Virus record (IMG/VR): IMGVR_UViG_2630968876_000001
Location: 1 to 64,000 of that record
Strand: one strand, 5' to 3'
Length of the DNA stretch: 64,000 bases
From: a virus
Lineage: Duplodnaviria > Heunggongvirae > Uroviricota > Caudoviricetes
Part shown: piece after piece, positions 1-64,000 of the stretch
Numbering within the stretch: position 1 is the stretch's first letter
Layout of the letters: each line of letters starts with the position of its first letter
Position numbers and translations under genes: made by a program
Notes under the pieces: generated by a model
The model's input: the letters and a program-made list of their open reading frames with translations, nothing else
Told to the model about the DNA's origin: nothing
Database searches by the model: none

Positions 1-664
1 TCTGTGTGGAACTTGCGAACAGCCAGCATAGGCGAAGCCGCAGAAAGGGAAAGTGATTGTTTTATCAGCGGAAATAGCGATGGAAGCAGTGATAATAACG
101 GGCGTGATGTTAATTCCAGATGCGACTGGTGCTGGTGGATCGGTGCGGTGCGCGTGCTCACCCTGGGCGGGTGCGGATCGGCGTAAAAACCGCCCGCGCA
201 GGGCGGGCCAGACGAATCAAAAGGGGCAAATCTCGTAACACGCCTGCAAAGCGTCTCCTGCAAGCGTAGCGGCATAGTACACGATAAAGGTTAGTCGTAA
301 ATTAAGAATATTCTCTGCACTGAATCGTAAATCACTGACCGCCGGGAAGGCTGCGCCGGCGCCGGATGGCAGGCAAAAAAAGACCCGCAGGAGCGGGCCA
401 ACTGATTAGGAGTTCGTCACTATTTTAGGAGTCGGTATAAAGTATAGCCGAAGCGGTGAATCCCGTATGACAGGCAGAAAAAAACCCGCCGGAGCGGGTT
501 AAGTCATTCAAACGGAGGTTTTATCTCACTCGCAGCCACGATACGCGGTTGCGGTGAGAGAGAACAGAGTAAAGCCTTTCAATTCAGATAACTGCGATAC
601 CGCGCTCACGGTTTAAATTACAAGCCGCTTAACCTGGCCTCTTATCCATCTTGAGGCCACCAGC

Positions 665-1096
665 ATGAAAACCAATACCTTCACACCTGCTCCGATCGCC
701 GCCGGCGAAACGCTTTCCGTCAGAGAGGGCATCGGCCTGTCTTATCCGCTTGCCCCGGTGCCACTGGTGATGACGTTAATCGGCAACGACGGCACGCGGG
801 CGCAGCTTACAGTGAATAACGGAAAGGTGACGTTCGAGGGCGATCCTGACGCTGCAGCGGATATGTTTATCGACGCGGTGACGCGCCGGCACGCGCAGCA
901 GTGGACCGAACAGCAGCAGAAGCTGGATAAAGCGGAGGCGCAGCTGGCGCAGTACTCGCACCATAACGGCCTGATGATGCTCTCACAGCGGCTGGTGGAC
1001 GCAGAGAAAGAGCGCGACACGCTATGGGCGGAAGTTCACCGCCTGCGGTCGGGCGGTAACGTTCACTGTAATCAGTGTATAAGCTGTAGTGAGTGA
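665..1096 (+). CDS. hypothetical protein, 143 aa
   Basis: Intact ORF with a strong rho-independent terminator immediately downstream (1111-1134). No recognisable motifs. Confidence 0.5.
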   Translation: MKTNTFTPAPIAAGETLSVREGIGLSYPLAPVPLVMTLIGNDGTRAQLTVNNGKVTFEGDPDAAADMFIDAVTRRHAQQWTEQQQKLDKAEAQLAQYSHHNGLMMLSQRLVDAEKERDTLWAEVHRLRSGGNVHCNQCISCSE

Positions 1097-1110
1097 GTTA
1101 CAGCCAATAA

Positions 1111-1134
1111 AAAAGCCCCTTAACGGGGCTTTTG
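1111..1134 (+). terminator. rho-independent terminator
   Basis: Hairpin gcccc-ttaac-ggggc followed by TTTT, directly after the stop of the 665-1096 ORF. Confidence 0.7.
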
Positions 1135-1250
1135 GCAAGGCTGCATGGGTCACTTAATCAAATGCTATAATTACATATAATTTAGATAGTGGGGTAGTTA
1201 ATTTACCCCAGCTCCGCACACTGCCTGATGCTGATCAGCGTTACCGGTGC

Positions 1251-2051
1251 TTATTCCGATGCCGCCGGCGCAGCCTCTGCCGCTGCGGCCACCAGCTCCG
1301 GCTCAGGCTGTGGGGCGTCAGTTTTCGCCTTTCCCAGTGCAATCGTGCGCAGCAGCTGCGCTTTTTCAACCGCTTCCTGCACCAGATCCTGATCCATACC
1401 CACTACAGCATATTTATCCAGGCCTTCCATGCGGTAACGGTCGAGCTCCGGCACGAACTGCAGCATGTTCTTTTCGTTATCCGGCGTCAGGTAAACCAGC
1501 CGCCCCTGCGCGTCCGCGCCGGCAGGGAACAACACCCAGGCACGCTGGCCCACGCCCAGAACCTGCAGGAACAGCAGGGAAACCGCCAGCGGCAGAGACT
1601 GCGACGCGCAGCTGACGTGCTGCTGCCTGTCTACCAGCAGGCCGTGGCTCTGCACATCATAGGGGTTAAAGCGGGAAACGGTCTCCGCGCGCCACTGGCC
1701 CGCCAGGGAACCCGACACAAACGCCTCGCCGGTTACGTTCATCGGCAGCTGGCTCATGAGGTGCTGCGCAAAGCTATGATCCATTGACGGCATCAGCAGA
1801 CGGGCGCCCGTTTTCTCATTGATGGCTTTCACCGCTGCAGCGCGTTCTTCGTCGTGCGCCGGCAGCGACTGCTCATGCGCCAGCCAGAACGATTTATCGT
1901 CATTCTCATGGCTCCAGACGGTAACGCCTTCAACGTTCTGCGGGGTAAAGCCCATCGTGGCCAGCAGGGCGATTTCCAGATCGGCAGGGCTGATCTCGCC
2001 TTTCCCGTTAAGCTCAATGGACGTTTTGCTGCTGAGAATATATTTGGTCAT
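1251..2051 (-). CDS. hypothetical protein, 266 aa
   Basis: Long ORF on the same strand as the downstream dUTPase and cre genes, tightly spaced (stop 10 bp after the dut start). No motif recognised. Confidence 0.55.
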   Translation of the reverse strand: MTKYILSSKTSIELNGKGEISPADLEIALLATMGFTPQNVEGVTVWSHENDDKSFWLAHEQSLPAHDEERAAAVKAINEKTGARLLMPSMDHSFAQHLMSQLPMNVTGEAFVSGSLAGQWRAETVSRFNPYDVQSHGLLVDRQQHVSCASQSLPLAVSLLFLQVLGVGQRAWVLFPAGADAQGRLVYLTPDNEKNMLQFVPELDRYRMEGLDKYAVVGMDQDLVQEAVEKAQLLRTIALGKAKTDAPQPEPELVAAAAEAAPAASE

Positions 2052-2060
2052 GGTCTGGCC

Positions 2061-2705
2061 TTACTTGCTGGTGGTTTTCTTGGTGGTCGTGGTGGTCTTG
2101 GTCTCTTCAGCTGGCTCAGCATCCGACGACTCTGCAGGGGCATCCTGCGACGTTACAGGCACGTCAATTGGCGCTGGCTCCTGCGAGACTGCTGCGGTGC
2201 TGTCGTCGGCCGGCGTGCTGTCGGCAGCAGGCGTCGGATCGGTTTCCGCCGGGGTGGTGGAGCCAAAGCCGTTGTCGCCGCGGTCGGTTTCGGACAGTTC
2301 ATCAACTTCTGTCCAGGTGACCGGCTCCACCTTCTCAATCACGGCCTGCGCAATGACCATGCCCGCCTTCGGCTCGATGGCCAGACCGCCTTCGTCGGCA
2401 ATCATGCGCAGCTTGATCTCACCACGGTAGTCGCTGTCGATGATGGCCACGCAGTTGGACGGGCGCAGGAAGTTAGCGGTACCCAGCCCGGAACGCGCGT
2501 AAATCTTCATGCAGTAGCCCTCGGGGATCTCCACGGCCAGCCCGGTAGTGATCCACCACGCGCGCGGCTGGCGGGCGCCGCCCTGCGTCTGTACAACGTT
2601 GAGTTTCACGTCCAGCGCGGTGATATCCCACGCTGCAGCGCCTTTTGAGCCACGGAAAGGCAGGACGGCATCAGGGGTGAGGCGTTTAATCTTTACTTCA
2701 GGCAT
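2061..2705 (-). CDS. dut: dUTP pyrophosphatase (trimeric dUTPase) with an unusual ~75-aa Thr/Pro/Asp-rich C-terminal tail ending in a K/T-rich stretch
   Basis: Conserved dUTPase motifs: AIIDSDYRGEIKL (motif III) and RGDNGFGSTT (motif V). The tail ...PAETDPTPAADSTPADD...KTTTTTKKTTSK is low complexity. Confidence 0.85.
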   Translation of the reverse strand: MPEVKIKRLTPDAVLPFRGSKGAAAWDITALDVKLNVVQTQGGARQPRAWWITTGLAVEIPEGYCMKIYARSGLGTANFLRPSNCVAIIDSDYRGEIKLRMIADEGGLAIEPKAGMVIAQAVIEKVEPVTWTEVDELSETDRGDNGFGSTTPAETDPTPAADSTPADDSTAAVSQEPAPIDVPVTSQDAPAESSDAEPAEETKTTTTTKKTTSK

Positions 2706-2708
2706 GAC

Positions 2709-3185
2709 TTACTCCGGATTTTTGAAGGTGTAGTGACGGCGGTAGCTTGTCGAAAGAGGCGCAAGCGGGACGTCGTGAAATTCCACCAGCCCGCGCTCAA
2801 TCAGGCGGCGGACGGGTTTAAGAAACTGCGCGCGGATCACGCCGTACTCGTTGAAAACGTCTGATGCAGTAATGACGTTTTTCTGGTTGAGCAGGGCGAG
2901 AATGTTGTTTTCCATCTTGGACATGCGGACCGGCGCAAGGGACGCAATAAATTTCACGGGGCGCGCCAGGCGATAGCTTTTCTCCGGCGACAGTTTGATC
3001 AGGCCGATATCCATCAGATCGGCCAGCGACTCGCGGATAGCGCAGGCGGACGTCTCAGCGGGCAGGGCGGCGGTAATGCCCCGGCGCAGGGCTGATGGCT
3101 TCTCGGTCAGCAGCGCCAGAATAGCGGAAGCGGTTTCCGGGTACCTGGCGCGAAAAATACCTAATTTAGTTAAAAGTCTGCTCAA
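2709..3185 (-). CDS. hypothetical protein, 158 aa
   Basis: ORF abutting dut on the same strand; no clear motif. Confidence 0.5.
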   Translation of the reverse strand: MSRLLTKLGIFRARYPETASAILALLTEKPSALRRGITAALPAETSACAIRESLADLMDIGLIKLSPEKSYRLARPVKFIASLAPVRMSKMENNILALLNQKNVITASDVFNEYGVIRAQFLKPVRRLIERGLVEFHDVPLAPLSTSYRRHYTFKNPE

Positions 3186-3291
3186 AGTTCTGTTATCCTT
3201 GCCAGTGGTTTATTTCAGAATCCAAAACCCAATGGTTATGAGTAAACCCGATTGAACGGAATCAGGGAGCCAGCGATGGCTCCCTTTTTCT

Positions 3292-3750
3292 TTAGTCCTG
3301 CGTCCACTTCTCGCCCGTATCAGCACACACCACGCCATGACACACGCGCCCCTGATCCAGACGATAGGCCATGCCCCCCAGCTTTATGCGTTTGCGGCAG
3401 TGCTGCGCGCCTGACAGATAGGCATGCGGAACGGCGGAATCAATCGCCCCTTCCTCGGTGCACAAGCCGTCCTCAGCATCGCTGTAGCCGCGGGCAAACT
3501 CGCTCAGCACTTCGCGCCGATCCTCAAAACGTATTGTTTCGCCCCGGTCCTGGCAGCGGGCGTACTCAATCGCGCCATACTTCGCCAGAGTGGCAATGGT
3601 TTTGGGGTGCCTGAAAATCTCCTCGCCCCAGTAATGCCCGGTGCAGGAGTCAACGTAAGAGCCGTTGGAATAGGTGCCGATAGGATTAGAGACGTCGTGT
3701 GCGGTCGCCACTGCGACGAAGAAGTTAACGACGTTGCCGGTAACAGACAT
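3292..3750 (-). CDS. hypothetical Cys-rich protein, 152 aa
   Basis: ORF in the operon downstream of cre; several Cys/His residues (CTGH, CHGVVC). Confidence 0.45.
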   Translation of the reverse strand: MSVTGNVVNFFVAVATAHDVSNPIGTYSNGSYVDSCTGHYWGEEIFRHPKTIATLAKYGAIEYARCQDRGETIRFEDRREVLSEFARGYSDAEDGLCTEEGAIDSAVPHAYLSGAQHCRKRIKLGGMAYRLDQGRVCHGVVCADTGEKWTQD

Positions 3751-4082
3751 TATTGCCCCGCAAAAAGCCGCTGGCGGCTGCTGAACGTGGGTTTACCCTG
3801 CTGGCTGAATGCGTCGTCCACCAGCCCGACAAATCCGGCAAATTCCTTTCTGTAATACTCCAGGAGTTTATTTGCGGCGCGGTCGGTGATGTTGGAAACG
3901 TAGTAGCAGGCGCTGTGTCGGTCGCGGTAGGTCTTATCGAGGGTCAGCAGCGGGGCTGCTTCTGACAGGGTGCTGACACCAAACTCCACCAGCGCAACTC
4001 CGCCGCGCATAATGGCGGTAAAGCTCAGCTGGTGGGCGTCTATGTCAAAGGTGCGGTGCAGCAGTATCTGTTGTGTGGCCAT
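3750..4082 (-). CDS. hypothetical protein, 110 aa
   Basis: ORF whose stop overlaps the next gene's start; preceded upstream (4143-4168) by an operator-like motif. Confidence 0.45.
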   Translation of the reverse strand: MATQQILLHRTFDIDAHQLSFTAIMRGGVALVEFGVSTLSEAAPLLTLDKTYRDRHSACYYVSNITDRAANKLLEYYRKEFAGFVGLVDDAFSQQGKPTFSSRQRLFAGQ

Positions 4083-4142
4083 CGTTAATCGCAGGTGCGG
4101 GACGGCCTGAATTGTGGGCTAAAAAACGCCAGGTTACAACGG

Positions 4143-4168
4143 TAATTTATTTAGAATTATGTGTGTTT
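4143..4168. promoter_or_regulatory. C1-operator-like motif (taATTTATTTAGAATTATGTGTG)
   Basis: Member of a repeated motif family (see 16938, 18324, 60158, 63951). The reverse complement ...TTCTAAATAAATTA resembles the P1 C1 operator consensus ATTGCTCTAATAAATTT. Located between the cre stop and the next minus-strand gene. Confidence 0.35.
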
Positions 4169-4176
4169 CATATCGG

Positions 4177-5208
4177 TCATTCTCCGTCGAGAATCCCGGA
4201 CATTTTGCCTTTCTGGCTTTCAGAGCGGCGCAGGTAGCGCATAACGGTTTTCGGGTCAGTCCAGGTGCCTTCCTGCATGATCTGCGTGATGGTCGCGTCG
4301 CGCTCCGCCATATCCATCGCCGCGCCCACGCGCGCACTATGGCCGGACCATTTCGTGTAGCGCCCTTTATTGTCTTTAACCGGATCTTTACCCAGCAAAT
4401 CCCACGCATCTTTGAAAATCTTCTCCGTGGCCGGGGCGCTCATGGGCTTTTCCGACACGCCGGCCGTGTTGTTGTGGCGGACGGGACCGAATATCACGGC
4501 GTCGGGGCAGTTAATCAGCCCGGATACGTCCAGCCAGCGCAGCAGGTGGCCGGCGGCAGATTTGCTCAGGTGCTTTATCACGCCAGCGGCAGTCACCATC
4601 GTTTTTGTGTGGGTCAGGTTAACGATCACATGGCCGCTTTCGTCGATATCCAGATCGCGTACCCGGATGCGGCTCAGTTCAGACATACGGCACAGGGTGT
4701 TATAGGCCAGATACAGGAACGCCAGATTGCGCATATCGGTGAGTTTGTCAGACCGGCTCATGAGGTGCGACAGCAGCTGCAGATCCGAAAGCCGGAACGG
4801 TATGGCCTGTCCGGTTCGCTCGCCGCCCACCACGGCCTCGCGCTTGATGCGCTTCATGGCGCGCTGTACGTCCACGTTCAGCAGCAGCTGCGGCAGGCCG
4901 CACTGTTTGCAGAGCATGTTCATCATGGCGTAGTGCTTTTCGATCGTGCTCGATGCAAGCCCGCTTTCCGCCATAGACAGAAAGTAAATGCGGGCCAGCT
5001 CCGGATCGATTGGCAGATATGACAGGCCACGCGCATTGCACCACGTCGCCCAGCGCCGGATCACCGAAAGCAGATCGCGGAATGTATTCTCAGAATATGC
5101 GGCTTTATCGGCAATAAAGCGGCGCAGGTTATTTGCGACGTCCTGCGGCGTCAGCGTGGTTAATTCCGCCGGAATCACGCTGCTTTTAATTTCCGCTAAA
5201 TGTCTCAT
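4177..5208 (-). CDS. cre: Cre-like tyrosine site-specific recombinase
   Basis: Alignable by eye to P1 Cre along its length: LLSVIRRWATWC vs LLSVCRSWAAWC; RMSELSRIRVRD vs RIAEIARIRVKD; WSGHSARVGAAMDMA vs WSGHSARVGAARDMA; a VMRYLRR Tyr nucleophile region; ...LDGE C-terminus vs LEDGD. Confidence 0.92.
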   Translation of the reverse strand: MRHLAEIKSSVIPAELTTLTPQDVANNLRRFIADKAAYSENTFRDLLSVIRRWATWCNARGLSYLPIDPELARIYFLSMAESGLASSTIEKHYAMMNMLCKQCGLPQLLLNVDVQRAMKRIKREAVVGGERTGQAIPFRLSDLQLLSHLMSRSDKLTDMRNLAFLYLAYNTLCRMSELSRIRVRDLDIDESGHVIVNLTHTKTMVTAAGVIKHLSKSAAGHLLRWLDVSGLINCPDAVIFGPVRHNNTAGVSEKPMSAPATEKIFKDAWDLLGKDPVKDNKGRYTKWSGHSARVGAAMDMAERDATITQIMQEGTWTDPKTVMRYLRRSESQKGKMSGILDGE

Positions 5209-5361
5209 CTATATATTTCCCTCAAAAACAGCATGGCGTCGCTACGCAAAAGTTATCAAAACGTCAGGGGGGTTATGCGTCAGATTTCACGTAGCGACGC
5301 CTGGCGATTGTTCGTTGCCTCTTCGCTCAGAATCCGTACAGAATGCCACGATTTGCACCAA

Positions 5362-5392
5362 CTGATCATTTGATCATCCAACTACTGATCAA
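5362..5392. promoter_or_regulatory. cluster of three TGATCA (GATC/Dam) sites in the cre upstream region
   Basis: aacTGATCAttTGATCAtccaactacTGATCAag, between the lox-like site and the cre start. P1 cre promoters are known to be Dam-sensitive. Confidence 0.3.
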
Positions 5393-5409
5393 GCATACAT
5401 GAAAGCTAT

Positions 5410-5443
5410 CAAACTTTATATAATGGGTATTATTTAAAGTTTC
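5410..5443. promoter_or_regulatory. lox: lox-like recombination site (13-bp inverted arms flanking an 8-bp spacer)
   Basis: CAAACTTTATATA-ATGGGTAT-TATTTAAAGTTTC. Arms are inverted repeats (11/13) and resemble the loxP arms ATAACTTCGTATA / TATACGAAGTTAT. The site lies ~200 bp upstream of the Cre-like gene, as loxP does relative to cre in P1. Confidence 0.6.
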
Positions 5444-5653
5444 ATTTCCCGGCCAAAAACAGGCGCGGCGCGTGCTGAAGCGTCAGAAAAGTGTAAAATT
5501 TAGAATCCGGGAGGTTTTTCCGCGTGATCGGTCTCAGGGCTTCATATATGATCATCTGGCAGTCTGGTTTGTTACTTCGGGTTATAGTTCTGACTCGTAA
5601 CATTGCAGGTAACATAAAGCGTAACGGTGGCGATAACACCTGTGAGAGACATG

Positions 5654-5672
5654 CGGACTTGTAGATAATTTA
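5654..5672. promoter_or_regulatory. possible operator upstream of the C1-like repressor gene
   Basis: gtagATAATTTATAAGGtcac resembles the ATTTATTTAGAA motif family; located ~140 bp upstream of the c1-like start. Confidence 0.25.
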
Positions 5673-5804
5673 TAAGGTCACTAAATACGGACTATTCTTA
5701 ATATAGGGGTTTCTAAGAAGTTATCGTTTTACAGCATTTCTTTGCCCGTCTATATTTCCGCTTATTAAGTCCAGAGAGACTGCACAGCTGCCGCCTAAAA
5801 ATTT

Positions 5805-6893
5805 TTGGAACACATTATGCCTAAGTTTAGCGACGTAGAATTTGAACAAAGCTATAAACATTTCCTGCAGGTTCAGCGTGAATGGTTCGGCCTCATTACA
5901 CCTCTAATCGTGTACTCAGAGGAAAACGCCAATGGCGAAGATGCACGCCCGATTGCCTTCACGAACGACAAAAAGATTCTGGACCGCGCACAGCACCTGA
6001 TTACCGAATGGCAGCGCTTTGCAGACCTGGCGGACGCCAAGCGCGCAGAGACCCAGGCTAAAACGCTGGCCGTCCATATCTCGTGCTACTCGCCGGTACC
6101 GACGATCATGGTAAACCCGCGCAAGGTAATAGTAACCCGTTTTCCCGGAACGTCATCAGGCAAAGCCACCCGTGAGAGCATTCTGAACCGCTATCACCAG
6201 CAGCTGCGTAAGCTGGATAAGGTTCCTTTTGCTGCCGGCGCTATCCTCTCACTGAAAGAGGAAATGAAGGCCTTTGAAAACGCACCGGAAGGGGCGCTTT
6301 ACCGCCTGCGCATGAGCAACTACTTCGATACGCAGGTTATGGCGCGGTTTGACAGCCCGAACGATGAAAGAAACGTGGATAACTACCGTTACGGCGCTCA
6401 CGGCATGCTGATTTACAGCGAGTACATGGATCTTAAAACGGATTTCACGGCAAACCTGAATCCCTCCAGCGGTGCAGTATCAGTATTTGACCTGATAAAG
6501 CCGCTGCCATGCGCCGTGCTGCCGTCCGCCACTGTTTACCTGATGGACGACGTGGACGCCGCCAAGCTCCACCACAAGCAGATTTACGTCATTGAGACGG
6601 CTATCTACCAGCGCGAACGCCTGTTTAAAAAGCGCAGCGAGGCGCTGATGTTGCGCTCCAGCACGCAGGAACAGGCGCAGAAAGCGCAGGAGAAGATTAA
6701 AGCTGGCGCAGAAGCGGTTGCTGAACTGAATGACATGGATCGTGAACTGATGAACATGAAAACAGCGGCCGGCGACACTGAATTGCTGACCGTGCCGGAA
6801 ATGCGCGCGCGTTATGCAAATGAGTTTGGTCGCCGCAGTGGCCATACTCTGCAGCAGCTGGTGGAGCGTGCGCAGAAGCTCAGAAAGGTATAA
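5805..6893 (+). CDS. c1: C1-like immunity repressor (longer than P1 C1)
   Basis: Local similarity to P1 C1: YSPVPTIMVNPRKV vs YPVPNILRGVRKV; YRLRMSNYFDTQVMARF vs FRMRVHGFSETMLRVH. Position between the lox/cre and pacB-like genes on the opposite strand, as in P1. Confidence 0.65.
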   Translation: MEHIMPKFSDVEFEQSYKHFLQVQREWFGLITPLIVYSEENANGEDARPIAFTNDKKILDRAQHLITEWQRFADLADAKRAETQAKTLAVHISCYSPVPTIMVNPRKVIVTRFPGTSSGKATRESILNRYHQQLRKLDKVPFAAGAILSLKEEMKAFENAPEGALYRLRMSNYFDTQVMARFDSPNDERNVDNYRYGAHGMLIYSEYMDLKTDFTANLNPSSGAVSVFDLIKPLPCAVLPSATVYLMDDVDAAKLHHKQIYVIETAIYQRERLFKKRSEALMLRSSTQEQAQKAQEKIKAGAEAVAELNDMDRELMNMKTAAGDTELLTVPEMRARYANEFGRRSGHTLQQLVERAQKLRKV

Positions 6894-6904
6894 CCGGACA
6901 GCAT

Positions 6905-6932
6905 GAAAAGGGCGCACAAGCGCCCTTTTTTA
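6905..6932. terminator. bidirectional rho-independent terminator between the convergent c1-like and pacB-like genes
   Basis: aaaagggcgcacaagcgcccttttttatt: perfect hairpin flanked by an A-run and a T-run. Confidence 0.7.
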
Positions 6933-6947
6933 TTGCCTGGCTGGTGG

Positions 6948-8459
6948 TCACGCCAGCAGCGCATCCAGCTCCTCCAGCTCTTTGAGTTTGCTCTCCGCAA
7001 AGTCTGCCATGCCTTCGTCAATCTCTGCCTCTGCCGGACGGTAACCCGTCAGGAAGATAAAGCAGTACGTGTCCCAGCGGTCAGGCGACTTGATGTTGAG
7101 TTTCTGGCGCATCTGAGGCTTCGGCACCATCATGATCCGCCCCATTTCATCCATGTAATACGGTATCTTCGATCCCTGCTCTGCCGTGTGCTGAGAGGCG
7201 TCTATGCGCATCCTGCCGGACCGGACAGCATCAGCGGCCATGATGTTCGCCCAGGCGCGCTGATTCTTGAAGCGCTCGCGCACCTTCTTACTGAACGGCG
7301 GTTGCCCCCAGCGGATATTGACCGCATTCACGCCCCGGCGCTCCAGCTGCTTCAGCGTGGCAGAGCCCACACCGTCACCATCGACGGCAATCGTGATCCC
7401 CGGATAGCGCTCCTGCGTACACTCGTTAGCGATGAAGTCACCGAAGGATATCGGGTCCATCGTGCCAGGCATTTCCACCAGCTTAAACGACACCACGCGC
7501 CGCGCATCGCCATGCCCGGACACCCTGCAGATGTTGAGTATCGACTTATCGCGCCCGTTACCGACGTCAGCGGTAGCCACCCAGCCCCAGCCTTTCTCCA
7601 GGTATACTTTGCGCCGCGCGGCACGATCGCACTCGTCACGCCCCAGCAGATAGCCGCTGATGTTGCGCGGGAAGCGCCCCAGCACCTTCACCATGTACTC
7701 CAGCGAGTCGCGCCCGCCATACTCCAGCAGCTTTTCCCTGATGAATTTCAGAGTAACGTGCGGCGCCTCCTCAGAATTAAGGACAATGGCATTCCAGATC
7801 CCGTCCGGGTTATCGGGGTTACGGGCTAACGAATGGTGCGAGTCATAGAAATAGCCGCTTGGCCGCGTAGGCTGCGACATCATCAGCATGCGGTTATCGG
7901 TCTCTGTCAGCGCACCACGCATGATAGCGATCGCTTTATCAGAGATACCCGACGCTTCATCGAGGATCAGCAGGATATGCGCGGCGTGCTCGCCGGCCAG
8001 TGCCTCTTCGTTACCGAGGCGGAAGCCCTTACAGAGCACTTCCCATATCCCCTTACGAGACTTCTCATAAAACATGGTGTCCGTGAGGGTGAAGTAGTTC
8101 TGCAGCCAGGGGTGACGTTTGGCGGCGTTAGCCCAGTAGGTTTTGACGTACTTGAATACGCCCGTTTTAACCTGCCCGATTTTGTTGGCCACGATGATTA
8201 CGCGCGCATCCGGGAACATGATCATGTAAATCAGCAGCATCATAGCCGTCAGGGATGATTTACCGGTACCGTGGCCGGACGTTACCGTAGTCTGGCTTCC
8301 GGTCTCCTGTACGGAGTTAAGTATCTCTTCCTGCTGCCAGGTGGGGATAAGGCCAAACAGCTCGACTACTGCCGTCGCCCAGTCATAGCGATAGCGGATC
8401 ACCATGTCGCGCCAGCGCGGATCGGTGGTGACGCTCCTGATGCGTTTTTTGCCGCTCAT
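6948..8459 (-). CDS. pacB: terminase large subunit (PacB-like)
   Basis: Walker A TSGHGTGKSS, Walker B LILDEASGI, and a C-terminal nuclease-like region. Size 503 aa vs P1 PacB 494 aa; overlaps the pacA-like stop. Confidence 0.88.
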   Translation of the reverse strand: MSGKKRIRSVTTDPRWRDMVIRYRYDWATAVVELFGLIPTWQQEEILNSVQETGSQTTVTSGHGTGKSSLTAMMLLIYMIMFPDARVIIVANKIGQVKTGVFKYVKTYWANAAKRHPWLQNYFTLTDTMFYEKSRKGIWEVLCKGFRLGNEEALAGEHAAHILLILDEASGISDKAIAIMRGALTETDNRMLMMSQPTRPSGYFYDSHHSLARNPDNPDGIWNAIVLNSEEAPHVTLKFIREKLLEYGGRDSLEYMVKVLGRFPRNISGYLLGRDECDRAARRKVYLEKGWGWVATADVGNGRDKSILNICRVSGHGDARRVVSFKLVEMPGTMDPISFGDFIANECTQERYPGITIAVDGDGVGSATLKQLERRGVNAVNIRWGQPPFSKKVRERFKNQRAWANIMAADAVRSGRMRIDASQHTAEQGSKIPYYMDEMGRIMMVPKPQMRQKLNIKSPDRWDTYCFIFLTGYRPAEAEIDEGMADFAESKLKELEELDALLA

Positions 8460-9793
8460 TCTGCGCCATCCCTGTCTTTCATAACGGATAGCATATCGGT
8501 CATAACGGATTCATCGTCGGACATAACGGATTCATCGTCGGACATGACGGATATCTCCGGCGGGATATCATCATCGTACAGGTCAGCAGTAGCCGCATAG
8601 TCAAAATTGCCGCTCAGATTGGCCTCTCCTGCGGTTTCGCCGGCGCGCATCTCTCCGTCTGCCTGGACGTCACCAAACCCGCCTTTGTCCACCAGCGCGG
8701 CAACCTCAGCACGACGCGTCTCAACAAAGGCAGCGGACGCGGCCTGTTGCCGGCGATACTCCTGCGCCTCCAGTTCCAGCTCCGCCTCGCTGACCTGGCC
8801 GCTTTCATCTACCGGCGGCTCAGCGTTCTTGAGCTCGTTTTCGAGACGTCTGGACAGAGACTCAGGCAGTTTGATGCCGTGGCGCTCGATGTACTCTGCC
8901 GTCTGCAGCAGATCCCAGTCCTCCGCCTCGCGCAGCTGGTAGGCGCGGCTGATAACCTCGCCGGCGTTATGCGTCAGCGCATGCTTCTCATTGTCGCGCC
9001 GGTTCTTATCGGTACTGCCGGCGATCGCTGCTACCCGCGTGGCGTGGTCATTAACCAGATAGCCGACCTCAATCATCAGCTTGGTCATTTTCAGGATAGG
9101 GTGTGGTCCGCCGCCGCCGTCCTCCTCCTCCCCCTTCTTTCTGCCGCTGGCCATGTTGTCGGCCTCAAGCTCAAACAGTTCTACCGCACGCGCCGTGGTG
9201 CGCTTGAGCATGTCCATGTGCGCCAGCGAGTCAAACAGCGCTGTCATGGCGCTGGCTTCCAGCCCCTCGCCCAGCACCTCTAACGCCGCTTCATAATCCT
9301 GCGGCCGCGGGTAAGCTCGCCGGTTGGCGACCAGCTTGGTTTCATGGCCTTCTTCAAAGGGTTTACCCTCGCCGCGGGGCTTGGCGGTGTGCTTCGGGCG
9401 CCCGTCACTTTGATCACCCTCATTTATGATCTTTTTGGCATGTGAAGCATTGGGCTTTTTCTTCCCGCCAGGCTGCGGCGCTGCGTCAGCGCGTGGTTCC
9501 AGCACCCCCTCCAAAGCCGCGCTGTGCCTGAGTTTGCGCCCGTTCCGGCGTATGGTGAGGTCGTCTTTTCTTGTGTGATCATTTTGATGATCAGAAGCGT
9601 GATCACCCGAATGATCATGATTGTGATCACCACTTTGATCACCCATCGCGGCCAGCGCTTTACCGTTCAGCTCCCGGCGGGCCGTGTTGAATGGCAGGTT
9701 GTAGTACTCGCAGTACTCTTTGACGGTTATCCCGCTCTCGGCCTTCTGCTCAATGAAAGCCCTTCTGTGTTCATCCCAGTTAACTTTGGACAT
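8456..9793 (-). CDS. pacA: terminase small subunit (PacA-like), with internal DH/SGDH repeat region encoded by the pac hexamer cluster
   Basis: N-terminal HTH-like MSKVNWDEHRRAFIEQKAESGITVKEYCEYYNLPFNTARRELNGK typical of TerS. Gene immediately upstream of TerL. Contains a TGATCA repeat cluster as in P1 pacA. Confidence 0.75.
   Translation of the reverse strand: MSKVNWDEHRRAFIEQKAESGITVKEYCEYYNLPFNTARRELNGKALAAMGDQSGDHNHDHSGDHASDHQNDHTRKDDLTIRRNGRKLRHSAALEGVLEPRADAAPQPGGKKKPNASHAKKIINEGDQSDGRPKHTAKPRGEGKPFEEGHETKLVANRRAYPRPQDYEAALEVLGEGLEASAMTALFDSLAHMDMLKRTTARAVELFELEADNMASGRKKGEEEDGGGGPHPILKMTKLMIEVGYLVNDHATRVAAIAGSTDKNRRDNEKHALTHNAGEVISRAYQLREAEDWDLLQTAEYIERHGIKLPESLSRRLENELKNAEPPVDESGQVSEAELELEAQEYRRQQAASAAFVETRRAEVAALVDKGGFGDVQADGEMRAGETAGEANLSGNFDYAATADLYDDDIPPEISVMSDDESVMSDDESVMTDMLSVMKDRDGAE
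8478..8565. repeat. about four tandem copies of a 21-bp unit (cataacggattcatcgtcgga) at the pacA 3' end / pacB start
   Basis: Two perfect and two degenerate copies. Encodes repeated SVMSDDE heptapeptides at the PacA-like C-terminus. Confidence 0.7.
9577..9642. repeat. pac: pac-site-like cluster of six TGATCA hexamers with exact 12-bp phasing
   Basis: GATC at 9577, 9589, 9601, 9613, 9625 and 9637. The P1 pac site is a cluster of Dam-methylated TGATCA/G hexamers inside the pacA 5' region. Confidence 0.6.
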
Positions 9794-9825
9794 GGTTTAT
9801 CGTTCAAATGAGGCCAATAAACCGG

Positions 9826-9858
9826 GATGGTAAGGAGTCTGTATTTTGCAGTGATCAC
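9826..9858 (-). promoter_or_regulatory. late-promoter-like conserved motif upstream of pacA, followed by two more 12-bp-spaced TGATCA hexamers
   Basis: ggtaaggagtctgtattttgcagTGATCAcaataaTGATCAc. The first half matches the GGTAAGGAGTYTGTAATTTGC family found upstream of five other minus-strand operons; ~45 bp from the pacA start. Confidence 0.4.
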
Positions 9859-9882
9859 AATAATGATCACGAAGCGCGCAAA

Positions 9883-9903
9883 CGCATCTGAATTTGTCAG
9901 ATG
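9883..9903. promoter_or_regulatory. palindromic operator-like site upstream of parM (candidate parC/ParR-binding or promoter operator)
   Basis: GCATCTGA-atttg-TCAGATGC: 8-bp inverted arms, ~75 bp upstream of the parM-like start. Confidence 0.35.
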
Positions 9904-9978
9904 CAGAGACACTTTTATAAAAAACTGTGTTATTTTTATGTCTCAATCGAAGTGCGAAATTAACCATTGGGTAAATAA

Positions 9979-11106
9979 ATGTCTAACAAGAAAGCAGTTT
10001 TAGTAGCAGTGGATGCTGGTTCCGGAAACGTGACTATCGCCTATGAGGAAAAAGGTCAGTGGGTCTCTCGTATCACGCCATCCCTCGTTGAAGTAGGCCA
10101 CCAGCAGTCTATTTCCAGCAACGCCTCCTCTATCTGGCTGACAGAAGGCGACTTTGGCAAAGAGACCGCATACACCGTCGTTAAAAAGGGCTTTACCGAC
10201 CTCTACGACACCTGCGACCCGGACTATCAGATCTCCGCGCCTCACCGCGTGCTGGTGCATGAATGCCTGAAACGCGCGGGTATCGTGGACTGCGACGTTA
10301 TTCTTGGTGAGACGCTGCCTATCGGGCAGTACTACAGCGGCAACGGCGTGATCAATCAGGCGCGCATTGATAAGAAAGTTGCCAGCCTCAAAAAGCCAGT
10401 ACGCAACTACAGCGACGACGTACAGCCAGCGCGCATTAAACACGTACAGGTATTCCCGGAAGCAATCCCGGCTATTCTGGCGGCTCAATCTGAGTTCCCG
10501 GAGCTGGAAGAAGAAGCGCAGACCATTCTGGTAGTGGATATTGGCCGCTTCACCTGTGATATCGCTATCGTGGATGAAGAACTGGTTCCAATCAAAAAGG
10601 CCAGCTTTGAGCATGGCATTCAGAAGATGATCAACCGCGTTCGCGTATTGCTGCAGGAGTTTGAAGTCACCTCTGGCCGCTCTTTTAATGCAGAAGAGAT
10701 CCCGCCAGGTGCAATCGACGACATTATCCGTCAGGGCTATATCGGCTCACGTCTGGAAGCAGCAAAAGCCAAGCGTATCGACGTCACCAGCGTAATTAAT
10801 CAGGCCGCAGGCGAGCTGGCAGCGGAAATCTGGCGCGACGTGCGCTCTCTGCTGCGTAACGCCATTGCGGTTGATGCAGTGCTGGTGGTAGGTGGCGGCG
10901 CTAACTATCTGGCTGGCCGTCAGGAAGGGCTGACCGACTTTACAGCGGGCTGGCATGATGTGGTCATGGTGCCGGAGAACCCGGAAGAGGCTAACGCACG
11001 CGGCGTATTCATTGCACTGATGGATGCAGAAGATGAATTGCGCGATATGGTAAAAGACGCCAGCAACGTCAGCGATATTACCAGTCGCGTCAGCGATAAA
11101 GGTTAA
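9979..11106 (+). CDS. parM: ParM/StbA-family actin-like plasmid segregation ATPase
   Basis: N-terminal phosphate-1 motif VLVAVDAGSGNVTIAY, phosphate-2 VDIGRFTCDIAIV, adenosine motif VLVVGGGANYLAG; 375 aa. Confidence 0.85.
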   Translation: MSNKKAVLVAVDAGSGNVTIAYEEKGQWVSRITPSLVEVGHQQSISSNASSIWLTEGDFGKETAYTVVKKGFTDLYDTCDPDYQISAPHRVLVHECLKRAGIVDCDVILGETLPIGQYYSGNGVINQARIDKKVASLKKPVRNYSDDVQPARIKHVQVFPEAIPAILAAQSEFPELEEEAQTILVVDIGRFTCDIAIVDEELVPIKKASFEHGIQKMINRVRVLLQEFEVTSGRSFNAEEIPPGAIDDIIRQGYIGSRLEAAKAKRIDVTSVINQAAGELAAEIWRDVRSLLRNAIAVDAVLVVGGGANYLAGRQEGLTDFTAGWHDVVMVPENPEEANARGVFIALMDAEDELRDMVKDASNVSDITSRVSDKG

Positions 11107-11108
11107 TC

Positions 11109-11690
11109 ATGAGTCAGGTATTAAGAATTGTAGGCCTGGAAGAAGATGGGCTTTTCGGTTCCGCCGTTTTAAAGTCATACAATGGTCTGGCAAGCCACAG
11201 CCATAAGCGTAACTATCTGGCGCGCATAGTGCGCAACGGGTACGCAGTGGATGAAATGGGGCTTAGCACCCTTATTGAGCTGATACAGACGACTGACGGC
11301 AAAAAGTTCATGAAGATGAACCAGCGCGACCGTATGAAGCGCCTGTTGAGCCTGATTAACGTCGTTATGTGTGAAGATGTACCGGAGCTGCCGGAGTCAG
11401 ACGTACAGCCTGCGCCTGCGCCAGTGGTAAAGGCCGCGCCAGCCCCTGCAGAGCCACCAGCTGCAGCCCCGGTCTCACAGCCGGAACCCGTGGCCACCGT
11501 AAGCGAGCCAGAGCCGGACCCGGTGCCACCAGCAGAGCCGGTAGCCGAAGCCAGTAAGCCTGAAGAGAAACCGTCTGCATCAGTTGCCCCTGACGCAGAT
11601 TCTGAAGGTGAAGCGAAGGTGTTTGGCGCAACGCGCAAAAAGTCGGGTAAAGGGCGCAGCCTGATAAACCCGGCAGGCGCGAAAAGCTGA
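11109..11690 (+). CDS. possible ParR-like adaptor protein with a PAPAP/PEP-rich C-terminal tail
   Basis: Starts 3 bp after the parM stop (ParMRC gene order). No motif recognised; proline/alanine/glutamate-rich low-complexity C-terminus. Confidence 0.35.
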   Translation: MSQVLRIVGLEEDGLFGSAVLKSYNGLASHSHKRNYLARIVRNGYAVDEMGLSTLIELIQTTDGKKFMKMNQRDRMKRLLSLINVVMCEDVPELPESDVQPAPAPVVKAAPAPAEPPAAAPVSQPEPVATVSEPEPDPVPPAEPVAEASKPEEKPSASVAPDADSEGEAKVFGATRKKSGKGRSLINPAGAKS

Positions 11691-11710
11691 TCCTGCCTTC
11701 TCCACCCCGT

Positions 11711-12118
11711 TCACATGAGCGGGGTGTTTTCTATCCTTCCCCGCATACACCTGTCCATTAGTTCCCTTGCCATCACGCATACAGAACGTAGCTCCATTTC
11801 CTTTGACTGGAGGCGGCGCTTCGTGGCGCTGGTAACAACCAGCGAATCGTAGTCAATGTCCGGGCGTCCGCGCGCTTTGAAGGTGTAGCCTTTTAACGCA
11901 TCCAGGCGGTACTGACGTGGATAAGCGTCAGGGTGTACGCAGCATTGCGCAAAAGGAGAGCGGACAAAAGAGCGCAGAATATTAGTGATGATACCGGGAT
12001 TGACTAATAAGTGCGGGTACTTTGCTTCCACCAGCCGGGTAACCTCTGCTACCGTCATATAATCACGATTGCGAACCAGCAGATCCGCCACCTCTATACT
12101 GCTCACCTTTTTGACCAT
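11711..12118 (-). CDS. hypothetical protein, 135 aa
   Basis: ORF with AT-rich upstream region containing tttaga motifs; no motif recognised. Confidence 0.4.
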   Translation of the reverse strand: MVKKVSSIEVADLLVRNRDYMTVAEVTRLVEAKYPHLLVNPGIITNILRSFVRSPFAQCCVHPDAYPRQYRLDALKGYTFKARGRPDIDYDSLVVTSATKRRLQSKEMELRSVCVMARELMDRCMRGRIENTPLM

Positions 12119-12434
12119 GTATCGCTCCGCTACGAAAACAATACATGCAATTCTAAATGATGTGAATTTTGCGTGGATTACAAAACGCGCATTTTAGAGT
12201 TTTCCCATTCAGATTTTCTTTGTGCTATGAATTTTTTACGTCTGGCTGGTTTAAGGTTGGTTAAGGTTAAGGGCTGTAATGAGGGATGGAAGCAGAGCGT
12301 AAATAGTGCTGTGCGGAGTGAATTATCTAAAATTAGTACCAAATAAAATTGAATTTTTCTACTTTGGGGTATGCGTTCCCTAAAGACTATTTTAGAAACC
12401 TGTATTCAGGGCTGGTTCAGCCAGCCCATCCAGA

Positions 12435-12833
12435 TCAGCGGTAGCTTTTCAGCAGGTGGCTAACAGTGTTCGACCAGTTTGTTACAGTGTCACGGGCTAA
12501 GCGGTGGACAACCTGGCTGTAAAGGTTATCCGGCAACGGTTCCCCGGCTTCATCCTCAAACCGTAATCCTTCTGTCGTGCCTGGCTTACTCATATTCACA
12601 CTGTAATCAAACTTGCCCGTTGCCCCGTACATGCCTATCTGCTGCTGAGCCTGCCAGGTAAAGCGCACGCCACACCCTTTCCTGATCTCAAACACTACGG
12701 TCCCTTCCACCAGCATCGCTGACTGCTTCTCACCTGTAGGCAGTGACTTATTGCGGCATGCCACCGATGTGACTTTGCAGTGATCCGCGCGCCAGCCCAG
12801 CAGCTCCAGCCCTTTGAGTTTTACCGTCTCCAT
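12435..12833 (-). CDS. hypothetical protein, 132 aa
   Basis: ORF followed by a palindrome gggctggttcagccagccc (12404-12430); start overlaps the upstream gene's stop. Confidence 0.45.
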   Translation of the reverse strand: METVKLKGLELLGWRADHCKVTSVACRNKSLPTGEKQSAMLVEGTVVFEIRKGCGVRFTWQAQQQIGMYGATGKFDYSVNMSKPGTTEGLRFEDEAGEPLPDNLYSQVVHRLARDTVTNWSNTVSHLLKSYR

Positions 12834-13411
12834 TAAATCAGTCTCCAGTCGCTTGCCAGCAGATCGGCGGTTACGGGCGTCCAGTCAGCCGTTGTCAGCT
12901 GCTCGGTGTTGGTCAGCACGAACTGAGGCATGCGCGTTACGGACGCCTGCGGATCGTGGTCAAAGAATCGCGCCGGCACGCCGTACATATCGGTGCCGTT
13001 CAGCGGGTGCCGTGTGGTGCCTCTGCTGAGGCGCAGATGCATTCCCTCTCCCCACGCTTTACGTGCCACTTTTGCGCCGTCAGAGAGCCACACATGCGCT
13101 ACGGCCATAGGCGCGCCCTCTTCCCTGAATTTCAGCATGCCCTCGTCTATCAGCTGCTCGTTGCGCAGGATCAGATCGTTCAGCTTCAGCATGGCCAGAC
13201 AGGCAGCATGATTAAGCGATTCCCCGCGGGCGGTCATGGTCAGTGCGCCTTTGCTCACCGTGGCTGACCAGTCTGTTGCGGTCTGTGACTGATGCGTTAC
13301 CACAAAGCCCAGGTGCTCCAGAGCGTTCAGCAGCGCCATATAGTCGCCGGTATAGTTGCCCGCAGCGCCGGCAATCATGCCAATCATTTCGTTTATTTGT
13401 TGATCGTTCAT
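12833..13411 (-). CDS. hypothetical protein, 192 aa
   Basis: ORF in the same minus-strand block, with stop/start overlap with the downstream gene. Confidence 0.5.
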   Translation of the reverse strand: MNDQQINEMIGMIAGAAGNYTGDYMALLNALEHLGFVVTHQSQTATDWSATVSKGALTMTARGESLNHAACLAMLKLNDLILRNEQLIDEGMLKFREEGAPMAVAHVWLSDGAKVARKAWGEGMHLRLSRGTTRHPLNGTDMYGVPARFFDHDPQASVTRMPQFVLTNTEQLTTADWTPVTADLLASDWRLI

Positions 13412-13414
13412 CGT

Positions 13415-13720
13415 TTAGTGGCCTCGTTTGGTTTTGCGCTTATGGGCGCTCTGTCTGCGCTTCTGCGCGGCCTGTCGTTTACGTTCGCGGTGCTGCTGCG
13501 CTTCTTCTACGCTGGTGGCCAGCCGCTGTATTCCTTCCTCGGCGGTCAGCTGCGGGCGGTCCGGCAGCTGCAGCGACCTGACCTGCAGCACGGGAACGGT
13601 GGGCGGCCGGCGCGCCAGCCAGGTGAGACTTCCCATCAATGCGCCCATCAGTGCGATCTTTTTCATGCTCTCTCTCTGTCGTGCAGGCGTGCAGAATCCC
13701 CGGCGATTGCCGGTGATCAA
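13415..13720 (-). CDS. small secreted basic protein, 101 aa
   Basis: N-terminal signal-peptide-like MKKIALMGALMGSLTWLA; C-terminus very basic (KRRQSAHKRKTKRGH). Confidence 0.4.
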   Translation of the reverse strand: MITGNRRGFCTPARQRESMKKIALMGALMGSLTWLARRPPTVPVLQVRSLQLPDRPQLTAEEGIQRLATSVEEAQQHRERKRQAAQKRRQSAHKRKTKRGH

Positions 13721-13806
13721 AATTCACCTGATTAATTCCGGCGCCGGGTGCGCACGGGGATGTTCTGAGGCCTGTCCCGGCGACTGGCCGGGTGGCTATG
13801 TAGGCA

Positions 13807-13908
13807 TTGTGCTGGCCGGATTTGAACCGGCGACCTTTCGCTTGTCCCTTTAACCGCCCTGCAGGCCGAATAAAAGAGCGAACGCTGCTGCCGCTGAGCT
13901 ACAACACA
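13807..13908 (-). ncRNA. tRNA-like element #1 with a ~29-nt insertion where the anticodon loop should be
   Basis: Minus strand reads acceptor TGTGTTG, D-arm GCT-CAGCGGC-AGC, anticodon-stem strands TTCGC ... GCGAA (perfect 5 bp) enclosing 36 nt, variable loop AGGTC, T-arm GCCGG-TTCAAAT-CCGGC, acceptor CAGCACA-A. No encoded CCA. Confidence 0.4.
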
Positions 13909-14351
13909 ACGATAAAAGCCCGTCTGCCGGTGCTCTTACCTGTTGGCCTGTATCAGCTGGCCACCAGCTGTGCGATCAGCCATTTATGACCGGCAAACAG
14001 TCCGGCATTCAGCAGCAGATGAAACATGACAAACTGCATCGCTCTGACTGTTTTGATGTACATGCTGGTGTCCATACTGCCTAAACCCTGATTAACTGAC
14101 TGAATTGTTCTAATCATGCCTGAATTTTCATGTCAGCGCTTATGCGTGCGTATCTGTTAGGCGTTAGTGGTGGCCGGTGCCATACCCGGCAAGTAACCTC
14201 TCAAGCGACTGGTCAACTCGGTTACTGGCGGCTTAAACCCCTATGCGGTGCGATTGATGAAGCGGGGGCCAGTCTTGCGATCGCAGCAGCAACTGCGAAT
14301 GCACCACAACGGAGAGAGCACTGAGCGGCTAATGCGCTTTCCTGTTGTGAA

Positions 14352-14375
14352 GTAAAAGGCCTCCGGAGAGGCCGG
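14352..14375 (-). terminator. rho-independent terminator after the SPFH lipoprotein gene
   Basis: On the minus strand: ggcctctccggaggcc hairpin followed by TTTT, just after the stop at 14382. Confidence 0.65.
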
Positions 14376-14381
14376 GTAATG

Positions 14382-15221
14382 CTATTTAACGCCGATAAAA
14401 GGCATTGGTGCGCTGTTGCCCATGTACTGCGGCAGCGTGCCATTCCACTTATTAATACCTTCCAGCTGCAGTACTTCCGGATTTTGGCGCAGTGCCTCAC
14501 CGCGCATGGCGATAGCGGCAGATTCAGCTTTAGCGTGCAGCATAGTTGCATCAGCTTCACCGCGGGCAATCTCGATGGCTTTCTGTGCTTCGGCTTTTGA
14601 CTGCTGAATTTCGTTTTCACGCAGCAGAGCGCGTTGAGTCGCCTCAATCTTCGCGTTAATCGACTCTTTTACCTTCGGCGGATATTCCAGATCGCTAATC
14701 CATGACAGCTTAACGATGCGAATACCCAGCGGATCGAGTTTGGATTTCAGATCGCCAGTGACCGCGTTCAGTAGCTCGGTTTTACCACCAGCAGCCAGAG
14801 AGTTAATATCCATGCGGCCGGAATGATTGATTAACGCATCGCTGATGTTCTGGCGAATGTTAATGTCGGTGATCTCTTCAACGCCTTTCCGGTACTTCTG
14901 AAAAATGGACGTTACTTTGGTCGGATCAACGTAATACTCAACGCCTACCTTTGCTTTGATATCCATTGAGTCCGCTGTCTGGAAAACAAACGGCACATCA
15001 TAGTTGTGCAGCTGGTTGAACGTCGGGAACTGATAGATTTCCTCGTTCATTGACAACCAGTAACGCCCGGTGCCGACTTCCTGCTGCTGGACACCCTTTT
15101 CATCGCCATACAGCTCAACTTTAACGCCCACAAAGCCCGTCGGCACGGTTACGCGATCGCAGCCAGAAAGTAGCAGAGACGCACCAATAGCCAGTGAAGC
15201 CAGTGCTAATTTAGTTTTCAC
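14382..15221 (-). CDS. SPFH/band-7 (prohibitin/HflKC-like) domain lipoprotein
   Basis: Lipobox LLSGC after a signal peptide. SPFH-like core (...FVFQTADSMDIKAKVGVEYYVDPTKVTSIFQKY...) and a C-terminal coiled-coil segment (QRALLRENEIQQSKAEAQKAIEIARGEADA). Confidence 0.7.
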   Translation of the reverse strand: MKTKLALASLAIGASLLLSGCDRVTVPTGFVGVKVELYGDEKGVQQQEVGTGRYWLSMNEEIYQFPTFNQLHNYDVPFVFQTADSMDIKAKVGVEYYVDPTKVTSIFQKYRKGVEEITDINIRQNISDALINHSGRMDINSLAAGGKTELLNAVTGDLKSKLDPLGIRIVKLSWISDLEYPPKVKESINAKIEATQRALLRENEIQQSKAEAQKAIEIARGEADATMLHAKAESAAIAMRGEALRQNPEVLQLEGINKWNGTLPQYMGNSAPMPFIGVK

Positions 15222-15438
15222 GCTTCGTTGCCTTACTCAGTTGATTAGAAATAACGTGCATAACGTGCTTGAGCCATTTGAGGATTAGCCATGCATAAAT
15301 CGGCATAGTGGCCAGCACAATGAATCCGGCTATGCAAAGAACGGTGTCTTTACTGGATATCAACCACGGGGCAGCGTGGCCGTAAGCCATGAATCCGACA
15401 AAAATCAGGCAAATAAATCTCAGGTAAAAGCTAATCAA
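15211..15438 (-). CDS. small two-TM membrane protein, 75 aa, overlapping the start of the SPFH gene
   Basis: Hydrophobic segments ICLIFVGFMAYGHAAPWLI and LCIAGFIVLATMPIYAWLIL; 11-bp overlap with the SPFH gene suggests an operon. Confidence 0.45.
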   Translation of the reverse strand: MISFYLRFICLIFVGFMAYGHAAPWLISSKDTVLCIAGFIVLATMPIYAWLILKWLKHVMHVISNQLSKATKREN

Positions 15439-15696
15439 ACTGCGTCCTCAAAGGTAATGCATACAGAGAGGGACACTGCGTAAAACAGAGCAACGCCCTT
15501 TTCTGCAGGTACTACCGGCGACGCTTTATCTTCGCATCACTGCGACAGGCTTTGATAACCGTTTCAAAGCCGTAAATGACCACCAGCGTGTAAATGATGG
15601 TGAGGCCTGGATGCTCTGCAGCAAACGCTAAAAACGGCATATCGTGTCCTGTCTGTTAGGGATGCTGTCTCTGATGCAACTGGTCTGTACTGAAAC

Positions 15697-15780
15697 TGGC
15701 AGTGACGGCTGGATTTGAACCAGCGACCTTCCGTACTCCTGAGTTAAAGCCGGACGCTCATTCCCCTGAGCTACATCACC
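15697..15780 (-). tRNA. tRNA-like element #2 (encoded CCA end; canonical D- and T-arms; non-canonical anticodon/variable region)
   Basis: Minus strand: GGTGATG-TA-GCTC-AGGGGAAT-GAGC-G-TCCGG-CTTTAAC-TCAGG-AGTACGGAAGGTC-GCTGG-TTCAAAT-CCAGC-CGTCACT-G-CCA. Read conventionally, the loop CTTTAAC would give anticodon UUA with a weak stem and a 13-nt variable region. Alternatively an enlarged 15-17-nt loop closed by TCCG/ACGGA. Confidence 0.4.
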
Positions 15781-16492
15781 ATAAACGGGTTGCTGTGATC
15801 GGTTTCCGTTAGCGCGATTGTTCAATGAGGCGGGAGTGAAACCCGCTTTGCCTTCGCAGCCCATCGCTGACCGCCAGCGTCGATTCGCCGGCAGGGCTTT
15901 CGCCCCGTGGATTGACTCCACAACTCCTACGGTGTGTTAAAGCAATCACCACAACGGCTGAGAGCACTGACCCCCTGCCCGGATAACGGAGCCTTTACCA
16001 GTCTCCGCCCAGTGCTCTCACCGTTGCGTGCCGGTCTTTCCCGGCTGTCACGAACTTTTTTGAGGTCTGCCGCTGACCCTGCCCTGCCACCAGCCAAATC
16101 AGCCAGTAAGCAGCGCGTCGCCTGGTGTTGACGTGTAGTGCATGGGGGGCTGGTGCCTCCAGCTGTCCGATACGGAACCTACGGACGGGATTTACCAAGA
16201 GTATATATCTGAGTTCCGCCCCGCGTGCGCATAGCCGCATTCCCCCATTTGTGAGCGTGCTGTCAGAGGCAGTTACACCCGTCGCCAGGCAGCAAGAGGA
16301 TGCCAGCACGCTCACAAATGGCGATCCCTTACGGGGATCAGGCGGGAGCTTGTTTAAGCCTCACGGGGCGTTCTATGCGCGGGATAGTCCAAAACCGCGT
16401 TCACTGCCGTGACAGGAGGGGCTACATGCCGTTCACCCTACTCATAACATGCCCGGAAAATCTGGAGACTACCGGGAGCGGCCCGTTACGAA

Positions 16493-16557
16493 CTGGTGCA
16501 GGCTGGCGGGATCGAACCGCCGACTATGAAACACTCTGCCGACTGAGCTAAGCCTGC
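16493..16557 (-). ncRNA. tRNA-like element #3 (acceptor stem, D-arm, T-arm and encoded CCA present; anticodon arm missing about 11 nt)
   Basis: Minus strand: GCAGGCT-TA-GCTC-AGTCGGCA-GAGT-GTTTCATAGTC-GGCGG-TTCGATC-CCGCC-AGCCTGC-A-CCA. Only 11 nt lie between the D- and T-arms. Confidence 0.4.
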
Positions 16558-16733
16558 TGAATTGGTGCCGGTGCATACCCGGCGCGGACACTTAGGCGTC
16601 TGGTCAACCTGTCCGCTTGCGTAAACAAAAGGGAAGAACCACCCCTGCCAGATTTGCATTGCGTCTGCCTCGCTGCTGAATCCTCTCTCCGATTCAGCCG
16701 TGAGCACACATCATGCGCTCACGGTTAAACCTG

Positions 16734-16758
16734 AAAAAAAGCCCGAAAACTATCGGGC
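16734..16758 (-). terminator. rho-independent terminator (minus strand)
   Basis: gcccgaaaactatcgggc hairpin preceded on the plus strand by an A7 run (T-run on minus). Confidence 0.6.
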
Positions 16759-16937
16759 ATTAAATGTTACCAACCAATATAAAGCGCACTCACAAAATGC
16801 GCTTTAGAGTGGGAAAAAAGACAGGCTAAACAAAATGTTACCGTCCAGCCTGATTGCACTAAATTTTTAAAGCCACGATGTTACAGCGAGAAGAAATGTA
16901 CACAAAAATACGGAAACAATCAATTAAAAATGGCTCT

Positions 16938-16960
16938 GTATTTTAGAAATGTATGTGTTT
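16938..16960. promoter_or_regulatory. C1-operator-like motif (TATTTTAGAAATGTATGTGTTT), upstream (minus sense) of tRNA-like element #3
   Basis: Member of the ATTTATTTAGAAWTRTGTG motif family, in an AT-rich non-coding stretch. Confidence 0.35.
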
Positions 16961-17178
16961 ATTTCAGGCAGCTTTTTGGCCCTTAACGACGTCTGGTATT
17001 TGGGTTTTTGAGGTTTTCAATATCGCCATTGGTTTTTGACCAGGCAATGCACCAGCTGTTAACAGCAGCGCGGATCTCGTCTACCGTGGCCTCGCTTAGC
17101 CCTTTGACCTTCACCAGTTCCGGCGGCAGCTCACCGCCCACAGCCGCCACCGTGTCATAACCGGCTTTTACCAGCGCG

Positions 17179-18255
17179 TTAAGCGCACGCGCCGGGATAG
17201 CGAGCTCGGAGACCGATGATGCGCTTGTGGAGTCGTGGAAAGTCCAGCGCCAGGCGGGTCATGATGCGCTCATGCAGTTCATCGTTGATGGCCGTGTCCC
17301 ACATAGGGAGTAAATCAGGCAGGATGCGGAATACCGGATTGCCCCATATACCCGGCACCACGTCCATTGCCAGCATCATCGCCGTGCGGATCTGGTAGTG
17401 GAAATTTGCCGTCTCAATGGACACGTCACGGATGCCGTGAAATACGCTAAGCCCGAAGTGGTAATTGTAGATATAGCAGCCCACGTCGCCGCTGCCGTCC
17501 GGCAGCTGTAGCAGGAATTGCGCCACATCTTCCTGCCCGTCGTGAAACTCCACGCGCTCTTTGAGATTGTTATGCAGAGCCGTCAGTTTAATCAGCTCAT
17601 TAGCCGTCTCACCGCGCAGGCGACGCTCTTTACCCACTTCTTTATCTGCAATATTCAGCTTCTGCTGCAGTTCCTGTATCAGTGCGCTCTGCTTTTTGCG
17701 GTCGGCGCGGTGCTGAGAAATGGTTTTGTCGCGCTCCTGCAGATCTGCCGCCAGGCGTTCAGGATTCTTGCGGCGGTAGTGTGTAAATTCCTGATTCAGA
17801 GTGGTCAGCGCCAGCTGAGCGGTAACCAGCGCACCTGCGCTGCGATCGCGGGCGTTTTCAGCATTGATAGCGCGATTTTCGGCCTCACCTTCACGAATGC
17901 GGGCTTCCTGAATGGCTTCATCAGCGGCGTTCTTCGCCTCAAGGCGAATCTGAGCTATCTCTGCGGCCAGCACGGAATGCTGGTCCAGCTCCTGCTGTAC
18001 GTGCTCCAGCGCCTCTGCCAGCACGTTGTAGGTATCAGCTTCGTGGTTAAGGCGCAGGTTGATATCAATCTGCACCTGCTCCAGCGCGGACAGGCAGTTA
18101 TCCAGCAGGCGTTTTTCTAGATCGTCGAGTTTCAGGCGCTTGCGCATAGAACTCAGCTGGCCATAGGCCGTTACAAACGTCTGGTGCAGTACTTCATCGT
18201 CAACGGGGCATTCAGGAAGTTGCTGCAGCTGCTGGAGCACATTTTGAGAAGTCAT
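17179..18255 (-). CDS. coiled-coil protein with a C-terminal globular domain, 358 aa (antirepressor-like by position and size; function unproven)
   Basis: N-terminal ~220 aa strongly heptad/charged (QQLQQLPE..., AEIAQIRLEAKNAADEAIQEARIREGEAENR). Operator-like motif directly upstream. Size close to P1 Ant1. Confidence 0.5.
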   Translation of the reverse strand: MTSQNVLQQLQQLPECPVDDEVLHQTFVTAYGQLSSMRKRLKLDDLEKRLLDNCLSALEQVQIDINLRLNHEADTYNVLAEALEHVQQELDQHSVLAAEIAQIRLEAKNAADEAIQEARIREGEAENRAINAENARDRSAGALVTAQLALTTLNQEFTHYRRKNPERLAADLQERDKTISQHRADRKKQSALIQELQQKLNIADKEVGKERRLRGETANELIKLTALHNNLKERVEFHDGQEDVAQFLLQLPDGSGDVGCYIYNYHFGLSVFHGIRDVSIETANFHYQIRTAMMLAMDVVPGIWGNPVFRILPDLLPMWDTAINDELHERIMTRLALDFPRLHKRIIGLRARYPGACA

Positions 18256-18323
18256 GGTTGGTTTCAGATCCGCTGTAAATTTGCGGCTGATTCTAACGTG
18301 AAATTAACCACTGTCTATAAAAT

Positions 18324-18344
18324 GTTTTAGAATTGTGTGTGAAT
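18324..18344. promoter_or_regulatory. C1-operator-like motif (GTTTTAGAATTGTGTGTGAAT) in the promoter region of the 358-aa gene
   Basis: Motif family member ~70 bp upstream of the 18255 start. Confidence 0.35.
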
Positions 18345-18399
18345 TTTTGGGGGGGGTCAAGGAAAGAGGCAGGGGGAGATCCCCTGTCTGGTATAAAAT

Positions 18400-18699
18400 T
18401 TAGCCTGCGAGGAGAAACCCGCAGTAAAGCGCAGTGGCTGCAACAGTCAGCCAGAACGCCTGCAGCAAAACGGACGGCGGGCGCACGCGTCCGGTTTCGT
18501 ATTCCTCCTGCGTCATATGGCCCAGATAACTCATGGCCACCAGCACGGCGTTTTCGTCAAAGTCGAGCGTTGCGCGCAGATGCTCCAGGGCAGGACGCGT
18601 CACCTGGCGCGTGTTCAGGGTAACCACGCCGGATCGCATTCTTCCCGATTCGCCGGCAAAGCAGACGGAGTGATAGTGGAAACGAGACATACGGCGCAT
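18400..18699 (-). CDS. hypothetical protein, 99 aa, with C-terminal TM segment
   Basis: ORF; C-terminal hydrophobic WLTVAATALYCGFLLAG. Confidence 0.35.
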   Translation of the reverse strand: MRRMSRFHYHSVCFAGESGRMRSGVVTLNTRQVTRPALEHLRATLDFDENAVLVAMSYLGHMTQEEYETGRVRPPSVLLQAFWLTVAATALYCGFLLAG

Positions 18700-19253
18700 C
18701 AGGTCGCCGTATGCCAGTCTGTCATTTCAAAGTCCGGCAGGCTCGGCTCATAAGGATGTTCGCTGCCGTCAGCCTGATAAAGCACCAGCTGTATTGCGCT
18801 CGGCCTGTGGCTGCGTGACTTTTTTCGTCCCATCAGAAAATGCCCCGCTGGCCACTCGGTCCGCCTCACGGCAAGCTCCAGATTTTCGTGCAGGCGATTC
18901 ATGGCGTCGTTGTACCCGAAAAGCGCGACAGGCTGGCTGTCTACGTCAATGGCACCGATACCAATTTTGCCTAAACCCTCAACCTGAACCGTTGTCATGC
19001 GTGCGCGTCCTTCTGTAAATGTTTTGCGTAAAATTAAACCAATGCCCTTCACGCCGCCGTAGTAACACAGCGTGCGTTCGCTTAAACCACTGCGGGATTT
19101 AAGCTCGTCTTTCGACACTTTCAACGCTCCAGCGTCTGCTGCCATTTCGGCAAATACCGCCAGCCCAAGCTGCAGGCTTTCCCGCGTTTTTTTACGACGC
19201 GCAGCGAGCCGGAAAGCAGGGCATGGCAGAAAAAAATTTGCATTAAACAGCAC
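18699..19253 (-). CDS. hypothetical protein, 184 aa, with HTH-like segment
   Basis: LKVSKDELKSRSGLSERTLCYY resembles a helix-turn-helix; start/stop overlap with neighbouring genes. Confidence 0.4.
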   Translation of the reverse strand: MLFNANFFLPCPAFRLAARRKKTRESLQLGLAVFAEMAADAGALKVSKDELKSRSGLSERTLCYYGGVKGIGLILRKTFTEGRARMTTVQVEGLGKIGIGAIDVDSQPVALFGYNDAMNRLHENLELAVRRTEWPAGHFLMGRKKSRSHRPSAIQLVLYQADGSEHPYEPSLPDFEMTDWHTAT

Positions 19254-19841
19254 TTAATTGCTCCAGAACTTTTCATTCTCATGCGCCGGCATGGCTTCGC
19301 CAGGCTCAAGCGCCACGTACTGTCTGATAACCCTGATGGTTTCTTCCGGTGAAAACGAGAGCAGGACATAAAATCCCCCGGCGCGAAGCCGGTTCATCCA
19401 TGTGACCTGTGTCTCAGCAGGCATTCTCTTGCCGTGCTTTTGCTCTATCCGCATGCCGTGGTAAATGCCCGACGCGATCTCAAGCCCCATATCCGGGTAA
19501 CCGCGCTTGGCCCCTTCGGCTTCAATAGCTGCCGCGGTCGCCTTTAAACGGAACCCTCCGTTTGGTATGGCAAAAAGGTGATCGTAGATATGGCTGTCTG
19601 AACGGTGAAAATGGTCGAAGATAAAGACCTGATCGTAGTGTTCCTGCTTGCCTTTGCGCTTTTCAGGGTTTTTAACGAGAGCAGCGAGTGCTGTCGCGTG
19701 GGCGGAAAGCGCTTTAACCGGTGCTAACCAGTCTGCTGCCTTGCCTGCTTTCGCTTTTGCCGGAGCCGCTTTCTTTCCTGAGTGAGTGCCTGTCTGTGTT
19801 TTTTGCCTGTAGGAGTGAAGCCAGTCTTCAGTAAAACGCAT
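19254..19841 (-). CDS. PD-(D/E)xK / VRR-NUC-like nuclease-fold protein, 195 aa
   Basis: ...HLFAIPNGGFRLKATAAAIEAEGAKRGYPDMGLEIASGIYHGMRIEQK... carries PD...E.K catalytic-like spacing. Assignment by eye only. Confidence 0.45.
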   Translation of the reverse strand: MRFTEDWLHSYRQKTQTGTHSGKKAAPAKAKAGKAADWLAPVKALSAHATALAALVKNPEKRKGKQEHYDQVFIFDHFHRSDSHIYDHLFAIPNGGFRLKATAAAIEAEGAKRGYPDMGLEIASGIYHGMRIEQKHGKRMPAETQVTWMNRLRAGGFYVLLSFSPEETIRVIRQYVALEPGEAMPAHENEKFWSN

Positions 19842-19916
19842 GTCCGGAATCTTAAGCCGCAGATAGTGTTTCTAAAAGGGATTTGCGTCGGGGGGTATTC
19901 TTAACGCTTGGAAAGG

Positions 19917-19966
19917 AAAAAACAAGCCTGTAATTTACATCTTCATGAAGTTAGCAATTACAGGCT
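19917..19966 (-). terminator. strong rho-independent terminator (11-bp stem) after the 93-aa gene
   Basis: agcctgtaatt-(20 nt loop)-aattacaggct flanked by an A-run on the plus strand (T-run on minus). Confidence 0.65.
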
Positions 19967-19978
19967 TTTATCAGGTTA

Positions 19979-20260
19979 TTAGTGCGCCAGATAAACAAAG
20001 TAAAGGCTGAAAATGATACCTAAAGTTGAAAGAACGAGTGTGACAGCCTGCCTGAATACATTAGCCGCGCCTGACTCTTGAGGTGTTTTTGTCTGGTAAA
20101 CGGTGGAGTTAACAAAGTCGCGCTGTGCAAAATTTTTCATGATATATTCTCGTTGTTGTGTGCAGGGGTGCCAGTCGCCACAACTTAACCCCTGCAATTT
20201 GTTGAAGCCCGACCATATAGCCGGGCTTTTTCGTCTGGTCTCCCCTGACTTCAAATGCAA
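19979..20260 (-). CDS. small C-terminally membrane-anchored protein, 93 aa
   Basis: C-terminal TM VTLVLSTLGIIFSLYFVYLAH; own promoter-like region upstream (20262-20330). Confidence 0.35.
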   Translation of the reverse strand: MHLKSGETRRKSPAIWSGFNKLQGLSCGDWHPCTQQREYIMKNFAQRDFVNSTVYQTKTPQESGAANVFRQAVTLVLSTLGIIFSLYFVYLAH

Positions 20261-20331
20261 ATCTAAATGCTTGTCTTAGAAAGATCAATATAAATGTGCA
20301 GGTTTTTGTATATTTTCAGGCGTGGCAAGGC

Positions 20332-20580
20332 CTACAGCGCCTCTTTCAGCCGCTTTATGGCGTCGTCCAGTGCGATATACCAGCTCTGTTTATCCAGTTC
20401 GCGCAGCGTTTTTACTCGCTGCTGCGTGTACGGATTGATCACCCAAGCCCACGTCTCAAAGTCACCGTCGGCGTAAACGTAAAACACGTTTTTGGGCCGG
20501 TTGAAGTGTAATAGTGCTCCCGCTGCGCTGACATACTGCTCGATTTCCTCTTGCTTAATGTGCTTGTTGATTCGTGGCAC
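20332..20580 (-). CDS. hypothetical protein, 82 aa
   Basis: ORF downstream of the 142-aa gene. Confidence 0.4.
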   Translation of the reverse strand: MPRINKHIKQEEIEQYVSAAGALLHFNRPKNVFYVYADGDFETWAWVINPYTQQRVKTLRELDKQSWYIALDDAIKRLKEAL

Positions 20581-20588
20581 GGCGGCTC

Positions 20589-21017
20589 CTAAATTCTTCG
20601 TTTTTCTATGGACTCGTCATAGCTGACGTACAAATACGGCTCTGTATCGTCCGCTGACGGCATAACGGGCAGCAGGTGGTATGCACTGTATACCGCGTCG
20701 TTCTCCGTGCGATCGTCGGCGTACAGGTGCGCAGCCACTACCGTCAGGGCTGGCCGGGAGAGCGAGTATATTTCGGCAACGTCGCTTTCGACTACCTGCC
20801 CGAATTGAGTAATAGCACTTTCCAGTAAAAGCAGCTTGATTGCAGGCCACCACGGGCCGAACGCGCGATACGCAAAGCGGGCGCTGCCGGCGCGCTTTAC
20901 CACGTTTTCCAGATAATACGCGACAAACGCCTCTTCGGTGCGCCCGTCCAGGGCAAGCGGCAGCAGGCTTTCAATGTAGGTTTCGGTTGGCTTAATGGTA
21001 TCAATCAGTGTCGTCAT
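20589..21017 (-). CDS. hypothetical protein, 142 aa, immediately downstream of the darB-like gene
   Basis: ORF starting 31 bp after the darB-like stop. Confidence 0.45.
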   Translation of the reverse strand: MTTLIDTIKPTETYIESLLPLALDGRTEEAFVAYYLENVVKRAGSARFAYRAFGPWWPAIKLLLLESAITQFGQVVESDVAEIYSLSRPALTVVAAHLYADDRTENDAVYSAYHLLPVMPSADDTEPYLYVSYDESIEKRRI

Positions 21018-21047
21018 GTGTGACGGCCCTTTCGGGCCGCTCCTGTG

Positions 21048-24000
21048 TTATGCGTTTTCGATATCCGCGCGCAGCGCATCGAGATCGTGTGAGGAAGGGA
21101 TAAGCCATGCAGGCTGCGTGAACTCGTTCCCGGCTACCGGATCGGCTTCAAAGTTCCAGAATTTCGCGCCGTACTTCTCTTTCATCAGGTCGCGCACCGC
21201 TTTGCGCTTAAGCACCGGCTTATCGCTGGTGTCCGTCAGCACGTAGGCGCCGCCGGCCGGGAAGTCGATTTTAAAGGTGCGGTTCTTCCACTTGCGCGAG
21301 GCCACCAGCTCCTGCTCGTTTTTCAGCACCTGGAAACCGGATGCCTGTTTCTGCGCCTGCTCAGCCCGCACGGCGGTTGCCGCTGTGGTGGCCGCAAGGT
21401 TCGCTGACGCGCGGCGCTCTGCCAGTTCTTCAGGCGAGAGTTTGCCGGTCATCAGCGCCTTATAGTCCGTCCACGTCGGCGCGTGATCCCGATATCCGCC
21501 CTCCTCCATCTGCTCCAGGAAGGTATAAAGACCGCCCACCAGCGCCTTAACCGTCCGGGAGGACAGGAAGGTTTCAGCCGTCACGTCTGATTCACTCAGA
21601 TCGCCCAGCGCCACGCTGGCGCGCAGGAACTGTGCCGCAGGCGACTCGGTAACGTTGGCCGCGTTATCAATATCGCCCATCGCTTCGTGGCGCGTTTTAT
21701 CCAGCACCGTGGCAATGGTCGCCTGGATGCTTTCCGGGGTGTACTGGCGGAACTGCTGCAGCGCTGCAGCGGCGTACTGATCAGCCAGCGCCCTGACGGC
21801 TTTAACCTTGCTTTGCCCCATCCCGTCGCGCAGCTGGTTAAACATCGCCTCGTACTCGTTGCTGTTGGAAAAGCCCGACATGGCATTACGGAACTGACGG
21901 ATGCTGATGCTGTTGCTCCAGAAATAACTGTCCTGGCTGGCGCCTAAGAAATAAGCCTTTGCCTCAGCGTCCGTTGCGCCGGTCACTTTGCGCCCCTGTG
22001 CGTCGCCTGCCTCAAATTCCGCTACCAGCTGGCTGAACACCTTAACGACGTCCTCCATGCCCGCCTGCTCGCCGTAGCCCTGCATTGCCGTGTTGTAGTT
22101 ACCGCCAAATACAGCCTTAAATACGGCCTGCACTGAATACAGGTTTCTGGTCAGGCTGTACTGATACAGCTCGCGCTTCAGCTGCTCGTCGCCGTGATCC
22201 GGATAGAGCCAGTCCTCCGCTTTAATGCTGTCCCGGACGGTAATGCCCGCGTGGATATATTCATGCTTCAGCTCGCCGGCCGCGTCGCGGTACATCCAGG
22301 CGTCCGCCTTCACGTTCATCACGCCGGCGCGAATGGCGGCGTAGAAGTCCGCGCGGCTCAGCGTGTCGGCCAGCGAAACCGGATCGATACCTTTTGCCGC
22401 CTTCTGCAGCGCTTTCGCCTGGTCAGTCGTGATTTCCACGCGATCGCCAACCAGATCCGCCGGCATTTCCGTGAATCCGCCAATGTCCGGCCTGGTATAA
22501 CAGCGAAGCGGCTTGTGGATCAGCTCAACCTCCACCGTGCCTTTCTCCGGGAAGAATTTGCGGATCTGGAATACGCCCTTTTCCTGCTTATCGTCATCCA
22601 TCCAGATTTCATAGCACGCCCCGATGCGTACCAGCTGCCCGCCGGCCAGCTTCATGTACTGCTCTGGCGCACGCAGCACGTCAGGATCGACTTCCAGCGC
22701 GCCGGACAGAATGGCACGCTCAACCTCACCGCGTGAGCGCTTAATGGTGCTGGCGGCGCTTTTGGAGCGCGTCAGCGCCTTGCGGGCGCCGTTCAGCTCC
22801 TGCTCCAGCTTCTTCTGCTTCGCCAGGCCTTCTTTGAGCGCGGCACGCGCGTTGCGGCGGTCCTGCCCGCGCCAGTTGTCCGCAGACCGTTTGCCGTATT
22901 TTTCCAGCTCAGTGTTATAAGCCGTTTCGGCGTCTGTGACGTCTGCGCGCAGCCCGTCAATGCTGCCGTTGATTTCATCAAAGGCGGCTGAAAAGTCAGC
23001 GATATTCGCTTCCAGTACCTCTGTCGGCGTGGCAGCGGCAACGCTCGCTTTCAGGTAGATATCCAGCGCGGCGGCGGCTTCGCGCTCGGCCTGCTGGCGC
23101 TCTGCTTCGCGTTTTGCCTTCAGCTGTGCGTCCACGCGCGCGCGGCGTTCTTCCGGGTTTGCGGCCAGCAGCAGGCTCTGCTCCTCTTTGGATTCCACAT
23201 CGCCATTCTTCATGCTGGACACGTCGGACTTCATGACGTCGTTGATCCAGTTTTTCTTGCGCTGCAGCGTCTCCAGGCGGAACTCGTCAAACGAACCCTT
23301 ACCGCAGTAGTAATGCACGCGCATGCTGTCGCGCTCGGAGCCTACGCGGGCGCCGCGCCCGTTGCGCTGGTCAATACTGGCCGGCGTCCAGGGTAGCGTA
23401 AGATGGTGCGTGTCAGCGGTGCCTTTGTGCAGGTTGATCCCCACTTCGGCTTTTTTGTTGCAGATGATGATTGGCGTGCGGCCTTCGTTGTAGTCGGCGG
23501 CGATCCCCTCCATCCCGGCAAGCGAGGCGTCATTCAGCGCGGCCTGATAGTCCTCATAGCGCGCCAGCTCCTGATAGTACTTATCCCACGCGCCCTCCTT
23601 AAAGCTGCCGTCCGCTTTCTCCACCGGCTCTGCGGGCTTCTTCACGGGCTTCACCTTCACGCCGGATGCTTTCGCTACCGTTGTGGCGTTGATGATGCCT
23701 ATCTGCTGCTCCTGCAGGCCCAGGGCGCTTGCGATGATGCGGCGCAGTTTGTTGTGCTGCGTCTTTTCATCCATGAAGATGATCTGCTTACCGTCCGGCA
23801 GGCCAGCTTTAAGGTTTTCTATCAGCGCGGCGTACTTCGGCGGGACCGGGTGCGAGACGTGCTGCATATCAATGCCGGCGGCGGCGATCGCGTCCAGCAC
23901 CTGCTGCTCCAGCGTGTCGCTTACCACCAGCTCCACGACGCCCCCGCGGTTCTTCAGCGTGGTTTTGACAACCTTGCTGGTGCGCGTGTCGGTCAGGCCA

Positions 24001-27000
24001 CTCTCTGCGTCCTCCGCCACTTCCTCCTCGTCGCCCGCCAGCAGCACGCCGCCCGCTTCACCCGGGAGCGCGCGTGCAACCTGCTTCACCTTTTCAAGAT
24101 CCTCTTCACGGAAGCGGAACGTGATAGCGGAGCGATACAGATCCGGGTCAATCACCACCTTATCCATGTCGCGGATCACGGAGAAAATGAAGTCATCATC
24201 GTTCTGCACGATGGACACGGTGCCGTCGCCGTTATCCTGCACGCTCTCTTTCTGCCCGATGCGGCTGGCACGCAGGCGCAGCTCCTCATAGAGCGCCTGC
24301 TGATCGCGCGTCATCGGCACGCCCACGGTTTTCTCGTCCAGACCGGGGATTTTCACGCTGTCTTTCACGTCAGCAGCAGATTTAAGCGTCGTCCAGCGGT
24401 GGAAGATGCCGCGCAGGCCATCAAGGTTTTTAAAGCCCACCAGCCCCTGCTTATCCTCGAGCTCGCCGGAAATTTTCTGCACGGTTACGGTGTCGGTTTC
24501 ACCGAACACCCGCACAAAGTCATCCGGCGTCAGGATCCCCATCGCCTTCCACTCTTCCAGCGACACGACGTGTGAGAGCATGTTGAATGCGTCGATCGGA
24601 GAGTTAACCAGCGGCGTTGCGGTCAGCATCACCACCCCGCGCCCGTTGAACTTTTTCATCATGTACTGGCTTTTCACGGCCATATCACGGGCTGTTTTGG
24701 AGACGGACGGATTCGGCAGGTAAGCCAGCTGGCCAGCTTCACGGCCGGCGCTGTGCGAGTTGCGGTAGTTATGGCCTTCGTCTGCGATCACGCTGTCAAA
24801 GTGCATATCCTCAAAGTAGGGGATCTGGCTCTTTTTCTTCGTGCCGGTATCGGCGGCTTTATCGCGGAGTTTGTTGCGGGACGTGGCGGCGCGGTGCGTG
24901 GACTTCATCAGATCCGTGCGGCCATTCTCAATCTGGTTAAAGACTGCCTGGCTGGAGTTTTCTTCAATCGTCTCCGGGCGCATCGGGATATCGCCAAACT
25001 GCTCTTTGGTCATCACCACGGCGCGGTAGTTGGAGACCGGGATCATGTTCATGCGCTCAAGCACGGTCGCGGCAGCGGACTCTTTTACCACGTTGCGCAT
25101 GACCGGCTGGCCATCTTTGTCCAGCTTCGGCTCGTTGTTTTCGTCGCGCTCCGGCGCCTGCATGATCTGGCCATCATCGCCGCGCACTTCGTCCAGGCCA
25201 ACAAACAGGATTTTCTCAAACGCCTCGGCGCTGTAGAAACCGTGGGCTTCGTGATACCAGTTCTGCAGCACGGCTTTAGGCACGACGTACACGGTACGCT
25301 TGCTGCGCCCCACCTCGTAGTTATAGGCCTCCAGCGCCAGCGCGGTTGTGGTTTTACCCAGCCCGGTACCGAATCCCATAATGCCCCGGCCATCTTCCGA
25401 CAGGCGGCGCACTTCGGCGTTCTGGTAGCTCAGCGGAATGCGCTTGCCGCTGATCTGCTGCAGCTGCAGGGACGCGGACGAATGCTCAAACGGCACGTAG
25501 CCGTTAAACGCGTCGTTGTAATCGCTGACAACCGATTCAACGTCCGGATGCGTGCGCAGCCAGTGGTTAAACTGCGCCTCCAGGCCGCTGATGCGCTTCA
25601 GGTAGACGTTAGCGTTCACGCCGCGCGGCTTCACGCCGTTCAGGTAGTTTTCCAGCTGGTTGTAGAAGCCATCTTTGTAACTGGCGCGCTTAAATTCAGT
25701 CACGCCACCTTTGCCGGTGACGGAGCGCACCTGGTAGCCGGAAAATACGCCGTCTTTCCCCGCGTAATTATCCTCCGCGGTCAGGTAGCCGTTTTCGTTT
25801 TCCAGATCCTGCGTGTACTTAAAGTCGTCAAAGCCCTGGTCAATCAGGAACTCTTTAATCAGCCGGCGATCCAGCCAGCGGGCGTTAAGGTTGACCGTAA
25901 TATCTTCAATCGGCGTGTGGTTGCGCTTCTCGTTGATCGTTTCCAGCTGGCGGACGTAGTTAGCTTTAACCGGCCCGTCCGGCGCGTCGTTAATCAGCGC
26001 CGCCAGGCGGGACACCTTGCCGCGCACGTTGCCGGTTGTGGCGCGCGCCAGCGGCATAATGTTGCCGTTACCGTCGAGCGCAATCTCCGGGAAGGTCGCC
26101 AGGTGCGCCAGCAGCGCCTCGTCATCTTCCGGCAGTTCGCCTTTAAACGCGGCGCGGAAAGCGGCCAGCGCCACCGGTACCAGATCCACGTCGCTGAAAA
26201 GGTGCGATACCACCTGCTCCGGGCTGGCAAAGTCCACCGCCACCGCCTCGCTGCGGTCAATGGTTCCGTTCAGCAGCGCGGACAAATCCCCTTCGCGGCT
26301 GACGTTGGCCTGAAAACTCAGCCAGCCTTTGGCGCTCGCATCAGAGAGACCGGCCAGCTTCAGGCCTTTCGGCGTGCCGTACTGCCCGACTTCCTCACTC
26401 ACCAGGCGCGCGGCGTCAGCGATAATGCCGCTGGCGTCGCCGCCCAGCATCTGCGTATCGAGCGCGTCGTTGATGCGCAGGCCGATGATGGATGCGCGCA
26501 TCACGCGCCAGCGGTGACCCGGCTTCTGCTGCATCGCAAAGCGAATGGCCGCGTGAATGCGATCGTCAAACAGCTGCGGGTATTCCACGCTGGCGGCATA
26601 CAGGGCGCGGCTGTCCAGCGAGAGCATGCCGTTAATTGTGCGCGTTTTCGTCTGCAGGTCGCCAAACGTGGCGGCACCGAACCGCTCCGCGTCGATCCCG
26701 CTCGATGCCGTGGTGGAATCCTTAACAAACCGCGTGCCGTCGTAGGTGTGCCAGACGCCGGCCATAAGCCGCTTATCACCCTCTACCGGTGACTGCCAGA
26801 CTGCAGCAGGCGTACCCAGCCGATCCCAGTCGATGCGGCTGTCAAAGCGGCGCGACAGCGCGGCTTTCATGGCCGCGTTGGTCAGCTGACCATCTTTTTT
26901 GACCACCAGGATGTTATTGAAGTCAGACCGCTCGGTTTCGCCGTGAACGAAGCGCCGCCCCTCGGTTTCAAACCATTTGCCGCGGATAAACGTTGGCCAC

Positions 27001-27920
27001 AGCACGCTTGCTGCCTCAAGCGACGGTTCATCGCTGTCATGCACCAGCTGCGTCAGCGCCCCGGTGTGCTTTCGCAGCACCCACACATCCACCACCGTTG
27101 CGGTACCGCTCTCGGCAAACGTGCCGGACGGCATGCGGTGTGCGCCCAGGAACTCCGCCACGCGGGAAACGCGATCGCGCAGCTTTTTGTTAGCGCCGCC
27201 GCCGTCGGTCATGCCGTTTGGCACCACCAGCACCACCAGCCCGCCGTATTTCACCTTGTCGATGGTGCGCATCACGAAGTAATGCCCGACGTTGGTTTCA
27301 TCCCGGTAGGCCGGATCGAGCTCGGCAAAGCCCGTGCGCGAGTCGCCAAACGGCACGTTGCCGACGGCATGGTCATAGCTGTTGTCCGGTACCGACGCGG
27401 CCAGCTTCTCAAACGCGCCCATGCGCACGTCATCTTCCGGGTGCAGCAGCTGGTTAATACGTCCTGACGTGTCGGAGATCTCCGCAGACGTCATCATTGC
27501 GCCGGCGGGCTTGGTTTCCTGAAATACGCCCGTGCCGGCGGACGGCTCCAGCATATGACCGCCGGTAATGCCGTAGTCCGCAAACAGATCCCATATTCCC
27601 TCCGCCATAAACGGCGGCGTGTAATATTCGTACTGACTGCCGCCGCCGCCCTCCAGACCACCCTCGCCGCTGTACCCGGCCAGAATCCGGCGCTGTTCAT
27701 CGGTGAGTTTGTTCCCGTCAAAACCCGCCGGCAGCGAGTTAAGCAGGCTCACCGCGTTATCATTTGCGGTGCGGCGCTCGCGCTGCAGGCTTACCCCTTC
27801 CCGTTTTGTGACGCCAAACGCCACAACGGTTCGCTGTTTGTGCAGACGCATCACCAGGCGGATCAGATCTTCGACCGTCCCCGCTTCCTGTATGGCCTTA
27901 TTTGCTGAGTTTTCCACCAA
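21048..27920 (-). CDS. darB: DarB-like giant antirestriction protein: N6-adenine DNA methyltransferase domain plus SNF2/DExH helicase domain, 2290 aa
   Basis: MTase motif I LEPSAGTGVF and motif IV NVPFG near the N-terminus. Helicase motif I GFGTGLGKTTTALAL, motif II ADEGHNYRN, and C-terminal helicase motifs. Size and architecture match P1 DarB (2255 aa). Confidence 0.88.
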   Translation of the reverse strand: MVENSANKAIQEAGTVEDLIRLVMRLHKQRTVVAFGVTKREGVSLQRERRTANDNAVSLLNSLPAGFDGNKLTDEQRRILAGYSGEGGLEGGGGSQYEYYTPPFMAEGIWDLFADYGITGGHMLEPSAGTGVFQETKPAGAMMTSAEISDTSGRINQLLHPEDDVRMGAFEKLAASVPDNSYDHAVGNVPFGDSRTGFAELDPAYRDETNVGHYFVMRTIDKVKYGGLVVLVVPNGMTDGGGANKKLRDRVSRVAEFLGAHRMPSGTFAESGTATVVDVWVLRKHTGALTQLVHDSDEPSLEAASVLWPTFIRGKWFETEGRRFVHGETERSDFNNILVVKKDGQLTNAAMKAALSRRFDSRIDWDRLGTPAAVWQSPVEGDKRLMAGVWHTYDGTRFVKDSTTASSGIDAERFGAATFGDLQTKTRTINGMLSLDSRALYAASVEYPQLFDDRIHAAIRFAMQQKPGHRWRVMRASIIGLRINDALDTQMLGGDASGIIADAARLVSEEVGQYGTPKGLKLAGLSDASAKGWLSFQANVSREGDLSALLNGTIDRSEAVAVDFASPEQVVSHLFSDVDLVPVALAAFRAAFKGELPEDDEALLAHLATFPEIALDGNGNIMPLARATTGNVRGKVSRLAALINDAPDGPVKANYVRQLETINEKRNHTPIEDITVNLNARWLDRRLIKEFLIDQGFDDFKYTQDLENENGYLTAEDNYAGKDGVFSGYQVRSVTGKGGVTEFKRASYKDGFYNQLENYLNGVKPRGVNANVYLKRISGLEAQFNHWLRTHPDVESVVSDYNDAFNGYVPFEHSSASLQLQQISGKRIPLSYQNAEVRRLSEDGRGIMGFGTGLGKTTTALALEAYNYEVGRSKRTVYVVPKAVLQNWYHEAHGFYSAEAFEKILFVGLDEVRGDDGQIMQAPERDENNEPKLDKDGQPVMRNVVKESAAATVLERMNMIPVSNYRAVVMTKEQFGDIPMRPETIEENSSQAVFNQIENGRTDLMKSTHRAATSRNKLRDKAADTGTKKKSQIPYFEDMHFDSVIADEGHNYRNSHSAGREAGQLAYLPNPSVSKTARDMAVKSQYMMKKFNGRGVVMLTATPLVNSPIDAFNMLSHVVSLEEWKAMGILTPDDFVRVFGETDTVTVQKISGELEDKQGLVGFKNLDGLRGIFHRWTTLKSAADVKDSVKIPGLDEKTVGVPMTRDQQALYEELRLRASRIGQKESVQDNGDGTVSIVQNDDDFIFSVIRDMDKVVIDPDLYRSAITFRFREEDLEKVKQVARALPGEAGGVLLAGDEEEVAEDAESGLTDTRTSKVVKTTLKNRGGVVELVVSDTLEQQVLDAIAAAGIDMQHVSHPVPPKYAALIENLKAGLPDGKQIIFMDEKTQHNKLRRIIASALGLQEQQIGIINATTVAKASGVKVKPVKKPAEPVEKADGSFKEGAWDKYYQELARYEDYQAALNDASLAGMEGIAADYNEGRTPIIICNKKAEVGINLHKGTADTHHLTLPWTPASIDQRNGRGARVGSERDSMRVHYYCGKGSFDEFRLETLQRKKNWINDVMKSDVSSMKNGDVESKEEQSLLLAANPEERRARVDAQLKAKREAERQQAEREAAAALDIYLKASVAAATPTEVLEANIADFSAAFDEINGSIDGLRADVTDAETAYNTELEKYGKRSADNWRGQDRRNARAALKEGLAKQKKLEQELNGARKALTRSKSAASTIKRSRGEVERAILSGALEVDPDVLRAPEQYMKLAGGQLVRIGACYEIWMDDDKQEKGVFQIRKFFPEKGTVEVELIHKPLRCYTRPDIGGFTEMPADLVGDRVEITTDQAKALQKAAKGIDPVSLADTLSRADFYAAIRAGVMNVKADAWMYRDAAGELKHEYIHAGITVRDSIKAEDWLYPDHGDEQLKRELYQYSLTRNLYSVQAVFKAVFGGNYNTAMQGYGEQAGMEDVVKVFSQLVAEFEAGDAQGRKVTGATDAEAKAYFLGASQDSYFWSNSISIRQFRNAMSGFSNSNEYEAMFNQLRDGMGQSKVKAVRALADQYAAAALQQFRQYTPESIQATIATVLDKTRHEAMGDIDNAANVTESPAAQFLRASVALGDLSESDVTAETFLSSRTVKALVGGLYTFLEQMEEGGYRDHAPTWTDYKALMTGKLSPEELAERRASANLAATTAATAVRAEQAQKQASGFQVLKNEQELVASRKWKNRTFKIDFPAGGAYVLTDTSDKPVLKRKAVRDLMKEKYGAKFWNFEADPVAGNEFTQPAWLIPSSHDLDALRADIENA

Positions 27921-27980
27921 TCATCCTTATCTACAGATTGCATAAAGCTAATACACTCTACATTCTAAATTGTTAATGTT

Positions 27981-29690
27981 TTGCAGAGGTATATTTTGGC
28001 AAAGAAAAATAAAACGCTTTCCGTATTGAGCGCGCTCAGGCAGGCATTCAGGGGCGCAGATGCTGACGCGCCTGAAAGTTTGCCGTGGAGTAACGGACAA
28101 AACGTCGTGGTGTCCCGTTCCGGGCTGGCTGCACTGGCGTATCAGGAAGGTAAGGCAGGTGAAATGACCACGGCCGGCGACAGCCTCTACCTCGGCGCAG
28201 AGCTGCCGCTGGACCGGCTGCAGCGTTACGCCATTCTTGAGGAAATGGCCAACAGCCCGACCTGCTCCGCCGCGCTGAATATCCACATTGGCCACGCGCT
28301 CGCGCCGGACAAAAAGACCGGGCTGGCGTTCTGCATTGCTCCGGTGGACCCGTCGGACAAAGAAGGCGCGGCGCGGGCAAAAGAGCTGCAGGATGATTTG
28401 GGCGCGATGATTAACAGACACCTGCCGTCACTGGCTATGACCATGGCGATTTTTGGCGTCGCTTATGTGCGTCCCTATGCCCGGACCGGCAGCGGGATCA
28501 CCAGCCTGGAAAACAGCTATTACTCGCTGCCCTACTTTGTGCAGGAATTTTATAAGGGCGATCAGCTGGTGGGCTTCGGCGGGGATTACGTGCTGTCACC
28601 CGATACGCATACCCGCACGCTTTCCTCGCCGTGGTCTCTGGTACCCATGAAAAACCCGTACTGGACGCCCACGCGTAACGTGCAGCCCATAACGTCCGGC
28701 AACCGGGGCTATTCGCTGCTGAGTGAAGAGGAGGATAAGGAAGTTGCGGAGACGCAGAACTACGGTACCAGCTTCCTCGCGCACGCTTATGAGCCGTTCC
28801 TCAACCTGACGGGTGCCCTGAATGCGCTGAAAGCCACGCGCTACAACGCTGCCAAAATTGACCGCCTGATTGCGCTCACCACCAACTCACTCGACCCGGT
28901 TGTGGGTGCCAACTACACCCGCACCGTATCGCAGACGCTTAAACGCCACGGCGAGGCGCTGCAGAAAAAGGCGGTGAACGGGAACACCATGCCAACCGTG
29001 ATGAACCATGTGATCCCGGTTATGGGGGATGGTAAAAACGGGATCACGATTGATACGCAGTCGATACCCGCGGACATTACCGGCATCGAGGACGTGATGT
29101 TTCACCTGCGCCAGCTGTGCGCCGCGCTCGGTATTGATTCAACGATGCTGGGCTGGGCGGATCAGATGGCAGGCGGGCTGGGGGAAGGCGGCTGGATTCA
29201 GACGGCCATACAGGCGGCGCTGCGGGCGCAGTGGCTGCGCCAGGGTGCGCAGGAGATGATTTACCGGCTCATAGATATTCACCTGGCGTTCAAATACGGC
29301 AAGGTTTACCCGGTGAATGACCGGCCCTACGTTGTACAGTTTAACTCCATGAACACGGCGATTCAGGAAGAAGAAAGCCGTGAAATGGACGCGCGCGCCA
29401 ACTTCATTACGCTCATGGTGCAGGTTATGGACGCGCTGCAGGCCAACAACAAGCTGGCGGAGAATGACACGTTCATGCGCTACCTGTTCAGCGATCAGCT
29501 GAAGATGGACGGCGGAACGCTGGATAAGATGCTGGCGGAGTTCAGCAAAAGCCGTGACAAGGCCGATGCGCAGGAGGATGACGCCGGCAGCATGATGAAC
29601 GAGTCAGCGCCAAAAGGCGACGATCCGGCCAGCTGGACGCATGAGGAGCTGGTGGCGTTTGCCCGCTATGTTGTCAGGCCGGAAAGTTAA
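27981..29690 (+). CDS. putative portal protein (Prt-like), 569 aa; start codon uncertain (TTG at 27981 in the ORF track)
   Basis: Divergently transcribed from the darB-like gene, as prt is adjacent to darB in P1. Size matches. No motif verifiable by eye. Confidence 0.45.
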   Translation: MQRYILAKKNKTLSVLSALRQAFRGADADAPESLPWSNGQNVVVSRSGLAALAYQEGKAGEMTTAGDSLYLGAELPLDRLQRYAILEEMANSPTCSAALNIHIGHALAPDKKTGLAFCIAPVDPSDKEGAARAKELQDDLGAMINRHLPSLAMTMAIFGVAYVRPYARTGSGITSLENSYYSLPYFVQEFYKGDQLVGFGGDYVLSPDTHTRTLSSPWSLVPMKNPYWTPTRNVQPITSGNRGYSLLSEEEDKEVAETQNYGTSFLAHAYEPFLNLTGALNALKATRYNAAKIDRLIALTTNSLDPVVGANYTRTVSQTLKRHGEALQKKAVNGNTMPTVMNHVIPVMGDGKNGITIDTQSIPADITGIEDVMFHLRQLCAALGIDSTMLGWADQMAGGLGEGGWIQTAIQAALRAQWLRQGAQEMIYRLIDIHLAFKYGKVYPVNDRPYVVQFNSMNTAIQEEESREMDARANFITLMVQVMDALQANNKLAENDTFMRYLFSDQLKMDGGTLDKMLAEFSKSRDKADAQEDDAGSMMNESAPKGDDPASWTHEELVAFARYVVRPES

Positions 29691-29705
29691 TTTCCGGAAA
29701 AACTA

Positions 29706-29745
29706 AAAAGGCCGCACACAAATTCACAGGGGGTGTGCGGCTTGA
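29706..29745. terminator. bidirectional terminator (9-bp stem gccgcacac/gtgtgcggc)
   Basis: Hairpin between the convergent 27981-29690 (+) and 29823-30131 (-) genes, with an A-run upstream. Confidence 0.65.
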
Positions 29746-29822
29746 TAAAATACGTCATCAAAAGCAGATATAAAAACTGAAGGAAAATATATCTGCGCTC
29801 CGGGATGATTAATGCCCTGCCG

Positions 29823-30131
29823 TTAACTGTTATCCAGATGCTTCACCGGTCTGAATATCTTTTTTTCGGCAGGTTTTTTAGGTTTCTTCGGGGCATTAAG
29901 CACCAGGTATTCATTCTGCCCTTCTTGTTCGTCCGGTCTGGTAATACAGAACGGACAAACCTTAACGCCCGAAAAATGTATTCCGGCTACGGTCAGCGCC
30001 TGATTCAGCGTATAGCAGCTGCCGATAAAGGTGCGCTCCTCAATGGACGGCAGCTGCGGGCAGTCCACGCGGTGCAGGAGCAACCCGGACGGGAAATGGT
30101 CGCTGACATAAAACTTCATAGCCTTGTACAT
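29823..30131 (-). CDS. small Cys-containing (possible Zn-ribbon) protein, 102 aa
   Basis: CPQ...CPFC pairs. Confidence 0.35.
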   Translation of the reverse strand: MYKAMKFYVSDHFPSGLLLHRVDCPQLPSIEERTFIGSCYTLNQALTVAGIHFSGVKVCPFCITRPDEQEGQNEYLVLNAPKKPKKPAEKKIFRPVKHLDNS

Positions 30132-30673
30132 GCTTCATCCTCTTGCTGCGTGCATAAAACGTCCATGTTGAATATGAAACTTTTCAGCGTAAATTTACGC
30201 GTAAAAAGTTTCCGCAAAAGCTACGTGATTTTTATTTAACTTCATCAACACATTAACTAAATTGCGTTAACAGAAAATAACATCATTAATTTAATTTAAA
30301 GAAGCACTTTTTTCAGGTCTAAATTAATGTCCAGCCCTTAAAGAGGGGGGATCAAAATGTCTCTTTTAATGGTACACAATCTGTAAGCGTATGATTTTTA
30401 CCACCTCGGTTACATTTACAGGTAAAAGGCATCCTGAAGCATTAGGAAAAACCCCACTGAAAAAAAACCAGACGTTTTCTGAGTGCTTTATTTCCCCTCT
30501 CGCGCCACGGGCTCACTCTCTCAGTATTTCTGACTTAAACGCAGGCTTATGAGCAGAATATTTGCCGCTTCACTTTTTCCATACAAAGATGATAATCCAC
30601 TCTGGCAACAATCTGTAAGCAAAGCCGTTGTGTGGTCAGACCATCTGATTAGATAAACTTCTGACTCCAGCTG

Positions 30674-30931
30674 TCACTCTGTAACCCGGATAATCTGCCA
30701 GTCCTCGGAAGTCAGATCTGCAGGCGACGGAACGTAAACAGACAGCCTGCCGGACTCGTTCATGAAGATGAGACTCAGCAGATCCTGCGCGTCAGCCTGG
30801 AAAGATACGTGACGGGGAGTGTTGCCCCACCGTGCGCGGCGGCAAATAACACCAGCGTTCTCGCAGATAATTGAAATAGCCTGGCAGTACAGATACGCCG
30901 CAGGGGGTGGCGCGTGAGGGATATCAGACAT
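30674..30931 (-). CDS. hypothetical protein, 85 aa
   Basis: ORF at the edge of an AT-rich non-coding region. Confidence 0.3.
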   Translation of the reverse strand: MSDIPHAPPPAAYLYCQAISIICENAGVICRRARWGNTPRHVSFQADAQDLLSLIFMNESGRLSVYVPSPADLTSEDWQIIRVTE

Positions 30932-31324
30932 GGTGTGCTCCCTGTGCTTTGAGAAGCGTCACGACAGGAGGTTCCAATCTCCGGGTGGTGACGTTGACAG
31001 GGTTGGAACTACCGGTGCACAAGAAAACCGGCCTACCCGAAGGTAGCCCCGCCAACGCCACCATAGATACGCCCGGAATTTTCCGGACGTGGTAGCGCCG
31101 AAGGCACTGTGTGCCAGCTCTCATGCTTTTTCAGGGTTCCAATCCCGGCCACTGTTTTGCAGCGGCGCGCACACTATATCCGCCGCGCTGATAAATTCAA
31201 TATGTCTAATGTGAAATTATCCACTGGTCATTAGATCCACGCATGAATCAAGAAAAGTTACCTACGCAAATTACAACCTTCCTACCATCAGTCCGCGCAG
31301 GCAATCGCCAGCGCTGCCGCCGCT

Positions 31325-32362
31325 TTGCGGGGCATCACCTGTAGTTATGAGGACAACATGAAAGCACTCCGCACGGTAACGGATCGTTTTTCACTCATTG
31401 ATAAAATTCGTCGTTTCACGCCGCAAAATGATCGCAATTACCTGCTGCGCTCGGTCCGGGAAACGTTCAGCAGCCCGGAAACGCAGGAACGTATTCAGCT
31501 GGGGGAAATGTTCGGCTACTACGGCCACGGACGACGCGCCGCCTACTACGCGAAAACCGGACGTCTGAACCTGCCGGAATTTGCCGTTGTCATGGTAGAC
31601 GGCAAGCCGGTGACGATTGAAAACGTGCCTTCAAACCGCACGCTTGAAGCCAGCGTTGATGATAACGGAGTGGTCACTCACGTTCAGGAGATTCTGGACA
31701 CCGATCCGGGCAACATTGTTGATGGCATGAGCCGTTCACGCGCCGGCGGCTGGTCATGGGCGACCGGCGGCGACGATAACGCCGTGTCAAAAGTCACCAG
31801 CTTTCACGGGTTCGACTATGTGACCGTTCCCAATTACATCAGCCTGGAGCATCCATCAGCCATGCTGGAATCAGCCAGCGATCGTGAAAGTATGATTTGC
31901 GCAGGGCTGGTGGAAAAAGGGTATTCGGAGAATCAGGCAGCTGACATTTTCCAGCACTTTGAAAGCATGCGCGGCCAGGCAGCAATGTTTGAATCGGGGG
32001 ATGCATCTTTGCTGGAATCGGCGCTGCACATCGAGCACGGCAAGCGACTGGAACTGGAGGATCGGCTGCGCAGCGCCAATCTGATGATTGAGAACGCCGG
32101 CAACGTGGCAAAAGCCCGCCGTAAAGTTATGAAAGAGGCGCTGGCCAGCCTGCCGCTGTTTATCAGTAAAGAGCAGACTGCCGCGCTGTGCCGGATGGAC
32201 ACACCGGAAGATGCGCAGATCGTCGCCGCCATGCTGGAATCCATCGGATCAAACGTTACGGCTACGCTTCCTATTGGCGCGCAGCAAAAACATTCGCTTC
32301 CGCAAACGCGTCAAAAAGCGACGGAATGTAACCCGCTTTTATGGATAAATTCAGTAAAATAA
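31325..32362 (+). CDS. hypothetical protein, 345 aa, upstream of the rep gene (KilA-like position; function unknown)
   Basis: Long ORF followed by a terminator hairpin at 32379-32400. Confidence 0.5.
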   Translation: MRGITCSYEDNMKALRTVTDRFSLIDKIRRFTPQNDRNYLLRSVRETFSSPETQERIQLGEMFGYYGHGRRAAYYAKTGRLNLPEFAVVMVDGKPVTIENVPSNRTLEASVDDNGVVTHVQEILDTDPGNIVDGMSRSRAGGWSWATGGDDNAVSKVTSFHGFDYVTVPNYISLEHPSAMLESASDRESMICAGLVEKGYSENQAADIFQHFESMRGQAAMFESGDASLLESALHIEHGKRLELEDRLRSANLMIENAGNVAKARRKVMKEALASLPLFISKEQTAALCRMDTPEDAQIVAAMLESIGSNVTATLPIGAQQKHSLPQTRQKATECNPLLWINSVK

Positions 32363-32601
32363 AGGGGATAAGGAGAGTACGCCCTATACAGGGCGTTTCT
32401 CGGAGCGGATTCTAAAACACCGGAAAATTCTTACCTGTGTTGATCCTTTTACAGATCACGTTTATTATCCGCGTTCTGACCAAGCCGGTAAGCCTGATCA
32501 GAACAAAAAAAATCGCCTGCTGGTAACAGCCGATTTTTCTACAACTTTATGTGGTTAGCGCCACAACGGCATTGCGCCGTACTACTTACAGGAGTAAATC
32601 A

Positions 32602-32674
32602 ATGGAAATATCCATTCACAGGGAAAGAGATAACCAGGAACGATTAACCATTCACAGGGAAGGAAATAACCAGT
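32602..32674 (+). CDS. 24-codon leader ORF (MEISIHRERDNQERLTIHREGNNQ) translationally coupled to the rep gene
   Basis: SD ggagt 7 nt upstream of the ATG; stop TGA overlaps the GTG start of the rep ORF (cagTGAag / GTGaag). Sequence is formed by two 26-bp direct repeats. Confidence 0.3.
32612..32673. repeat. two 26-27-bp direct repeats (ccattcacagggaaRgaRataaccag) abutting the rep start
   Basis: Copies at 32612-32638 and 32648-32673; candidate iterons and/or a leader-peptide repeat. Confidence 0.6.
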
Positions 32675-33560
32675 GAAGATAGTAGCTAAAAACGCCGATC
32701 ACGGCAACACTTTTCCCTCGCTTTGCTCAGATAATAAGCAAAACCCTGTACGAATTACCGGGTATGATTTCACCCACGTTATTGAGCTTTCACCTCTTCC
32801 AAAATCACTCACTCGCGTACTGAAATTCGCGTGTAATCTGGCGTGTTCAACGTCCAGATTTGAGATCATCAAATCCCTCAGCACCCTGGCAGAAGAAGCA
32901 GGCGTGAGCGTTTCTACCGTACAGCGCGCTTATCGCCTGGCGGTTAAACTCGGCATCCTCACTCATGAGGAGCAGCGCTGCAAAAATAACCACAAATGGA
33001 GTAAGCCCAGCAAGTACACGTTCACCAGCAAAGCACTGGCTTTTGTACAGGCGAGTCTGGCTGAACTGAAAGCGGCTAATCTTCAGCCTGCGGGGCGTCA
33101 GAGTCTTGTCCGGAGAATCGTTGCTGACACCTTCTCAAAATTAAATTTCACCCTCGCTACCCCTAGTCAGAATGAACAGGCTACCCCTGGTCAAAATGAC
33201 CAACAAGAAGTAAGAGATCTCTCCAGAACAAGAGAAACACAATACAGTGAGTCAGCAATTTCGGAATCGAAAGAGATTGCGCCAGAGCCACCAGCACCAG
33301 AGAAAAAATTCGGGATTTATCAGGAATCACTGCAAAGCCTGGCAGCAGGATCAGCAGCAGCAGACAAAGAGCGCCGCGCAGAGGCATACCAGCGCAACGG
33401 CCAGCTGATGCACAAGGTGTACGGCTACATCAAATCCACGTTTAAGCCCAAAGCAGCTGCAGGCCGGAAACCAGAAAGCCGCCGCCAGACGGGTGATTTC
33501 GCCGGCGACGGTCTGAAGCACGATAATTACGCGATCCCGGAAGGGTTCAGAGGCGCTTAA
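32673..33560 (+). CDS. repL: RepL-like replication initiator (winged-HTH), 295 aa
   Basis: HTH LSTLAEEAGVSVSTVQRAYRLAVKLGIL resembles the RepL-family recognition helix. Size near P1 RepL (281 aa); preceded by direct repeats. Confidence 0.5.
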   Translation: MKIVAKNADHGNTFPSLCSDNKQNPVRITGYDFTHVIELSPLPKSLTRVLKFACNLACSTSRFEIIKSLSTLAEEAGVSVSTVQRAYRLAVKLGILTHEEQRCKNNHKWSKPSKYTFTSKALAFVQASLAELKAANLQPAGRQSLVRRIVADTFSKLNFTLATPSQNEQATPGQNDQQEVRDLSRTRETQYSESAISESKEIAPEPPAPEKKFGIYQESLQSLAAGSAAADKERRAEAYQRNGQLMHKVYGYIKSTFKPKAAAGRKPESRRQTGDFAGDGLKHDNYAIPEGFRGA

Positions 33561-34048
33561 TCAGTAACTGTGCCACCAGCGTCACGATAGGCAGTCAGCA
33601 GCGTATCAAGCGCGTGCGTTTTCTGACCATACGGCGATCCGGTGAGCGACGCCCAGATATCGTTGGTTTTGCCAATGGCCGTGCGGATTCGTCCGGCGTG
33701 AACGTCGGCATACGCGCCCTGCTCTTTCAGCAGCTGGTCAAGCAAGCGCTCCTGTGACGCGGGGCTGAAGTCAGGCAATTTCAGCTGTTTTTTGTAGACC
33801 GGCCAGTAGCGGTAAAGCTGCTGATAGCGCCCTGCTGCAGTTGAGGCCAGACCATGCTTATTGAGTTTTTTCGGGCTGCGATTCGTGAACGGGTGATCGG
33901 TGAAGTCGGTGAAGATTTCGCCCAGCTTGTCGCCCAGCCCGGTCACGATAACGTCATAGCCAAGCATGCGGGTTAACGGGTGAGTACTGGTGCCTTCTGA
34001 GAACGCCAGCATGTCGCCAAAGGCTTTACGGTTTGCGGATTGCTCCAT
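33557..34048 (-). CDS. R: endolysin, lambda R-type lytic transglycosylase
   Basis: Alignable to lambda R: RKAFGDMLAFSEGT vs RKAFLDMLAWSEGT; GYDVIV; AGRYQQLYRYWPVYKKQLKLPDFSP vs AGRYQLLSRWWDAYRKQLGLKDFSP; IWASLTGSPYGQ vs IWASLPGAGYGQ; C-terminal AGGTV. Confidence 0.9.
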   Translation of the reverse strand: MEQSANRKAFGDMLAFSEGTSTHPLTRMLGYDVIVTGLGDKLGEIFTDFTDHPFTNRSPKKLNKHGLASTAAGRYQQLYRYWPVYKKQLKLPDFSPASQERLLDQLLKEQGAYADVHAGRIRTAIGKTNDIWASLTGSPYGQKTHALDTLLTAYRDAGGTVTD

Positions 34049-34084
34049 TGTGATACCACTCTGTAATGATTGAGAGCGGGACTG

Positions 34085-34104
34085 TATGGAGTTTGTAATT
34101 TGCG
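34085..34104 (-). promoter_or_regulatory. late-promoter-like conserved motif (GGAGTTTGTAATTTGC) ~42 bp upstream of the endolysin gene
   Basis: One of six copies of the same element at similar distance from minus-strand operon starts. Confidence 0.4.
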
Positions 34105-34140
34105 GTGGGTGAAAAAAGGCCGCATTGCGCGGCCTCCGGA

Positions 34141-34443
34141 TCAGTTAATTTCTTCTGGCTCGGGGATCTCGCCAGGATGCTCAATCATGCTTTCCGGCCA
34201 GTCGAACGTTACGCCGGCTGCATTAAGCGTTGCCAGCAGCGTGCCGCTGTCGCAGGCGTCGATATCGCTGCAGAGCCCATATTCGGTCGCCTGTCCGGCC
34301 AGATAAACAATGGCGGCAACGTCCAGCCGCTTCAGATCGCCGGTTACGGTAAAGGATTCCCGCTCCTGCGGGTCTGGCGTGTCGCTTTCAAATACCAGCG
34401 AAAAGTTGCGGGTTCCGTGCTGCATGGGGATCGTGAGTGCCAT
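34141..34443 (-). CDS. hypothetical protein, 100 aa
   Basis: ORF; stop overlaps the start region of the upstream 970-aa gene. Confidence 0.45.
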   Translation of the reverse strand: MALTIPMQHGTRNFSLVFESDTPDPQERESFTVTGDLKRLDVAAIVYLAGQATEYGLCSDIDACDSGTLLATLNAAGVTFDWPESMIEHPGEIPEPEEIN

Positions 34444-37355
34444 TAGTTGTGCTCCTTGTGCAGCTGACCTAAAACAAAGTCCATGATTTCATCGCCGGCA
34501 GAAACGGAATCGTTCATCAGTCGCGGGTCTGCCAGCATCTGCAGCCCCATTGAGAGTATTTCTGTCGCGCTTGTGTTGCCGATAGTACCATCCCCGTAGA
34601 GTCGGCCCATATAGGCAGACGAAAAGCCGCCGTCCACACCGCGCTCTTTCTGGCCTTTCTTATAAGACCATTCATTCAGACTGTCACTGCGCTGGCGGTG
34701 CCTTAAAAATGCTTTTGACTGCTCCAGCATATCGGCACTGCTGAACTCATAGTGATGCCCGACTTCGTGCCAGAGCACGCTGATATCATTGTGATCGGCC
34801 AGCGTGATCCCCCCGCTGGCCATGCCTGCGCTGGCCCGTCCGGTGGTTTTGAATCCGACGCGTTTAAGGGTATTCAGCTTTCCGCCGGTCAGCCGGTAAA
34901 GATCGCTCAGATTGCGCTGTAGCGCGTCTTTGCCGTAGCGTGCATCGAAACTTTTTGCCGCCTTTTTGTCTATTTCAATGCTGCCCGCCCATGCATCAGC
35001 CTCTTCCTGCGTGATACGCGATCCGGCGATGATTTTCTGCACATGCTCATTCAGCCGTTGCTGTGCCGGGCTGACCGGAATGTTTACGGTGCTGCGGATA
35101 GTTTCAGCCAGCTCCGGATCAACAGCCTGCACCTTTTCCAGCATGGCCATATCGCCAGCCGAAAGCGTGTCCCGCAACGCCCGTTCCCCGCGGGCTACTG
35201 CGTTCAGCGTACCGGGTGCGTAACGCATGTTGGCAAACAGCTTACCCAGGAATGAATCAAAGCCCGTTTCATCGTCCAGCGCTTCAAACTTTTCGCTGGC
35301 TGATTTCAGCTGCTCCGTTCTGGCTTTCACGCTTTCAGTGTTATCCGGGTTCAGGCCTAAATCCGCCATGATTGCTGCGCCGGCCGCTATGCGGGAAAGC
35401 GCCTGCCTGCCTGCTTCTTCAGGAGTCAGCGCCGCTGGTGGCTGATAACTGGCGCACTCCATCAGATCGGAGTAAACGCTCGCAAAGCTGGACACTCCGC
35501 TCAGCCGCATGACGCCCAGCACGCCGTCGGGAAATACCCGCTTCCCTTTGAGGCGTTTGTAATAGGCCGGGAATATCTGCTTTGCCAGCGGGGCTTTTTC
35601 GCTGATATCAGCAGCCCGCATAAACGCCTGCAGCAGCGAGGCATACTGCAGCAGTTCGCCCTGATTAAAGACCAATGACCAGTCTGCCTGCGTGCTTATA
35701 CTTTTCAGGCCTGCCTGGCGCAGCAGCGTATAAACAGAATTAGTCTCATATTGCTGCTTAACCTCCTTGATGTTCTTCCCCACCAGCGCGGCGTTAAGCT
35801 CCTGGTACGTTGTCAGCGCGGCAGTGTCATCCGGCGTAGTATTCATCAGGCGTTTTATAGACGCCATTATGGCGGCTACCGGAACGGCGCCCGGTTGATG
35901 CGATGGAAAGCCCCACACAATATCCACCAGCGCGCTTACCGACTGCGCGCCGGCAACGATACGTGCGGCCAGTTTTCGCCTGTCCGGAGCGCGGGTGCCG
36001 GCGGCTTCAAACATGGCGAAACTTAATCCCTTTCCCTCGCCAAATTCCTCCTCAATTTCTCCTGATACCGCCGTCAGCACGTCATTCAGCGTCAGCTCGC
36101 CGCCGCCGAACATATCCCCCAGCGCCTGCTGCTGGTGTAACAGCTCGTCGTTGATCTTCTGCGCCATCTTTTTAAACGCTGCGCCGATCCGCTTCGCGCT
36201 GCGGTTGTTGGCCACGATAAACAGCGCCAGGGCTTCGGCCTCTTTGCTGGCCTCCTCAAAGAGCCCCTGCTGCGCCAGCACTTCCTGTATTGCCTGCCCG
36301 CTGTCCTTCGCCTGGCGCACCAGCTTAATCGCCTCCTGCAGCGCGGCTATCGCCTGCTGATCCAGCCCGTTCACCGACTGCACGCCGTCCACCAGCCCGG
36401 TAACCGCCTGGCGGTGAACGTCTCCGGAGAGCGTCTGCATCTGCGCAAACTCACTGGCCGCGGTATTAAGTGCCGTCAGGATGTTGCGCATATCCGGATC
36501 GGGTTCCTCAGATACCAGCTTTACCAGCCGTTCATCCTTATAGGCGCGGGCAAAGATCGCATTCTGAATGCGGTCAATCAGCTGCTTTGTCGGGCGCCCG
36601 TCGTCGGTCAGCAGGCCTGCTGTTGCCGTGTCGCCTATTTCTTTCATGAATGCCCGGATAAAGCCGTCATTTGAGCGCGCCAGCAGGTTGCCGTCATCGG
36701 ACGGATTGAAGATGGCCATCAGGCGTTCGTCGAGCATTTCCGCATCCACAAACGCCTTTTCGCTCGCCGCCATTTCCTGCAGATCGGAGAGGTTGGAATC
36801 CTTCGCAAACTGCGCCCGGTCAACGTCCGTCAGGCGCTCGCGCACCAGCACGGGCATATACATCTGCGCGATATCCGACGCCTTCAGGCCATAGTCTTTC
36901 GCGTGCTCAATCAGGTACTGGCGGTATTCATCGGCCTGCCCCTGTTCATAGGCGCGCGTGATCCCCATTGAGCGCCCGTTGCCTGACTCCACCACGTTAT
37001 CCGCGCCCACGATTGGCGCACCGTGGCTGCTCATGCCGGAGTCGGTCAGCTTCGCCGGCCGCAGGTTGCCCGCAATTTTTGAAACCTGCACTTTACTGGT
37101 CAGGCGCGTGCGGTCGCGCGGTTGCAGCTCTGCCGGAAACGCCGGATTAATGGTGCCGTCGAGGTTGTTTGAGATAATCAGGTCGCGGGCATCCACCACC
37201 TTAAACGCAGTTTTCACTTCCTGACCTTTGCCGGTCACGACGTAGGACGATCGTCCTGTTTGGGTCTCTGTTTTGCGCAGTGAACCAACGAGCCCAATCA
37301 GGGCAAAAATGCTGCCGGCGTCGCCCAGCAGGCTCTTTAATTTCTCGTTAAGCAT
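34443..37355 (-). CDS. large virion-associated protein, 970 aa, with C-terminal HExxH zinc-metallopeptidase-like motif (DdrB-sized member of a Dar-operon-like cluster)
   Basis: HEVGHHYEF motif near residue 885. Position downstream of holin/antiholin-like genes plus a 718-aa PE-repeat protein mirrors the P1 lydA-lydB-darA-ddrA-ddrB layout. Confidence 0.55.
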   Translation of the reverse strand: MLNEKLKSLLGDAGSIFALIGLVGSLRKTETQTGRSSYVVTGKGQEVKTAFKVVDARDLIISNNLDGTINPAFPAELQPRDRTRLTSKVQVSKIAGNLRPAKLTDSGMSSHGAPIVGADNVVESGNGRSMGITRAYEQGQADEYRQYLIEHAKDYGLKASDIAQMYMPVLVRERLTDVDRAQFAKDSNLSDLQEMAASEKAFVDAEMLDERLMAIFNPSDDGNLLARSNDGFIRAFMKEIGDTATAGLLTDDGRPTKQLIDRIQNAIFARAYKDERLVKLVSEEPDPDMRNILTALNTAASEFAQMQTLSGDVHRQAVTGLVDGVQSVNGLDQQAIAALQEAIKLVRQAKDSGQAIQEVLAQQGLFEEASKEAEALALFIVANNRSAKRIGAAFKKMAQKINDELLHQQQALGDMFGGGELTLNDVLTAVSGEIEEEFGEGKGLSFAMFEAAGTRAPDRRKLAARIVAGAQSVSALVDIVWGFPSHQPGAVPVAAIMASIKRLMNTTPDDTAALTTYQELNAALVGKNIKEVKQQYETNSVYTLLRQAGLKSISTQADWSLVFNQGELLQYASLLQAFMRAADISEKAPLAKQIFPAYYKRLKGKRVFPDGVLGVMRLSGVSSFASVYSDLMECASYQPPAALTPEEAGRQALSRIAAGAAIMADLGLNPDNTESVKARTEQLKSASEKFEALDDETGFDSFLGKLFANMRYAPGTLNAVARGERALRDTLSAGDMAMLEKVQAVDPELAETIRSTVNIPVSPAQQRLNEHVQKIIAGSRITQEEADAWAGSIEIDKKAAKSFDARYGKDALQRNLSDLYRLTGGKLNTLKRVGFKTTGRASAGMASGGITLADHNDISVLWHEVGHHYEFSSADMLEQSKAFLRHRQRSDSLNEWSYKKGQKERGVDGGFSSAYMGRLYGDGTIGNTSATEILSMGLQMLADPRLMNDSVSAGDEIMDFVLGQLHKEHN

Positions 37356-37399
37356 TGTGATCCCGGTAATAAAAAACCCCGCCGAAACGGGGTTGCTGA

Positions 37400-37789
37400 T
37401 TAAGCTGCGAGGCCGCTGGCGGCTATCCAGCTGGCGGTTTGCTCTTTCGCGTCGTCCAGCGCCAGATAAACGCCGATGTAGTCACCGACTTTGCGCAGCG
37501 TCTCCACAAAATCCAGCTGTGCCTGATGCGTGAATTTCCCGGCCAGAAAGTCTTTAACCACTTCCGGGACGGGCTGATCCTCTTTAACAGGGTCCGGCTG
37601 TGGCTCCGGTACCGGATCGGGAGCGCTGGTGGCCGGTGCCGGCGCTGCGCCATAACCCAGCTGCAGCATGATTGCTTCCATCTGGTCATTAAGATCCAGA
37701 AGGTCCAGCCCCTTTACCGTCGGGGCTTTGATAATCAGTTCGTCCAGCTGGTCGGCTAAATCCAGCTTTTCAAGGGCGGTTAACGTCAT
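37400..37789 (-). CDS. hypothetical acidic protein, 129 aa (DdrA-like position)
   Basis: ORF overlapping the stop of the 718-aa gene; contains a PEPQPDP proline-rich stretch. Confidence 0.4.
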   Translation of the reverse strand: MTLTALEKLDLADQLDELIIKAPTVKGLDLLDLNDQMEAIMLQLGYGAAPAPATSAPDPVPEPQPDPVKEDQPVPEVVKDFLAGKFTHQAQLDFVETLRKVGDYIGVYLALDDAKEQTASWIAASGLAA

Positions 37790-39942
37790 GCTGCTACCCC
37801 TTTACGCTGCACGGCCACCAGCAGATCGCTCAGGTGCTGCACCGCGCCGTTCACCAGCGCTTCGTTTTCATCAAACACGCCTGCAGCCGTCAGCGCGGCA
37901 ATCGCCTCGCGCACCTGATTGCGGCCGGCGCGGATCACGTCCATGTCGTCGGTATCAAGTGAGGTCAGCCCCTGCAGGTAGTCGATCGCCTTCTGCGCTT
38001 CAGAGTCTGCTTCCGGCACGGGCTCCGGTTCCGGCTGTGGTGCTGGCTCTGGCTCTGGCTCTGGCTGTGGTTCTGGTTCTGGTGCCGGTTTCGGAGTGTT
38101 CAGTTCCTCCACCAGCGGAATACGCTTGCCGGAGATCATCGCGGTTTCTACTGCCTTCAGATACTCAGGACTCTGATTAGCCTCCACGATGTCCGCTACC
38201 TGCTTCAGCTGCTCACTGCCATACCCCCGCATTTGAGCCCAGGCGTTAACCAGGTCAGACGCCCATCCCACCAGATCGCCCACGCGTTTGGCAGCAATCC
38301 AGAACGGGTCTCTGGTTTCACGATCGTCAGTCACGTCGGTCTCTTCTCCTTCACCTGCTGCCAGCTGCTGCAGCGCGGCTTTGATAGCGCCCGTGAAATA
38401 GGCCTCATCTTTCCCTTCCGGATATGCCACGCCGGTCAGCTGCTTACGGGCCACCATGCGCACCTGTTTGGCGTAGGTGTCCGGATCTTCTTCTGACATT
38501 TCCAGATACTGCGCAGCGTAATCGCTCATTTTCTCCGCCACGGTCGCGGCCAGCGCATCGAGATCCGCATGCGTCGGTATCAGCTTCAGCTCAAAGTCAG
38601 CAATCTCTTTGTCAGTCAGCGGACGGTCATAGGAAATGATGCCGTTACGGGCAACGCCGCTGTACGGCTCGCCTGCTGCTGGCTGATCCGCCACGGCGGC
38701 AAAGTTCGGCGGTACCGCCCCAATACCTGCAGGACGGTTAACCAGCGCATAGCGCCAGACGGTTGCCGGCGCAATGGGTTCCGGCTGTGGCTCAGGGGCT
38801 GGTGCTGGCTCAGCAGCAGCAACGCGGTACTTTTCCGCCGCGCCGGTGCGGTAGGCTTTCAGCATCTTTGTTGCCGTTTTACCCATCTCCGCACCCTGGC
38901 TGGATTTAGAAGGCATTTCATACGTGGTGCCGTCGGCTTCTGTGATGATCACTTTGCCTTCCAGTTCGCCGTTCTGGTCAGCGACGTGATAACGAACCGT
39001 CGCGCCGTTGCTCAGCGTGGCCTGCCCGTCCATGTTCAGGCGCGCTTTAACCTGAATAGTGCGATCACTGAAAGTGTCAGTGTTTTCCGGTTCGCTGGCT
39101 TTTGCCTGCTGCAGCGCGGCCAGCTGCCCGGTAAGGTCGGCATTCAGCTGTTTCTGGCTGGCGAGTTTGCCGCGCAGCGTCTGCTCATTGCCCTGCATCA
39201 GCTGCGCGCGTGCGGTCTGAGTGTCCACCTGCTCCAGCAGCGCTGACTGCTGCTCTGCCAGCTTATCGGTCTCAGCCTGCGTGGTTTCCACTTCCGCGCG
39301 CAGCTTCGCCTGTGCGTCCTTCTGCTTCGTAAATTTGCCGCTGTTCTTCTCGATCAGGTTGGAAAGCGCCTGCGTCACCTGCTGCAGCGACACGTCACGC
39401 CCGCCAATCGGCGCAACGATGTGCGTCACGTCGCGCTTGTTGATCAGGAACTGGAAGGCTACCAGCGTGTCCTGGTTACGGATCTTGCCGTTGTCCGCAG
39501 TCGGTGAGTGGAACACCAGCGACACGGTTTGCCCGTCGGATAACGGGATAAGCGCGCTCAGAACCGGAATGCTGGCCACGCGGCGCACTTTGCCGATCAC
39601 CGCGCCGCCCACGGTTTTCTGCCCGGTCGTGTCCGCGCCGGCGTCGTCGGTCCCGGCGATAATGTCGGTGCCGTTCAGGCCACGGTTCAGCGCCTTCACA
39701 AATGCGCGCATAGTTTGCGCCAGGCGTATACGCTCCGTGCTGATAGCCTCAAACATCGCGCCCGGTAACACGCTTTCTTCACCCAGATAGGCGTGATCGA
39801 TATCGTCGATAGTGGCGCTTTCCAGCATCATATCCGCGCTGCTGCCGGTCATCAGGCCGTCATACACCGCCTGCGCCAGCTCTGCGCCCTGCGTGCGGCG
39901 CTGGAAGTCCAGCACCATACGGTTTTTAAGGATCTCACTCAT
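37786..39942 (-). CDS. large protein with PEPEPQPEPEPEP repeat linkers, 718 aa (DarA-like position; probable capsid-internal protein)
   Basis: Two PEP-repeat tracts encoded at ~38020-38090 and ~38770-38810; operon position between the antiholin-like genes and the 970-aa gene. Confidence 0.5.
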   Translation of the reverse strand: MSEILKNRMVLDFQRRTQGAELAQAVYDGLMTGSSADMMLESATIDDIDHAYLGEESVLPGAMFEAISTERIRLAQTMRAFVKALNRGLNGTDIIAGTDDAGADTTGQKTVGGAVIGKVRRVASIPVLSALIPLSDGQTVSLVFHSPTADNGKIRNQDTLVAFQFLINKRDVTHIVAPIGGRDVSLQQVTQALSNLIEKNSGKFTKQKDAQAKLRAEVETTQAETDKLAEQQSALLEQVDTQTARAQLMQGNEQTLRGKLASQKQLNADLTGQLAALQQAKASEPENTDTFSDRTIQVKARLNMDGQATLSNGATVRYHVADQNGELEGKVIITEADGTTYEMPSKSSQGAEMGKTATKMLKAYRTGAAEKYRVAAAEPAPAPEPQPEPIAPATVWRYALVNRPAGIGAVPPNFAAVADQPAAGEPYSGVARNGIISYDRPLTDKEIADFELKLIPTHADLDALAATVAEKMSDYAAQYLEMSEEDPDTYAKQVRMVARKQLTGVAYPEGKDEAYFTGAIKAALQQLAAGEGEETDVTDDRETRDPFWIAAKRVGDLVGWASDLVNAWAQMRGYGSEQLKQVADIVEANQSPEYLKAVETAMISGKRIPLVEELNTPKPAPEPEPQPEPEPEPAPQPEPEPVPEADSEAQKAIDYLQGLTSLDTDDMDVIRAGRNQVREAIAALTAAGVFDENEALVNGAVQHLSDLLVAVQRKGVAA

Positions 39943-40559
39943 TACGCTGTCTCCTCCAGTTGGGCGATCTGCTCTTTAAGCTGGCGCGTCAGTGCCTGCT
40001 CCTGATTAAGCTCAGTCTGCAGGCTGTCCGCACTTTTCTGCGCGTCGTCCGCGCTGCGCGTCAGCTGCTCCACCTTCGCTTTGGTTTCCGCGATGCCTGA
40101 CTTATAGGCGTCACGCTGCTGGCGCACTTCGGCCAGCAGCTGCACCGAGGATTTCACGCCGCGTTTGGGCTGCGCCGTGTCATCGCTGGTGGCAGCCGCG
40201 CGCGCCATCCTGCGCGCCAGGGCTTTCTGAAAAGCCGTTGAGCCTTTGCTGAATAGCGTGGCCAGCTGGCGCCCGAGCTCAGGGATCGTGGTGACGTGGG
40301 TAAACGGCACGTTTTTCCCGTTCAGCTTCAGGCCGGAAATGTCGCCGCTGTCGTTGACCTGCACGGTCATAACCTGCTCGTCCATGCCGGTGAGGCTGAA
40401 AGTTTTGGTCGGCACGCCGTCTTTCCTGCGCGCGGTGCCGGCGGCGGTGACTTTGGCAATCTCATAGCCGCCGGTGGCGATCGCCTTCTTCAGCTTCGCC
40501 AGGCCCTTATCGTTCAGTTCGTCAAAATTCAGCAGCACGTAGCCTTTAGGATTCGACAC
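39942..40559 (-). CDS. hypothetical protein, 205 aa, with C-terminal coiled coil
   Basis: ORF; C-terminal heptad-rich segment. Confidence 0.45.
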   Translation of the reverse strand: MSNPKGYVLLNFDELNDKGLAKLKKAIATGGYEIAKVTAAGTARRKDGVPTKTFSLTGMDEQVMTVQVNDSGDISGLKLNGKNVPFTHVTTIPELGRQLATLFSKGSTAFQKALARRMARAAATSDDTAQPKRGVKSSVQLLAEVRQQRDAYKSGIAETKAKVEQLTRSADDAQKSADSLQTELNQEQALTRQLKEQIAQLEETA

Positions 40560-41001
40560 TGAATACCCCCTGCTCTGACTTGCTCAGCTGGTACTTTCTG
40601 GAAATGGTGTCCTGCAGCGGGAAGATCCGGTAAAGCGGGTTCAGGCGGCTGTTGCCGTGCGTCACGCGCACGGTAAGCAGCCATTCACCCGGCTCAAGAT
40701 AACGCGTGTCAATCAGCAGAAATTCCTCGCTCACGCCTTTTGGCGAGAGGTCGAGCGTGCGCTGCTTGCCGGAAATAACCACCGTCGGATCGTTGCTGTC
40801 GCGCAGCCAGTACTCAATTTTTGCGCCTGCCAGTTTGCCGGCGCAGGCAATGTTAAGCCGGACCGGGAACGCCAGCGCGTTATCACGCACCACGGCGGTA
40901 CCGCACCCCAGCAATTCCACCTTTTTACGGGCAAATACGCAGCGGTCCGCCACCATTGCTGCAGCCATCGCCGTAATAAACAGATTCTGATAATCAATCA
41001 T
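40546..41001 (-). CDS. antiholin-like (LydB-position) protein, 151 aa
   Basis: Follows the holin-like gene with a 4-bp overlap; size similar to P1 LydB. No motif. Confidence 0.35.
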   Translation of the reverse strand: MIDYQNLFITAMAAAMVADRCVFARKKVELLGCGTAVVRDNALAFPVRLNIACAGKLAGAKIEYWLRDSNDPTVVISGKQRTLDLSPKGVSEEFLLIDTRYLEPGEWLLTVRVTHGNSRLNPLYRIFPLQDTISRKYQLSKSEQGVFSVES

Positions 41002-41315
41002 TGGCCTGAGCCTCCTTTTGACCCAAGCACGCCGTTTATTGCCGCAATGAGTCGTTCTTTGAATACAGTTGAAAGTTCACGCCAGTTGTTGCTCGCCACC
41101 AGCACGGCGAGGTAAATCACGATTTCGTCCAGTCCCTGCTGCCGCGCAAAAAAGTAGGCCGTGAGGCCGGTAATCAGCGCCAGCACCAGCTCAGTGACAA
41201 AGTTGAATACGTTCGGTTTGATCCGGTATTCGCGTACTCCCAGCAGGAAAACGCCTGTGCCACTCAGCAGGGACAGGAGAAGCGAAACCGCGAGCATTTT
41301 TTCTACATCGGTCAC
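40998..41315 (-). CDS. holin (LydA-like), 105 aa, three predicted TM segments
   Basis: Hydrophobic segments LAVSLLLSLLSGTGVFLLGV, FVTELVLALITGLTAYFFA and IVIYLAVLVASNNW, with a charged C-terminus; late-motif upstream. Confidence 0.55.
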   Translation of the reverse strand: MTDVEKMLAVSLLLSLLSGTGVFLLGVREYRIKPNVFNFVTELVLALITGLTAYFFARQQGLDEIVIYLAVLVASNNWRELSTVFKERLIAAINGVLGSKGGSGQ

Positions 41316-41359
41316 ATACCCCCCTTTGGTACCTGGTTATCAGGTGGCGAGAGGGTAAG

Positions 41360-41380
41360 CAGTCTGTAATTTAGAGAGGT
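41360..41380 (-). promoter_or_regulatory. late-promoter-like motif variant (gcagtCTGTAATTTAgag) ~50 bp upstream of the holin gene
   Basis: Degenerate member of the GGAGTTTGTAATTTGC family. Confidence 0.3.
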
Positions 41381-41435
41381 AAAGAAAAACAGCGCCCGGA
41401 GGCGCTGTTTTTAGGTGTGACGTGTAATTCGGCTA

Positions 41436-42032
41436 TCAAACTGAGGGCTTGTCCGGCCAGGCTACGGCAGCTCCGGCTGATATGTCGATATTCTGCAGCA
41501 GTTCGGCGTAGGCCATCCACTCAATCAGTTTCGCTTTGCTGGCGTCACTGATCATGTTCAGCAGTAGCTGCGTCTGCCATAACTGCGTCGCGCTGTGTAC
41601 CTCTGCCAGCTTATCGGCACGCAGCTTTTCAGCCGCCTCGCGTGCTGCAGCTTCTGCCGCGGCGCTGTCAGTGACCCAGGCGCTGCCAGACCATACATCG
41701 TGCTCTGTCGCCGGTGCCTCAAGCGTCATGGAATCATCAAGCGGGCCGACTTCGGTAACTTCCAGGACATAACGGGTACTCTTCTGATAAGCCTTCAGGC
41801 CACGAAAATCGTCAATGATTTCCCAGCCATCGCCGCTGAAGCGGGCGATCTTCAGCTCGTCCGGAAGGATGGCTGGCGGAGCCTGAATAGTGCAGAAGGC
41901 GGGCAGGCCAACGCCTTTTGTTACTTTCTCTGTTGTCGAGCCCGCATACAGCCCGGTTGACGGGTGCGCATTATAGGCAGTCACCACGCCATTCGCTGTG
42001 GCGAGCCCGTTTTTGAACGTAACCTTTTTCAT
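41436..42032 (-). CDS. tail fiber assembly protein (Tfa/gpU/gpG family)
   Basis: Typical Tfa features: N-terminal TAYNAHPSTGLYAGSTTEKV, C-terminal ...ISAGAAVAWPDKPSV (conserved WP-x-x-P end); directly downstream of the tail fiber gene. Confidence 0.8.
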   Translation of the reverse strand: MKKVTFKNGLATANGVVTAYNAHPSTGLYAGSTTEKVTKGVGLPAFCTIQAPPAILPDELKIARFSGDGWEIIDDFRGLKAYQKSTRYVLEVTEVGPLDDSMTLEAPATEHDVWSGSAWVTDSAAAEAAAREAAEKLRADKLAEVHSATQLWQTQLLLNMISDASKAKLIEWMAYAELLQNIDISAGAAVAWPDKPSV

Positions 42033-45000
42033 TAAGCAGCTCTCACAATGTAGTTAAATGCGATGTTTCGTGGTCTCACCCTGAAACCCGTGCCTCCTCC
42101 TAATCCTGTAGGTACAAGTGTGGTTCCTGGATAATGCGCAGACGTTGAGGCCAGCGACTCCCTGCCATCATGATCCTGCGTATAATAGTTAGATGAATAA
42201 TTATCCAGAACTGTTCCAACCGGACGCGTAACGAGGGTGAAGTTACCGTCTGTTCGTTTTGCAATGCCCCAGTTTTCAACCAGTGTTGCGGCCTGCCAGG
42301 TCATAACCTGACGTCCGTTGTCCACACCACGCCCGTTATCCGCACCACGAATAAATTCGCCGCGCAAATCAGGAAGTGTCAGGTTCGGGTAGGCTCTTGC
42401 CAGTTCTGGATAATCTGACGCACTGAACTTTGCGCCATTGCAGAGTAGCCAGCCGTAGGGGATTTCATCAGATGGCCACGGTAAAGGTATGCCAGCAGGA
42501 AGGTTCAGCGCTTCTAACGTCGGTTTATATCCTTCGTGATAAACGCGCTGATTGTCATACTGCAAAGAACCATCGTTTACTAACCGGAGAAACTTTTTGG
42601 TAGTCGCATTCCCCATATAAACATCATTCGCTGCACACCCAAAATTGAGCAATGACGTTATTCCTGGCGCTTTGACCGTTAACTCACTGCTGAACTGAAC
42701 CGGCCCTGTAAAAAGTGCGCTGCTGCGTACCACAAGACCGATATCGCTATCCGGAAGGCTGGTGTCTGTGCTGCCGATGATTGTCTGGCCGCGCAGATAG
42801 TTTGGCGCGGTTCCCTGCAGGTACAGGTTCCATCGGTTCACGCCGGGGCGCTCATTCAGACGCCCGTCAAAAGCGGCAGCTGACAGAATGTTCTCGCTGG
42901 CTTTATCGTAGGCGCGGAACGAAGAAAAATTGCTAATTTTCGTAGTGCTGTTAACGGTACCGGAATTAGCCCAGAACTCTACCGCGTCATTCAGGGTATG
43001 TGCTGTTTTCCCGTCGCCAAACGTTACCTCTGTGCCAAAGCCTATAGCGCGCTCAGTCGCGTCCGCGCCAATATTCGCATACGCCATCGCCACCAGCTGC
43101 GTGGTGCCGGTCAGATTGCCATTGCCGGCGACTCCATTACCCAGCGTCAGCAGCCGGGAAGCGGACGCGCCAGCCCCCAGGCCGACAGAAAGCTGGCCTC
43201 TGGAACCAAAAGCAGCACAATACTTGCTCCACGTTTTCCCGTTATCCCGGTTATCTGCCTCCAGCAGCAGGTTAGTGCCGTAGGTTCGCCAGCGATATGA
43301 CGGGTTATTTGTAGTGCGATCAATGAGCGCCAGCGCAGGCGAAAAGCTGTTAACGGTAATGCCCTGGCTGCCGTCACCATTACTGCCGTTCACCACCATC
43401 GCCGCACCGGTAAGATCGCCAATGGCAGTTGAGCCTTTCGCCAGGACGGTCACCGGCCCGGTAAAGTCAGCGCCGGCCGCAACAGTCAGGCTACCGGCGA
43501 CTGAAGCCCCGCCGCGAAACTTCATTGTCGAGACGTTGATATCGCCCGTGCCGTCGGCAGAGAGGCTGATCCATGTATTGGGTATCGAATTGCCCCAGGT
43601 CACGGTATCGGTGTTATCGACTGACTGACCTAAATACCAGTGCAGCGTGTCGTCTGACTTCCGTCCGCGAAGATAATAGGCTTTATCTTTGGTTGAGGGC
43701 TTCAGCTGCAGCGCAACCTGATCAGCTGAAAAGAGGCCTGCCCCATCAGAACGCAGACCGCCGCCGCCGACTAATGAAAGTCCGCCAGATCCCTGCAGCG
43801 TGGCGGTACCGTCGCCGCTGTTGAGGACAAAGCGCGCCGTGGTCGCGCCGGAACGCGCGCGCGCATCGAGCGCAAGCTGTCCGCCGCCGTGCGTCATGTT
43901 CGTGATAGTGATACTGCCGAGCACCCTTCCGCCCCAGGTATCGGTCGTCGTGGACGCCAGACGCCCGAAGATGTTCATCACGTCGGTGTCATACGCCGTC
44001 GGCGTATCTTCCGGCTGATCGGTACGCACAAACGTCATGACCGGCGTTGACGGCTCAGAGCGGATCACACCGATACGGAATCCGGCCTGAATCTGTGAAT
44101 TAACTTCCAGATTCTTTGCCAGCCTTACCTTTGCCGTATTGATATCTGTCAGGCTGTTCAGGCTGGTAATGTCGTTGTTCCAGCCCGCCCTTGCAGCGCC
44201 CAGGTTCAGCAGATCGGTCAGCGTCATGCTGGCCGTGTCCATCTGTTTACGCCAGCCGTTTGCATCAGCGCCGCTTGTCAGGCCATGCCACGCCCAGGAG
44301 CCGTTACCGCCGCCTGCGGTGCGGATATACACCGTGCCGTTTTGCGCGGCCAGCAGCTGCACCAGCGACGCGCCGGCATCATAGCTGCGGCGCATGTTAA
44401 TCAGCTGCCCGCTCAGCGCCAGTGGCGCTTTGCCAAGTTCAACCGGACCGTCCGTAAAGCTGCCGCTCAGCGTCCAGAAGGCACTCAGGCGGGTGACGAC
44501 TATGTTGGACAGTGAAGTGATTTTGCTGTCCAGCACGGCAGACGCTGCGCCCAGGCCAAACGCCCCCACGGCCATCAGCGCGCCGGCCGTATTATCAGTC
44601 GGGGATTGCTGGACGTTCGCCAGCGCGGCGGTACCAAGCCCAAGATGTTTACGGGCTTCCGGAACGTCCGGCAGATCCCCCAGGTTTTGAGCGGCCTTCA
44701 GCTGCTTGTCATTGGTTACCTGGTCGAGTTCGATGTTCTGACGAAAAAGGGCTTTATCCTCAATATCCGAGCCGTTGTTGGCGCTGACCATGTTGTTATC
44801 GATCAAGGCCTTCAGGATTTTCAGCCCCTTCAGGTTGGCGGCGATCAGTTCGTCGTCGCTGTCGTTCACCGAGTCGAGCGTGATACCTACCTGCCGGTTG
44901 ATGCGGTAGTTCGTCACGATCATTGCCTGCGTCACCTGCGTGGTGCCGGTTGGCACAAGCACGCGGCAAAGCTCCAGCTGGTTCGGCGCCAGCGCAACCG

Positions 45001-45412
45001 ACAGATCCTGCGCAAAGACGCGCGCGGCCTTAACGGCGGAATCGCGGTTAACCTGCTCTGTCACAGTGCCGACTTTGTAGTTCGCCTCCAGCACAATGCG
45101 CGTGGTTTTGCCCGCCACCACAGGCAGCGTGAGATCCGCCAGATGCTGTACCGTGATCTGGTGCGCGTTCACGTCAATGGAGGCGGCGCCCTGCCCGTCC
45201 TCCGCCCCTTTTGAGGTGACGACAACATTCAGCCCGGTCCCGGCAACCGGCGAGAAGCCCAGGTAAAAGCCGGGGCGCACCACACCTTTTAACTTCCGGT
45301 TAAGCGCGGAACTGGTGTAGGTCTCCAGGTACTGCATATCCGCCGACAGCGGCGCGGAGCCATACGCATAGCCTGACATAACGCCTACGTCGGTAATTTC
45401 GTTATCAGTCAT
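42032..45412 (-). CDS. tail fiber protein (P1 S / Mu S / P2 H type), 1126 aa, with C-terminal phage tail-collar-type receptor-binding region
   Basis: Conserved N-terminal MTDNEITDVGVMSGYAYGSAPLSADMQYLETYTSSALNRKLKGVVRPGFY. C-terminal ...IPYGWLLCNGAKFSASDYPELARAYPNLTLPDLRGEFIRGADNGRGVDNGR matches the tail-fiber collar motif. Confidence 0.88.
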   Translation of the reverse strand: MTDNEITDVGVMSGYAYGSAPLSADMQYLETYTSSALNRKLKGVVRPGFYLGFSPVAGTGLNVVVTSKGAEDGQGAASIDVNAHQITVQHLADLTLPVVAGKTTRIVLEANYKVGTVTEQVNRDSAVKAARVFAQDLSVALAPNQLELCRVLVPTGTTQVTQAMIVTNYRINRQVGITLDSVNDSDDELIAANLKGLKILKALIDNNMVSANNGSDIEDKALFRQNIELDQVTNDKQLKAAQNLGDLPDVPEARKHLGLGTAALANVQQSPTDNTAGALMAVGAFGLGAASAVLDSKITSLSNIVVTRLSAFWTLSGSFTDGPVELGKAPLALSGQLINMRRSYDAGASLVQLLAAQNGTVYIRTAGGGNGSWAWHGLTSGADANGWRKQMDTASMTLTDLLNLGAARAGWNNDITSLNSLTDINTAKVRLAKNLEVNSQIQAGFRIGVIRSEPSTPVMTFVRTDQPEDTPTAYDTDVMNIFGRLASTTTDTWGGRVLGSITITNMTHGGGQLALDARARSGATTARFVLNSGDGTATLQGSGGLSLVGGGGLRSDGAGLFSADQVALQLKPSTKDKAYYLRGRKSDDTLHWYLGQSVDNTDTVTWGNSIPNTWISLSADGTGDINVSTMKFRGGASVAGSLTVAAGADFTGPVTVLAKGSTAIGDLTGAAMVVNGSNGDGSQGITVNSFSPALALIDRTTNNPSYRWRTYGTNLLLEADNRDNGKTWSKYCAAFGSRGQLSVGLGAGASASRLLTLGNGVAGNGNLTGTTQLVAMAYANIGADATERAIGFGTEVTFGDGKTAHTLNDAVEFWANSGTVNSTTKISNFSSFRAYDKASENILSAAAFDGRLNERPGVNRWNLYLQGTAPNYLRGQTIIGSTDTSLPDSDIGLVVRSSALFTGPVQFSSELTVKAPGITSLLNFGCAANDVYMGNATTKKFLRLVNDGSLQYDNQRVYHEGYKPTLEALNLPAGIPLPWPSDEIPYGWLLCNGAKFSASDYPELARAYPNLTLPDLRGEFIRGADNGRGVDNGRQVMTWQAATLVENWGIAKRTDGNFTLVTRPVGTVLDNYSSNYYTQDHDGRESLASTSAHYPGTTLVPTGLGGGTGFRVRPRNIAFNYIVRAA

Positions 45413-45417
45413 GTGCG

Positions 45418-45861
45418 TTACGCCGTTTTCTGTTCAATGGTAACCAGCAGGTTATAGGCCTTGCCGCGAAATACCGTGTCCTGCTGCAGACAAAGCACGG
45501 CAAAGGCGTTGCCGTCTGCATCCACCAGCGTCAGTGTATTAAGGTCATAGGCCTTGTCAGCGGCAAGCTCTGACTCGTTAAGCTGGATAGAGACAGAGAT
45601 TTCCGCGCCCGTGCTGGTCAGGATCAGCGGCGTCTCAGTAAACTTGCCGGACAGGTTGGCATTGCTGAAGGTGGAAGGAATATCCGCAATGTTCCAGCCG
45701 CCGGCAGCATTACTGGTGACCAGCGCAGACTTGCCCCAGTAGGCTTTGACCATCTGGAAGCGGTTTCCCTTGCCGATGGATGATTCAGCGCGACGGATGT
45801 AGTAGTAGTCCAGCAGCTTCGCCTTAAACAGCTTGCTGCTGACGGAGATGGTATCAGCCAT
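45418..45861 (-). CDS. tail-fiber-associated structural protein (gpR-like position), 147 aa
   Basis: Immediately upstream of the tail fiber gene with a late-motif promoter upstream. Confidence 0.4.
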   Translation of the reverse strand: MADTISVSSKLFKAKLLDYYYIRRAESSIGKGNRFQMVKAYWGKSALVTSNAAGGWNIADIPSTFSNANLSGKFTETPLILTSTGAEISVSIQLNESELAADKAYDLNTLTLVDADGNAFAVLCLQQDTVFRGKAYNLLVTIEQKTA

Positions 45862-45897
45862 AAAAAAGCCTCTCAGAGTTAAGAGGCCAGAGGGTAA

Positions 45898-45918
45898 GGA
45901 GTTTGTAAAATCCGCAGG
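45898..45918 (-). promoter_or_regulatory. late-promoter-like motif (GGAGTTTGTAAAATCCGC) ~40 bp upstream of the tail-fiber operon, next to a hairpin (45869-45891)
   Basis: Motif family member; hairpin gcctct-cagagtta-agaggc just upstream suggests a terminator/promoter junction. Confidence 0.35.
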
Positions 45919-45922
45919 TCAA

Positions 45923-47014
45923 CTATGAGACAAATTGCTCGTAAAAAAGCATTGTAACCGTGCTGGTGTCGCTGCCGTCCGCGGGCAGCGCCAGAATAAA
46001 CTCCGGCGTCCCATCGAAGGGAAACGCCACTGTTTCACTGCTGCCGTCGTCACGCGTGACCGTAACGCCCTGATAGTCACCCTTCAGGATAGCGATGTAC
46101 TCCACGCCTTCCTCCGTAAATAACCGGGCGCGGCTGTCACCGCCGGCGCTGGTAATAACAACCGGCGCCGGAGCGGCGTCCGGTTTGTTCTGGTAGTCAT
46201 TCCACCAGGCATCAGCAGGTAGCGCGTCATAGCGCTTAACGTAGCGCGCTTCTCTGACGGGCTCAGGAGACATGACATGCAGCTGTTGTGACGTCATGTG
46301 CAGCGTCTTTATTTCCGATTGCAGATCGGCGTAGGACATTTTGGCCCGGTAGTCGATACCGGCACTAATCAGCCGCACGCGCTCTGAATCAGCGGTAAGT
46401 TCAAACGAGATAAACAGTGCCACGCCGTCAAACACAATATGCAGCGGCAGCAGCGGCTCAATGATCTGGTCAAACTGGCTCAGCAGTTTGTTAACCGCCT
46501 CCGTCTGCTCCACGTAGCCATAGCGCTCGTACAATTCGTTAAGCGCCACCGAAATTTGGGCGCGAGACGTCAGAAAGAACTCGCCATACTGCTCCTGCGC
46601 AACCTCCACGCCCTCTTTTGTGGTGAAAAATGAGCCGTAAGGTGCTTTCTCCTGGTCCACCGGTGCATAAAGCGGTTGCCAGGTCACGGGCAGGTTATCG
46701 AACTCGCGCCAGAACGTTGATGTGATCGGCTTATCGGTACCCTTAAAATGCACTTCGTCCAGGCGCTGCGCCAGCAAAACCGGCCTGCTGGTGTCCGTGG
46801 TTTCCGCCACGACAAAAAAGCGGCCATACTCGCTCATGCGCAGCGTCAGATCGTCTTTGTCCATCGTGAAATAGCTTTTGCGGTTGGTAATGCGTTCAAG
46901 CGTTGGCTCTACCGCCTGCTCAAATACTGACTGCAGGATATTTGCAAAGCCCGACCACAGCTCTGACGTGCTTTTCTCTTTAGTGAGCCGGTCTTTTACC
47001 CAGTTTCTGATCAT
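45923..47014 (-). CDS. baseplate-associated protein, 363 aa
   Basis: Position between the baseplate J-like gene and the tail fibre operon. Confidence 0.4.
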   Translation of the reverse strand: MIRNWVKDRLTKEKSTSELWSGFANILQSVFEQAVEPTLERITNRKSYFTMDKDDLTLRMSEYGRFFVVAETTDTSRPVLLAQRLDEVHFKGTDKPITSTFWREFDNLPVTWQPLYAPVDQEKAPYGSFFTTKEGVEVAQEQYGEFFLTSRAQISVALNELYERYGYVEQTEAVNKLLSQFDQIIEPLLPLHIVFDGVALFISFELTADSERVRLISAGIDYRAKMSYADLQSEIKTLHMTSQQLHVMSPEPVREARYVKRYDALPADAWWNDYQNKPDAAPAPVVITSAGGDSRARLFTEEGVEYIAILKGDYQGVTVTRDDGSSETVAFPFDGTPEFILALPADGSDTSTVTMLFYEQFVS

Positions 47015-47023
47015 GGCTCAGCC

Positions 47024-48457
47024 TCAGAGATAGTTAATTTCGATGCTGGAGTTAGCAACGTCGAGATAGATAAAGTCATTCAGCTGCACGGCAGTTTTCA
47101 GATTGTTTGTCTGCACGTCATAGGAGATAAACAGATCAAGCTCCTCAATGACGCGCCACAGGTCTTTTACCTGCACCTGCGCAAACTGTTTGCCGGCGGC
47201 GACATCACTCTGATAGCTGTCGCCAAACGTAGTCGCGTCGCGCCCGAATTGCGCTTCCAGCAGCTTCTGCACCTCGTCTTTCGCATCAGAAATAATGACG
47301 TTCTTCTTCGCCACGGCGTTAATGCTTACCGTGAAAGGCTCCTCCTGCGTGCGCACGTAGCGGAAGGTTTTATTCAGCTCGTTGGGTACCGACAGGACGG
47401 CGGTCATGATCAGTTCTTCGAGCTCTGCCTGTGTATACCCCGGCTTATGGCCACAAAAGAAAATCGTGTTGATGTTGGAGAGCGATTTAACGCCGGTTGA
47501 CTGCTCCTGCTCCTTTTCGCCCCAGGCGCTGATCCACGACATACCCGGCACTTTGCGATTCAGGAAGTATTTGTAATCACCGCCCCATACAACCTGCTCA
47601 TCATAGGTAACGTAGTACTGCGCCCGGTTGCGGGTCTCCTCGGTTGATTCAAAACCGCTGCCACCGGTGATCGGCGTCATAGTCACCACCTCAATTTTGC
47701 TGCTCATATCGGCAATGTTGCCCGCCGGCGTCAGCTTCTGGCCCTGCGTCAGCGTGGTATCGCCCCGGCTGCACCAGACGTCCAGATCGACTTTGCTGCC
47801 GGTTGTTGGCATTTTGCCGATTGCACCGTCGCCAAAGCGAACGCCCAGCTGTTCGGACGGCTTATAGACCATCACATAATGCTTACTGGAGCCGCGCGAC
47901 AGGCGAAACAACGGATTATTTGTCCACTGCGTTTTGTCCTCGTTTTCCGTTACAAAAACGTCGAGTGAAACGGCCTCCTCGGTAATGTCACGCGGCAGCA
48001 TAACCGTGTAAAACGCCGATTCAGCCTCAATGGTGGTGGACACGTTGACGTACTCCATCTGGCGCACGTCATTCACCGTCACGCTTTTACCTGCGGGGAT
48101 ATGAATCACGTCGGTTGTGACGTAGGGCAGCTGCGCCAGCGACAGTAATTCTGCATAAATCGGCAGCTGAATATCCTGATCCGTTTTATTGGTGATCTTC
48201 ACGCTGCCCCAGGACGGCGTGATTAAGTGGCCAATGTAGTTACGATCTTCGGCTGCGGCCAGAATGCTCGATCGCTTCGTTGCCGTGGAGATAAAGCCCT
48301 CAGTCAGCCCGCGTTCGGCGGTGCTCTGCGCGGCGTAAATGATTTGCGCGCCAAACACGGCCATCATCTGAATGAACTGGCTATTGGTAAACTTTCTCCA
48401 CCAGCTGTTGCTCTGCAGCAGCCCGTTAAATTTGTCCTGTAATGCCTGAATGTTCAC
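47024..48457 (-). CDS. baseplate J-like protein, 477 aa
   Basis: Size and position after the gpW-like gene and before the fibre genes. Confidence 0.45.
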   Translation of the reverse strand: MNIQALQDKFNGLLQSNSWWRKFTNSQFIQMMAVFGAQIIYAAQSTAERGLTEGFISTATKRSSILAAAEDRNYIGHLITPSWGSVKITNKTDQDIQLPIYAELLSLAQLPYVTTDVIHIPAGKSVTVNDVRQMEYVNVSTTIEAESAFYTVMLPRDITEEAVSLDVFVTENEDKTQWTNNPLFRLSRGSSKHYVMVYKPSEQLGVRFGDGAIGKMPTTGSKVDLDVWCSRGDTTLTQGQKLTPAGNIADMSSKIEVVTMTPITGGSGFESTEETRNRAQYYVTYDEQVVWGGDYKYFLNRKVPGMSWISAWGEKEQEQSTGVKSLSNINTIFFCGHKPGYTQAELEELIMTAVLSVPNELNKTFRYVRTQEEPFTVSINAVAKKNVIISDAKDEVQKLLEAQFGRDATTFGDSYQSDVAAGKQFAQVQVKDLWRVIEELDLFISYDVQTNNLKTAVQLNDFIYLDVANSSIEINYL

Positions 48458-48469
48458 GATATTCCCCGG

Positions 48470-48829
48470 TTAACTTTTGTTCATGGACACGGCCAGCGTG
48501 CCGTTTGATGTGACGAATGTGATTTGCCAGGTATCAACGTTCTCCGGGGCGCAGCGGATGGCGCGTAACCCCAGCCCCGGCAGATCGATACGCAGCTTGC
48601 GCAGCAGCGCCGCTTCTATGGCGACTTCGGTTAAATGGCCGGTCTCCGATCCGACTGGCTCATGTTTGTAGTCCTGCATGGTGTTCCCCCAGCCAGGCAG
48701 GCCATAGACGCTGCCCTGCGGGGTTCTCAGCCACTCCTCAAGGCGGGCAAGCCACGCCTGAGAATCGCCCTCTTTCAGCACGACGCCGCCCTCATCCACG
48801 CGCATCAGGCAGTCAATTTCGTTTTGCAT
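48470..48829 (-). CDS. baseplate wedge protein (gpW/gp25-like), 119 aa
   Basis: Size and position immediately after the tape measure gene. Confidence 0.45.
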   Translation of the reverse strand: MQNEIDCLMRVDEGGVVLKEGDSQAWLARLEEWLRTPQGSVYGLPGWGNTMQDYKHEPVGSETGHLTEVAIEAALLRKLRIDLPGLGLRAIRCAPENVDTWQITFVTSNGTLAVSMNKS

Positions 48830-48832
48830 GCG

Positions 48833-51800
48833 TTAGTCCCTCAGTAATTCGTTGAGCGCCGGATCGCTGATGCTCAGCGACGACGACTGGCGCGGCGCCG
48901 GCTGCGCGGTATTGACCACTTTATCCGGTGCTTCTTCGCCTTTTTTCTTGGTGACGCCCAGCAGCGCCTCCAGCTGCGTGCGCATGGCTTTCAGCTCTTT
49001 GAGCATGTCTGAATCCTGACCGGCGCTGTCGCCCTTCATCATCGGACGCATGCCGCTGGCGCCTAAATCAGTGACGTTCGGGATTTGTGCCGGGTGACTC
49101 AGCAGCGGCTGCTGCGGTGCGGAACGTGCCGGGGATGCGCTGCCGCCTGCAAAAAATGACTGGCCGGCGCTGGCCAGCGACTCTATGCCGCTGTCCAGAA
49201 AACCACCCGCTTTGCTGGTGAGCGGTGACACGGCGCTGAGAATCCCCGGATCGGTTATGCCCGCCTGACCCAGCACGCCGCTTATCATGTCGTTACCGCT
49301 GAAGCCTCCCAGCGTCTGGCTGAAGGTGTCGCCCAGGGCAGGCATGACGGCAGAGCCAACGGCTTTTACCCCGTCCATCGCGCCACCCATCATGCGATCA
49401 AAAAATCCGGCTTCTGCTGCAGGCTGTGCCGGCGCGCTGTCAGCCGCCATAGCCCTGTTGATGACCTGCTCTTTCGCCGCATTAACAACACTGCCGGACG
49501 TGGCAGAGTTCGGACGGACGCGGGCGCGGCCAAACGATGCGCCTGACGTAGCGACAGGACGTGAGCGCGTGGCAATCTGGCCCGGTGAGAGCGCCGCCAT
49601 CTGCAGGCCAGCCGGAAGCGAGTCACCCGCCGGCAGTGAGAGGCCGCTGGTTGGCCGGTTGCGGGCCAAACCTTCCACGCCCAGTGATTCAGCAGCGCCC
49701 TGTAACTTTCCGTCAGCCCACTGGTTAAGGCCTTTCACGCCGCCCCAGGCGGACGACGCACTCTGTTTGATGTTGTCGGTTAAGCCCGTGGCAGGTTTGT
49801 CTTTGTCAGATTTCGCGGCGGCGGCGGCAACCTGTGAGCCGGTTGGCGCAGCGGGCGCATTTACCACGACGGCAGGTGCGGCCTGGACGGGTGCGGCAGC
49901 GGGTGCCGCTGCGCCAGGCGTTACTTTTACTTTGTCGCCGGCCGAATAAAGCGAATCAGCGGCAACGGGTGCCAGCCCCTGCTTTGTCCGCGCTTCGTTT
50001 ACCGATTTCAGGGATTCATCGCTGAATTTGCCCCCTACCCACTTGCCGTTTTCATTGTGGCCAATGGCATTCATCATGAAGTCATTCGTCACCTGCGGGT
50101 TTCCGCCCTCAATGGTGGCGATACCCCGCATCATCTGCGTCATGACTTTGGGATCTTTGAGGTCAAGCTGCTGATTGCTTTTCACACCCAGCTTTTTAGA
50201 GAGTGAATCGACGTAATTCGACGTGTCATTTTCACTCTGCGGGGCATACAGCTTGATAATGTCCTCAACGGTATTGAGCTTCTTGTAACCGGCAGCTTTA
50301 GAGGTGCCTTCGGAATAGCTGGTAAGCTGGTTGGCCAGCGCCCTGAAACCTTCCTCCGGCGTGTTGAATTTCGCAAAGCGCGCCTCGCCTTTGGCGTTCT
50401 TCGCTTCCAGGCTTGCGCCCTCCTGCCCGACAAAATTCAGGTTGCCAAAATTGTTGTTGCGGAAGGATCGGGTTTTCGCGTTGGCGCCGCCGATGTTGAG
50501 ATCCGCGCCGATGCTGTTTTTCGCCACGTCGGCATAGTCAGCCGTGCTTTTACCCTGCGCACCTACGCCATCCTCACCCCATGTGCCACCCTGCAGCTGT
50601 GAGCCCAGCCGGTTGATCGCCGTAACGGTTTTCTCGGTCCCGTCCGTGATCGCCTTCGTCTGCTCAGCGCTGGTGCCGGTGAGCTTGTCATAGGCGCTGA
50701 CGGCGCTGGTGGAAAACGAGGTGAACACGTCGCCTACCTTGCTCAGCCCCGAATCCAGCCCCTTAGCGATATCCCCGGTGTCAAACGTCAGCGCCTTAGC
50801 CGCACCATCCATACCCAGCGCGCTCGCGCCCTTCGCCAGCAACCCGGCGCCGCCCGACAGCAGCCCGCCCATGTTCAGCACGTTAGCAGCGGTGTATTCG
50901 CCTTTCTGTCTGCCGCTGACAGCCTGATTCTCTTTCAGGCCGAACGCCTTTTTCTGGCCGTCGGTATCGTGAAAGCCTTCATAGGCGTCCATTCCCGCAC
51001 CTATTGCGGTACCCACCAGCGGGATCGCTTTCAGCGCGGTTTTTCCGGCGACCTTCCCGGCCACTTTAAGACCACCTTTCTCAGCGGTTTGCTCAGCGGC
51101 AGCGGCAGCGGCTTTCTCAGATACGGCAATGCCCTCTTTAGCTGCTACCTTGCCTGCGGTATCTGTAGCGGCTTTAGCTCCTTCCTTTGCGGCGGTTTCG
51201 CCTGCTGCTTTCGTACTGGCAAGCACGGTTGCGCCGGTGGCCGCTGTTGCAGCTGCAGCGCCAGCGCCGGCAACGGTTGCCGCTTTTTTGCCGCCTTTCA
51301 GGGCTTCCATTGCCTTTGTCAGCAGGCTTTTCTTCTTAGGCTCAGGCCGGGTTTTTTCCCCATGAGGCTTCTTCTTGCCGTCCGGCAGCAGATCGCCTGC
51401 GGTATCAAGCGCCCCTGCAGCGGCAGTAAGCGCACCACGCTTGCGCCCGCGGGAGCGTCGTTTACGCCTGCCGGGTATGAGCGAGTCCAGCAGCCCGCCG
51501 TCTTTGCCACCCGACGCATGCGCGAGCTTTTTGATTTCGTCGCGCACGTCGTCCAGGCCGCTGATGATACGATCGTCATTGGCGGCAAGTATTTTGGTTT
51601 GCTCCTGCGTGACCTGTACGGCCTTTGCCTGCTGCGCGCTCTTATAGCCATCAGCTGATTTTGGCTTGCCGACGGCCGGCGGCTGCTTCGCTGCTGCGGT
51701 AACTGGCGGGTGCGTCACCGGCGGTTCAATTTTCAGCGCGGCGTTGCCTTCGGTTTTTCCCTGCATGAAGTTTTTCAGCGAGACGACGTTTTTACCGACT

Positions 51801-52660
51801 TCGGCGGAAATGTCGTACATGCCTTTACCCATCATCCAGAGCGGCCCCCCTGCGGCGGTACCGGCAATGTCTGTCCCTGATGACATGGCATCGCTGTTTG
51901 TTTCAGTAGCAGATTTCATCATGCTGGTTAGCGATCGGTAAAAGCCCTGCTGCTGCTTATGCTCGGCGCGACGGGCATTTTTCTCCTGCTGCGCAGCCGA
52001 TGCATCACCTGACTCAGTGCGCGATTTGAAGCGTCCGTTAGCGTCCCGGTTGGACTGCCCCTCAGCCTGCGGATCAGAATTTTTAGCCGCGGAATCACGG
52101 GCTGCAGGCGCACTGTTTCCTGCTAAATTTGTGCCGCTATTTATGCGCGTAATTCTATTTTTATGCCCCGATTGTTGCTTAATTTTTTCATTTTTTTGTC
52201 TTTCATTACGTCTAAATTCTGAAAGCGTTACTATATTGTCGTTATCAGACACATTGACGCGCGATTTTTTGACGGATGATCTGACTTTTTTATCACCTGA
52301 ATTTTCATTTTTGTGATTAATTTTATCATTTGTATTATTTGTGGATTTTCCTCTCTCTTTTTTATCTTTTCCTGCGTCATTTTTTGGCAGTTTTTTCTCA
52401 TTCTCACTACCTGAAGTCCGCTGTGAAAGGGATCGCCTTACCGTTAACCCGTCCGTATCTTTACTGCTTTTTTCTGTTATTTTTCCAGCATTATTCAGCA
52501 GGGCGCGCCTGATTATCGCCAGTTCTTTCAGTTCCTCGCGGCTGGCATGCTCTATGGCTGAAATTATTTGTGAAAATTCTTCTACGTTTTTCATTCCGAT
52601 CCGCCCCGGCTCCTTTGCAGTTGGTCGATAAGCGTTTTGTTCATCTGGATTGCCCGCCAT
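48833..52660 (-). CDS. sit: tail tape measure protein (Sit-like), 1275 aa, with K/N-rich N-terminal insertion, G/A-rich repeats and a conserved putative peptidoglycan-hydrolase-like region
   Basis: Extensive AxxA/GxxG low-complexity repeats. Conserved block FRNNNFGNLNFVGQEGASLEAKNAKGEARFAKFNTPEEGFRALANQL...YAPQSENDTSNYVDSL. Location between the chaperone-like and baseplate genes. Confidence 0.72.
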   Translation of the reverse strand: MAGNPDEQNAYRPTAKEPGRIGMKNVEEFSQIISAIEHASREELKELAIIRRALLNNAGKITEKSSKDTDGLTVRRSLSQRTSGSENEKKLPKNDAGKDKKERGKSTNNTNDKINHKNENSGDKKVRSSVKKSRVNVSDNDNIVTLSEFRRNERQKNEKIKQQSGHKNRITRINSGTNLAGNSAPAARDSAAKNSDPQAEGQSNRDANGRFKSRTESGDASAAQQEKNARRAEHKQQQGFYRSLTSMMKSATETNSDAMSSGTDIAGTAAGGPLWMMGKGMYDISAEVGKNVVSLKNFMQGKTEGNAALKIEPPVTHPPVTAAAKQPPAVGKPKSADGYKSAQQAKAVQVTQEQTKILAANDDRIISGLDDVRDEIKKLAHASGGKDGGLLDSLIPGRRKRRSRGRKRGALTAAAGALDTAGDLLPDGKKKPHGEKTRPEPKKKSLLTKAMEALKGGKKAATVAGAGAAAATAATGATVLASTKAAGETAAKEGAKAATDTAGKVAAKEGIAVSEKAAAAAAEQTAEKGGLKVAGKVAGKTALKAIPLVGTAIGAGMDAYEGFHDTDGQKKAFGLKENQAVSGRQKGEYTAANVLNMGGLLSGGAGLLAKGASALGMDGAAKALTFDTGDIAKGLDSGLSKVGDVFTSFSTSAVSAYDKLTGTSAEQTKAITDGTEKTVTAINRLGSQLQGGTWGEDGVGAQGKSTADYADVAKNSIGADLNIGGANAKTRSFRNNNFGNLNFVGQEGASLEAKNAKGEARFAKFNTPEEGFRALANQLTSYSEGTSKAAGYKKLNTVEDIIKLYAPQSENDTSNYVDSLSKKLGVKSNQQLDLKDPKVMTQMMRGIATIEGGNPQVTNDFMMNAIGHNENGKWVGGKFSDESLKSVNEARTKQGLAPVAADSLYSAGDKVKVTPGAAAPAAAPVQAAPAVVVNAPAAPTGSQVAAAAAKSDKDKPATGLTDNIKQSASSAWGGVKGLNQWADGKLQGAAESLGVEGLARNRPTSGLSLPAGDSLPAGLQMAALSPGQIATRSRPVATSGASFGRARVRPNSATSGSVVNAAKEQVINRAMAADSAPAQPAAEAGFFDRMMGGAMDGVKAVGSAVMPALGDTFSQTLGGFSGNDMISGVLGQAGITDPGILSAVSPLTSKAGGFLDSGIESLASAGQSFFAGGSASPARSAPQQPLLSHPAQIPNVTDLGASGMRPMMKGDSAGQDSDMLKELKAMRTQLEALLGVTKKKGEEAPDKVVNTAQPAPRQSSSLSISDPALNELLRD

Positions 52661-52714
52661 AGCGGCAGGGCATCCACGTCACTGACAGGCTGGCGCGCAA
52701 CCAGCGTCAGGTTG

Positions 52715-53533
52715 TCAATGATGGTTAGCCATCCACTGAGTTGAAAATTTCGGAATAAATAATCCAGAGCGAAAGGGGATAAACAGTTGAGTGGTGTTCA
52801 TCTGCATGCCCTCCTTTTCGCATGGTGTTGGCGGAAGCAGCAGGCGCACCTGACCCTGTGTGATCTGCATGCGCAGACCGTGACGCAGGTTTCTCTGCAT
52901 CAGCTGGATATGCGCCACCAGTGGTGCAAACTCCAGATCGGGAACCATGTTTTCCATAATGTCGAAGCGACGGTTTGCGGCAGCTTCAAAATCTTCCGGA
53001 TCGTCATCCAGCGAGGTACAGAGCGCGAACTCAGCAATGCGCATGCGTACAAGCGCTGCCTCATACTCCGGCGCGTCTGCATCCGGCAGGCTCACGCGCA
53101 GGCGCTCCAGCATCTCCTGACCGCGCCCGGTAAGCGGCTTTAGCGTCCAGCTGGTTGCCACGCCGTTGACCGGCACGCTCACGCGCTCGTATGGCTCAAT
53201 GGTCAGCAGCTCGACGGTTTCCGCCAGGTCTGACAGGTCAAAGTCGTAGGTATGCACTTCTTTGCAGTGTTCGCAGGTGTAGTGAAACGCCTCAAGGTTA
53301 TCTGCGCGGCTGTTAATCATGATCCACCAGAGCGCGGTGCGCCGTTCCTGCGCAGTCCAGTCGCGGCTGTCGCTCAGCGGGCCTTCCTGCAGGTGATTGA
53401 GGTATTCAGTCACGCGGCGTTCGTCACTGATTTCATCCGGCGTGCTGTATTTGAGCGCGTCTTTCATGACCGGCTGGCGAAACTGAATTTCGGTACCGGG
53501 ACGCGAGGCCAGGGGAAGCGGAGGAATATTCAC
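52715..53533 (-). CDS. Zn-ribbon-containing protein (YTCEHCKEVH), 272 aa; tail assembly chaperone candidate by position
   Basis: Immediately upstream of the tape measure gene; CxxC...HC motif. Confidence 0.35.
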   Translation of the reverse strand: MNIPPLPLASRPGTEIQFRQPVMKDALKYSTPDEISDERRVTEYLNHLQEGPLSDSRDWTAQERRTALWWIMINSRADNLEAFHYTCEHCKEVHTYDFDLSDLAETVELLTIEPYERVSVPVNGVATSWTLKPLTGRGQEMLERLRVSLPDADAPEYEAALVRMRIAEFALCTSLDDDPEDFEAAANRRFDIMENMVPDLEFAPLVAHIQLMQRNLRHGLRMQITQGQVRLLLPPTPCEKEGMQMNTTQLFIPFRSGLFIPKFSTQWMANHH

Positions 53534-53544
53534 GGCAGTGTCCT

Positions 53545-54267
53545 TCAGAATTTAATGAGGTTTGATACGGATGATTGAACCTGGTTTGTAATTCCTCCGG
53601 TTAATCCTTTTGCCAGTCCGTTCAGCGCGCCGCCGGCACTGGTGTACTTCACAAAAGTCACAGGGAAGGTGGCAAACTCGCCCACGGCATCGCGCGCGCG
53701 GGAGATCTCGCCAATCGTGGTAATGAAACCCTTCATTTCTTCTTCCAGTGAGGCCTGACCATCCTGCGTCACCCGGTAAATCCGGATGTTTAACAGGTAG
53801 GCAGGAGGGAGGTTAAAGGTGCCGTCGCCGTTGGATATGCGCGCCCGCTTCTCCTTGAATTTCTGCAGCAGTTCGCCGCTTTCGTTGTCGCGGAGCGTCA
53901 TGGTGACAGAGCCCGCCGTAACGTGGGTTGGCTTCACGAACTCCACGCCGCCAATCAGCTTGCTCTCGGTCTCCACGTTGTTAGCGCTGTAGGTGATATC
54001 TTTCACGTACATATCCACGCGCGAGAAGCCGTCTATTTCGATGTTCCATTGCCAGCCCTGCGCGTAGCGAATGCGCATCGCCATTTCCAGAATGGCTTTA
54101 GCACTGGAGAGCTCAGGCGGCAGGCCTGCATAAGACGCGCCACCGCCGCCGCTCATGTTTGAGGAGGCACGCGCCAGAATGTTTGATATCAGGCTACTGC
54201 CAGCCTGTCTGGCCGTACTGGAAGCCAGGCCTTTGATGTTCCCGGCCAGCCCGTCAAAAAAGCTCAT
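53545..54267 (-). CDS. tail structural protein, 240 aa
   Basis: In the tail gene block. Confidence 0.4.
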   Translation of the reverse strand: MSFFDGLAGNIKGLASSTARQAGSSLISNILARASSNMSGGGGASYAGLPPELSSAKAILEMAMRIRYAQGWQWNIEIDGFSRVDMYVKDITYSANNVETESKLIGGVEFVKPTHVTAGSVTMTLRDNESGELLQKFKEKRARISNGDGTFNLPPAYLLNIRIYRVTQDGQASLEEEMKGFITTIGEISRARDAVGEFATFPVTFVKYTSAGGALNGLAKGLTGGITNQVQSSVSNLIKF

Positions 54268-54276
54268 GCAGTCTCC

Positions 54277-54828
54277 TTACCAGGAACTCATTGCGGGGAT
54301 AATTGCCCGGTTAGCGGAGATCTGCGCTTCCAGATCGGTTTTGCGCTGGTGCAGCGTGGCTTCATCCGGCAGAAACGTTGCATCAAACTTTCCGGCGATG
54401 TGCAGCCGGCGCAGGCGCTCCACGTTAGGAATCGCTATCAGCGCTTCAAGGTAATCTTCAATCAGCCCGGTAATGTCCGGCGGCAGCGTCGCCACGTCAT
54501 AATCGCAGTCGCGGATATTGCGAAAGTAGAGCAGGGTGAGCGGCCATTTTTCGCGGCCAGTCAGCTCAAGCTCTATGGTGGATTCCCAGGGATCGGCGTA
54601 TACCAGCGCGCCATTGAAGTCGTTCACGTTTACCAGCGAGAGGTAATCAGACGGAAACGGGAGGCTTGCGCCCCCCGTTTTTTCAATGCGTATGCGACCG
54701 GTTACGCCGGCCCGATCCTGATAGACGCCCAGTGCCTGGCGGAGAAGGCTTTGCAGCAGCGGTGCCTCGTCCACCAGCAGCGTCGTGAAGCGCGTTTTTA
54801 CGGCTTCAAGCAGTTCGGCCGGCGTCAT
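54277..54828 (-). CDS. tail structural/assembly protein, 183 aa
   Basis: Tightly packed in the tail operon. Confidence 0.4.
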   Translation of the reverse strand: MTPAELLEAVKTRFTTLLVDEAPLLQSLLRQALGVYQDRAGVTGRIRIEKTGGASLPFPSDYLSLVNVNDFNGALVYADPWESTIELELTGREKWPLTLLYFRNIRDCDYDVATLPPDITGLIEDYLEALIAIPNVERLRRLHIAGKFDATFLPDEATLHQRKTDLEAQISANRAIIPAMSSW

Positions 54829-54830
54829 GA

Positions 54831-55322
54831 TTATTCAGCCCAGTTGTACACAACGCGCAGCGGCAGCTTGACGGCTGCAGTCGTGTCCTCGGAGCCAAAA
54901 TCCACGGCGTCTGAGTAGATTTTGCAGTGCAGGTAGTTACGCGTCAGGCCAGCGTCAGCGCCGCTGTTTGACTCGGCGGCGGCGGCAAAGGTGAGATCCA
55001 GATACTCTTTGTTGAGCACCATTTTGCGGACGGCTGCAAAGACGTCGCCCTTAATGGTTTCAACGCAGGTCATCTGGAACTCGCCGGAGTTTTTCAGTAC
55101 GCCGTGCTGGTTAAACTTCATGCCGCCTGGCGCAACGTCCTCAACGTCCTCGCGCGCCATTTCAGGCAGCTGAGTTGTGCGGACCAGAATGGACAGATTC
55201 GGGTAACCCTTAACGGTCATCCAGTATTCGGAGCCGATAAGTTTTTCACCGGCGGCAAGGTTCTGGTTAAAGCGTTTTTTCAGAAATGCCACGTCGGGTT
55301 TTGTGTTGGAAAAGCCGGACAT
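54831..55322 (-). CDS. tail tube protein candidate, 163 aa
   Basis: Size typical for contractile-tail tube proteins. Confidence 0.35.
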   Translation of the reverse strand: MSGFSNTKPDVAFLKKRFNQNLAAGEKLIGSEYWMTVKGYPNLSILVRTTQLPEMAREDVEDVAPGGMKFNQHGVLKNSGEFQMTCVETIKGDVFAAVRKMVLNKEYLDLTFAAAAESNSGADAGLTRNYLHCKIYSDAVDFGSEDTTAAVKLPLRVVYNWAE

Positions 55323-55332
55323 AAATTGTTCC

Positions 55333-55923
55333 TCAGATAAACATAAATGGAATATCAGACTGGTTCTGGACGCTCTGGCCGGAGCACTGCAGCGTGACGG
55401 TGTTGTGCGTGTAATACCCCTCAGCGGTGCGGGGCGCGTCCAGCTGGTAGCTGACGCTTTTGATCACAACGTCCATGATCTTCAGGCGGCGCCCGATATC
55501 CAGAATGACGGGGAGAGGACGGCGACCGCCGGGGAGGGCGGCATTCAGTTCAGGCGAAGCCATCTGCTGCAGCGCCATGATTGCGTCCATCACTTCGATC
55601 TTCGCGTTCACGGTGGCCATCAGGTCTACCACGATGCTGAACTCTGGCGGCTGCTGGCCTTCCCAGATAAGCAGGGAGTTAAATTCAGACTTTGAGGTAT
55701 TCCCGGTTGCCGCCTGCGTGCCGCTTGCCAGCTTGCCCGCTGCCGTGCTGACCGCACCGGCCACGCCGCCAAGCGAGTCATTGGCAAAAGGGGATTCCCA
55801 CATGGATTCGAGACTGGCGCTCGACCCTTCCCCGATATAGCCCACTACCATCGCCGTCTGAGACGTGATGTAGAGCTTCAGGAATGGGCTTACCCCGTCC
55901 GGCATGATTGCACCGCAGATCAT
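55333..55923 (-). CDS. tail structural protein, 196 aa
   Basis: In the tail operon. Confidence 0.4.
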   Translation of the reverse strand: MICGAIMPDGVSPFLKLYITSQTAMVVGYIGEGSSASLESMWESPFANDSLGGVAGAVSTAAGKLASGTQAATGNTSKSEFNSLLIWEGQQPPEFSIVVDLMATVNAKIEVMDAIMALQQMASPELNAALPGGRRPLPVILDIGRRLKIMDVVIKSVSYQLDAPRTAEGYYTHNTVTLQCSGQSVQNQSDIPFMFI

Positions 55924-55966
55924 CGCGCTATCCTCATTGCCGCCGGCGTTAACCGGCGGCTATCCC

Positions 55967-56671
55967 TTACAGACCGCGCTTTTTGCGCAGCTTCATCGAC
56001 TTCTTACGGTGCGCGTTCGCCATTGAGCTGTGCGCCTTCATGCGGGCTTTTTTGAGCGCCTGCTTCTGCAGAGACGTCATGCGGCGCTTCTTCGGACGCT
56101 TGCGGATAAGCGTTACCACGCCATCGCGCACGGCTTTGAACGTGGCTGACTCAAGCATGGCTTCGCCACCTTTGCCGCCGGCAACGGTGTAGTCAGCAAT
56201 GGCTTCGTCGTCGTCGCTCAGGCCGGAAAGCGCCTCGAAAACGTTCTCAGCAGCGCTGTCGTCGTCGTCGTCGATCATGCTGGTGATGTCATCCTGATCC
56301 GCACCCAGGGCAACGGCAGCGTTAGCCAGCTGGCCCAGCGCGTCGTTAAACTGATCCACCTGGTCATCAGTCAGATCGTCGTCCTCTGCAATGCCATCCA
56401 GACCGGCCAGCACCAGCGCCAGCGCTTCAAAACTTTCAGCGTCGGCTTCGCCGTCGGCAATCCAGCCCGCCAGCAGGGACGCTGCAACAGAGCGGGCATC
56501 CTCACCGGCGCGACGCTCCACGGCTTCAAACATCGCCATGACGCGCGACTCTGCCGCTTTTTCGTCGTTGACGCCTTCCGCCATAAAGTCCTGTTTTACG
56601 GGCTCAGCTGCCGGCGCGGCAAACGCCGCGCCCAGGAGGCCATGAGACTTGTGGTTAAAAATGTTGTTCAT
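55967..56671 (-). CDS. highly acidic protein (poly-D tracts), 234 aa; scaffold/chaperone-like
   Basis: DDDDD, DDDLTDD and DDDDDSAAE tracts with a basic C-terminus (KKRRMTSLQKQALKKARMKAHS...). Confidence 0.4.
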   Translation of the reverse strand: MNNIFNHKSHGLLGAAFAAPAAEPVKQDFMAEGVNDEKAAESRVMAMFEAVERRAGEDARSVAASLLAGWIADGEADAESFEALALVLAGLDGIAEDDDLTDDQVDQFNDALGQLANAAVALGADQDDITSMIDDDDDSAAENVFEALSGLSDDDEAIADYTVAGGKGGEAMLESATFKAVRDGVVTLIRKRPKKRRMTSLQKQALKKARMKAHSSMANAHRKKSMKLRKKRGL

Positions 56672-56682
56672 AATTTCCTCTG

Positions 56683-58260
56683 TTAGCGGAGCAGGGTTGG
56701 CTTACCGACGATGCGGCGTGAAGAACCGGTAGGGCAGACAGACCAGGTGGCTTCCCACAGGTCGATATCTTTCTGCACAACGGCGATGACAAACGGCTCG
56801 GTACCCTGCGTGGCGTCACGCGGCTTAACCAGCGCCTCCGCGGCAACGAAGCGCTCCAGAACGTCTTTCAGGCCATCCGTGAGGCCTTTAAAGGTGATAC
56901 CGTCCGGCTCATGCTTGAGCGCTTCCGCCACGTCGTAAAAACTGCGCGCGATTGCGTTCATCAGTGAACTGATGTGCTGCAGGCGCAGGTAGTTGTTTTT
57001 GGCGAAGGTGGTCAGGGAATCGTCAATGTACATATTCCCGTTCTTGTCCAGGCTGACCGGGTTAATACGCGCATTTACAAAGGCTTCGCGGTCGATTTCA
57101 TCCAGGCTCGGGATCGGCTTGATGTTCTGGCGTCCGATAATGGCGCGCGACACGCCTGCCGGCGCGTAGTGCCAGCCACCGACGTCGGAGACCAGCGCAA
57201 CACCTTTCGCTTTCGCCACAAACGCATCGCAGGAGATCCCCCAGCTGACGTTGGTCCCGGTAAACGCGTCGCGCGCGGTGTACGGCCAGTAGTAACGCGC
57301 CGCCTGATGCGAACCGCCGAAACTATGGCTCTGCGCTTCGGCAATAGCGGCGGCTGACAGCTGCGCCCCGTGAATGTCATAAAACATATCGGTACGGGTA
57401 TCTTCAGCCAGCTTCACCAGCGCGGCGAGGATGGTCGGGTCATAGCAGCCCAGCGACAGCACGGCGGTCCAGGTGAACATGGACTTGCGCAGCACGGTCA
57501 GCGCTTTGGAGTAATCCGCCGTTTCAATCGCAGACAGATCGCCGTCGGTACCGCCGCTGAACTGCATATCCTCGAAGCCTTCGGTGATCTGCAGCATCTG
57601 CGTTTCAACGTCATCAGCTACCACGGCGCGCAGGCGGGTAGAGCCGTTTTCCAGCGCGGTCGGCAGGAACGCCGGAGATCCCATATCGCTGGTGGCGTCC
57701 GGATTAAAGGAGATCTGGTGTGACTCCAGCTCCGTTTCACCGCCGGCCGCGTCAACCTGCTTCAGCGTCAGGATGTAGAAGCCCGGAGCGGTTTTATCCG
57801 CCTCCATGCTCAGCGTGCGGTCTGCAGAGGCGTCACCATCCTCAATGTAAATCATGGCCGCAGCGCCAGCCGCCAGAACCGGATCGGTTCCCGGCGCGAA
57901 GTTGGTGGCAACCACGCTCAGCTCCTGCATGGTGGTATCAGCAGTCAGTGACAGGGCGGGGATCTTCATTCCCGGCGCCGGCACGCGTACCACATAGCCA
58001 TCGCCGCCGTTTACCGCCGTTGCAACGTGGCGCAGAGGTTCAAAAGCGGCGCCGCTGCGCGGGTGAATAGGCGCGCCCAGCACCGCCTGAAAGTTGTCAG
58101 CCGTAACGCGCAGTACGGAGCCGATTTTACCGCGGCGGGAAATGACCAGGCCTGCAAAGACGGACGCGCCGCCGGATGTGACCGACGTCGTTGCGTCAGC
58201 ATTGACTTCGCTTATGCCGACGCCAGCCGCCTGGCCTACTGCAAAAGGGATCTTATTCAT
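56683..58260 (-). CDS. tail sheath protein, 525 aa
   Basis: N-terminal sheath-like MNKIPFAVGQAAGVGISEVNADATT...SVFAGLVISRRGKIG. Size ~57 kDa, matching P1 gp22. Downstream of the capsid gene. Confidence 0.65.
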   Translation of the reverse strand: MNKIPFAVGQAAGVGISEVNADATTSVTSGGASVFAGLVISRRGKIGSVLRVTADNFQAVLGAPIHPRSGAAFEPLRHVATAVNGGDGYVVRVPAPGMKIPALSLTADTTMQELSVVATNFAPGTDPVLAAGAAAMIYIEDGDASADRTLSMEADKTAPGFYILTLKQVDAAGGETELESHQISFNPDATSDMGSPAFLPTALENGSTRLRAVVADDVETQMLQITEGFEDMQFSGGTDGDLSAIETADYSKALTVLRKSMFTWTAVLSLGCYDPTILAALVKLAEDTRTDMFYDIHGAQLSAAAIAEAQSHSFGGSHQAARYYWPYTARDAFTGTNVSWGISCDAFVAKAKGVALVSDVGGWHYAPAGVSRAIIGRQNIKPIPSLDEIDREAFVNARINPVSLDKNGNMYIDDSLTTFAKNNYLRLQHISSLMNAIARSFYDVAEALKHEPDGITFKGLTDGLKDVLERFVAAEALVKPRDATQGTEPFVIAVVQKDIDLWEATWSVCPTGSSRRIVGKPTLLR

Positions 58261-58306
58261 GTGATATTTCCATGAAATGCCCCCTTAACGGGGGCGTTAA
58301 AGGGGA

Positions 58307-60046
58307 TTAGCTGGCAGTACCGGTGGTGACAGCTTCAGGTGCGGTTTCGCCCTGAATTTTCTTGCCGGTCAGCATGTCGTAAGCGCCTTCTTTCGCATTG
58401 GTCAGCGTCAGCTTGGCGAAGTAATTCTCACCATTGCGCGGGTGCAGCTCGTTGAGGGAAGAACCCCAAAGCGTGGTGCGGTTGACCAGAGACGGGTTGG
58501 TTTCGTGGACATACGGGATTGCCGGAACGGCGTCACCGGCGATCAGGCCAGCATCACCGATGGAATCACCACGGCCATAAAACAGAATGTCCTCTTTGCT
58601 CAGCGCGACGCCGTTGGCCACAAACTGATCGCAGATAGCGGTCGGTACTTCGTAGATCGGATAGATGCCAAACAGGGTGCCGATGCGCTGAATGTACGGC
58701 GACTGGACAAAGTTAGGATCGGCCTGGAACACGTTAGCCGGAAGGCTTTTCAGGAAGTTTGCCGCCTCGCCACCTGCAAAACCGCCACGGATGCCAGCCT
58801 TACGGGTACGGTTCACCATGTCAGTGCTCAGCTGCGTAATGGCATGCTTCAGCAGCGTTACCCACGATTCGTAGGTCTGGCCTTCCGGCAGCGCTACGTC
58901 AAACTCACGATTGTAAACGGTGTGGAATGCCATAGTGCGCAGACGCATCATGTCCTGCTCATGGCTCAGCCAGTTACGCATTGCAGTAAACTGCGTGGAC
59001 GACAGGTTGATGCCAAATTCACGGCTCAGATCGGACGCAGACATCACGGTATGCTCTGACGCAATAACGAACTGCGACGGCTTGATGGTGAACTCACGCA
59101 TTGACTGGTTGATAACCGGGATCAGGCCTGGCGCTTTTTCAACGTTGATCTCGACCTGTGCGGCCAGCTCAGTACCTTTAGCCGGCGCATCGGTAAAGGT
59201 CACAGCAATGGTGCCTTTGTCGTAATCGACTTTACAGGTAGCCTGGAACTGGTTGCCTTTGACGTCTTTGTCGGAGAAAAACAGGTTGCCGTCAGTATCA
59301 TCGACTTTACTCGGACGACGGTTGATCAGCAGCTTGGTGCGGCCAGCACGGATCGGCATATCCGCATTCTCAATCGCCTTAATGCTGAAGGTGAAGGTTT
59401 TCTTGGTGCCGTCCGGCTGCGCTGCAGCAGGGAACAGGTACAGGCGTTTCATCTGCGAGTAAACCGCCGCAGACTGCATATGCATTTCATCGCCCTTCTG
59501 GAAGGTGCCAAAGCTGGTACCGGCCACGTTCATCAGCTCGTAAATCTTCGCTTCGTCGCGCTCGCACGGAACAAAGGTACATGCGTCGCTGGTGGCAGCG
59601 CCCAGCACCGCAGGCAGGATCAGCGCGGCAAACTGCGCCTGACGCATTACGCCGTCAGAGGTGCGCATATCAGCAGCCACGGACTCAAACATCGCTTTGC
59701 CGTTGCCTTCATGCTTTTCAGCCGCTGATTCGATCATCAGGTTTTCAAGCGCGCGGCTGGCGTTCGCCAGCTGATCAGCTGGTGGGTAATGACCGTTACG
59801 CTCTTTGTACTCGATCATGCTTGACGCCCACGCGGTGCCTACCAGACGGCAAAACTCCGGGTTAACGCCTTCAAACATCGGATCACGGCCAGCCGCCTCG
59901 CCAATACTGACGGACATAGACTGGCGGTCAGAAATCATTGAGCCATCTGCGTTGCGCTGTGCGTCAACGGTGAAAGCCATAACGCGCGATGCACGCTGCA
60001 TAACGTCCTGCTCGCGCTGGCGAGCCGGGGAAATATCTTTACTCAC
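58307..60046 (-). CDS. major capsid protein candidate (P1 gp23-like size), 579 aa
   Basis: Size ~62 kDa. Adjacent to the sheath gene, as genes 22/23 are in P1. Late-motif promoter upstream. Confidence 0.5.
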   Translation of the reverse strand: MSKDISPARQREQDVMQRASRVMAFTVDAQRNADGSMISDRQSMSVSIGEAAGRDPMFEGVNPEFCRLVGTAWASSMIEYKERNGHYPPADQLANASRALENLMIESAAEKHEGNGKAMFESVAADMRTSDGVMRQAQFAALILPAVLGAATSDACTFVPCERDEAKIYELMNVAGTSFGTFQKGDEMHMQSAAVYSQMKRLYLFPAAAQPDGTKKTFTFSIKAIENADMPIRAGRTKLLINRRPSKVDDTDGNLFFSDKDVKGNQFQATCKVDYDKGTIAVTFTDAPAKGTELAAQVEINVEKAPGLIPVINQSMREFTIKPSQFVIASEHTVMSASDLSREFGINLSSTQFTAMRNWLSHEQDMMRLRTMAFHTVYNREFDVALPEGQTYESWVTLLKHAITQLSTDMVNRTRKAGIRGGFAGGEAANFLKSLPANVFQADPNFVQSPYIQRIGTLFGIYPIYEVPTAICDQFVANGVALSKEDILFYGRGDSIGDAGLIAGDAVPAIPYVHETNPSLVNRTTLWGSSLNELHPRNGENYFAKLTLTNAKEGAYDMLTGKKIQGETAPEAVTTGTAS

Positions 60047-60104
60047 AAGTAGACCCTTTTTTCAGGGCGCGGCTGCGAGGGAACTTTTGACGGGGCAAAT
60101 TTAG

Positions 60105-60120
60105 GCGGTTTGTAATTTGC
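60105..60120 (-). promoter_or_regulatory. late-promoter-like motif (GGCGGTTTGTAATTTGC) ~60 bp upstream of the capsid gene
   Basis: Motif family member. Confidence 0.4.
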
Positions 60121-60157
60121 GTTGTGCGGTAGGCAAGAAAAAATTGCAATTATGAGG

Positions 60158-60183
60158 ATTTATTTTAGAAATGCATGTACATT
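60158..60183. promoter_or_regulatory. C1-operator-like motif (ATTTATTTTAGAAATGCATGTACAT) ~30 bp upstream of the plus-strand 60215 gene
   Basis: Motif family member in a divergent promoter region. Confidence 0.35.
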
Positions 60184-60214
60184 TAGGCGATGAATTTGAC
60201 CACTGGTATACCTC

Positions 60215-60649
60215 ATGGCTTATAAGCTCTACTTTCAATACGCAAACGGCTCCCGCTCACACATGCTTTCGACCGGCAGCCGGCGCGACGCCCAGCAGCA
60301 CCTTGATTACCTTCTGAGTGAGGCCGAACCCCGCTCACTGGCGCAGCAGATCATCATCATGTACGGCTCAGAAATTATTATGGAAGTCAGCCCGACATTA
60401 GATGATGACGGGATTCGCGCACTGCCTCGCTGGCGTAAAGCCGGTAACACGCAGCAGATGCATAACCCGGTTACGGCGTCTATTTACATGCCGAGTGCAG
60501 CGCGTGATTTTCTGCTGCTGGCGGGTGAGGGCAATCTGGCAGCGGGCATGCGTAAAATCATGCTGGAAACAGGCAGGCCGGAAATCACAGCAGCGTATAT
60601 GGCAGACACAGCGGGTAATTCTGAAACTGCCGCGCAGCCAGTGAATTGA
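60215..60649 (+). CDS. hypothetical protein, 144 aa (plus-strand insert in the structural module)
   Basis: ORF followed by a clean terminator (60692-60717). Confidence 0.45.
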   Translation: MAYKLYFQYANGSRSHMLSTGSRRDAQQHLDYLLSEAEPRSLAQQIIIMYGSEIIMEVSPTLDDDGIRALPRWRKAGNTQQMHNPVTASIYMPSAARDFLLLAGEGNLAAGMRKIMLETGRPEITAAYMADTAGNSETAAQPVN

Positions 60650-60691
60650 AAGTCTGAATAAAATAAAATAGCCACACACTAATAAATCATA

Positions 60692-60717
60692 AGCCGCTAT
60701 GTCAGCGGCTTTTTTTG
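60692..60717 (+). terminator. rho-independent terminator
   Basis: agccgct-atgtc-agcggct followed by TTTTTTT. Confidence 0.7.
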
Positions 60718-60747
60718 TGCGCGTTTTGCGCCTTGCAAGGAACACAC

Positions 60748-61338
60748 ATGGCTATTATTTCTACTCAGAATAACAAGAAATCTCCCCTCAATTACTGTCG
60801 TAAATTACTGCTGATTGCGTCAGTAATAACCGTTTTTTCAGGCACTCCAGGCATAGCAATAGCTGCGCAGGAAAATCCCGATGATCGCTCCTCAAAGGTA
60901 TCTGGCGAAGGATCTTTGCAATGGACAAATCAAGTAACGGGCCAAACTATACAGGTTCCTAAAGGCTGGAGTGTCTCAATGTCGTTAGTGAACGATCGGG
61001 TGTTTACGCTCTTTCACGAAGATATGAGCGGCGCAGAAATAACTATTTGTTATGAAGAAACCACAGATGAACTTGAGCGTTATGTGGCCGATATGCTGAA
61101 AATTTACCCCCAGCGGCATATAAAAATCACTGATTCCGATTTCACTAAGGCAGATGCAATTACTTTCTGGCTTGCAGATGGAGAAATAGAAAATGAAGCA
61201 GACAAGCGTTTCAGGACAGTTATATCTAAAAAGGATGGGCGCATGTGGATTATATCTGCAAATTTCCCCTTATGGATGCTTTATAAAAAAACAGACCTTG
61301 ATGATCTCATTGGCGACATAAGCTTGACAGCTTTATAA
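60748..61338 (+). CDS. secreted/periplasmic protein with signal peptide (AT-rich insert)
   Basis: ATG at 60748 with SD aagga. N-terminal MAIISTQNNKKSPLNYCRKLLLIASVITVFSGTPGIAIAAQ. Lower GC than flanking genes. Opposite strand to the surrounding late operons. Confidence 0.5.
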   Translation: MAIISTQNNKKSPLNYCRKLLLIASVITVFSGTPGIAIAAQENPDDRSSKVSGEGSLQWTNQVTGQTIQVPKGWSVSMSLVNDRVFTLFHEDMSGAEITICYEETTDELERYVADMLKIYPQRHIKITDSDFTKADAITFWLADGEIENEADKRFRTVISKKDGRMWIISANFPLWMLYKKTDLDDLIGDISLTAL

Positions 61339-61358
61339 GCAGCCCCGAAGGGCTACTT

Positions 61359-61661
61359 TCAGCGACTGGCGTTATAGTCTGATATCAGACCGTTTCGCCT
61401 GTTGCATTCATCGACTGAGGCCAGTATTCCTGCCACATAAGCGGGTAGCCTGTCGGTGAAGCCGGGAATGTTTTCATCCACCTGGCACGGCTGGTAAGCC
61501 AGCGCCTTTTGAGGCGGCAGCTCCACCAGCTTTGTGACCGTCACGACTTCGGGAATTAACGGCGCGGGCTTTGTCCCGGAGCATGCGAATAACGCTGGCA
61601 GGCAAAGCAGTATGATTAACGCCGGCAAGCAGTATCGCCCGGTTAATTTCATCAATTTCAT
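61359..61661 (-). CDS. o-spanin (Rz1-like outer-membrane lipoprotein) embedded in a different frame of the i-spanin gene
   Basis: Lipobox LFAC in MKLMKLTGRYCLPALIILLCLPALFACSG; small, Pro-rich and Cys-containing; overlaps the 3' part of the i-spanin gene. Confidence 0.65.
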   Translation of the reverse strand: MKLMKLTGRYCLPALIILLCLPALFACSGTKPAPLIPEVVTVTKLVELPPQKALAYQPCQVDENIPGFTDRLPAYVAGILASVDECNRRNGLISDYNASR

Positions 61662-61998
61662 TCTGACTATCCTCTTTAAGTTTCTGCAGATCCTGCTCAA
61701 GCTGCGCCTGTTTCTGCGCGTAGTCCTGGCGTTCTTTTTCCCGTTTCTCCAGCGCCTGCTGCAGCGTCTGCAGCTGCGCCTGCTGCTCAGAGAGCGAGGT
61801 TTTAAGCGTGCTGTTATTGCCGGTCAGCGTTTTGTTGTTCGCAGTAAGCGTGCTGTTTGCCGCCTCCAGCTGCGCAACGTGCGCAAAGTGATCCGTGACA
61901 ATCACATATCCCTTATGGCCTGCGGTCAGCAGCACGACGCAGAGCGCCACGGCTACCGCACGCTTGAGCCAGCCGGTCAGGGTGATTTGACTGAACAT
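61474..61998 (-). CDS. i-spanin (Rz-like), N-terminal TM followed by a coiled-coil periplasmic domain
   Basis: TM AVAVALCVVLLTAGH, then coiled-coil QLEAANSTLTANNKTLTGNNSTLKTSLSEQQAQLQTLQQALEKREKERQDYAQKQAQLEQDLQKL. Confidence 0.7.
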   Translation of the reverse strand: MFSQITLTGWLKRAVAVALCVVLLTAGHKGYVIVTDHFAHVAQLEAANSTLTANNKTLTGNNSTLKTSLSEQQAQLQTLQQALEKREKERQDYAQKQAQLEQDLQKLKEDSQNEIDEINRAILLAGVNHTALPASVIRMLRDKARAVNSRSRDGHKAGGAAASKGAGLPAVPGG

Positions 61999-62000
61999 AG

Positions 62001-62768
62001 TTACTCCTCGTTGAGCGCAGCCAGAACGGCTGCGGGCATAATGGCGCTGACGGCCTGACCCATAACCGGATCGCCGCTCAGGCCGGACGTAAGCGCGATG
62101 GCCACCGCATCCGACATGGCTTTTTTTGCCGTGCTGGTGGACGCGCTGACCTGATCCGCCAGGCGGGCAAGTGCAGACGTGCTGCCGGGAAGGGGCAACA
62201 GCAGTGCATCGAGCGCGCTGGTTGCCTCGCTCAGCGCGGCTGTTTCCTCTTCGGTGAACGCTGGCGCGATTGCGGCCCCTCCCGTTGCGCCCGGTGCTGC
62301 AGCAGCGCCTGCTTTTGCGTTAATTGCCCCCATTGCCCCAGAGAGCGCGGAGAGCGATACGGCCTGCAGCAGATCGCCCACTGCGCCTGTAATGGCTTTA
62401 TCCCCCATTGCGGCCACCAGCGCGAACGCCGGAGCCGGAGAGAGACGATTACCCTTTACGTGACACTCCCATCCGGTTTTCAGCTGCAGCAGCTCAGACG
62501 GGCTGCTGAAGGGCTTAACCGCTGCCACGAATCCGGCAGCAGCGCCTGCTGCAGTGTCCAGGCTCGCCGCATAGCCTGACAGCTTCCCGGTATACCCGGA
62601 GACCTCAGCCGGATAGGTGACGTCCGGCAGCAGCAGCGCCCTGACGGATGCGGCCAGCTGCTCAGCGCGTGCCTGCGCCCCCTCGCACACTACAACCGGC
62701 GCTGGCGTAACCATGCCGGAGGCGGAGAGGGCAGCAAATGCGTTGATCTGTTTGTCGTTGTCGAGCAT
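62001..62768 (-). CDS. Ala/Gly-rich protein, 255 aa
   Basis: ORF between the PAAR-like gene and the spanins. Confidence 0.4.
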   Translation of the reverse strand: MLDNDKQINAFAALSASGMVTPAPVVVCEGAQARAEQLAASVRALLLPDVTYPAEVSGYTGKLSGYAASLDTAAGAAAGFVAAVKPFSSPSELLQLKTGWECHVKGNRLSPAPAFALVAAMGDKAITGAVGDLLQAVSLSALSGAMGAINAKAGAAAAPGATGGAAIAPAFTEEETAALSEATSALDALLLPLPGSTSALARLADQVSASTSTAKKAMSDAVAIALTSGLSGDPVMGQAVSAIMPAAVLAALNEE

Positions 62769-63052
62769 TACTTAACCTCAAACCCGGCTTCGCCCGTGGC
62801 GACCACCGACCCGCACGAAACCGGATCGTTGACGCACACAATGCCTTTGCCGTTGATGGTGAACCACGGACGACCCGTAACCGCCGTGCCGTTGTGAGTA
62901 CTGCTGCCGTCGGTGTGATCCGGAAACAGCTTGCCGTCCACCAGCACGGGCTTGCCGTTGATGGTGAGCCCCGCGTCAGCCTCAGCGGTCTGACGCGAGG
63001 GGAAGCCATCGTGTCCGGAACAAACCGAGTCCAGCGTGCCGGCGGCAGGCAT
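62768..63052 (-). CDS. PAAR-repeat-like spike-tip protein, 94 aa
   Basis: Repeated Gly/Cys-containing beta-strand motifs: SVCSGHDGFP, LTINGKPVLVDGK, FTINGKGIVCVNDPVSCGSVVATG. Confidence 0.45.
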   Translation of the reverse strand: MPAAGTLDSVCSGHDGFPSRQTAEADAGLTINGKPVLVDGKLFPDHTDGSSTHNGTAVTGRPWFTINGKGIVCVNDPVSCGSVVATGEAGFEVK

Positions 63053-63079
63053 CAGACTGCCCCGGCGCCGGAGCGCGCT

Positions 63080-63277
63080 TTATTCGTCATCAGGTATCAG
63101 CTCCAGATCCCCGCGGGTGTAGTTAAGCGGGCAGGTGTAGTACGGGTGTTTCAGCACATAGCGCTGCCCGTTCTCCAGCCAGTCCACCCGGTCAACTACG
63201 CACACTTCACCGTTAAACAGGTTGCCGCGTATGCATACGCGGGAGCCTTTGCGGATCGGCTTCTCAGCTGTGACCAT
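63080..63277 (-). CDS. small protein, 65 aa
   Basis: ORF overlapping the stop of the upstream gene. Confidence 0.3.
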   Translation of the reverse strand: MVTAEKPIRKGSRVCIRGNLFNGEVCVVDRVDWLENGQRYVLKHPYYTCPLNYTRGDLELIPDDE

Positions 63278-63855
63278 CAGGATTCCAGCAGCTCGTAGAA
63301 GTCATCAGGGATATCGCTGAACGACATGAACATACCCAGCCAGACGGCGCGGCTTGCGTCGGTGATATAGCGCGACATTTTGACGGTAGACAGCACGTTG
63401 CTGACCCATTTGGTCTGCGTGCGCTGGTCAAGCGGTGACATTTCATCCCACTTATCCGTAGCCATTTCGCGTGCCAGGTTAAGGGCGTACATGGTGGCCC
63501 ACATTACCGGCATCAGATCGACGGTTTCCGGCTCGTCCGGCAGCTCTGCCTGCGCTTCCAGATAGAACTCATACGCGACCTGGCAGATGTAGGTTGGCGT
63601 CAGCATGTAGCGCGATTCCGGGCGCATGGCCATCAGGCGCACGCGGGTATCTTCTGCCGTGGCGTTTGCCATGATCTGCTCAATCATGATGTTGCGTGTG
63701 GCGCGCTGCGACGGGGTAAAGCGCCAGTAAGGCGTTTCCAGCAGCACGCGGGTTTCAGGGGAGTAGTTATATTCGTACTGGAACTGCGGATCTTCGCGCA
63801 GCGCCATGCTCAGGTTGTGGAAAAGCTCAAATGCGGTAGGCTTACGGTTGCTCAT
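63277..63855 (-). CDS. hypothetical protein, 192 aa, first gene of a late operon
   Basis: Late-motif 38 bp upstream of its start. Confidence 0.45.
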   Translation of the reverse strand: MSNRKPTAFELFHNLSMALREDPQFQYEYNYSPETRVLLETPYWRFTPSQRATRNIMIEQIMANATAEDTRVRLMAMRPESRYMLTPTYICQVAYEFYLEAQAELPDEPETVDLMPVMWATMYALNLAREMATDKWDEMSPLDQRTQTKWVSNVLSTVKMSRYITDASRAVWLGMFMSFSDIPDDFYELLES

Positions 63856-63892
63856 AATTTACTCTGTTGAGTTAAAGGAAGCGGCACCTTAA

Positions 63893-63914
63893 CCAGTTTG
63901 TAATTTGCAGGCGG
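63893..63914 (-). promoter_or_regulatory. late-promoter-like motif (CCAGTTTGTAATTTGCAGGCGG)
   Basis: Motif family member 38 bp upstream of the 63855 start. Confidence 0.4.
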
Positions 63915-63950
63915 AGAACAAGAAGGGAATTTATATACATAGTTTCTGAT

Positions 63951-63970
63951 TAATTTATTTAGAAACCATG
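63951..63970. promoter_or_regulatory. C1-operator-like motif (TAATTTATTTAGAAACCATG)
   Basis: Shares TAATTTATTTAGAA with the copy at 4143; followed by tttttgtatattttgg, also seen at 20300 and 27975. Confidence 0.3.
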
Positions 63971-64000
63971 TTGCAGTTTTTGTATATTTTGGCTTATAGT

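Follow-up and report, generated by a model that had tools for sequence, protein, structure and literature searches.

Three minus-strand elements in a P1-like phage-plasmid keep the acceptor stem, D-arm and T-arm of a tRNA; their anticodon stem-loop has been deleted (#3) or swapped for a longer helix (#2 and #1), so that none of them could read a codon. The window, a 64,000-nt stretch, is plasmid CP009882 of Pantoea sp. PSNIH1. We tentatively propose, with slightly less than even confidence, that the elements are non-decoding descendants of tRNA genes that would be excised by the tRNA maturation machinery and thereby punctuate a transcript. Most likely they would act as cutting and stabilising signals within a long early non-coding RNA, and perhaps also as functional RNAs in their own right.

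tRNA-like anatomy without an anticodon arm

The initial annotation had recognised all three elements, and its boundaries hold except that #3, read with its CCA, ends at 16494 and not 16493:

13807-13908, minus strand: tRNA-like element #1 (7-bp acceptor stem, short D-arm with GG, T-arm, CCA not encoded)
15697-15780, minus strand: tRNA-like element #2 (acceptor stem, D-arm, T-arm, G73-CCA)
16494-16557, minus strand: tRNA-like element #3, cassette 3A (61 nt plus CCA; resembles a tRNA-Thr type without anticodon stem-loop)

Each is a full-length match (model positions 1-71) to the Rfam tRNA model RF00005, which has a gathering score of 29 bits: #2 (15700-15780) scores 50.2 bits (E 5e-9), #1 45.9 bits (E 8e-8) and #3 (16497-16557) 44.3 bits (E 2e-7), the last having been dropped by the default filters of the whole-window Rfam scan and recovered in a 4-kb scan. 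With a second model, R1, that we built from 10 canonical P1-family tRNAs, #2, #1 and #3 score 58.3, 53.1 and 54.4 bits, against 82-91 bits for canonical tRNAs. The stems and arms first described are borne out in all three, with seven of seven acceptor pairs readable in each sequence, U8, A14 and the D-loop GG kept, and T-loops UUCAAAU, UUCAAAU and UUCGAUC. As had also been noted, CCA is encoded by two of the three (G73-CCA in #2, A73-CCA in #3), while #1 has A73-UGC.

A canonical anticodon arm is absent from all of them, a point on which the RF00005 alignments and the folds agree with the initial annotation. The arm reported missing from #3 corresponds to 15 model positions swapped for 3 nt; its D-arm and T-arm are joined by 11 nt. 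Element #1 carries 35 nt where RF00005 has 6, which matches the approximately 29 extra nucleotides counted before, and in place of an anticodon stem-loop it has an irregular helix, about 45 nt long (alignment A1 columns 24-76), with an unpaired, invariant GGGACA. For #2, two readings had been offered, an enlarged loop and a weak stem presenting a UUA anticodon; the better fold is an extended arm of 9 bp that has a single bulged A and ends in a loop of 6 nt, AACUCA. This fold has an energy of -29.5 kcal/mol, and its variable loop of 5 nt (AGGUC) stays in register with P1 trnA; the UUA fold, at -18.9 kcal/mol, includes one C·A mismatch and two G·U pairs and leaves a variable region of 13 nt unstructured. 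Pair probabilities are 0.75-0.94 for the extended arm and about 0 for the UUA stem, and an ochre (UUA) suppressor is disfavoured by these probabilities and by the 10.6 kcal/mol between the folds.

A counterpart of the P1 ban-operon leader

The locus is the counterpart of the leader of the P1 ban operon. In P1 the order is Pban with its C1 operator, the dicF-like region, trnA, trnT, tciABC, trnI and ban; in the window, an operator-overlapped promoter is followed by the same dicF-like hairpin, #3, #2, cargo genes and #1. Since the P1 leader carries three tRNA genes, this correspondence accounts for the origin of the elements. Among P1-family tRNAs, the top half of #3 is closest to Thr (identity 0.74-0.76), that of #2 to Asn/Arg (0.78) and that of #1 to CAU and Asn (0.78 and 0.74). 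The remaining features of the locus are:

16940-16967, minus strand: sigma-70-like promoter (CTGAAA, 16-nt spacer, TAAAAT), overlapped by an operator-like motif at 16941-16956
16741-16852, minus strand: three terminator-like hairpins (16822-16852, 16780-16806, and 16741-16758 plus T-run) between promoter and dicF-like hairpin
16567-16616, minus strand: dicF-like hairpin GCGGAC-AGGUUGACCAGACGCCUAAGUG-UCCGC, then a second hairpin, GCCGGGUAUGCACCGGC; 9-nt spacer before #3
15781-16493, minus strand: non-coding spacer from #3 to #2, highly conserved
about 16323-16453, minus strand: element X, within this spacer
16245-16321, minus strand: long hairpin, within this spacer
16219-16245, minus strand: 27-nt block common to P1, within this spacer
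15965-16026, minus strand: hairpin module, within this spacer
14382-15640, minus strand: cargo of variable content separating #2 from #1 (42-aa and 75-aa ORFs; SPFH/Band-7 lipoprotein)
14173-14226, minus strand: the dicF-like hairpin in a second copy, with GCCGGGUAUGGCACCGGC (repeat D5), downstream of the SPFH cargo
12833-13411, minus strand: Tad2-like (Thoeris anti-defence 2-like) domain gene (PF11195, 46.6 bits, E 5e-12)

The promoter is the sole promoter-like site within 13300-17400. A C1-operator-like motif had been proposed here; no match to the P1 C1 consensus was found at this motif within 3 mismatches, and what survives of the proposal is a 16-nt motif, TTTTAGAAWTGYRTGT, present in 5 copies in the window against 0.15 expected, a comparison somewhat flattered by a pattern derived from these same sites. 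One copy lies directly upstream of lpa, where P1 carries a C1 operator, and the window also encodes a divergent homologue of C1 (5805-6893). Because three terminator-like hairpins precede #3, a single long transcript would require read-through or an undetected promoter. The P1 ban leader likewise contains a terminator, and transcription of the elements from the promoter at 16940 would need comparable read-through.

The dicF-like hairpin matches P1 68803-68834 by blastn, in a region labelled 'dicF-like' in the annotation of P1. Its stem covaries, its loop is conserved, and 27 of its 30 columns are invariant across 21 plasmids; what comes after it in P1 is a terminator, not a tRNA-like element. 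Across the 21 plasmids, the spacer that separates #3 from #2 has numerous 30-nt bins in which 24-28 columns are invariant. Element X, which shows covariation, has no match in Rfam. The description of the region as coding-sparse fits 15781-16980, where there is no credible ORF, but not the interval between #2 and #1 with its SPFH gene and small ORFs. The same cargo site holds TerB/DUF3927 genes (named as P1 tciA/tciB) in some relatives and is empty in others. The Tad2-like gene shares its strand with #1 and an 83-aa ORF and lies downstream of both.

Selection, covariation and cassette exchange

Between the window and a relative, L003, divergence at four-fold sites in four neighbouring genes is 43-57%, as compared with 11% for #3 and 16% for the tRNA-like top part of #1. 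The tRNA-like sequences of #1 and #3 are under strong purifying selection, and the elements are therefore not decaying relics. The possibility that they are truncated host tRNA fragments is contradicted by this selection, by the presence of both acceptor halves and by slots conserved across plasmids.

The replacement arm of #1 is 47% diverged in the same comparison yet still paired. Across 13 variants of #1, 94.9% of cells are paired, against 28-50% in slid controls; five pairs covary, each changed on both sides and all within the arm, and none of 500 shuffles reached the covariation score. The T-stem pair 49:65 is often unpaired in relatives. Maintenance of the arm by compensatory change, together with the invariant GGGACA, makes it likely that #1, once released, would bind a partner and thus serve a purpose in its own right, beyond that of a cutting signal. 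Element #2 is restricted to window-type plasmids (L014, L074, L099 and L135), with almost no variation.

The element in the #3 slot keeps a constant spacing of 54-55 nt after the dicF-like hairpin and is one of two distinct anticodon-less cassettes, 3A or 3B, both of which retain the acceptor stem, T-arm and CCA and lack the anticodon arm. Exchange is evident in L099, whose flanks are 97% and 94% identical to those of the window, yet which carries the other cassette (56% identical); the flanks are better conserved than the cassette. Each cassette has one compensatory pair (6:67 in 3A, C-G to or from U-A), and one #3 variant has UCA in place of CCA.

Elsewhere in the family, ARAGORN calls no tRNA in the complete relative pEuc3, which has only two tRNA-like elements, and decoding appears to be lost throughout the lineage. 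Among 5426 E. coli genomes, 6 carry an element of 130 nt that derives from trnT, holds a large insert and is annotated by PGAP as 'tRNA-OTHER'; a comparable 128-nt element is found in an Enterobacter plasmid, and the E. coli relative L018 has a truly broken tRNA gene.

Proposed role and alternative explanations

Precursor tRNAs are matured by RNase P at the 5' end, by 3' trimming or by RNase BN and the CCA-adding enzyme at the 3' end, and by enzymes that modify the T-loop. The features that these enzymes read are retained by #1-#3, namely a stack of acceptor and T-stem totalling 12 bp, the T-loop/D-loop elbow and, in two of three, R73-CCA. There is a precedent in a bacterial Y RNA, whose 'acceptor' stem has 7 bp and which RNase P cleaves and to which CCA is added (PMC4201824). 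We infer that de-repression would yield a long, mostly non-coding minus-strand transcript, from which host RNase P and 3' processing may release the tRNA-like modules as stable small RNAs. The cuts would also split the precursor: that at #3 would create the 3' end of the dicF-like hairpin RNA, a task left to a terminator in P1, and those at #2 and #1 would part non-coding modules from cargo mRNAs. Processing alone is an insufficient explanation, since neither the D-arm elbow nor the conserved arm of #1 is needed for a pure RNase P signal. Also weighing against the proposal are the terminator-like hairpins ahead of #3, the missing CCA and frequently open T-stem pair of #1, and the UCA variant of #3.

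This proposal preserves the core of the initial interpretation, that of tRNA-derived, non-decoding RNAs which RNase P may handle, and departs from it on suppression by #2, kinship with C4 RNA and antisense loops. None of the three elements is related to C4, and the C4 RNA of the plasmid (RF01695, 85 bits) lies elsewhere, at 30981-31068. The enlarged loops pair with ribosome-binding regions of window genes no better than shuffled loops do.

Conservation of the elbow and of the #1 arm beyond the needs of a cutting signal would also suit an unlikely alternative, in which the elements are decoys for counter-defence or host manipulation that titrate a factor recognising the tRNA body or CCA end (a tRNA-end-modifying toxin, a tRNA-targeting nuclease or a tRNA-binding enzyme), with RNase P as a mere production route. 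Decoys without an anticodon arm would escape both cleavage and use in translation. The elements lie upstream of, and on the same strand as, the Tad2-like anti-defence gene and variable accessory cargo, and there are precedents for phage tRNAs that counter tRNA-targeting defences (PMC10264068, PMC11555353, PMC11464382). Moreover, tRNA-Thr(UGU), the isoacceptor encoded by P1 trnT, loses its anticodon arm to P2-OLD (PMC12445682). However, the described tRNA nucleases read the anticodon stem or loop (PMC11464382, PMC12445682), which #1-#3 lack, no defence or toxin gene was found linked to the elements, and the fact that cassettes 3A and 3B are unrelated yet interchangeable speaks against mimicry of one particular tRNA at the #3 slot.

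It is very improbable that the elements are unusual but decoding tRNAs, with #2 as an ochre suppressor or #1 carrying a short, removed intron. ARAGORN calls only #2 in the window, as 'tRNA-Stop (tta)', and the same call recurs in four relatives; the CCA of #2 and #3 and the 'tRNA-OTHER' label of the E. coli element would also be in keeping with decoding. The energy and near-zero pairing of the UUA fold oppose this reading, as does the complete absence of an anticodon stem from #3. The insert of #1 is below the size of a group I intron and matches no intron family in the Rfam scan; removal of a notional intron would leave a loop with C33 and U37 and an 'anticodon' that varies between lineages (UUU vs CAU).

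Neutral decay of a P1-type tRNA cluster into functionless pseudogenes would explain the loss of decoding, the patchy occurrence of #2, the occasional unpaired T-stem cells, the CCA-to-UCA change and the broken gene of L018. This reading is strongly disfavoured, and has little chance of being correct, given the low divergence beside neighbouring four-fold sites, structure-preserving changes in the #1 arm, intact acceptor strands, a fixed position and two different anticodon-less cassettes kept across lineages. A role mainly at the DNA level, as homology patches for cargo exchange among plasmids, would suit the variable cargo by #2 and #1 (SPFH, TerB/DUF3927 or none) and the swapped #3 cassette, but is just as hard to credit, because maintained pairing and compensatory substitutions would be unnecessary and the #3 flanks are more conserved than the cassette.

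Comparison with known systems

The closest comparison is P1 itself, which shares the repressor-controlled early promoter, the hairpin of the 'dicF-like region' and tRNA-type genes around cargo, and whose trnA (Asn), trnT (Thr) and trnI (CAU) have top-half identities of 0.72-0.78 to the window elements. The P1 genes are, however, canonical 76-nt tRNAs that score 86-90 bits with R1, as opposed to 53-58 bits for elements with deleted or replaced anticodon arms, and the order of Thr-like and Asn-like genes is reversed in the window.

The bacterial Y RNA YrlA, which has a tRNA-like domain, resembles the elements in its mimicry of the D/T elbow and acceptor, its RNase P cut and CCA, and a long protein-binding helix that replaces part of the tRNA (PMC4201824). 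On our reading, YrlA ends in the Ro-binding stem, which gives its tRNA-like part a different arrangement, whereas the window elements end at the acceptor; YrlA adjoins an rsr (Ro60) gene and has the motif GNCGAAN0-1G (PMC4201824). No Ro60 (Rsr) homologue is present among the annotated genes of a fully annotated relative, and the tRNA-like region has no Rfam Y-RNA match.

A tRNA-like module, mascRNA, serves in 3'-end processing downstream of MALAT1, and RNase P releases phage regulatory RNAs such as C4 of P1/P7 and CI of P4. The likeness lies in a tRNA-shaped module that lacks a functional anticodon loop and immediately follows, on the 3' side, a structured non-coding RNA; an RNase P cut would be predicted to set the 3' end of this upstream RNA, and the module would leave with, or gain, CCA. 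Unlike mascRNA, C4 and CI, the window elements are true tRNA-gene descendants on a bacterial plasmid, and they share no sequence or model similarity with C4. In T4, species 1 and 2 (rnaC/rnaD) are stable RNAs co-transcribed and co-processed with the tRNA cluster; as small stable phage RNAs inside such a cluster, matured by tRNA-processing enzymes, they are alike by description only, the phage and sequences being unrelated to those of the window. Finally, Ponchon and Dardel reportedly engineered a 'tRNA scaffold' in which foreign RNA takes the place of the anticodon stem-loop. Element #1 and the 130-nt E. coli and 128-nt Enterobacter elements likewise hold a structured insert in an otherwise intact tRNA body, with the difference that the elements of the window and its family are natural and evolutionarily maintained.

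Anatomy and identity of the elements

We identified three elements that match the Rfam tRNA model end to end (E 5e-9 to 2e-7 in a 4-kb region), each above the gathering score of 29 bits.

Rfam tRNA matches in the window
13807-13908, minus strand: element 1, 45.9 bits
15700-15780, minus strand: element 2, 50.2 bits
16497-16557, minus strand: element 3, 44.3 bits

All three have a canonical tRNA body, with seven of seven acceptor pairs, a D-loop GG, a T-arm, U8 and A14, and their T-loops (UUCAAAU, UUCAAAU and UUCGAUC) all fit UUCRANY with G53-C61. R73-CCA is encoded in elements 2 and 3 and is absent from element 1. In the Rfam alignments the anomaly falls in the anticodon arm each time: element 1 has 35 nt against 6 in the model (about 29 nt extra), element 2 has a mismatched anticodon stem and 9 extra nt, and element 3 has 3 nt in place of 15 model positions, with no anticodon stem. 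A 5-bp anticodon stem with a 7-nt loop carrying U33 and a purine at 37 is found in none of them. Under R1, a covariance model built from ten canonical P1-family tRNA genes of E. coli-type relatives, they score 53-58 bits versus 82-91 bits for the canonical family tRNAs. A pattern scan for seven acceptor pairs plus a T-arm recovered exactly these three elements in the island, and ARAGORN called only element 2 in the window, as 'tRNA-Stop (tta)'. The initial annotation had described tRNA-like RNAs with remodelled anticodon arms, and with Rfam scores of 44-50 bits that description is therefore correct, save for small points.

Its suggestion that element 2 might read UUA, as an ochre suppressor, did not hold. 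In the UUA fold the stem contains two G·U pairs and a C·A mismatch, and the 13-nt variable region is unstructured. This fold is less stable by 10.6 kcal/mol than one with an extended arm (-18.9 versus -29.5 kcal/mol); pair probabilities are 0.75-0.94 in the extended-arm fold versus about 0 for the UUA-fold stem. In the favoured fold the arm is of 4+5 bp, with a single bulged A and a 6-nt loop (AACUCA), and the variable loop AGGUC stays in register with P1 trnA and element 1.

Known RNA families were also considered. A kinship with the C4 antisense RNA, likewise raised at the outset, is not borne out: the C4 model (RF01695, clan CL00128) has no match in 13300-17300 even at E<=5, and the sole C4 match of the window lies at 30981-31068 (85.4 bits). 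At the same threshold and over the same region Rfam gave nothing credible beyond tRNA, including no DicF, Y RNA, tmRNA, intron, GOLLD or ROOL. ARAGORN found no tmRNA, and position 3:70 is U3-A70 in elements 1 and 2 and A3-U70 in element 3, not G3·U70. In the bacterial Y RNA YrlA, the gene adjoins that of Ro60 (Rsr) and the Ro-binding stem is made by the ends of the RNA (PMC4201824); the ends of our elements form an acceptor stem, and no Ro60 homologue is annotated in the completely annotated relative pEuc3. A group I intron needs at least 200 nt, versus about 29 extra nt in element 1 and about 9 in element 2, and the intron reading of element 1 is rejected on this shortness and on the absence of any intron-family match. 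Finally, the proposed complementarity to ribosome-binding regions did not rise above background: for the insert of element 1, the arm of element 2, the linker of element 3 and both dicF-like loops, the best RNAduplex energies against 118 translation-initiation regions of the window fell within the range of shuffled queries.

Replicon and leader context

The replicon is a P1-like phage-plasmid. Positions 13400-17100 are 100% identical to CP009882.1, a plasmid of Pantoea sp. PSNIH1, and plasmids of 90-95 kb from Pantoea agglomerans and P. eucalypti share 80-82% identity over about 45% of this region. Besides the C4 RNA, the window encodes the late-promoter activator Lpa (11711-12118) and a distant homologue of the P1 C1 repressor (5805-6893; 23% identity, E 7e-11), and genes for a pacase, a Cre-like recombinase, tail and head are present in the annotated relative. 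In a DNA search of a phage collection the tRNA-like region had no match and the SPFH gene alone was matched.

Several neighbouring features deserve mention. CP060164.1, labelled as an Acinetobacter venetianus plasmid, is 100% identical to the Pantoea plasmid across the 3.7-kb query, which suggests contamination, mislabelling or very recent transfer. The 358-aa gene (17179-18255, minus strand) is a frameshifted copy of a 429-aa protein (16983-18272) that is intact in CP060164 and relatives and annotated there with an RNA polymerase alpha C-terminal domain; the frameshift is either a sequencing error or the mark of a pseudogene. The gene at 12833-13411 lies on the minus strand like element 1, just downstream of that element and an 83-aa ORF; its 192-aa product contains a Tad2-like (Thoeris anti-defence 2-like) domain (PF11195, E 5e-12).

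In P1 the order is the C1-controlled ban promoter, a 'dicF-like region', about 450 nt of non-coding sequence, trnA (Asn), trnT (Thr), tciABC, trnI (CAU) and ban. On the minus strand of the window it is a promoter-like site, a hairpin, element 3, about 710 nt of non-coding sequence, element 2, cargo, non-coding modules, a 54-aa ORF and element 1, 3' of which small genes lead towards lpa. The loop of the dicF-like hairpin, AGGUUGACCAnnnnCCUAAGUG, is common to the window and P1 and its stem covaries; a 27-nt block is also common to the two leaders. The cargo after element 2 varies: the window has SPFH, and some relatives have TerB/DUF3927 (named as for tciA/B).

Promoter-like site and copies of the promoter-proximal 16-nt motif TTTTAGAAWTGYRTGT
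16967-16940, minus strand: promoter-like site, overlapped by the motif
4149-4164: motif
12143-12158, minus strand: motif
16941-16956: motif
18325-18340: motif
60163-60178: motif

A C1-operator-like motif had been noted near element 3. A plasmid-specific repeat does lie there, but the P1 C1 operator consensus ATTGCTCTAATAAATTT has no match in the window within 3 mismatches. TTTTAGAAWTGYRTGT occurs five times in the window versus 0.15 expected, a comparison somewhat flattered since the pattern was derived from the same sites; one copy is immediately upstream of lpa, at the place of a C1 operator in P1, and another upstream of the 429-aa gene. The motif probably serves as operator for the divergent C1 homologue (5805-6893), and a plasmid-specific motif in place of the P1 consensus is consistent with a homologue only 23% identical to P1 C1.

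Outside the anticodon-arm region, element 3 is closest to P1-family tRNA-Thr (0.74-0.76 identity), element 2 to Asn/Arg (0.78) and element 1 to the CAU type (0.78) or Asn (0.74). Operon context and best sequence match both point to the tRNA cluster of the P1-family ban leader. We read the elements as descendants of P1-family tRNA genes, at identities of 0.72-0.78 overall and with a modest margin (0.04-0.09) over other family tRNAs.

Relatives and selection

Through the hairpin pattern we retrieved a comparative sample of 119 IMG/VR contigs and 4 relevant genome contigs. In the E. coli-type relatives the tRNAs are canonical: Asn, Thr and CAU, to which Tyr, Ser and Arg may be added. Every Pantoea-type contig carries aberrant elements only (R1 21-60 bits), and the fully sequenced relative pEuc3 has zero ARAGORN tRNAs and just two tRNA-like elements. 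These observations indicate that decoding is lost across the Pantoea-type lineage while the tRNA-like genes are kept.

Selection was judged for elements 1 and 3, element 2 being confined to five near-identical plasmids.

Divergence between the window and the relative L003
Fourfold sites of four neighbouring genes: 43-57%
Element 3: 7/64 (11%), two of the seven forming one compensatory pair
Element 1, tRNA-like part: 8/49 (16%)
Element 1, replacement arm: 25/53 (47%)

Across 13 distinct variants of element 1, a cloverleaf with the extended arm has 94.9% of cells paired, versus 28-50% with slid partners. Five pairs have changed on both sides, all within the arm, and one of these changes arose separately in the relative L075; the covariation score was reached by none of 500 shuffles. 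Invariant in the arm are the six unpaired bases GGGACA and an apical G-C hairpin. In the slot of element 3, which holds either of two alternative anticodon-less cassettes, 3A (as in the window) or 3B, we found a C-G to U-A exchange at pair 6:67 of 3A and one compensatory pair in the T-stem of 3B. Low divergence and structure-preserving, compensatory changes, as read from these alignments, strongly disfavour neutral decay of elements 1 and 3.

The slot of element 3

In every Pantoea-type plasmid carrying 3A or 3B, the tRNA-like element starts 54-55 nt past the hairpin pattern, 9 nt after the second small hairpin of the conserved dicF-like module, so that a 7-bp acceptor stem and T-arm adjoin another RNA. 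Cassette 3A is 61 nt long and Thr-like, and its anticodon arm is absent; 3B, 70 nt long, has a relative in an 83-nt element of Leclercia plasmids, and its D and anticodon regions are merged into a single irregular hairpin. We regard two ARAGORN calls, 'tRNA-Phe gaa at position 28' in 3B and 'tRNA-Val aac' in the Leclercia element, as forced fits, with anticodon stems that are poor or absent. Both cassettes occur in both sub-lineages, and between the relative L099 and the window the flanks are 97% and 94% identical and the cassette 56%. Such exchange between near-identical flanks indicates that what the slot needs is a generic module of acceptor stem, T-arm and CCA, and no particular tRNA. P1 has an intrinsic terminator after this hairpin, in place of a tRNA-like element.

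Other RNA modules of the leader

The leader around the elements is rich in RNA modules, including repeated long hairpins and a structured RNA-like motif of about 110-130 nt that we call Element X, and relatives have RprA- and STnc100-like matches. Element X is nearly invariant in 21 Pantoea-type leaders, also occurs in Enterobacter and Leclercia P1-like plasmids, covaries (CACGG/CCGUG with CAUGG/CCAUG; GAUCCC/GGGAUC with GGCCCU/AGGGGC) and has no Rfam match. The long-hairpin module, CAACRGGWAAGRGC...[variable loop]...GCYCUYUCCGUUGYGGUGMAUU, is common to the window and P1 with differing loop inserts, and may be a double-strand-specific (RNase III-type) processing stem.

Leader modules
16323-16453, minus strand, window: Element X (L006, an Enterobacter plasmid, 4000-4130; L007, a further relative, 3995-4125)
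15965-16026, about 14300-14346 and about 13925-13945 (half copy), minus strand, window: long-hairpin module
69062-69150, 69500-69600 and 70008-70090, P1 (L009): long-hairpin module
14173-14226, minus strand, window: second, diverged dicF-like hairpin and a GCCGGGUAUGGCACCGGC hairpin, downstream of the SPFH cargo, with no tRNA-like element after
69518-69576, P1 NC_005856 (L009 19519-19577): 59-nt mini tRNA-like sequence directly after trnT
4394-4496, L006 (NZ_CP074151): RprA-like RNA, 63.4 bits (gathering score 70), E 2e-6
4260-4403 and 3353-3493, L007: two weak STnc100-like matches, 36 and 23 bits

The 59-nt mini element came from a pattern scan; its 7-bp acceptor stem includes G·U pairs, and it also has a T-arm. 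It sits within the loop of a long-hairpin module, is antisense to the end of plp, and recurs in about 60 retrieved P1-like contigs, mostly near-identical, but fails E<0.1 with R1. The 3' half of the RprA-like RNA is, we take it, nearly identical to that of E. coli RprA.

Proposed mechanism and alternatives

The conserved parts of the elements are those read by RNase P, by the 3'-end machinery with the CCA-adding enzyme and by T-loop modifying enzymes. The elements sit at module boundaries: element 3 between the hairpin RNA and the conserved spacer, element 2 between the spacer and the cargo ORFs, and element 1 between the 54-aa and 83-aa ORFs. We hypothesize, as the simplest account and at somewhat less than even confidence, that the leader yields several RNAs by processing of one precursor, which the tRNA-like modules punctuate and from which they are themselves freed as stable RNAs. 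A long leader transcript would be cut at the modules, and an RNase P cut at element 3, proposed mainly because P1 has a terminator at that place and the slot appears generic, would make the 3' end of the dicF-like hairpin RNA. For element 1 at least, the conserved arm speaks for a further role of the RNA, probably the binding of some partner. Between the sole promoter-like site (16967-16940) and element 3 there are three terminator-like hairpins, so read-through or another promoter would be needed; the P1 ban leader likewise holds a terminator after its promoter. A weak point is element 1, which encodes no CCA and whose 49:65 pair is degenerate in relatives.

Released tRNA-like RNAs might instead act as decoys or in counter-defence, a role that we judge unlikely. 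It would fit the place of the elements in an early operon, the Tad2-like gene located downstream, and recent studies of phage tRNAs and tRNA-directed defences (PMC10264068, PMC11555353, PMC11464382). OLD, for instance, amputates the anticodon arm of tRNA-Thr(UGU) (PMC12445682), but the nucleases in PMC11464382 and PMC12445682 read the anticodon arm, which is missing here, and the exchange of 3A and 3B argues against specific tRNA mimicry. Three further readings are each highly improbable: unusual decoding tRNAs, given the energetic cost of the UUA fold in element 2, the lack of an anticodon stem in element 3 and the lack of an intron match for element 1; neutral relics, given divergence of 11-16% versus 43-57% at fourfold sites and the kept pairing of the element 1 arm; and a purely DNA-level recombination role, which a test in this analysis contradicted.

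Recurrence and relation to known systems

Phage tRNA genes are usually explained by codon supply and lately by replacement of tRNAs destroyed by host defences. In the Pantoea-type lineage of a classic phage family, decoding appears to have been dropped in all tRNA genes, with the tRNA body under strong selection in elements 1 and 3. A body kept without decoding, and with a conserved new arm in element 1, suggests that the tRNA shape itself is in use, for processing and stability and possibly to carry other RNA functions. The conserved elements bear on the purpose of phage tRNA genes.

The design recurs. In a 130-nt trnT-derived element of E. coli plasmids (R1 53.6 bits) a structured insert takes the place of the anticodon arm; among 5426 complete genomes, PGAP gives it the label 'tRNA-OTHER' in 6, within the cluster Asn-Tyr-OTHER-Ser. 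The 128-nt element of the Enterobacter plasmid is built alike, with a structured insert for the anticodon arm.

Replaced-arm tRNA bodies with inserts of about 75 nt
2501-2633: L141 (E. coli plasmid NZ_AP022542)
3907-4036: L104, a further relative
4801-4928: L006 (Enterobacter plasmid)

The Arg(UCU) tRNA of the P1 family has its acceptor stem and T-arm in common with the Asn gene, which suggests a constant body in which it is the anticodon arm that can evolve. A bolder and doubtful proposal is that in P1-like phage-plasmids the tRNA fold is a natural expression scaffold with the anticodon arm as a swappable slot that has repeatedly received different structured RNA domains, the maturation machinery delivering stable RNAs early after de-repression that would act as decoys or regulators on factors of the host or rival elements, and not in translation. 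Its insert classes would be element 1 (two covarying versions), element 2, the 130-nt E. coli element and the 128-nt Enterobacter element. If the use of the tRNA shape itself is confirmed, the elements would stand as a natural equivalent, in bacteria, of the tRNA-like modules at the 3' ends of eukaryotic lncRNAs and of the engineered tRNA scaffold, and would give meaning to features labelled 'tRNA-OTHER' or 'tRNA-Stop', labels that pipelines probably assign to such elements.

We found no description of these elements in the literature on P1 tRNA function, tRNA-like RNAs in phage-plasmids or P1 transcriptomes. They belong to none of the C4, tmRNA, Y RNA and intron-containing tRNA families. As tRNA-like processing modules they may be likened to mascRNA and to the RNase P release of C4/CI, with cleavage here predicted, and, as tRNA mimics presumably made by tRNA enzymes, to YrlA and the T4 stable RNAs.

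What the first reader, a model, noticed from the sequence alone, without database searches (positions are those of the whole stretch)
14382..15438. Small membrane protein + SPFH/band-7 lipoprotein operon flanked by the tRNA-like elements
A two-gene minus-strand operon encodes a 75-aa two-TM protein overlapping a 279-aa lipoprotein with an SPFH (prohibitin/HflKC-like) domain and coiled-coil tail. It sits between tRNA-like elements #2 and #1 and ends in a clean terminator (14352-14375). It is not part of canonical P1 and lies in a non-structural accessory position. SPFH/membrane pairs are recurrent membrane-integrity or exclusion modules. This could be a superinfection-exclusion or abortive-infection cargo.
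Basis: inference. Interest (0 to 1): 0.55.

Follow-up and report, generated by a model that had tools for sequence, protein, structure and literature searches.

The report
Phage SPFH lipoprotein with membrane partner
This is a real two-gene cassette, a tiny two-helix membrane protein plus a prohibitin/HflK-like lipoprotein, that belongs to a very common phage gene pair of unknown function, so it is an ordinary member of an unstudied family rather than a new defence system.

Summary
On the minus strand a 75-aa two-TM ORF (15438-15211) overlaps by 11 nt a 279-aa lipoprotein (15221-14382). The lipoprotein has a lipobox LLSGC with Asp at +2, a Pfam Band_7 match (5.7e-22) and a 65-residue helix, and the gene ends at a hairpin terminator. 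The window is Pantoea plasmid pPSP-26e, a distant P1-like phage-plasmid.

The pair is not unusual. It matches PHROG families phrog_1130 and phrog_200. SPFH homologues occur in 678 phage records, lytic and temperate, and a small two-TM ORF lies directly upstream in almost every locus examined.

It is a true accessory cassette. About 1.2 kb is missing from sister Pantoea plasmids. In E. coli P1-like plasmids a homologous pair exactly replaces tciABC between the tRNA genes upstream of ban; it is found in 195 PLSDB plasmids.

In temperate phages the pair sits in early or replication operons. There is no PADLOC hit and the partner has no NfeD domain. No paper found assigns a function to a phage SPFH protein.

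My best reading is an early-expressed, periplasm-facing SPFH ring on the inner membrane, docked to the hairpin partner. A role in exclusion or defence is neither supported nor excluded. I rate it a new member of a known kind, with modest interest.

The parts
15211..15438 (-). orf75: a small hairpin membrane protein with two TM segments. The predicted topology is N-in/C-in, with the conserved loop motif P-W-L-I-S-S-K-D-T facing the periplasm. It starts at TTG, with a GAGGA Shine-Dalgarno at 15449-15445.
   Evidence: - ORF list and sequence and hydropathy.
- phrog_1130 'membrane protein', E=3e-9.
- An HMM of 14 upstream partners hits this ORF at 9.9e-25. It also hits an ORF directly upstream of the SPFH gene in 84 of the 110 sequences searched.
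14382..15221 (-). A 279-aa SPFH/Band 7 (prohibitin/HflK-like) lipoprotein. It has the lipobox LLSGC (Cys21) with Asp at +2, an SPFH domain, a 65-residue helix (182-246) and a conserved C-terminal motif NKWNGTLPQY. It starts at GTG and overlaps orf75 by 11 nt.
   Evidence: - Pfam PF01145, 5.7e-22.
- phrog_200 'lipoprotein', 2.2e-85.
- AlphaFold2 model.
- Foldseek full-length matches to prohibitin, HflK/C, erlin, stomatin and QmcA, E=1e-9 to 1e-14.
- Alignments.
14352..14375 (-). Intrinsic terminator ending the two-gene unit. The stem is GGCCTCTCCGGAGGCC at 14373-14358, followed by a T-run.
   Evidence: Terminator scan and the sequence itself.
15439..15511 (-). Leader between the stop codon of orf42 and orf75. 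It holds no sigma-70 consensus promoter. It is about 90% conserved with the relative L011, which is more than the neighbouring coding sequence, and it can fold into a hairpin that partly covers the Shine-Dalgarno sequence.
   Evidence: Alignment, RNA fold of -31.9 kcal/mol with z=-2.2, and promoter scan.
14325..15548 (.). Extent of the insertion/deletion cassette. This interval has no BLAST counterpart in the sister plasmids pEuc3 and pFC61912-B_D, where about 97 bp stand in its place. The upstream edge is fuzzy, lying somewhere in 15490-15548.
   Evidence: Pairwise BLAST, junction alignment, and lower GC of 0.46-0.53 against 0.58-0.62 in the flanks.

Best explanation
The cassette encodes a two-component inner-membrane scaffold that the phage makes for its own lytic development.

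**Proposed mechanism**
- The lipoprotein is exported and lipidated. It is retained on the periplasmic face of the inner membrane because of Asp at +2. Many relatives use an uncleaved N-terminal TM anchor instead of a lipobox.
- Like HflK/C, prohibitin, erlin and stomatin, it assembles through its long helix into a ring or cage over a patch of membrane.
- The co-translated hairpin protein sits in that membrane. Its conserved periplasmic loop (P-x-L-I/V-S-S/A-K/R-D-T) contacts the SPFH domains, either as an anchor or as the enclosed client.
- The pair is transcribed with early or replication genes rather than in the lysogen.
- Its most likely role is to reorganise or protect the inner membrane of the infected cell. 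That could mean changing membrane-protein quality control (FtsH-type) or keeping the membrane intact until programmed lysis.

**What is shown:** domain identity, fold, anchor signals, gene coupling, conserved pairing, cassette nature, and genomic context in other phages.

**What is inferred:** oligomerisation, contact between the two proteins, expression timing in this plasmid, and the physiological role.
For: **SPFH identity and full-length cage-type architecture**
- Pfam match.
- PDB profile hits to QmcA, prohibitin-2 and HflK/C.
- AlphaFold2 model with an SPFH domain plus a 65-residue helix.
- Foldseek top hits are all ring-forming SPFH proteins, aligned over about 250-310 columns.

**Periplasmic, inner-membrane anchoring**
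- The lipobox has Asp at +2.
- Acidic residues dominate at +2 (D 17, E 18 of 42).
- Many 55-64% identical relatives carry a non-cleavable N-terminal TM anchor in place of the lipobox.

**Obligate partner**
- The genes overlap by 11 nt here and by 1-20 nt elsewhere.
- The partner HMM hits directly upstream on the same strand in 84 of the 110 sequences searched.
- The sampled loci without an HMM hit have a divergent 55-63 aa two-TM ORF in the same place, apart from L095, whose SPFH gene is truncated.
- The same arrangement is seen in P88, phiP27 and Pseudomonas phage Ostro; PhiSH19 has an unannotated 72-aa hydrophobic ORF in that place.

**Early or replication context**
- SSU5: after an exonuclease and a recombinase.
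- A Salmonella prophage: between an ssDNA-binding protein and a DNA polymerase.
- P88: in the cox-to-A early operon.
- phiP27: upstream of xis-int and on the same strand.
- RCS47 and IncY plasmids: between dmt and ban.

**Presence in many strictly lytic phages**.
Against: - No experiment on any member was found in the searched literature.
- Expression timing in this plasmid is unknown. No promoter was identified, and the P1 late-promoter motif does not occur in the window.
- About half of the lipoprotein-type relatives have Glu rather than Asp at +2. From my own knowledge, Glu is not an established inner-membrane retention signal in E. coli.
- Contact between the two proteins and ring formation were not modelled.
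- In Kayvirus the pair lies beside lysis genes and its partner has one TM segment. The role may therefore differ between lineages.
- The cassette is dispensable in sister plasmids.
Confidence: 0.45

Rival explanations
1. Superinfection exclusion or envelope protection. The pair sits at the periplasmic face of the inner membrane and blocks DNA injection by other phages, or the action of colicins. It would do this either in the lysogen or early in infection, as T4 Imm (a two-TM protein) and Sp do.
For: - The cassette is accessory and swapped between relatives.
- In P1-like plasmids it exactly replaces tciABC, which the P1 record annotates by homology as tellurite or colicin resistance.
- A TerB+DUF3927 cassette lies about 150 bp away in a sister Pantoea plasmid.
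- The neighbourhood is rich in conflict genes: a Tad2-like domain, an Ulx-like anti-restriction protein, and a 2290-aa SNF2-type helicase ORF placed like P1 darB.
- The membrane and periplasmic location suits exclusion.
- Presence in lytic phages does not exclude it, because T4 Imm and Sp are early genes of a lytic phage (my own knowledge).
Against: - No PADLOC match, and no PHROG exclusion family among the hits.
- The SPFH protein is strongly conserved across very different phages and hosts: 50% identity to P1-like phages and 67% to rV5-like phages. That is unlike exclusion proteins, which are typically narrow in distribution and fast-evolving (my own knowledge).
- In temperate phages it lies inside early operons rather than at lysogen-expressed moron sites.
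Confidence: 0.2
2. A specific modulator of the host FtsH protease, acting as an HflK/C mimic or competitor. It would stabilise phage or host FtsH substrates such as cII-like regulators, Xis, LpxC or sigma-32, and so shift the lysis-lysogeny decision or host physiology.
For: - The only NCBIfam hits, although weak, are HflK and HflC.
- Sequence and fold matches include HflK/C and prohibitin, both partners of AAA proteases.
- The predicted periplasmic orientation is the same as that of HflK/C.
- It lies in the leftward operon of phiP27, on the same strand as and upstream of xis-int. From my own knowledge, lambda carries the FtsH inhibitor cIII in the corresponding PL operon.
- The idea was raised, untested, for Burkholderia phage CSP3.
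Against: - Scores lie far below the HflK and HflC equivalog cut-offs: 26 against 159 bits and 24 against 134 bits.
- There is a single SPFH gene, not a K/C pair.
- The family also occurs in lytic phages and in Gram-positive phages, where a lysogeny decision or HflK/C is not relevant.
- No FtsH-binding determinants could be tested.
Confidence: 0.15
3. A lysis-timing or secretion helper. The SPFH raft would organise holins, the Sec machinery or signal-anchored lysins. Alternatively it is a lysogenic-conversion lipoprotein that acts on an animal or plant host.
For: - In Kayvirus, mbpV-mbpS lies between lysK and tgl, and its authors suggested help with Sec-dependent export of Tgl.
- An HflK/C-like SPFH protein (PM0222) encoded on a prophage island of Pasteurella multocida was reported to be secreted via outer-membrane vesicles, to signal through TLR1/2, and to contribute to virulence.
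Against: - In this window and in the enterobacterial phages examined, the pair is not next to lysis genes.
- Homology of PM0222 to this protein was not tested.
- A virulence role does not explain the presence in lytic phages.
Confidence: 0.1

Closest known systems
Phage SPFH 'lipoprotein' family phrog_200 with its partner phrog_1130. Examples are the SPFH lipoprotein of RCS47 and IncY P1-like plasmids, SSU5 gp061/062, P88 gp11/12, phiP27 L05 and 4MG_114/116.
   Same: - Direct homologues: 50-67% identity for the lipoprotein.
- Same lipobox and same conserved C-terminal NKWNG motif.
- Same small two-TM partner with the P-x-L-I-S-S-K-D loop directly upstream.
- In RCS47 it likewise sits in a tRNA-flanked accessory slot.
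   Different: - Here it sits in a Pantoea phage-plasmid that is only distantly P1-like, at a different insertion point (after orf42).
- Its closest relatives are in rV5-like lytic phages and Salmonella/Serratia prophages rather than in P1.
- None of the members has a known function.
E. coli HflK/HflC (FtsH-associated periplasmic SPFH cage) and the prohibitin/SPFH4 group
   Same: An N-terminally anchored SPFH domain predicted to face the periplasm, followed by a long helix. Full-length structural similarity.
   Different: - One gene rather than a K/C pair.
- A lipid anchor instead of a TM helix.
- Only 16-21% identity in the fold alignments.
- Far below the equivalog cut-offs.
- A dedicated 75-aa hairpin partner that HflK/C does not have.
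- The link to FtsH is untested.
NfeD-SPFH operons (QmcA-YbbJ, YqiK-YqiJ, archaeal stomatin PH1511-PH1510)
   Same: A small membrane-protein gene immediately upstream of, and co-transcribed with, an SPFH gene. QmcA is the best PDB sequence hit, at 5.5e-6.
   Different: - The partner has no NfeD/OB-fold domain (no Pfam hit at E<=1) and is only 75 aa.
- From my own knowledge, the SPFH domain of QmcA faces the cytoplasm; this one is exported.
P1 tciA-tciB-tciC (TerB-family protein, DUF3927 protein and a third small ORF)
   Same: - It occupies the identical site between upl and trnI in P1. The flanks are 97-98% identical to those around the SPFH pair in RCS47.
- A TerB+DUF3927 cassette also lies in the same variable stretch of a sister Pantoea plasmid.
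- Both cassettes pair a larger domain protein (TerB or SPFH) with very small ORFs.
   Different: There is no sequence relationship. The TerB domain is unrelated to the SPFH domain. Functional equivalence is only an inference from position.
Kayvirus MbpV-MbpS
   Same: A small membrane protein whose gene overlaps a downstream SPFH membrane protein. MbpS is a distant homologue, at about 27% identity.
   Different: - MbpV has one TM segment and a long charged tail, and lacks the loop motif.
- MbpS is TM-anchored.
- It lies in the lysis region of a Gram-positive lytic phage.

Membership tests
SPFH / Band 7 superfamily (PF01145) | Significant match to the SPFH domain model above the curated cut-off | tested here: met
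   79.1 bits against a cut-off of 23.6; E=5.7e-22; residues 25-212.
SPFH / Band 7 superfamily (PF01145) | Architecture of an N-terminal membrane anchor, an alpha/beta SPFH domain and a long coiled-coil helix, as in the ring-forming members | tested here: met
   AlphaFold2 model with pLDDT 79.7 and a helix over 182-246. Foldseek full-length hits to prohibitin, HflK/C, erlin, stomatin, QmcA and flotillin.
SPFH / Band 7 superfamily (PF01145) | Assembly into a high-order ring or cage on a membrane | not testable with these tools
   Only monomer prediction is available. It needs a multimer model, BN-PAGE or cryo-EM.
Bacterial lipoprotein | A signal peptide with a positively charged n-region, a hydrophobic h-region and the lipobox [LVI][ASTVI][GAS]C | tested here: met
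   MKTKLALASLAIGASLLLSGC, with Asp at +2. The lipobox is conserved in 42 non-redundant relatives. Lipidation itself is not shown.
HflK / HflC (FtsH modulators) | Score above the NCBIfam equivalog cut-offs | tested here: not met
   HflK 26.1 bits against 159.4; HflC 24.0 bits against 134.4.
HflK / HflC (FtsH modulators) | Two paralogous SPFH genes encoded together | tested here: not met
   A single SPFH gene is present. The upstream gene encodes a 75-aa hairpin protein.
HflK / HflC (FtsH modulators) | Physical association with FtsH | not testable with these tools
   This requires a pull-down or a structure.
NfeD-SPFH operon | The partner protein carries an NfeD domain | tested here: not met
   orf75 has no Pfam family at E<=1. 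It is 75 aa, consisting of two TM segments and a short basic tail.
NfeD-SPFH operon | A membrane-protein gene adjacent to and co-oriented with the SPFH gene | tested here: met
   An 11-nt overlap here. The adjacency is conserved in 84 of the 110 sequences searched by HMM, plus divergent cases.
Phage pair phrog_1130 + phrog_200 | Both proteins match the PHROG profiles and keep the order partner then SPFH on one strand | tested here: met
   phrog_200 at 2.2e-85 and phrog_1130 at 3e-9. Synteny.
Known anti-phage defence systems (PADLOC-DB 2.0) | Match of either protein to a defence-system model | tested here: not met
   No family at E<=1 for orf75, the SPFH protein or orf42. Only these three proteins were scanned, not the whole window.
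Superinfection-exclusion proteins (T4 Imm/Sp, P1 Sim and similar) | Sequence homology to a characterised exclusion protein | tested here: not met
   No exclusion family appears among the PHROG hits at E<=0.1. The protein annotated 'superinfection exclusion protein' next to the SPFH gene of PhiSH19 shows no hydrophobic segment and does not match the partner HMM (E=0.46). Functional exclusion was not tested.

The most novel reading that the evidence does not exclude
The hairpin+SPFH cassette and the TerB+DUF3927 (TciA/B) cassette would be interchangeable envelope-protection modules. Phage-plasmids would swap them at tRNA-linked hot spots. Expressed early, the periplasmic SPFH cage would shield the inner membrane from incoming phage DNA injection, from colicins, or from the host's own pore-forming abortive-infection effectors. 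That would make it a widespread and so far unrecognised class of phage exclusion or anti-abortive-infection device.
Probability: 0.2. Interest if true: 0.6.

Novelty: new member of a known kind. Interest (0 to 1): 0.3.

Why it matters
SPFH lipoproteins are among the more common accessory genes of tailed phages. They are present in 678 of about 50,700 phage records, and a homologous pair is present in about 190 P1-like plasmids of E. coli and Salmonella. Even so, a June 2026 paper still states that the reason such a gene is found in a phage genome is unclear.

This work adds three things to the family picture:
- A conserved hairpin partner, often left unannotated, that carries a fixed loop motif.
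- Predicted periplasmic, inner-membrane topology.
- Cassette behaviour, including an exact swap with tciABC in P1-like plasmids.

Together these make the family easier to test genetically. They do not make this particular copy special.

Tried and rejected
**Defence and NfeD**
- PADLOC on both proteins and orf42 gave no hit.
- Pfam found no NfeD or any other domain in orf75.

**Searches with the small partner**
- The word-indexed homology search found only 2 relatives.
- The exhaustive phmmer search of 1.84 billion representatives found only 7, with no informative fusion.
- The family became visible only through synteny plus an HMM built here.

**Promoters**
- A position-weight matrix built from six annotated P1 late promoters found nothing in the window. 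The best score was 11.0, against 18-24 for the true sites and fewer hits than in shuffled sequence. Late or early timing could therefore not be read from promoters.
- The sigma-70 scan found no promoter inside the cassette.

**Junctions and leader**
- The cassette junctions share only a weak similarity of about 12 of 20 bases (14347-14328 against 15509-15488). I do not count this as a target-site duplication.
- The leader hairpin is marginal, with z=-2.2.

**PhiSH19**
- The 'superinfection exclusion protein' next to its SPFH gene looked like a lead. It shows no hydrophobic segment and does not match the partner HMM. An unannotated 72-aa hydrophobic ORF abuts the SPFH gene there instead.

**Literature**
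None of the papers found describes a functional study of a phage SPFH protein.
Full report
**Identity of the window.** The window is 100% identical to Pantoea sp. PSNIH1 plasmid pPSP-26e (CP009882.1, 87 kb), offset by 70 bases. It is 99.8% identical to a plasmid deposited as Acinetobacter venetianus. It encodes an Lpa-like late activator, a PmgS-like protein, an Ulx-like protein, a ParM partition protein and a terminase. It also has a 2290-aa SNF2-type helicase ORF directly after the Ulx-like gene, where P1 has darB. It is therefore a distant P1-like phage-plasmid. It has no nucleotide-level match to any deposited phage apart from the SPFH gene itself.

**Check of the observation.**
- On the minus strand a 75-aa ORF (15438-15211) starts at TTG, with a GAGGA Shine-Dalgarno 6 nt upstream. 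It overlaps by 11 nt a 279-aa ORF (15221-14382) that starts at GTG.
- The small protein has two hydrophobic segments. Basic residues concentrate in its C-terminal tail here and at both ends in relatives such as MRRIY...KEKK, so both ends should be cytoplasmic and the short loop periplasmic.
- The large protein begins MKTKLALASLAIGASLLLSGC|DR, a lipoprotein signal with Asp at +2.
- It matches Pfam Band_7/SPFH at 5.7e-22.
- The AlphaFold2 model (pLDDT 79.7) shows the SPFH domain followed by one 65-residue helix.
- The hairpin terminator at 14373-14358 is real.
- The flanking tRNA-like elements are detected by the Rfam tRNA model at 15700-15780 and 13807-13908, with a third at 16497-16557. ARAGORN accepts only the first.

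**What the pair is.**
- The two proteins match PHROG families phrog_200 ('lipoprotein', 2.2e-85) and phrog_1130 ('membrane protein', 3e-9).
- tblastn finds the SPFH protein in 678 phage records. These include rV5-like lytic phages (67% identity), P1-like RCS47 and phage-plasmid SSU5 (about 50%), phages of Pseudomonas, Burkholderia, Erwinia and Caulobacter, crAss-like and Lak phages, and Staphylococcus Kayvirus (about 27%). A 2026 paper also reports an SPFH lipoprotein gene in an N4-like (Schitoviridae) phage.
- More than 1,100 close relatives exist in the large protein collection.
- I collected loci from viral contigs, prophages and plasmids and built an HMM from 14 upstream small ORFs.
- That HMM hits an ORF directly upstream on the same strand in 84 of the 110 sequences searched. 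The sequences overlap in part, because some contigs were fetched twice.
- Nine of the ten loci I sampled among those without a hit carry a more divergent 55-63 aa two-TM ORF with an S-S/T-rich loop at the same place. The tenth, L095, has a truncated SPFH gene.
- The partner is present but unannotated in RCS47 and phiP27, and a hydrophobic 72-aa ORF is unannotated in PhiSH19. The partner is also missing from the CDS table of the A. venetianus copy.
- The loop motif P-x-L-I/V-S-S/A-K/R-D-S/T is the most conserved part of the partner.
- Many relatives of the SPFH protein replace the lipobox with a non-cleavable N-terminal TM helix. This fixes the SPFH domain on the periplasmic side of the inner membrane.
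- Among lipobox versions, the +2 residue is Asp (17) or Glu (18) in 35 of 42.

**Relationship to known SPFH proteins.**
- Profile search of the PDB gives QmcA, prohibitin-2, HflK and HflC at 1e-4 to 5e-6.
- Foldseek gives full-length matches to prohibitin, HflK/C, erlin, stomatin and QmcA.
- NCBIfam scores for HflK and HflC are far below the equivalog cut-offs, and only one SPFH gene is present. It is therefore not HflK/C.
- The partner has no NfeD domain, so this is not an NfeD-SPFH operon in the strict sense, although the gene arrangement is analogous.
- There is no PADLOC hit.

**It is an accessory cassette.**
- Compared with the sister plasmids pEuc3 (P. eucalypti) and pFC61912-B_D (P. agglomerans), window 14325-15548 is replaced by about 97 bp, while the flanks align at 70-92%.
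- The cassette GC content is 0.46-0.53, against 0.58-0.62 around it.
- A 94% identical protein occurs in the same context in metagenomic relatives.
- In pFC61912-B_D an 818-bp stretch holding TerB and DUF3927 genes stands where the window has the tRNA-like element 15700-15780. These two genes are of the same Pfam families as P1 TciA and TciB.
- In E. coli P1-like plasmids the parallel is exact. P1 positions carrying tciA-tciB-tciC, between upl and trnI and upstream of ban, are replaced in RCS47 by a 78-aa hairpin ORF plus the SPFH gene. The flanks are 97-98% identical.
- The RCS47-type pair is found in 195 PLSDB plasmids and tciABC in 289.
- 'Not part of canonical P1' is therefore true only of the reference genome.

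**Where it sits in other phages.** The pair lies within early or replication gene blocks:
- SSU5: after an exonuclease and a recombinase.
- A Salmonella prophage: between an ssDNA-binding protein and DNA polymerase A.
- The P2-like phage P88: between cox and the replication endonuclease, in the early operon.
- phiP27: upstream of xis-int, on the same strand.
- P1-like plasmids: between dmt and ban, downstream of the C1-controlled ban promoter annotated in P1.
- 4MG: upstream of an HNH endonuclease and an exonuclease.
- Only in Kayvirus is it next to lysis genes.

This placement, together with the many lytic hosts, argues against a typical lysogen-expressed defence moron. In the window itself I could not identify a promoter, and the P1 late-promoter motif is absent. 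Timing here is therefore inferred.

**Literature.** No functional study of a phage SPFH protein was found. Authors variously call it a lipoprotein, a serine protease or a prohibitin-family protein, and they speculate about Sec-dependent export, lysogeny control or DNA entry. A prophage-island HflK/C-like SPFH protein of Pasteurella multocida was reported as a virulence factor that signals through TLR1/2. I did not test its homology to this protein.

**Verdict.** The finding is real but ordinary: a new member of a widespread, uncharacterised phage gene pair. My best mechanistic reading (confidence 0.45) is an early-made, periplasm-facing SPFH ring on the inner membrane, docked to its hairpin partner, which reorganises or protects the membrane of the infected cell. 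Exclusion (0.2), specific FtsH modulation (0.15) and lysis, secretion or virulence roles (0.1) remain open. Interest is 0.3.

Noticed in passing
window 15697-15780 (-), 13807-13908 (-), 16497-16557 (-): Three tRNA-like elements keep good acceptor, D and T arms but have aberrant anticodon regions.
- The first has a UUA (ochre-reading) anticodon by ARAGORN, about 9 extra bases and an encoded CCA end.
- The second carries a 35-nt insertion.
- The third (61 nt) has no anticodon arm.

The 61-nt form is conserved in pEuc3 and L011. At the same place pFC61912-B_D has a different sequence, which ARAGORN calls tRNA-Phe. They could be decoys, suppressors or decayed genes.
   Followed up: partly
window 12833-13411 (-); weaker at 18699-19253 (-): A 192-aa protein has a Tad2-like (DUF2829, Thoeris anti-defence 2) domain: Pfam 5.1e-12, 46.6 bits against a cut-off of 25. 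A second ORF has a sub-threshold match (E=0.0033). NCBI names the pEuc3 homologue 'MW1434 family type I TA system toxin'. It is a candidate anti-Thoeris gene 1 kb from the cassette.
   Followed up: partly
L111 7737-8335 (pFC61912-B_D), corresponding to window ~15671-15783: A TerB-family gene plus a DUF3927 gene, the same Pfam families as P1 TciA and TciB, lie in an 818-bp stretch of a sister Pantoea plasmid at the site where this window has a tRNA-like element. The same two cassette types, TerB/DUF3927 and hairpin/SPFH, therefore circulate in both the Pantoea and the E. coli P1-like lineages.
   Followed up: partly
window 15512-15640 (-): orf42 is a 42-aa single-TM ORF (MPFLAFAAEHPGLTIIYTLVVIYGFETVIKACRSDAKIKRRR) just upstream of the cassette. 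It is conserved and annotated in relatives that lack the cassette, so it belongs to the backbone and not to the SPFH module.
   Followed up: partly
window ~15781-17178: A stretch of about 1.4 kb has no annotated CDS in either deposited copy. It is GC-rich (about 0.60) over 15800-16600, is about 75% conserved with pEuc3, and holds several terminator-like hairpins at 16630-16852. The only Rfam match within it is the tRNA-like element.
   Followed up: no
L001 (CP060164.1) versus the window: A 95.6-kb plasmid deposited as Acinetobacter venetianus matches this Pantoea plasmid at 99.8% identity over the 14 kb compared. This suggests either a very broad host range or a mis-assigned or contaminated assembly.
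   Followed up: no
L003 2727-2963 (RCS47); L113 ~3250-3440 (phiP27); L118 1932-2150 (-) (PhiSH19): The hairpin partner gene is missing from the annotation of RCS47 and phiP27, although the ORF is intact there and overlaps or abuts the SPFH gene. PhiSH19 has an unannotated 72-aa hydrophobic ORF in the same position. The partner is also absent from the CDS table of the A. venetianus copy.
   Followed up: yes
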